From NCBI GenBank assembly GCA_046293555.1, contig JBKBOT010000034.1, positions 1 through 15,716 of the forward strand: a DNA stretch of 15,716 bases, given 5' to 3'. This stretch comes from Pyrobaculum sp. GTDB taxonomy: Archaea > Thermoproteota > Thermoprotei > Thermoproteales > Thermoproteaceae. Below, piece after piece: positions 1 to 15,716 of the stretch; the first letter of the stretch is position 1, and every line of letters starts with the position of its first letter. Both the position numbers and the translations under genes were made by a program. Under the pieces are notes generated by a model, which saw nothing but the letters and a program-made list of their open reading frames with translations, was not told the DNA's origin and did not search any database.

Positions 1-814
1 TACCTAAGGCCTTGAGCTCGTCTATAAGCCTGCCCAGTTGTCTATCTGCGTTTTTCACCCAGGGCTCCATCTCCTCGAGGGCAGCCTGCCCGCCGGTTCT
101 ATGGCCCCACACGTCTATAAGCGGCAGGTTTATCACCATGAACCTAGGCCTCTCCCTCCTCAAGATCTCTATAGATATGTCCATAACCCACTCGTCCGCC
201 TTGTTATACAGCTCAGATTTGGGCAGCCAGAAGCGGGAGTCATTTAGATAACTCGGCACCTTGTACCCCGGCACGTAGTAGTCAGTGCCGTTTATCTTCA
301 CTGGCAGAGCCAAAAACGCTATGTCCATATGGGGCTCAAATCCGGGGGCCACATGCGCCTTGGAGCTACCCCCAGCCGTCTTGGCGTCTGGCCAACGCTG
401 CTTGATGTAATACGATACGGACTTCACCCCAGAGCCCTCCATTATCTCCCGCACGCCTCCAGCCAGGATGAACCTTAGGTCCCCCGGGTTTATTACCCTA
501 CTGCTGTTTTTCGGGTCCCTCCAGCCGTAATCAACCATACAAAACGCCTTTGGGAAACGCCCGGTGTGTATAACCGGGTGGCTAACTATAGTGGATGACG
601 CCATGTGGCCCACCCAAGCCCCCTCGAAAAGGACGCCGTTTTTAATCAACTCCCTCAAGTTAGGCAGGTCGTAAACCTCGAGGTAATAGGGGACAAACTG
701 GTCCAGCACAACCACAATTGCGTATTCAGCCCGCTGTGAGGCGGCCTCCGCAGAGACGTATGCCACAGCGAGCAACAACAGCGCCGCAATCACCCACGCC
801 AGTCTTGAGGCCAT
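1..814 (-). CDS. Secreted alkaline phosphatase superfamily protein (nucleotide pyrophosphatase/type I phosphodiesterase-like), 3' end runs off the window
   Basis: Not in the ORF track because it is truncated. Manual translation from ATG at 814 is open to the window edge: signal peptide MASRLAWVIAALLLLAVAYVSAEA, metal-binding VVVLDQ, nucleophile region SSTIVSHPVIHTGRFP, LPLIDVWGH (D-x3-H) and NADRQLGRLIDELKALG. Confidence 0.88.
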   Translation of the reverse strand, partial: MASRLAWVIAALLLLAVAYVSAEAASQRAEYAIVVVLDQFVPYYLEVYDLPNLRELIKNGVLFEGAWVGHMASSTIVSHPVIHTGRFPKAFCMVDYGWRDPKNSSRVINPGDLRFILAGGVREIMEGSGVKSVSYYIKQRWPDAKTAGGSSKAHVAPGFEPHMDIAFLALPVKINGTDYYVPGYKVPSYLNDSRFWLPKSELYNKADEWVMDISIEILRRERPRFMVINLPLIDVWGHRTGGQAALEEMEPWVKNADRQLGRLIDELKALG

Positions 815-846
815 GTGCGGCCAGATCTCCCCCCGGTTAAGCCTTA

Positions 847-947
847 TCCATATGAACCACGCCGGGGCTTAAGGAAGCGGAGAATGGGGGCCGCGGCGCG
901 GCGCATATACGGCCGCCACCCCGCCACCACGCCGCCTTCATATGAAG
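847..947. promoter_or_regulatory. Pair of related palindromic sites (TCCATATGAA 847-856; perfect CTTCATATGAAG 936-947) upstream of the phosphodiesterase gene
   Basis: Both sites are visible in the sequence. The proximal one lies just upstream of a TATA-like GCTTAA (minus strand, about 837-842) roughly 25 nt before the ATG at 814. Function is inferred. Confidence 0.35.
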
Positions 948-973
948 TCCGGCGGGGGGTTCCGGTGGGCGTA

Positions 974-1813
974 CTACTGGAGAAATAGCTCGAAGTTACG
1001 TCTAAATATCTCCTCCAGCCTGCCGCTTTGTATAAGCCCCTCAATCACCTGGTTGACCACCAGCTTGAGGTCTTGGGCACATTTGGGCATAGCCACCGAT
1101 ATGTATCCAGCCGTGCCCGGGATCTCGAAGGCGACCTTCAGGTCGGGGAACTTCTTCACAAGCGCCGTGGCGATAGACCTGTCGAGAATTATGGCGTCTA
1201 CATCGCCCCTCCTCAACACCTCCACCATGTAGGGGTAGACCTTGTCGTAACGCCTTACCGACCCCCTACCCGCCTTTTCGAGATTTTCCGCCGCCCACTC
1301 CTCGTGGGTGGTCCCTATCTGTACCCCCACGGTCTTTCCATATAGGTCCTCCACCTTGCCAATATCGCCACGGCTCGTCAAAGTCACCACCACGATGGAC
1401 TCGAGGTAATACGGCATGGAGAACTCCAGCGCCTTTTCTCTCTCTGTAGTCCACGTGATGGCGCTTATGGCCATATCTACATCGCCCTTTCTCGCCGCCT
1501 CTAGCAGTCCGGCAAACCTCATGTCACGCAACTCCAGCTCTACTCCTAACGCCTTAGCGATCTCTCTGGCTATGTCAACATCCCACCCCACTATCTTGTC
1601 GCCCACAACCCACTCCCACGGCGGCCAGGTGGCGTCAGTCCCCACCACAAGCCTCCCACGCTTCTTTATAGCGTCAACAGAGACGGGACATTGCTGCATC
1701 TGCGTCGTCGTCTGTTGTGACGCCTGTTGCCCAGCTGAAGCAAATAAGTACCCAGCCGCAAAGCCCACCAACAAAGCGGCTACCACCGCCACGGCCAACA
1801 CTACAGACCGCAT
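974..1813 (-). CDS. Polar amino-acid ABC transporter substrate-binding protein (SBP family 3)
   Basis: N-terminal membrane anchor, Q/T-rich linker, LVVGTDATWPPWE, GWDVDIAREIA, DMAISAITWTTEREKALEFSMPY, VGVQIGTT. Start moved from 1867 to ATG 1813 because TATATAAA (minus strand, about 1833-1840) fits a leaderless transcript. Confidence 0.92.
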   Translation of the reverse strand: MRSVVLAVAVVAALLVGFAAGYLFASAGQQASQQTTTQMQQCPVSVDAIKKRGRLVVGTDATWPPWEWVVGDKIVGWDVDIAREIAKALGVELELRDMRFAGLLEAARKGDVDMAISAITWTTEREKALEFSMPYYLESIVVVTLTSRGDIGKVEDLYGKTVGVQIGTTHEEWAAENLEKAGRGSVRRYDKVYPYMVEVLRRGDVDAIILDRSIATALVKKFPDLKVAFEIPGTAGYISVAMPKCAQDLKLVVNQVIEGLIQSGRLEEIFRRNFELFLQ

Positions 1814-2022
1814 AAGAGATAAAGACCGCATGTTTATATACATAACGACCGGCGTTATCAATGCCACAATAAGCCAAACAGACGGCGGACAGCCGGCCCC
1901 CTTACAGCAAAAACAGCCCGACTCCCTCCCATCAGCTTTGGGGTCTACCCTCAGCCTACCTCCTCCAGCGCAGTCACGCCGGGCAACACCTCTACGCCCT
2001 CCGGCAGCTTTAACAGAGATCT

Positions 2023-2444
2023 CTACATCCGTCCTGACCTAGCTAGGTCTTCTCTTCTCGTTTCATGGGGGGCTTTCGCCTTGAATGAAGAGGGCGCATC
2101 TATCTTCTTCAAGAGATTTCTCACGGCTATTACGTCTCTATCTGCCTCCAAGCCACATTTACACTTCAAAACCCTATGCCCATTCGGGCTCCCCCCACAT
2201 CCCGGGCCCGAAGCGCCACATCATCCATCTATACCATCAAGTGACGAGTTGATAAACCTTACGCCAAAGAGACCCAGTTTTCAGACCCCACCTGCGACTT
2301 CGCCCAATACCCCCATCTAGCCGACCCTGTACTTAAAACAATTTCGCAGTCTGGAAGTCTCCTTGCCTTCTCATAAAATCTATCCCCAAGCCCGTTTGTC
2401 TCTGGACGTTTATTATTAGTTTTTGTTGTTTTCATGTCTAGAGA
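2023..2444 (-). pseudogene. tnpB: Decayed IS200/IS605-family tnpB (OrfB) remnant
   Basis: Minus strand reads ...CGGSPNGHRVLKCKCGLEADRDVIAVRNLLKK...stop at 2023, the TnpB Zn-ribbon plus RuvC-III DRDxxAxxN motif. There is an in-frame stop upstream. A frameshifted LD-x-NENN near 2425-2441 resembles RuvC-I, followed by DRFYEKARRL. Most of the middle is deleted. Confidence 0.75.
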
Positions 2445-2469
2445 CTTCTGCTTTCTTCTGACGTGGTGT

Positions 2470-3612
2470 CTACCCCCGGCGGCTGACAAACCGCCGCCTT
2501 ATGGCGTGTATCACATGTGGGATGTCTATAGCCATGGGGCAGACCGCCTTGCAGTTGCCGGCGTGGACGCATGACATGGCGTGGGGGCCGGCGGCCTCCA
2601 CGCCTCTAGTCACCGCGGTCCACATCACGCCCATGGGGCCCGTATATGGCGGCACCCCGAACTCAGGCCCCAACACGCGGTATATGGGACAATGCATGTG
2701 GCATCTCCCACACCTAACGCAGAGCAACGCCTCCCACAGCTCCGGGTCCCTCGCCGCCGCCCGCCTGCCGTTATCTACAAGCACCATGTGGAACTCCCTA
2801 GGCCCCTGCGCCGGGGTTACTCTATACATCTCCACGTCGGCCGTGGAGCTAGGCCCCGCGGAGACGTTGACATATGTAGGCGGGTAGAGGCCGGCGTAGG
2901 CAGACTGCACCAACGCCGCCATTAGGGCATGGGGGAGGGTGGGCACCAGCTTCTCCACCCCGTCGTACACGATATGCACCGGCGGGAGGCCAGAGGTCAG
3001 CCTGATGTTACCCTCATTTTCCACAAGCACCACGGCGCCGGTGTCCGCCGCGACGGCGTTGGCGCCGGTGATACCTACATCCGCCCTAACTAACTTCTCT
3101 CTGAGAAACTGTCGTGCAGCCTTGGCGACATCTACGGCATCTGGCTTGACGTCAAGACCTAGCCGCCGTCTAAGCACCTCAGCCGCCCTCTCCCTTGTCA
3201 TATGTAAGGCGGGGGCCAGTATGTGGCTAGGCTCCTCCCCCGCCAGCTGTATGAGAAACTCCCCCAAGTCTGTCTCCCACACCTCGTTCCCCCCCTCCTC
3301 AAGCCCCCTGCGGAGCCCAGTCTCCAGCGCCACGTTGTTCTTACTCAACACCACCGTCTTGCCACTACCCACCACGCCCGTCACATACTCCACGGCCTCC
3401 CTGCCGTCAGCCGCCAGGTAGAACCTGCCGCCCGCCCTCTCCACCGCCTTCCTAACCTCCTCGATGTAGAAATCCAGATTTTTCACCACCTCCTCCCTGG
3501 CCCTCCTCACCTCTCTAGCTAGGTCCTTAACGTAGCCATGTCTAGAAAGTATGTCGTAAACTTTCGGCACGACGTTACCCCACGCCCTCTCGATGGCCTC
3601 TTCCCAAGTCAT
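2470..3612 (-). CDS. lutB: LutB/LldF-family lactate utilization protein (LUD domain plus Fe-S ferredoxin domain)
   Basis: VWETDLGEFLIQLAGEEPSHILAPALH, ADVGITGAN, VENEGNIRL, GPREFHMVLVDNGR, CVRCGRCHMHCPIY and CKAVCP. ATG at 3612 preferred to the GTG at 3624. Confidence 0.92.
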   Translation of the reverse strand: MTWEEAIERAWGNVVPKVYDILSRHGYVKDLAREVRRAREEVVKNLDFYIEEVRKAVERAGGRFYLAADGREAVEYVTGVVGSGKTVVLSKNNVALETGLRRGLEEGGNEVWETDLGEFLIQLAGEEPSHILAPALHMTRERAAEVLRRRLGLDVKPDAVDVAKAARQFLREKLVRADVGITGANAVAADTGAVVLVENEGNIRLTSGLPPVHIVYDGVEKLVPTLPHALMAALVQSAYAGLYPPTYVNVSAGPSSTADVEMYRVTPAQGPREFHMVLVDNGRRAAARDPELWEALLCVRCGRCHMHCPIYRVLGPEFGVPPYTGPMGVMWTAVTRGVEAAGPHAMSCVHAGNCKAVCPMAIDIPHVIHAIRRRFVSRRG

Positions 3613-3646
3613 AATTGGTCCCACACAGTTCTGGCCAACATGGCGG

Positions 3647-4546
3647 CTACTCTATAACCTCCGACAGGTCGTAAGTCTCCAACCTGTCGGAAAGATTGAT
3701 AAAACAGATGGGACATGCCACCACCACCTTGTCAGAAAGACGGGCCAGCCTCCTCGCCCTGTCGGCAGCCACCTTTTTCGCCAGCTCTGGCCGTATGGAC
3801 TCCACAGGCCCCCCACAGCAGCCAGAAGTCTCCACCCCAGTGACATAGGGGTCCTCCACAGGCCGGCCCGCGGCAAGGATTTGCCTAATTTTCTCACGTC
3901 TATCTAGAAATCTGCTGTAGAGACACGAGTCGTGAATCACAAAACCTGACATCTTTGCCCTAACCTTGGCTATGTTTACCAAGTCTATGTAGCTAACAGC
4001 CTTTATGTCAAAACCGTATTTGGGGTAGACATGTTCTAATACATACTGCGTGTGGGGGTCCACCGTGATCACCTCGCGGACGCCAGCCTCCTTAAACGTC
4101 TTGTAGACCACCTCCGCCTGCCTCTTAAACTCCTCCTCAAACCCCAGCTCGTAGAGTAGGGCGCCGGAGTAGGGCTCTTCTTCCAACACGCCGAGCTTAA
4201 TGCCGCTTTTCTTAATGAGGTAATATATAGATCTTAACATCATGGACATCCTCACCTCTTCCGCCGGCGTGGGCCGCAACAAGACGCCCCCCAGCGTCCT
4301 CGCCCCCACTTCTGCCAGGCGGGCCCAGACGCCGCCTCTGGCGGCTCTCTCCAAGAGGCCCGTGGCCTTTTTTATCAACGGCGCCATTTGGTACATACAG
4401 GAGGTGTACAACACGCGCTCAGTCTCCTTCTCAAAGTCGAGACCAACCCTCCACTTATTGCAAATCCCAGGATCCACGGGAAGGGGGAGGCCATACCTCT
4501 CCAACGAAAAAACCAACAACTCCCTTAAGACGGCAATCCATGACAT
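3647..4546 (-). CDS. CCG-domain Fe-S oxidoreductase subunit (LutA/LldE or GlcF-like)
   Basis: LYTSC, ITVDPH, HDSCLYSR, CCGG and VACPIC are CCG-domain motifs; directly upstream of lutB. ATG at 4546 preferred. Confidence 0.85.
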   Translation of the reverse strand: MSWIAVLRELLVFSLERYGLPLPVDPGICNKWRVGLDFEKETERVLYTSCMYQMAPLIKKATGLLERAARGGVWARLAEVGARTLGGVLLRPTPAEEVRMSMMLRSIYYLIKKSGIKLGVLEEEPYSGALLYELGFEEEFKRQAEVVYKTFKEAGVREVITVDPHTQYVLEHVYPKYGFDIKAVSYIDLVNIAKVRAKMSGFVIHDSCLYSRFLDRREKIRQILAAGRPVEDPYVTGVETSGCCGGPVESIRPELAKKVAADRARRLARLSDKVVVACPICFINLSDRLETYDLSEVIE

Positions 4547-4752
4547 TACTAAAACAACCACACAACTATAAAAACACTCCCACACAAAACTTTGTAAAAC
4601 GCGGCATACCCCCCGTTTTTCTTTATAACGTAAGCTTTATATATTGACTTTACATTTGTCTACTCCCCCCGCCGTGTTTAAGCGTCTATAAAACGTCGTG
4701 CAGCCCAAACCGCCATGGCGACGTCGAGACCAACCATCACGACGTACAACAA

Positions 4753-4892
4753 CTAAAAAAGAACGCCACGCCGTCTGAATTTAGAAAAACTTTCCGAAAA
4801 AAAGAGACATACGCCAAAAACAAGCCGTACACACCCCAAAACAGCCAGAGAAAAACTTAAAAACCCCCAAAAACAAAACACTAGAAACCCCA
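4753..4892 (+). promoter_or_regulatory. CRISPR leader with BRE/TATA promoter
   Basis: A-tract-rich non-coding region next to the best-conserved repeats. GAGAAAAACTTAAAAA at 4848-4863 sits about 30 nt before repeat 1 and closely resembles the tRNA promoter in this window. The left boundary is approximate. Confidence 0.8.
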
Positions 4893-5294
4893 GAATCTCA
4901 AAAAGAGGATTGAAAGGACGGCGTGTTGGCGTCCAGCGTCTCCTGCCTACAGCAGCGAATCTCAAAAAGAGGATTGAAAGCATTTTCCAGGATGTTGACC
5001 CAGTTTGGTATAAGGCGTGGGTGAATCTCAATAAGAGGATTGAAAGGTATGAACACACGGCCACCATGCTGGCTGTCTTCAACGAGCTGAACCTCAAAAA
5101 GAGGGATTGAAAGAGCTGAAGTCACCTACGTATCTCCAACACGGGGGCCGAATTTCAAAGAGAGGATTGAAAGAAATTTGGCACACTGGCTGGTGTGTAT
5201 TTACCGAATCTCAATAAGAGGATTGAAAGAGTTAGAAAACTTGGGCGTGTCTACCCAAGTGTTCCTCTAGGAATCTCAATGAGGGGGTTGAAGG
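4893..5294 (+). CRISPR. CRISPR array, 7 repeats and 6 spacers, consensus GAATCTCAA(A/T)AAGAGGATTGAAAG, no cas genes in window
   Basis: Repeats at 4893-4916, 4957-4980, 5023-5046, 5089-5113 (25 nt, variant), 5150-5173 (variant), 5206-5229 and 5271-5294 (degenerate terminal). Spacers are 40, 42, 42, 36, 32 and 41 nt. The 3' ATTGAAAG handle, leader position and terminal degeneration give + orientation. Confidence 0.97.
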
Positions 5295-5310
5295 AAGAGA
5301 GAGTTGAAAA

Positions 5311-7704
5311 TTATCTAATGTCGTGTATGTACTTATATATTTCTAACAAAAGGCCGCCGGTTTTCTCTGCTTTCTCTATGGGGGAGAATATCACCTCTAG
5401 CGCCCTCTTTCTCACTTCTTCTGGCAGCGGCGCTAGGGCCATGATGAGGCGGCCTCCGTGTTGGAGGTACATGGGGGACTTCAGTTTTGCTTTGAGTATT
5501 TCCATTATCGCTGGGGCAAACGTCCTGTCGAATCTTGGGGCGTGTTCTACCACGGCTTTCTCTAGCTCCTCGGGCTTGATGTTGGCTATGATCCTTTCGG
5601 CTGTCTCGCGTGGGGTGGCCTCTCTGAAGGGGCCGGCCTTGTAGGCATCTCTCAGCGCCTTCTTTACGGGTTCCACAAAGCGGCTTAACACCCTCTCGGC
5701 GGCGATTTTGTCGAGGTCGTCGTAGAAGGCATTTGTCCACTCCATGTGTAGCTGCCAGAGGGCGTCGAGGAGCTCCTCTGTGAGGGGGGTGCCTCGCCTT
5801 ACTTCTACCCTGTTTTCGGCCGGTATTACCCCCAGCTTGGTTTTGGCGGGGCCTTTTAGGTGGCCGTCTTTAGTTATGGCGGCCTTGTGGCGGAGGAGGG
5901 TCCACAGCCAGGTGGAGAAGATGCGGTATGTGGCTAGGTCGTTCATAAACCTCTGGCCTAGCTCGTAGTCATCTATGGCGGCCGCCAGGTTGCCGTTTAG
6001 TAGCTGGAAGCCGTAGTTGGCGGCCATGTAGAAGGCGTGTTGTATGTGCTCAATGGTGATGTCGCCCCTGGGCGGCTCGTAGAGGGCTTTCCAGAGGTCT
6101 CCGCCCCACGGCGCCGAGAGGAGCTTCTCGGGGGTGTCCACCTCTTCCCGCCTGATGACCCACGGCGTGATTTCTCCCCTCTCGTCAATAAGGCCGAGGC
6201 GTTGGAAGAGAGCTCTCTCCTGTTCTGTAAGGCCGCTGTCTGCCGTGGGTATCTTGACGCCGTCTACCTCCACGTATCTTACGGGGCGGCTTATCAGTTC
6301 TTGTAACTCCTCTAGCTCCGCCCGCAGCGGCTCGTTGCCGGCCTTGACGTAGCTCTCCTCCGGCGTCGCCACCCAGCTTTGTCTAAAGAGGTCGTAAAGC
6401 CTGCCCTTGGCTTCGCCCGACAGTATCTGCCTCAGCGTCGGCCTGCCCGCCGGCCCCTCTGGCACGAAGATAAGGCCGACGAGCCTCTCCCTGAGTTTAT
6501 CCAGCCAGATGGCCCTTAGGGCGCGGGCGTTGTATCTATGGCGCTGGTAGGGGTCGTCTTGTCTATAGAGCATCACGGCCGCCATGCCGCCCACGGGGCC
6601 CGCGGTGAGCTTCCCCTCCCTGTTGAGTCCAGCCATGAGGCACATGAGGGCGTTGTACTTCTGGTAGGCCATCATGACTGGGTGGGTCATGGTGATGTCC
6701 TGTGGGTCTGGAAACACCGCCTCGTCTTTCCACATCTCTATGAGGGAGGCCAGGTAGTCCCAACGGCCGTTGTTAACCTTGACGAGCCGCTCCCGCCAGA
6801 TCCAGAAAATTACCGGCAGGAAGCGTCCCGCCATGGCCTCCTCGTAGAGCATGGCGATTTTGATCTCGCCCTTGGCGAGGCCGAGCCTCTCCTCTAGCCT
6901 CCTCAAGATTTTCTCGACGACTAGGGCCTCCTCCGGCGTCTGGACTTTGGGTATGTAGAAATAGACGCCAGAGCCGCGGCGTTTAAGGCTGTCGTAGTTA
7001 TTGACGGCGTATATCACTGCCGAGGTTATAAAGGCGGGCGCCGGCCTGCCGTCTACCCTAATGTCGAAATCCAAGATGTGTAAGCCCGGCACCCTGTGGA
7101 TTGGGGTGGGCCACCTCTCTTTTTTAACCCGGTAGGTCTTCCCCCCCTCCACGTAGGGATCCGGCACGTCGCCGGAGAGAACCCTCCTTACCACCCGCCT
7201 CGCGTCCCACACCGCCGCCCACTGTCGGCCGGAGCCCCAGGGCACGTACCACGCGGGGGATGCGTCCTCCTCGTCTTCCATCATGGAGGCCACATCTGCG
7301 TTGATTTGATGTATGGCGCGGCTCATGGGGAACCAAGGCCCCGTGATCTCCAGGCCGGGGTTTTCCAGCGGGTGGAGGTCCCCCGGAGTTGGCACCCTCC
7401 AGTTTAGCCCCCATCGGAGGGGCGTGTCGCGGCCTAGAAAGTTGTCTATAAGGCCCTGGACAATTTCCCTAAACGTCCAGACGTTTCCGTCGGCGTCTAC
7501 AAACCTGTCTTCCCACCTGGGGAATGCCCCCTTCACCCTGACGGACTCACGCCTCTCTAGCCACTCCCGCCTCGCCCGTATCGCCCTGTCTATCTCCGGC
7601 CTAAACTCCCCCGTAAGTTCTTCAATTAGACGTAAGACGTTTATCATACGGCCGTTTACAGACACGTCGCCAAGAAGGTCACCAAAGAGCGTCTTTAAGT
7701 CCAT
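5311..7704 (-). CDS. aceB: Malate synthase (long crenarchaeal type)
   Basis: 797 aa. LEITGP, MMEDEEDAS, SGVYFYIPKV, NNGRWDYLASLI, PVGGMAA, QSWVATP and FMNDLATYRI match malate synthase motifs. Confidence 0.93.
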   Translation of the reverse strand: MDLKTLFGDLLGDVSVNGRMINVLRLIEELTGEFRPEIDRAIRARREWLERRESVRVKGAFPRWEDRFVDADGNVWTFREIVQGLIDNFLGRDTPLRWGLNWRVPTPGDLHPLENPGLEITGPWFPMSRAIHQINADVASMMEDEEDASPAWYVPWGSGRQWAAVWDARRVVRRVLSGDVPDPYVEGGKTYRVKKERWPTPIHRVPGLHILDFDIRVDGRPAPAFITSAVIYAVNNYDSLKRRGSGVYFYIPKVQTPEEALVVEKILRRLEERLGLAKGEIKIAMLYEEAMAGRFLPVIFWIWRERLVKVNNGRWDYLASLIEMWKDEAVFPDPQDITMTHPVMMAYQKYNALMCLMAGLNREGKLTAGPVGGMAAVMLYRQDDPYQRHRYNARALRAIWLDKLRERLVGLIFVPEGPAGRPTLRQILSGEAKGRLYDLFRQSWVATPEESYVKAGNEPLRAELEELQELISRPVRYVEVDGVKIPTADSGLTEQERALFQRLGLIDERGEITPWVIRREEVDTPEKLLSAPWGGDLWKALYEPPRGDITIEHIQHAFYMAANYGFQLLNGNLAAAIDDYELGQRFMNDLATYRIFSTWLWTLLRHKAAITKDGHLKGPAKTKLGVIPAENRVEVRRGTPLTEELLDALWQLHMEWTNAFYDDLDKIAAERVLSRFVEPVKKALRDAYKAGPFREATPRETAERIIANIKPEELEKAVVEHAPRFDRTFAPAIMEILKAKLKSPMYLQHGGRLIMALAPLPEEVRKRALEVIFSPIEKAEKTGGLLLEIYKYIHDIR

Positions 7705-7872
7705 AGTAGGAAATCAATCTACATAAATATTTCACCTTGGCCCCTGCAGCCGTTTGTCTTGTTTTTAATTTATGTGCATATCTATGAAGGCTTAGGCTTG
7801 TCACAAGTTAAAACAAATGTCTAAATCCCACCAATGCCGTGAAAGTCAAAGCCAGACACAGTCTTATGTGAA

Positions 7873-8661
7873 CTATGTCGGGAGCTGACGGCCACAACTT
7901 AGGTGTATATACATCTTTCTTTTTATAAACCCCTCTCCCGGCGGGGTTAAATAGGGGGTACAGTCCGGCAACTCCGCCGCTAGAAAGGCTGCATGTCTGT
8001 TTTTACAGCTTTCACAGACGCCGCAGTGAGCCTCGCCATCTTTATAACAAGACCAGGTCTCGTAGATTAAGTCGCCTATTTCTTTGTGACATATCTTTAA
8101 CAACTGTGGCTTTCTTATCCCCTCTCTAGAGGGGCTCCACAGCTCTATGGCCCTCTCCGCTCTGAAGTGGCAAATTCTAAACGCCGCCTGTAGGGCCTCT
8201 ATACACTCGGGGCTGCAGTCTGGATATCGTGGCTCCCAGGTGTCTTCTCTAGGCCTTATGTCGTCGTAATGTGACCCAATAGCCACGTAGCTGGCCTTGA
8301 CTGTGTACGCATAGGCTGTGGCCACGGCGAGCATTACCACATTTCTAATGGGGGCCACCACTGTGGGGGTGTAGCTCTCCTCCACCTCTACAGAGGCGTC
8401 TGTGAGCTGCGTGCCGCGCCACAGCTGGCCCAAGTCGGAGAGGTCTACCAACCTGTGTTCTGCCACGCGGCCCCAGCCCTTCTCTGCCGCCAACTTGTCT
8501 ATCTTTTCTAAAAGCCTCCGCGCCTTTTCCACCTCGCCTACGGCCTTTTGGCCGTAGAGAAAAGAGAGGGCATATACGTCACACCCCTTCTTTAGCCAGA
8601 ATGTGGCGTAGCAGACGCTGTCGGGCCCTCCGGACACTACGGCGACTGTCTTACATGTCAT
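7873..8661 (-). CDS. queC: 7-cyano-7-deazaguanine synthase (preQ0 synthase; archaeosine pathway)
   Basis: PP-loop [28 protein letters not shown] and Zn motif TWSCY...HCGVCESC. Confidence 0.93.
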
Positions 8662-9074
8662 GGCGCCGTCGGCGCCTCTGCCGTGGCTAGTTCTAACAAT
8701 ATCGCCTTTTCGAAACAGAGGTCTCTTACAGAGAGGACACCCACAAGCTCCCCCTGTTTGTTTACTACCACCAGGTGGCGGATGTTGTGTGTCCTCATCT
8801 TCTCGGCGGCGGCAGAGACGGGGTCTGTGTCTAGCACTGTGATAGGCCTGTTGGCTATAGACATGGCGGGGCCGTCTAAGTTAAGACTCTGCGCCACCGC
8901 CCGCAAGACATCTCGCTCAGACACAACGGCCTTGGGCATTTTTGGGTTTTCTCTTGCCGTGAGTACCAAAAGGCCTATCTTGTTTTTTACAAGCTCCATA
9001 GCCACCTCTCGGATTGTGGCAGTCTCCGGCAGAAAGATGGGCGACCTTTTTAAAAGTTCTTTAACTGTAAGCAT
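8658..9074 (-). CDS. Stand-alone tandem CBS-domain protein
   Basis: Two CBS repeats ([10 protein letters not shown]; [10 protein letters not shown]...[10 protein letters not shown]). Its stop overlaps the queC start by 4 bp. Confidence 0.92.
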
Positions 9075-9091
9075 GACACATCTTCTTTATA

Positions 9092-9784
9092 TTAATAAGT
9101 ATATAACACGTCGACTGGAAAGTGGGCAGAGATGTCTAGCTCCCTCTTGGCCACCAACACAGAGGCGGCCGTCACCATGGCTCCCGCCTTCTCCACCAGC
9201 CCCACCAAAGCCCTCATGGTCCTTCCGCTTCTAGCAATGTCGTCAACTATAAAAACTCTCTCCCCTTGTCTAAGCTGGTCGGCGGGGATGTATAGAGTCA
9301 CAGGCCTCCCTTCTCTTAGGTAGGTATATTCATAGTTCTCTACCCCAGGCTCTCTATAGGCTTTAGCCACCACAAGAGGCGCCTCAAACCTAGAGGCGGC
9401 TGTCACAGCTAGAGGAATTCCGTCTACAGCCGCCGTCAGAACCTTGTCTACTTCAAGACCTGCAAATCTTTGAGATAGATATATCTCATACAGCCTCCAG
9501 AACTCTGGCAGGAGGACAAAAGACATGTCTATGTAGGTGTCGTAAGTCTTAAACCTGGCTCTAACTACCTCAGATACTGGGTACCTCTCCATAAGCCTAC
9601 CTAACATCTCTCTGGCGGTTTCTACAGAGGGTAACATATCGCCGGTGGCATAACGCGACAACACGCTCTCGGGTATGTCTAACAGCTGTGTCAAGTCTTT
9701 ATAAGTTATACCTAGAAGTTTTTTTATAGACTTTAGGTAGGCCACTGCGTCTAGCTGAAGTCTCAGCCCCTCAATTCTCTTCAT
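9092..9784 (-). CDS. XRE-type HTH plus type I phosphoribosyltransferase domain protein (PurR-like architecture)
   Basis: N-terminal HTH (TYKDLTQLLDIPESVLSRYATG), LTAAVDGIPLA and PRPP-binding VFIVDDIARSGRT. Confidence 0.88.
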   Translation of the reverse strand: MKRIEGLRLQLDAVAYLKSIKKLLGITYKDLTQLLDIPESVLSRYATGDMLPSVETAREMLGRLMERYPVSEVVRARFKTYDTYIDMSFVLLPEFWRLYEIYLSQRFAGLEVDKVLTAAVDGIPLAVTAASRFEAPLVVAKAYREPGVENYEYTYLREGRPVTLYIPADQLRQGERVFIVDDIARSGRTMRALVGLVEKAGAMVTAASVLVAKRELDISAHFPVDVLYTY

Positions 9785-10995
9785 AAAAACCTGCCCACCA
9801 CATTTCGAGCAATTATGAGCTTCAAGATGTTTTCAGCCCCCTCAGCCCCCACATAATACGACAAGACCCCCAAGAGAGACCTGGCCACGTTTGTCTCCTT
9901 AAAGTAAGAGGCGCCGCCAAACCACTTCATTACCTCTAACGCCACGTCTACCGCTAGAGAGACTGCGAGGTATTTAGCCACGGCGCCTGCCGTCGCCACG
10001 TCCTGGATGGAGAAGGCCGAGTCGCCGCCGTAGTGCCTATCCGCCACCCACGCCGCCTTGTATACAGCCAGCTGCGTCGCTTGCATCCTGGCGTAGAGCT
10101 CGGCAAACTTGAAGCTAACCCCCTGGTAGCTGGCGATAGGCTTGCCGAATGCGTTCCGCTGCCTGATCCACTCAAGCCCCCTGTCTAGAAGCCACCTGGC
10201 GGCCCCCAGAGATGCGGCGCCGATGATGGTCCTCGCCAGGTTGAACCCCTCCATAGCTATCTTAAAGCCGTTGTTTACCTCTCCCAACAAAAACTTCTCC
10301 TCTACAGAAAGGCCCTCGAGGAGGAGGTAGCCCGTGGGGAGGCCGTGGCGGCCTATCTCATCCCAGTCTCTATACATAAAGCCAGGCCTCGTCTCCCCCC
10401 TACGCTTTAACAACGCCAGAAATACAGAAAGCCCTTTGTGTCTATCCTCCAGAGCCCCAGTCCTGGCGATAGTCACCACGCCCCCGCCGTAGGGCAGGTT
10501 TAGTATGGTGGCTACCCCCGTCACCATGTTTTTCTCCCCATACAGCCTCCACCTGTCTCCTTCTCTCACAGCCTTAGTGACAAAAGAAGCCACATCGCTA
10601 CCCCCCTGCGGCTCTGTGGAAGCAATACCCACAAAAGCCCTCCCAGCCGCTACCTCTGGCAACACCTCCTCCCTCACCTCCTCCCGGCCGTATCGCTGCA
10701 CTATATAAGGCCAGGCGGTCTCCAGAAGCATATAGACCGGCGTGGCTAAAGAGGGGTCTGCGTAGGCCAGCTCCTCAGCCGCCAAGGCGGCCTGAAGGAA
10801 GGAGCCGTCTTGCCCGCCGTATTTAGAACTAAGAGGTATGCCCAAAAGCCCGGCCTCCCCTAGCCTCGCCGCTATCTCTTCAATGGGCTTCCTCCTCTCG
10901 TCTATCTCCACCCAGACTGGCGCGATAACCCTCTCTGCAAAAGACTTTACAGACTCAAGAAAAAGCTTGTCCTCTCTTGAAAACTCAAAATTCAT
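9781..10995 (-). CDS. Acyl-CoA dehydrogenase
   Basis: ASTEPQGGSDV, LYGEKNMVT, GFKIAMEGFNLAR, RNAFGKPIASYQGVSFKFAE, FGGASY and EGAENILKLIIAR. 4-bp overlap with the downstream gene. Confidence 0.95.
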   Translation of the reverse strand: MNFEFSREDKLFLESVKSFAERVIAPVWVEIDERRKPIEEIAARLGEAGLLGIPLSSKYGGQDGSFLQAALAAEELAYADPSLATPVYMLLETAWPYIVQRYGREEVREEVLPEVAAGRAFVGIASTEPQGGSDVASFVTKAVREGDRWRLYGEKNMVTGVATILNLPYGGGVVTIARTGALEDRHKGLSVFLALLKRRGETRPGFMYRDWDEIGRHGLPTGYLLLEGLSVEEKFLLGEVNNGFKIAMEGFNLARTIIGAASLGAARWLLDRGLEWIRQRNAFGKPIASYQGVSFKFAELYARMQATQLAVYKAAWVADRHYGGDSAFSIQDVATAGAVAKYLAVSLAVDVALEVMKWFGGASYFKETNVARSLLGVLSYYVGAEGAENILKLIIARNVVGRFL

Positions 10996-11020
10996 ATATC
11001 TAACTATATACAGTTTTTAA

Positions 11021-11599
11021 ATGATAGACATCGTCTTTGGTGACGACGTTGTGTATTACTACAAGGGGCGGAAAATCCCCACTGTGGCTCTATACATAAC
11101 CCCCACTATACACTACATACACCACGTGGCTCCATATGTGGCCAAGAGACTCCTAGAGGTGGGGATATCTCACTTCCGCTATCCAGACCCCACAGCCGCC
11201 TATGTAATAGAGCTAGCGTGTGGAGGCAGATGTACACACGATCCACACGGTGTCTCGATAGACTACATACTAGAAGAGGCATATTACAATTACCTTGCAG
11301 ACAAAATACTAGCCCATACAGCCACTGCAGACGCCCTGGTGGTGCCCTGTGTGGACCAGCCGTTGGCGAGGGCGCTGTCGCGACGGGCTAGAGAGTACGC
11401 CCCAGACTTGCTACAAATCGCCTCACAATACGGCGGGACGTGTCAACTAGACGTACAACACGACCCAAAGCCTGTGGAGGTGCCCCTCCCCCTCGGCCCC
11501 GCCTCTAGGGCGGCGTTACACACAGCGGCGTGGGCCATAGAGGAGAGAATTGCAGAAGCTCCACTCACCCCACTGTTAGATATAGAATGCAGCCGCTGA
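11021..11599 (+). CDS. Hypothetical protein; probable degenerate fold-type II PLP enzyme (cysteine synthase/PALP-like) lacking the PLP lysine
   Basis: 192-aa ATG-initiated ORF with protein-like composition. Remote motif similarity by eye: AYYNYLADKILAHT-ATADALVVP, REYAPDLLQIA and LGPASRAALHTAA. The CDS is well supported, the fold call less so. Confidence 0.75.
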   Translation: MIDIVFGDDVVYYYKGRKIPTVALYITPTIHYIHHVAPYVAKRLLEVGISHFRYPDPTAAYVIELACGGRCTHDPHGVSIDYILEEAYYNYLADKILAHTATADALVVPCVDQPLARALSRRAREYAPDLLQIASQYGGTCQLDVQHDPKPVEVPLPLGPASRAALHTAAWAIEERIAEAPLTPLLDIECSR

Positions 11600-12365
11600 C
11601 GGCACACCACCCAGACAGGCCGCCACGGCGGCGGGGTGGACCCAAGCCGCCTCTCAGACGGCGTCAAGCCGGGGCGACATCTGCGTCCCCCCACAGCCGC
11701 CTATTATCCACAGACCCCATCTGCCCTTACTCCATACATCTGCCGCACAGAGCCGCTGGCGTGCCACCAGACGTGGTCCCCAGCGACGAGACGTCCACAC
11801 ATCGCCCCCTACGCAGGCGCCCTGGCGGTCTTGTTATAAATCGACAGACGCCTCAAGCACACGCCGCTAAATCTCAGCTTCTATCTCTCCTACTGGCTAC
11901 GCCAAACAAATCCACACGACCCCTCCACCCGGCCTGTGGTAAGCGGGAGGCCTCCACACCCAGCTCTCCGGCGGCAGGCTGGAGACACCCGCCTTCTGGG
12001 GAGGCGGTCTTCTATGTGGTGGCGTAAAGCTGGCCATAGTTGAAAAGCCGGCTTATGGATGTGAGGCGTTCAGCTGGCCTACGTGGGCCTGGGGGAAGTG
12101 ATGTGGGCATGTGGTGCCTCTAGGCAGTGGCAGTCGCCCAAGACTGCCAGCCGTGGGCTCCAGGGGGTGTTGGGCTGGGAGACTTGTGGCAATCTATGGC
12201 GGCGGCTCTACGGGAGTCTTGACGCCCGTGGTGGGGACAACCCTCGAAAATCGGCGTATACGTCGCCGTGGTATACGGACTGCTTGGCTGCTAACACAGA
12301 CGCCGCCACGCTGACAGTAAGGCACTTTTTCTCTGGAGTTAATATCTTTTGGGGTATTAGAGAAG

Positions 12366-12458
12366 TGGGCCCGCCGGGATTTGAACCCGGGACTTCCCGG
12401 TTATGAGCCGGGCGCTGTGGTCCGGCTGGGCCGGCTGACCGGGCTAAGCTACGGGCCC
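12366..12458 (-). tRNA. tRNA-Ile2 (anticodon CAU) with an 18-nt non-canonical intron at position 22/23 (12417-12434)
   Basis: Minus strand: GGGCCCG TA GCTT AGCCCGGTCA G[CCGGCCCAGCCGGACCAC]AGC G CCCGG CTCATAA CCGGG AAGTC CCGGG TTCAAAT CCCGG CGGGCCC A. Anticodon at 12403-12405. A GGGCCC acceptor stem is typical of archaeal Ile rather than Met. No encoded CCA. Confidence 0.95.
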
Positions 12459-12478
12459 TCGTTATATGTATTTAGCAA

Positions 12479-12495
12479 TTTTTTAACTTTTCTCC
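12479..12495 (-). promoter_or_regulatory. BRE/TATA promoter of the tRNA gene
   Basis: GGAGAAAAGTTAAAAAA on the minus strand, ending about 20 nt upstream of the mature tRNA 5' end. Confidence 0.7.
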
Positions 12496-12784
12496 GCCAG
12501 TGGGATCGGTGTATTTACTAACGCAACTTATGAGATACTCAACGGCGGCAAAACCGCTAGTGACGATGTCGGCAAGAACGGCGTAACTGGAGTAAACCGT
12601 ACGAGAGTCCATCCTGCTAGCAGAATATGTGACAGATAGATAGGTCTCGAGGCAGTCCACTAATGTGGAGAGGTGAGGCGCCTCTTGTAGTCCTCCAGGG
12701 GGGACAGATATGAAGAAAACGGCCACCACGCTTTTAAGCATGTCCTCACGCGGAACGAGACCAGAGACGGCAAGATGTCTCCAA

Positions 12785-13027
12785 CTATTGCGGCGAAGAC
12801 CTGGCCTATGCTTATCGCCACGAGTTGGATTGTGGCAAATGTGCTTAAAATAGCGCACCGAATTATTGTGGCTTCTCTTGACGCCAGTAGCTCTGAAAAG
12901 GCCAGAAAGGCGTCAAGGCTATAGTGTCATATGAGAATTATGACAAGTGTCATTAAATCACGCCGAGCTGTAATCATTCTGAAAGACATCAGACCGGCTA
13001 TAAGCCATTAGCCCAAAATAAGGCCAG
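12785..13027 (-). pseudogene. Decayed DUF996-like paralog
   Basis: Colinear frameshifted fragments: LALF(G)ANGL ~ LTLIGAYGL; YSRSDVFQN ~ YRRPELFRN; LMTLVIILI ~ LLTAVVIILI; E(A)TGVK..ATII ~ EASGVS..ATLI; LVAISIGQVFAAI ~ LVGAIIGLIGQIFAII. In-frame TGA at 12927-12929. Confidence 0.65.
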
Positions 13028-13051
13028 CTCAGGAAAAACGTGGGGATGTGT

Positions 13052-13654
13052 CTAGCGATAGCCGTATTGTGAGGTGTACGTTAAGAGCTGTGTTGGCGGC
13101 TTTAGCCGAAAGGCGCCTATTATGGCAAATATATGGCCTATAAACATCAACACGACGCCAAGGAGCCCCAATATTGCACTAACTGCGGACATAAATTCTA
13201 TGGCGAGGGGTGTGGCAATTATGGCGAGAGGTATGGCGGCTAGGAGGATTAATACGCCAATTAAGATCAGCTTGGCCGCAGTTTTGAAATTGTTGACGTT
13301 AGAGGCCTCGAAAAGATTCATGTAGGCTCTCCTTATGAAGAACGCCCAAAGGATGAGTACAATCGGCGCCAAAATCAAAATTATTACAACAGCCGTCAGC
13401 AGTTGAAATATCCTCGTGGCATCATACATAGCGTCGAAGCTTGCAGCCAAAAAAGCCGGAAATAAGACCAACGCGCCGACAAACGGCACAATTACTGCAT
13501 ATAACAAATTCCAGAAGATACCACGCCGGTGGTAATGTTGAGACAAGCCATAAGCCCCGATTAATGTTAAAATCAAGCCGACTATATTTATAAATGGGAT
13601 AATCCATAGGATAAGCCCCACGGCAAATAACTTCTTAGCAGTTTGGAACTCCAT
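13052..13654 (-). CDS. DUF996-like multi-pass membrane protein (copy 1)
   Basis: Several hydrophobic helices. Motifs GLSQHY..IFWNLLY and EASNVNNFKTAA are shared with the two neighbouring paralogs and recalled as typical of archaeal DUF996. Confidence 0.85.
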   Translation of the reverse strand: MEFQTAKKLFAVGLILWIIPFINIVGLILTLIGAYGLSQHYHRRGIFWNLLYAVIVPFVGALVLFPAFLAASFDAMYDATRIFQLLTAVVIILILAPIVLILWAFFIRRAYMNLFEASNVNNFKTAAKLILIGVLILLAAIPLAIIATPLAIEFMSAVSAILGLLGVVLMFIGHIFAIIGAFRLKPPTQLLTYTSQYGYR

Positions 13655-13807
13655 ACTTACATATGTTTAAAGATATAAAAGCTTTTATCCAACGAGGGGC
13701 TTGTAGCGAGCTTGTCAGAAACGCCACAGCTTGAATCACGACAACGGCATGTAGCATATTCCAGTCCGGCCGGCAGTGGTTAAGCCATAGAGTCCAACTA
13801 ACGCCAA
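13655..13807. repeat. Duplicated upstream block, homologous to 14618-14747
   Basis: Shared order on + strand: ATATAAAA-x-CTTT(T)ATCCA, AACGAGGG(G)CTTGT(A/G)GCGAGCT, CGCCACAGCT, CACGA, CGGCCGGC, TAGAG(T/C)CCAA. Includes the minus-strand TTTTATAT TATA box of each gene. Confidence 0.75.
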
Positions 13808-13914
13808 ACTGGCTACAAGCATGAAGACAAGTCTAACAGCTCGTACCAGCTCTATTGACGGCAGGTTTACACTAATCAGCCCAACCACAACCTCCTCGCC
13901 GTGCATAATTCCAT
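13734..13914 (-). pseudogene. Decayed N-terminal fragment of a DUF996-like paralog
   Basis: ATG at 13914 gives MELCTARRL (~MEFQTAKKL), then after frameshifts VGLI, LALVGLYGL (~LTLIGAYGL), RPD and WNMLHAVVV (~WNLLYAVIV). Confidence 0.72.
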
Positions 13915-14050
13915 TACATGCCGTAAGGTCCGGCTGTCACAAAAGTTAGGGGCTTGGAGTAGGTGTGATAATAATACATATTGTAAATGACGTGTCAAGA
14001 CTGATGAGAAATTAAAGTCTAGCTGTAAATAGTGTCTTTTTGTAATCGGC

Positions 14051-14617
14051 TTAGTGGAGAGTTCCGCCTTGTGTTTGTGGTAGGCTTTCGGAAGTTTTTG
14101 GGGGTTTGAGCTCAAAGGCGCCTATTATGGCAAAGATTTGGCCTATTAGGCCAATTATGGCCCCCACGAGTATTACTAACGTGAGTGCTCCTATCCAGAT
14201 TAGTGTAGCCGCGGTCTTAAAACTACTCACTCCAGAAGCCTCATAGAGCCCCGTGTATACCTTTTTGACGAAATATGCTGCGACCACCGCAACAATCCAA
14301 ATTATGACCCAAACTAATAAGATAAATGTGAGGAAGTTAAACGCCGGGGTTGCGCCCGGCGGTTTTGATGCCAACATGGCGAATAGCGTGGTGATTCCCA
14401 CCGCTATGGCTATAACTACGCCAATGATGCCGACAATCACCGCATATAGCATGTTGCGGAAGAGTTCTGGCTTGACGTAGTGTTGGGAAAGGCTGTGGAC
14501 GCCTATCAACACCAAGATCATACCTACTATAGATATGCCGGGTATCAACGCATCTAACAACCCCAGAGACAAGATGAGACCCACGGCGAATACATGTTTT
14601 GCAGTCTGAAACTCCAT
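14051..14617 (-). CDS. DUF996-like multi-pass membrane protein (copy 2)
   Basis: MEFQTAK..FAVGLIL, LSQHYVKPELFRNMLYAVI, LYEASGVSSFKTAATLIWIGALT and IGQIFAIIGAFELKPP. Confidence 0.88.
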   Translation of the reverse strand: MEFQTAKHVFAVGLILSLGLLDALIPGISIVGMILVLIGVHSLSQHYVKPELFRNMLYAVIVGIIGVVIAIAVGITTLFAMLASKPPGATPAFNFLTFILLVWVIIWIVAVVAAYFVKKVYTGLYEASGVSSFKTAATLIWIGALTLVILVGAIIGLIGQIFAIIGAFELKPPKTSESLPQTQGGTLH

Positions 14618-14747
14618 AAATACACATGTCTAAATATATAAAAACTTTATCCATATACAACGAGGGCTTGTGGCGAGCTCGCCACAGCTCACCACGAGTC
14701 TCCATGGCGGCCGGCGGGGTGTAGAGCCCAAAACACCTAAGCTCCAA
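14618..14747. repeat. Duplicated upstream block, homologous to 13655-13807, containing a perfect 18-bp palindrome (14669-14686)
   Basis: Same colinear blocks as 13655-13807. TGTGGCGAGCTCGCCACA equals its own reverse complement. Confidence 0.75.
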
Positions 14748-14868
14748 GCCAGCTTGACGTCGGCTTACGCCAGCCCGACGTGAGGCCCAAAGCTCCTCGT
14801 GCGTGTGTCGCAGTGGCGAGAGTTGGGGGGCTGGAGTGGCGGCGGCGTGCTGTCTTTAGGCCGGCGGC

Positions 14869-15447
14869 TTAGTGGGGGGTTGTGTCTTGTGTCTGTGGCG
14901 GGTTTTCAGGTTTTGGGGGTTTTAGCCCAAAGGCGCCTACTATGGCGAAGATCTGGCCTACTAGATAAATTGCGCCCCCCACGAGTATTATGGCTGTGAG
15001 TGCCCCTATCCACACCAGGGTGGCGGCGGTCTTGAAGCTATCCACCTTAGAGACCTCGTACAGCCCCCTGTATACCCTCTTGACGAAATATGCCACGACC
15101 ACCCCGAGAGCCCAAAGTGGGGCAAATATCAAGATGAGGGAAGTAACCCCGCCGAGGCCGCGGGGCGGGCCTGGCGATGCTGACATGGAGATATACGCCG
15201 TGATTACAACAGCCAGAACTATTACAGAGCCTATGATGGCAATAATGACGGCATATAGCATGTTACGGAAGAGTTCCGGCCTTCTGTAGTGTTTAGACAA
15301 GCCATCAGCCCCCTCTAGAATCAAAATCCAGCTGACTATAACAATAACAAGTAGGATAATTGACGGCGAGAAGATCAATAAGGGGTATGTGATAATAAGT
15401 AGGATAAGCCCCACGGCAAATAACGTCTTAGCAGTATCAAACTCCAT
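14869..15447 (-). CDS. DUF996-like multi-pass membrane protein (copy 3)
   Basis: MEFDTAKTLFAVGLIL, LSKHYRRPELFRNMLYAVI, FKTAATLVWIGALT and VGQIFAIVGAFGLKPP. Confidence 0.88.
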   Translation of the reverse strand: MEFDTAKTLFAVGLILLIITYPLLIFSPSIILLVIVIVSWILILEGADGLSKHYRRPELFRNMLYAVIIAIIGSVIVLAVVITAYISMSASPGPPRGLGGVTSLILIFAPLWALGVVVAYFVKRVYRGLYEVSKVDSFKTAATLVWIGALTAIILVGGAIYLVGQIFAIVGAFGLKPPKPENPPQTQDTTPH

Positions 15448-15716
15448 AACTTAACAGTAATAAAGAATTTTATTAAAAAATTATTACAGCTGTTATCGCA
15501 AGGCTGTATGTAGGTAGCTGGCAGGCGGTAACTACTGCCGGCTGGTCTATTAGCGACTTACCGTTATTTTAGCCCATTTGTCATAACGCCGACAGGCGGC
15601 GTTTGGCCTTAGCGATAAGCGCCTTCTATTCTTGACGTTTAGCGGCCTGGCGTGGCCAATGTCGGCTTTTCCGCGTCGCGGCGCCAGATGTAGGGCGTTG
15701 TGGGGCTTGGCCGCTG

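What the first reader, a model, noticed from the sequence alone, without database searches (positions are those of the whole stretch)
5114..5486. CRISPR spacer 4 matches the neighbouring malate synthase gene, with mostly synonymous mismatches
Seen: spacer 4 (5114-5149, AGCTGAAGTCACCTACGTATCTCCAACACGGGGGCC) aligns without gaps to the malate synthase coding strand at 5486-5451 (AACTGAAGTCCCCCATGTACCTCCAACACGGAGGCC), 30/36 identical. It encodes LKSPTYLQHGG versus the gene's LKSPMYLQHGG, and 5 of the 6 differences are synonymous third positions. The target is only about 300 bp from the spacer. Its 5' flank is CAA, not the CCN/TCN PAM known for crenarchaeal type I-A, and spacer position 2 mismatches, so lethal self-targeting is unlikely. 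Inference: a synonymous bias cannot arise inside a non-coding spacer, so the protospacer was a functional malate synthase allele different from the resident one. Either it came from a related strain or species (chromosomal DNA exchange, with CRISPR discriminating between alleles of a housekeeping gene), or it came from the ancestral resident allele, later replaced by recombination.
Basis: partly seen in the sequence, partly recalled or inferred. Interest (0 to 1): 0.88.

Follow-up and report, generated by a model that had tools for sequence, protein, structure and literature searches.

The report
CRISPR spacer resembling its neighbouring gene
A small, partly decayed CRISPR array in a hot-spring archaeon holds one spacer copied from a malate-synthase gene slightly different from the copy next door; it is a tolerated, probably inert near-self memory of a kind already described in archaea.

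Summary
Spacer 4 (5114-5149, +) matches the coding strand of the adjacent malate-synthase-family gene (5486-5451) at 30/36. It is the only site of 26/36 or better in the 1.75-Mb assembly. Five of the six differences are synonymous, and the 5' flank is CAA.

This genome's own spacer-target pairs give a CCN/TCN PAM (44 of 56). In 13 of 28 known Thermoproteaceae alleles of this site the flank is CCA, so the spacer was taken PAM-dependently from a malate-synthase coding sequence.

The source was not found. The exact 36-mer has 0 hits in metagenome and viral contigs. At up to 3 mismatches it has 0 hits in 61 other genomes of the order. The best allele (Pyrobaculum oguniense type) matches 32/36, better than the resident. 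Third-codon-position mismatches are typical of imperfect spacer hits in this genome (169 of 272).

Sequence alone cannot separate a foreign allele from an earlier version of the resident gene. The leader plus array is a 725-bp lineage-specific insertion that ends 16 bp from the gene's stop. I therefore favour uptake from this same locus through the known array-proximal hotspot (about 0.5) over a foreign allele that is adjacent by coincidence (about 0.37).

The crRNA should be inert. This is a new member of a known kind.

The parts
4586..4892 (+). CRISPR leader. It fills the whole space between the start codon of the CCG-domain gene and repeat 1.
   Evidence: Homologous to sequences just upstream of the first repeat of other arrays or single repeats in the genome: C99 (80% over 307 aligned columns), C26, C4, C113, C139, C37, C85, C17, C98 (repeat positions).
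4893..5294 (+). Mini-CRISPR array of 7 repeats and 6 spacers (40, 42, 42, 36, 32, 41 nt). Repeats decay from the leader end: R1 and R2 match the consensus, R3 has 1 change, R4 has 1 change plus a 1-nt insertion, R5 has 2, R6 has 1, R7 has 5.
   Evidence: Rfam CRISPR-DR45 scores: R1 and R2 41.1 bits, R3 and R6 38.9, R5 34.3, R4 28.7 (gathering score 37); R7 not detected. Orientation comes from the leader, the decay of the terminal repeat and the PAM side.
5089..5113 (+). Repeat 4, upstream of spacer 4. It is 25 nt, with one substitution and a 1-nt insertion.
   Evidence: Rfam score 28.7 bits, below the gathering score.
5114..5149 (+). Spacer 4, 36 nt. It is short for this genome: the median of 293 other spacers is 43 nt and 1% are 36 nt or shorter.
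5150..5173 (+). Repeat 5, downstream of spacer 4, with 2 substitutions against the array's own consensus.
   Evidence: Rfam score 34.3 bits, below the gathering score.
5451..5486 (-). Near-match of spacer 4 inside the malate-synthase-family gene (codons about 740-752 of 797), 30/36 identical.
5487..5489 (-). PAM position of the near-match. It reads CAA on the coding strand, which is not the CCN/TCN used in this genome.
5311..7704 (-). Malate-synthase-family gene, 797 aa. Its stop codon lies 16 bp from repeat 7.
   Evidence: Pfam MS_TIM-barrel E = 1.6e-30. NCBIfam malate_syn_A scores 121.6 bits, far below the equivalog cut-off of 594.5. It is therefore a family member; the function was not tested.
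3647..4585 (-). CCG (cysteine-rich) domain gene. In relatives it follows the malate synthase gene directly.
   Evidence: Synteny.
2470..3624 (-). LutB/LldF-like iron-sulfur protein gene, third gene of the conserved cluster.
4981..5022 (+). Spacer 2. It matches a P-loop-like ORF beside a csa1 gene on contig C19 at 37/42.
5230..5270 (+). Spacer 6. Its best match is contig C30 6508-6545 (31 identities and one 3-nt gap). Its weaker likeness to the malate synthase gene (5531-5565) is judged chance.

Best explanation
Spacer 4 is a genuine Cas1-Cas2-acquired spacer. Its protospacer was a malate-synthase coding sequence carrying a CCA PAM, and that sequence is not the copy that lies next to the array today.

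I think the most likely source was the gene at this same locus, either an earlier version of the resident allele or another strain's version. It would have been sampled through the spacer-uptake hotspot that nicking at the leader-repeat junction creates around active arrays. A spacer with a perfect, PAM-flanked self match would be autoimmune. What survived is a lineage in which the neighbouring gene now reads GCA-AAA instead of GCC-AAG at the PAM and first spacer bases, and differs at further synonymous sites. That state could have arisen by point mutation, by drift, or by replacement of the allele through homologous recombination.

Today the spacer is an inert near-self memory in the older, decaying half of a 6-spacer array.

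Shown here: the match, the PAM rule, the PAM in related alleles, the lineage-specific insertion of leader plus array, and the lack of any closer source.

Inferred: the source locus, the order of events, and the inertness.
For: 1. The spacer is real and non-random: it is the only site at 26/36 or better in the genome, and shuffles reach at most 27. E = 2e-5.

2. Acquisition was PAM-dependent. In this genome 44 of 56 spacers' best targets carry CCN (27) or TCN (17) directly 5' of the target, and 25 of 27 among targets at 90% identity or better. At the malate synthase site, 13 of 28 distinct alleles read CCA, and 26 of 28 have G at spacer position 2, as the spacer does.

3. The adjacency is close. 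The near-match lies 157 bp beyond the last repeat. The 725 bp of leader plus array is an insertion into an otherwise tight malate synthase-CCG-LutB cluster: the gap between malate synthase and LutB is about 920-980 bp in G004, G006, G008, G011, G012 and G017, against 1687 bp here.

4. None of 58 loci from relatives has a repeat near the gene.

5. In the archaeon Pyrococcus furiosus, which also uses a CCN PAM, CRISPR arrays are hotspots of self-spacer uptake. No existing spacer there matches the host at 90% or better, so such spacers are normally purged (PMC5737086, sections read).

6. Other spacers of this genome also hit genes beside arrays or cas genes. Examples are an AAA_14 ATPase gene 693 bp from the C22 array (26/28, TCC flank), csa4 (47/47, CCG flank), cas7 (36/40) and csa1 (35/42).

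7. Both repeats flanking spacer 4 score below Rfam's gathering score. Decay of this kind has been described around self-targeting spacers (recalled, not checked here).

8. An attack on the resident copy is not expected. The flank is CAA (1 of 56 flanks begins with CA), there are 6 mismatches including position 2, and the crRNA has the sense of the mRNA, so the type III-B complex (Cmr2 found) has no mRNA to pair with.
Against: 1. The spacer is no closer to the resident (30/36) than to alleles of other species. The range is 24-32 with a median of 29, and the P. oguniense-type allele reaches 32 and one metagenome allele 31.

2. In-situ drift at equal neutral rates in spacer and gene fits worse than a free model (lnL -21.11 against -18.90; likelihood-ratio statistic 4.4, p about 0.04). 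The free fit needs about 38% change at third positions in the gene but only about 4% in the spacer.

3. The repeats are much better kept than that amount of synonymous change would suggest.

4. Allele replacement is an extra event with no direct evidence. The nearest alleles are at most 83% identical in any 100-codon window, so a breakpoint cannot be seen.

5. This finding was picked because spacer and target share a window. Across many scanned windows, some foreign-derived spacers will lie beside their resident orthologue by chance.

6. My estimate that locus-derived origin is favoured 1:1 to 12:1 rests on rough base rates, not on a computation.
Confidence: 0.5

Rival explanations
1. Foreign allele, with adjacency a coincidence. 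The spacer was taken from chromosomal DNA of another Thermoproteaceae species or strain that entered the cell, for example through the Ted DNA-import system. It happens to correspond to the gene next to the array that stored it.
For: - The best known match is another species' allele (32/36, P. oguniense TE7 type), not the resident (30/36).
- 13 of 28 alleles carry the CCA PAM, and the resident does not.
- Third-position mismatches are the general signature of spacers that hit a homologue of their true source (169 of 272).
- The malate synthase tree mixes the GTDB genera: g3_G024 groups with g1_G007 at 100 SH-aLRT and g3_G059 with g1_G002/G005 at 99. The neighbouring LutB-like and acyl-CoA dehydrogenase genes follow the genus labels. 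This gene therefore does move between lineages.
- Archaeal spacers matching housekeeping and cas genes of other archaea are documented (PMC3285040, passages read).
- Thermoproteales have a chromosomal DNA-import apparatus (PMC9905601, passages read).
- One more spacer hits a housekeeping-type gene, a cobalamin adenosyltransferase on C43, at 34/44.
Against: - No exact or near-exact source was found. The 36-mer has 0 hits in metagenome contigs and 0 in viral contigs. At up to 3 mismatches it has 0 hits in 61 other genomes of the order.
- The orthologue of a random foreign gene would be the immediate neighbour of the storing array only about 1 time in 1000 (my estimate).
- The spacer shares the rare C at position 23 with the resident (2 of 28 other alleles).
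Confidence: 0.37
2. A mobile element carrying a piece of a malate synthase gene (virus, plasmid or integrated element) was the source.
For: Most identifiable spacers of this genome hit element-like contigs binned with it (C19, C21, C25, C29, C35 and others). Spacers 2 and 6 of this array do so too.
Against: - No relative of the C-terminal 299 aa was found in 2.9 million viral contigs: 9 pattern hits, 0 confirmed.
- The array has no match in the phage or plasmid collections at E up to 1.
- There is no second malate synthase copy in the assembly.
Confidence: 0.05
3. Regulatory guide. A degenerate-repeat crRNA with partial complementarity directs Cascade, or a type III complex acting on antisense or read-through RNA, to the 3' end of the neighbouring gene, in the manner of CreA-type mini-CRISPRs.
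For: - Both repeats flanking spacer 4 are degenerate.
- The partial match is to the adjacent gene.
- The array is transcribed towards the gene, so read-through RNA would be complementary to the crRNA (inferred from the geometry).
- CreA guides are flanked by degenerate repeats (abstracts of PMC8501985 and PMC9458426, seen in the listing).
Against: - There is no PAM (CAA), and a mismatch sits at position 2.
- The site lies in the last 6% of the coding region, not at a promoter.
- No relative has the arrangement, so nothing indicates selection for it.
- No RNA data were available.
Confidence: 0.03
4. Chance resemblance or assembly artefact.
For: blastn-short with +1/-3 scoring gives only E = 0.13. 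Spacer 6 shows how a chance likeness to the same gene can look significant against simple shuffles.
Against: - It is the only site at 26/36 or better in 1.75 Mb, and 0 of 100 genome-wide and 0 of 300 local shuffles come near it.
- Mismatches sit in frame at synonymous sites.
- The spacer starts exactly after the PAM position of related alleles.
- A second assembler's contig spans array and gene with 0 differences.
Confidence: 0.01

Closest known systems
Archaeal spacers that match chromosomal (housekeeping and cas) genes of other archaea (Brodt, Lurie-Weinberger & Gophna 2011, PMC3285040; abstract and passages read; its supplementary tables could not be opened)
   Same: A spacer matches a core metabolic gene rather than a virus. 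In this genome several other spacers match cas genes, a category that paper also lists.
   Different: Here the best-placed match is the gene directly beside the array in the same genome. No other organism's gene matches exactly (best 32/36). I could not check whether that paper lists a Thermoproteales or malate synthase case, because those data are in its supplements.
Array-proximal hotspots of self-spacer uptake (Shiimori et al. 2017, P. furiosus, PMC5737086, sections read; that paper cites the E. coli type I-E case)
   Same: CCN PAM, an archaeal host, and protospacers enriched around active arrays. The explanation given there is nicking at the leader-proximal repeat. The site here lies 157 bp from the array.
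   Different: Those are fresh laboratory acquisitions with exact matches, and none persists in the natural arrays of P. furiosus. Here a diverged (83%) match has persisted in a natural array.
Self-targeting spacers and CRISPR autoimmunity (Stern et al. 2010, recalled; review PMC6990116 seen only as title and abstract start)
   Same: A spacer resembles the host chromosome, the PAM is absent, the flanking repeats are mutated, and the array is decaying. All are described routes of escape (recalled).
   Different: Identity is only 30/36, below the usual criteria (for example at least 90% in PMC5737086). The spacer is not closer to the host gene than to other species' genes.
Inter-species mating spacers and CRISPR-triggered recombination in Haloferax (bioRxiv 10.1101/2025.06.18.660351, abstract read; the 2019 mating paper is recalled only)
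   Same: Chromosomal DNA of relatives serves as a spacer source. Targeting promotes homologous recombination, which would provide the mechanism for an allele replacement.
   Different: The phylum, CRISPR subtype (I-B) and mode of DNA transfer differ. Nothing here shows targeting or recombination.
CreTA / CreA degenerate mini-CRISPR regulators (PMC8501985 and PMC9458426, abstract starts seen)
   Same: Degenerate repeats flank a guide that partially matches a neighbouring gene.
   Different: There is no PAM, no seed match, and the target is the 3' end of a metabolic gene. The guide sits inside a normal leader-driven array with ordinary spacers.

Membership tests
CRISPR array (Thermoproteales 24-nt repeat, Rfam CRISPR-DR45) | Regularly spaced direct repeats matching a curated repeat family | tested here: met
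   There are 7 repeats at spacings of 56-66 nt. Rfam scores 6 of the 7, and 4 of those exceed the gathering score. The same repeat, with a one-base variant, forms several hundred copies on more than 30 contigs of the genome.
CRISPR array (Thermoproteales 24-nt repeat, Rfam CRISPR-DR45) | A leader upstream of the first repeat and decay at the far end | tested here: met
   Positions 4586-4892 are homologous to the sequence upstream of other arrays. R7 has 5 substitutions.
CRISPR array (Thermoproteales 24-nt repeat, Rfam CRISPR-DR45) | cas genes for adaptation and interference in the genome | tested here: met
   Found: Cas1, Cas7/DevR, Csa1, Csa4 and Cmr2. The Csa5 search was uninformative because the control rang nowhere. 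None of these genes lies on the window's contig.
Canonically acquired type I-A spacer | The protospacer is preceded by the system's PAM | tested here: inconclusive
   The PAM in this genome is CCN/TCN (44 of 56). The resident site has CAA. 13 of 28 related alleles have CCA. The true source was not found.
Self-targeting spacer (strict sense) | A near-exact match (about 90% or more) to the host chromosome outside arrays | tested here: not met
   30/36 is 83%. The 90% criterion is the one used in PMC5737086.
Spacer from another organism's chromosomal gene (Brodt type) | A clearly better match to a gene of another organism than to the host | tested here: inconclusive
   The best foreign allele matches 32/36 against 30/36 for the resident. 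There is no exact hit. The likelihoods are equal within about 1 lnL unit.
CreTA-like regulatory mini-CRISPR | A PAM-flanked seed match to the promoter of an adjacent toxin gene, conserved among relatives | tested here: not met
   The flank is CAA and position 2 is mismatched. The site is at codons about 740-752 of a malate-synthase-family gene. The arrangement is absent from 58 loci of relatives.
Malate synthase | A score above the curated family threshold | tested here: inconclusive
   The Pfam MS_TIM-barrel domain passes (106.4 bits against 26.4). NCBIfam malate_syn_A scores 121.6 bits against a cut-off of 594.5. It is a family member; the enzyme activity was not tested.

The most novel reading that the evidence does not exclude
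The locus records CRISPR autoimmunity that was resolved by allele exchange. The array captured a spacer from its own neighbouring housekeeping gene. The self-targeting then selected for, and by DNA damage perhaps stimulated, replacement of that gene's 3' part by a PAM-less allele from a related strain. The retained spacer now acts as a barrier against the old allele coming back by recombination.
Probability: 0.15. Interest if true: 0.7.

Novelty: new member of a known kind. Interest (0 to 1): 0.35.

Why it matters
If the spacer came from its own flank, it is a rare natural survivor of the array-proximal uptake hotspot. That hotspot has so far been seen mainly in laboratory acquisition assays. 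It would then show how a lineage lives on after capturing a spacer against a core gene: through PAM loss, synonymous change and repeat decay.

If the spacer came from another species, it adds a Thermoproteaceae case to the evidence that archaeal CRISPR arrays record chromosomal DNA exchange. This family has a newly described DNA-import system and, as the tree here suggests, malate synthase alleles that move between genera.

Either way it is one spacer. It has no sign of present function and no identified source, so its weight is modest.

Tried and rejected
**Second spacer from the same gene.** Spacer 6 has a gapped likeness to 5531-5565, with a Smith-Waterman score of 17 that 0 of 100 simple shuffles reach. 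A scan of the whole genome in 803 chunks gave scores of 23 (C30), 18 (C9, inside a thermosome gene) and 17 (this site). The tail of the score distribution predicts about one chunk at 17 by chance. The mismatches are spread over all codon positions (7, 6, 3), and related alleles match spacer 6 at only 13-20 of 41. I rejected this as chance. The likely homologue of spacer 6's source is on C30.

**Recombination breakpoint in the 3' end of the gene.** I compared the gene with 20 relatives in sliding 100-codon windows. No relative exceeds 83% nucleotide identity in any window, and the nearest relative changes from window to window without pattern. The test has no power.

**Xenology of the resident allele.** In the tree it pairs with G001 of the same genus (99 SH-aLRT), but both sit on long branches. 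The LutB-like neighbour also has G001 among its closest matches. I found no discordance.

**Orthologous arrays.** No repeat (up to 5 substitutions) occurs in 58 loci from relatives. At up to 7 errors, 11 loci gave only scattered single hits. G001, whose gap between the genes is of similar length, has the CCG gene abutting malate synthase and no array.

**Second allele in the sample.** Contigs of runs X1-X3 were laid at 80% likeness. Only X1 holds the stretch. Among the pieces listed, one contig covers 5300-6200. Contigs drop rare variants and 148 pieces were not shown, so this does not show that a second allele is absent. X2 and X3 laid nothing.

**Other spacers of the array.** Spacers 1, 3 and 5 have no significant match in the genome. 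The whole array has none in the phage or plasmid collections.

**Enrichment of protospacers near arrays in this genome.** About 5 of 64 hits lie within 1 kb of a repeat. Those flanks may themselves be mobile or cas-linked, and I ran no formal test.

**Tools and controls that gave nothing.** The Csa5 family search rang in no control genome, so I draw no conclusion from it. Supplementary tables of PMC3285040, which may list comparable cases, were not available.


Full report
**What is there.** The window is the whole of contig C34 of a 1.75-Mb, 145-contig assembly (96% complete by marker genes). Related record titles place it in Thermoproteaceae (Pyrobaculum/Thermoproteus).

On the + strand, 4893-5294 holds seven 24-nt repeats and six spacers of 40, 42, 42, 36, 32 and 41 nt. 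Rfam's CRISPR-DR45 model scores six of the seven repeats, four of them above its gathering score. The two repeats flanking spacer 4 score 28.7 and 34.3 bits against a gathering score of 37, and the last repeat is not detected.

The 307 nt upstream (4586-4892) are homologous to the sequence upstream of other arrays and of several single repeats in the genome. The match to C99 is 80% over 307 aligned columns; C26, C4, C113 and others also match. This stretch is therefore a leader, and the array is read left to right.

Directly downstream, 16 bp after repeat 7, lies the stop codon of a 797-aa gene on the - strand (5311-7704). It carries the Pfam malate synthase TIM-barrel domain (E = 1.6e-30). 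It scores far below NCBIfam's malate synthase A cut-off (121.6 against 594.5 bits). I call it a malate-synthase-family gene.

Spacer 4 (5114-5149) equals the coding strand at 5486-5451 in 30 of 36 positions without gaps. In the gene's frame, five of the six differences are third positions and synonymous. The sixth turns Met into Thr. The 5' flank is CAA.

With arrays masked, this is the only site in the genome at 26/36 or better, and 100 shuffles of the spacer reach at most 27. On the contig, 0 of 300 shuffles exceed 25. blastn gives E = 2e-5 with +1/-1 scoring but only 0.13 with +1/-3 scoring.

A contig from a different assembler of the probable source run spans 4888-6200 with no difference. 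The junction is therefore not a local misassembly. That run uses the same reads, so this is not independent sampling.

**Orientation and PAM come from the genome itself.** I extracted 299 spacers: 293 from the other arrays and the 6 of this one. For the 56 spacers other than spacer 4 that have a hit at E up to 1e-4, the three bases 5' of the best target are CCN in 27 and TCN in 17. Among targets at 90% identity or better, 25 of 27 follow the rule. The 3' side shows no motif.

The genome encodes Cas1, Cas7/DevR, Csa1, Csa4 and a Cmr2. Type I-A-like and type III-B machinery is therefore present, though on other contigs.

**Where the spacer came from.** The site encodes a motif that is conserved in the family. 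From 53 loci of relatives I obtained 28 distinct versions of the 42-nt site. The loci came from species genomes, 23 metagenome contigs and 11 named genome contigs.
- Identity of these versions to the spacer runs from 24 to 32 of 36, with a median of 29.
- Identity to the resident runs from 24 to 34, also with a median of 29.
- The resident's 30/36 is therefore not special. The allele shared by Pyrobaculum oguniense TE7, two genomes of the same genus and one metagenome contig reaches 32, and another metagenome allele reaches 31.
- Thirteen of the 28 versions read CCA at the PAM position, because the Ala-Lys codon pair is GCC-AAG there. Twenty-six of 28 have G at spacer position 2, as the spacer does. 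The resident reads GCA-AAA.
- The Thr codon is found in none of the 28 alleles.

The spacer thus looks like a PAM-dependent capture from a malate synthase gene, plus perhaps one later mutation.

The exact source is not in the data I could reach.
- The exact 36-mer has 0 hits in 241 million metagenome records and 0 in 2.9 million viral contigs.
- At up to 3 mismatches it has 0 hits in 61 other genomes of the order.
- No malate synthase relative was found on viral contigs.
- The array has no match in the phage or plasmid collections.

**What the synonymous bias means.** It does show that most differences arose in a coding copy. That copy could also be the resident gene itself after a self-acquisition.

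The bias is also the rule in this genome. In 64 other spacer-target pairs, 169 of 272 mismatches fall on the third position of the covering open frame. It is the normal signature of a spacer hitting a homologue of its real source.

A site-wise likelihood comparison gives:
- lnL -20.05 for 'a random family allele plus spacer drift';
- lnL -18.90 for 'an ancestor of the resident', with free rates;
- lnL -21.11 if spacer and synonymous sites must drift at one neutral rate.

The first two cannot be told apart. The equal-rate version is mildly disfavoured (likelihood-ratio statistic 4.4, p about 0.04), because it needs far more change at the gene's third positions (about 38%) than in the spacer (about 4%). 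Simple in-situ neutral drift is therefore the weakest variant. A foreign allele, a replaced allele or selected escape changes all fit.

**The adjacency.** In relatives the malate synthase, a CCG-domain gene and a LutB-like gene form a tight cluster. The gap between malate synthase and LutB is about 920-980 bp in six genomes of the same genus, which is just the CCG gene. In G001 the two ORFs abut.

Here the gap is 1687 bp. The extra 725 bp is exactly the leader plus the array. None of 58 loci from relatives has a repeat there (looser search). The array is thus a lineage-specific insertion, and the near-match begins 157 bp beyond its last repeat.

For a spacer taken from a random gene of a foreign chromosome, I estimate the chance that its resident orthologue is the array's immediate neighbour at about 1 in 1000. 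That figure is softened by the fact that the finding was selected for exactly this property.

A mechanism that predicts adjacency is known. In Pyrococcus furiosus (CCN PAM), arrays are hotspots of self-spacer uptake, which is attributed to nicking at the leader-proximal repeat. No such spacer survives in its natural arrays at 90% identity or better (PMC5737086).

This genome has further hits beside arrays or in cas genes:
- an ATPase gene 693 bp from the C22 array (26/28, TCC flank);
- csa4 (47/47, CCG flank);
- cas7 (36/40);
- csa1 (35/42);
- spacer 2 of this array, which hits an ORF next to csa1 (37/42).

I did not test this enrichment formally, and those regions may be mobile.

**Weighing.** Sequence does not discriminate, and adjacency favours an origin at this locus. 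My rough base rates are self-derived flank spacers that survive, against foreign housekeeping spacers times the coincidence. They give odds between 1:1 and 12:1 for the locus.

I therefore put about 0.5 on 'captured from the gene at this locus (an earlier or another strain's allele), now tolerated', about 0.37 on 'foreign allele, coincidental neighbour', and small shares on the other readings.

Support for the foreign reading is real.
- The malate synthase tree mixes the GTDB genera with strong support, while the two neighbouring genes follow the genus labels.
- Archaeal spacers against other archaea's housekeeping and cas genes are documented (PMC3285040).
- Thermoproteales carry the Ted DNA-import system (PMC9905601).

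The allele-replacement variant has a plausible engine, since CRISPR targeting promotes homologous recombination in Haloferax (abstract of 10.1101/2025.06.18.660351). It has no direct evidence here. No relative is closer than 83% in any 100-codon window, so breakpoints are invisible.

**Does it do anything now?** Probably not.
- The resident site lacks the PAM.
- It has six mismatches, including position 2.
- The crRNA has the same sense as the mRNA, so the Cmr complex has no messenger to pair with. Only antisense or array read-through RNA would be complementary, and I could not test that.
- Both repeats that would be cut to release this crRNA are altered.
- The spacer is short for this genome (36 nt against a median of 43).

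A CreA-like regulatory role fails the PAM, seed, promoter and conservation tests.

This belongs with known near-self or chromosome-derived archaeal spacers. The unusual point is that the matching gene is the array's immediate neighbour.

Noticed in passing
G000 contigs C35 4098-4144, C52 4215-4293, C57 348-387 and 2871-2909, C19 17687-17728: Several spacers of the main arrays match cas genes of the same assembly and carry proper PAMs. They hit csa4 exactly (47/47, CCG flank), a second csa4-like gene (40/44 and 34/41), cas7/DevR (36/40, CCC flank) and csa1 (35/42, CCG flank, plus weaker hits on paralogues). Either the bin merges strains or elements with rival type I-A modules, or cas loci are sampled as array-proximal DNA.
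   Followed up: partly
G000 contigs C4 21441, C17 9624, C26 12561, C37 12252: There are leader-plus-single-repeat modules ('empty' arrays) scattered over chromosomal contigs. Each is preceded by sequence homologous to the window's leader.
   Followed up: partly
G000 contigs C19, C21, C25, C26, C29, C35, C41, C50, C52: These contigs are hit by many spacers: 86 of 299 spacers have a hit at E up to 0.01. Most of the targeted ORFs have no Pfam family. Others are a serine recombinase, a TFIIB-like protein and giant 1500-aa ORFs. They look like mobile elements binned with, or integrated in, the host.
   Followed up: partly
loci L199-L219 (malate synthase genes of 21 Thermoproteaceae genomes): The malate synthase tree mixes the GTDB genera. 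One g3 genome pairs with a g1 genome at 100 SH-aLRT, and another g3 genome sits inside a g1 clade at 99. The neighbouring LutB-like and acyl-CoA dehydrogenase genes rank by genus. This suggests lateral exchange of this gene within the family.
   Followed up: partly
window 13052-15478: Three tandem paralogous genes of about 190-200 aa (DUF996, PF06195) sit on the - strand in repeat units of about 810-1000 bp that include their upstream regions.
   Followed up: partly
G000 contig C43 8549-8591: A main-array spacer matches a cobalamin adenosyltransferase gene (PF01923) at 34/44, with most mismatches at third codon positions but no PAM (flank CGG). This is a second, weaker candidate for a spacer derived from a housekeeping gene.
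   Followed up: partly
window 5230-5270 versus G000 C30 6508-6545: Spacer 6 aligns to contig C30 with 31 identities and a single 3-nt gap, on the strand opposite to a 653-aa ORF that has no Pfam family. An in-frame indel fits divergence between coding homologues.
   Followed up: partly
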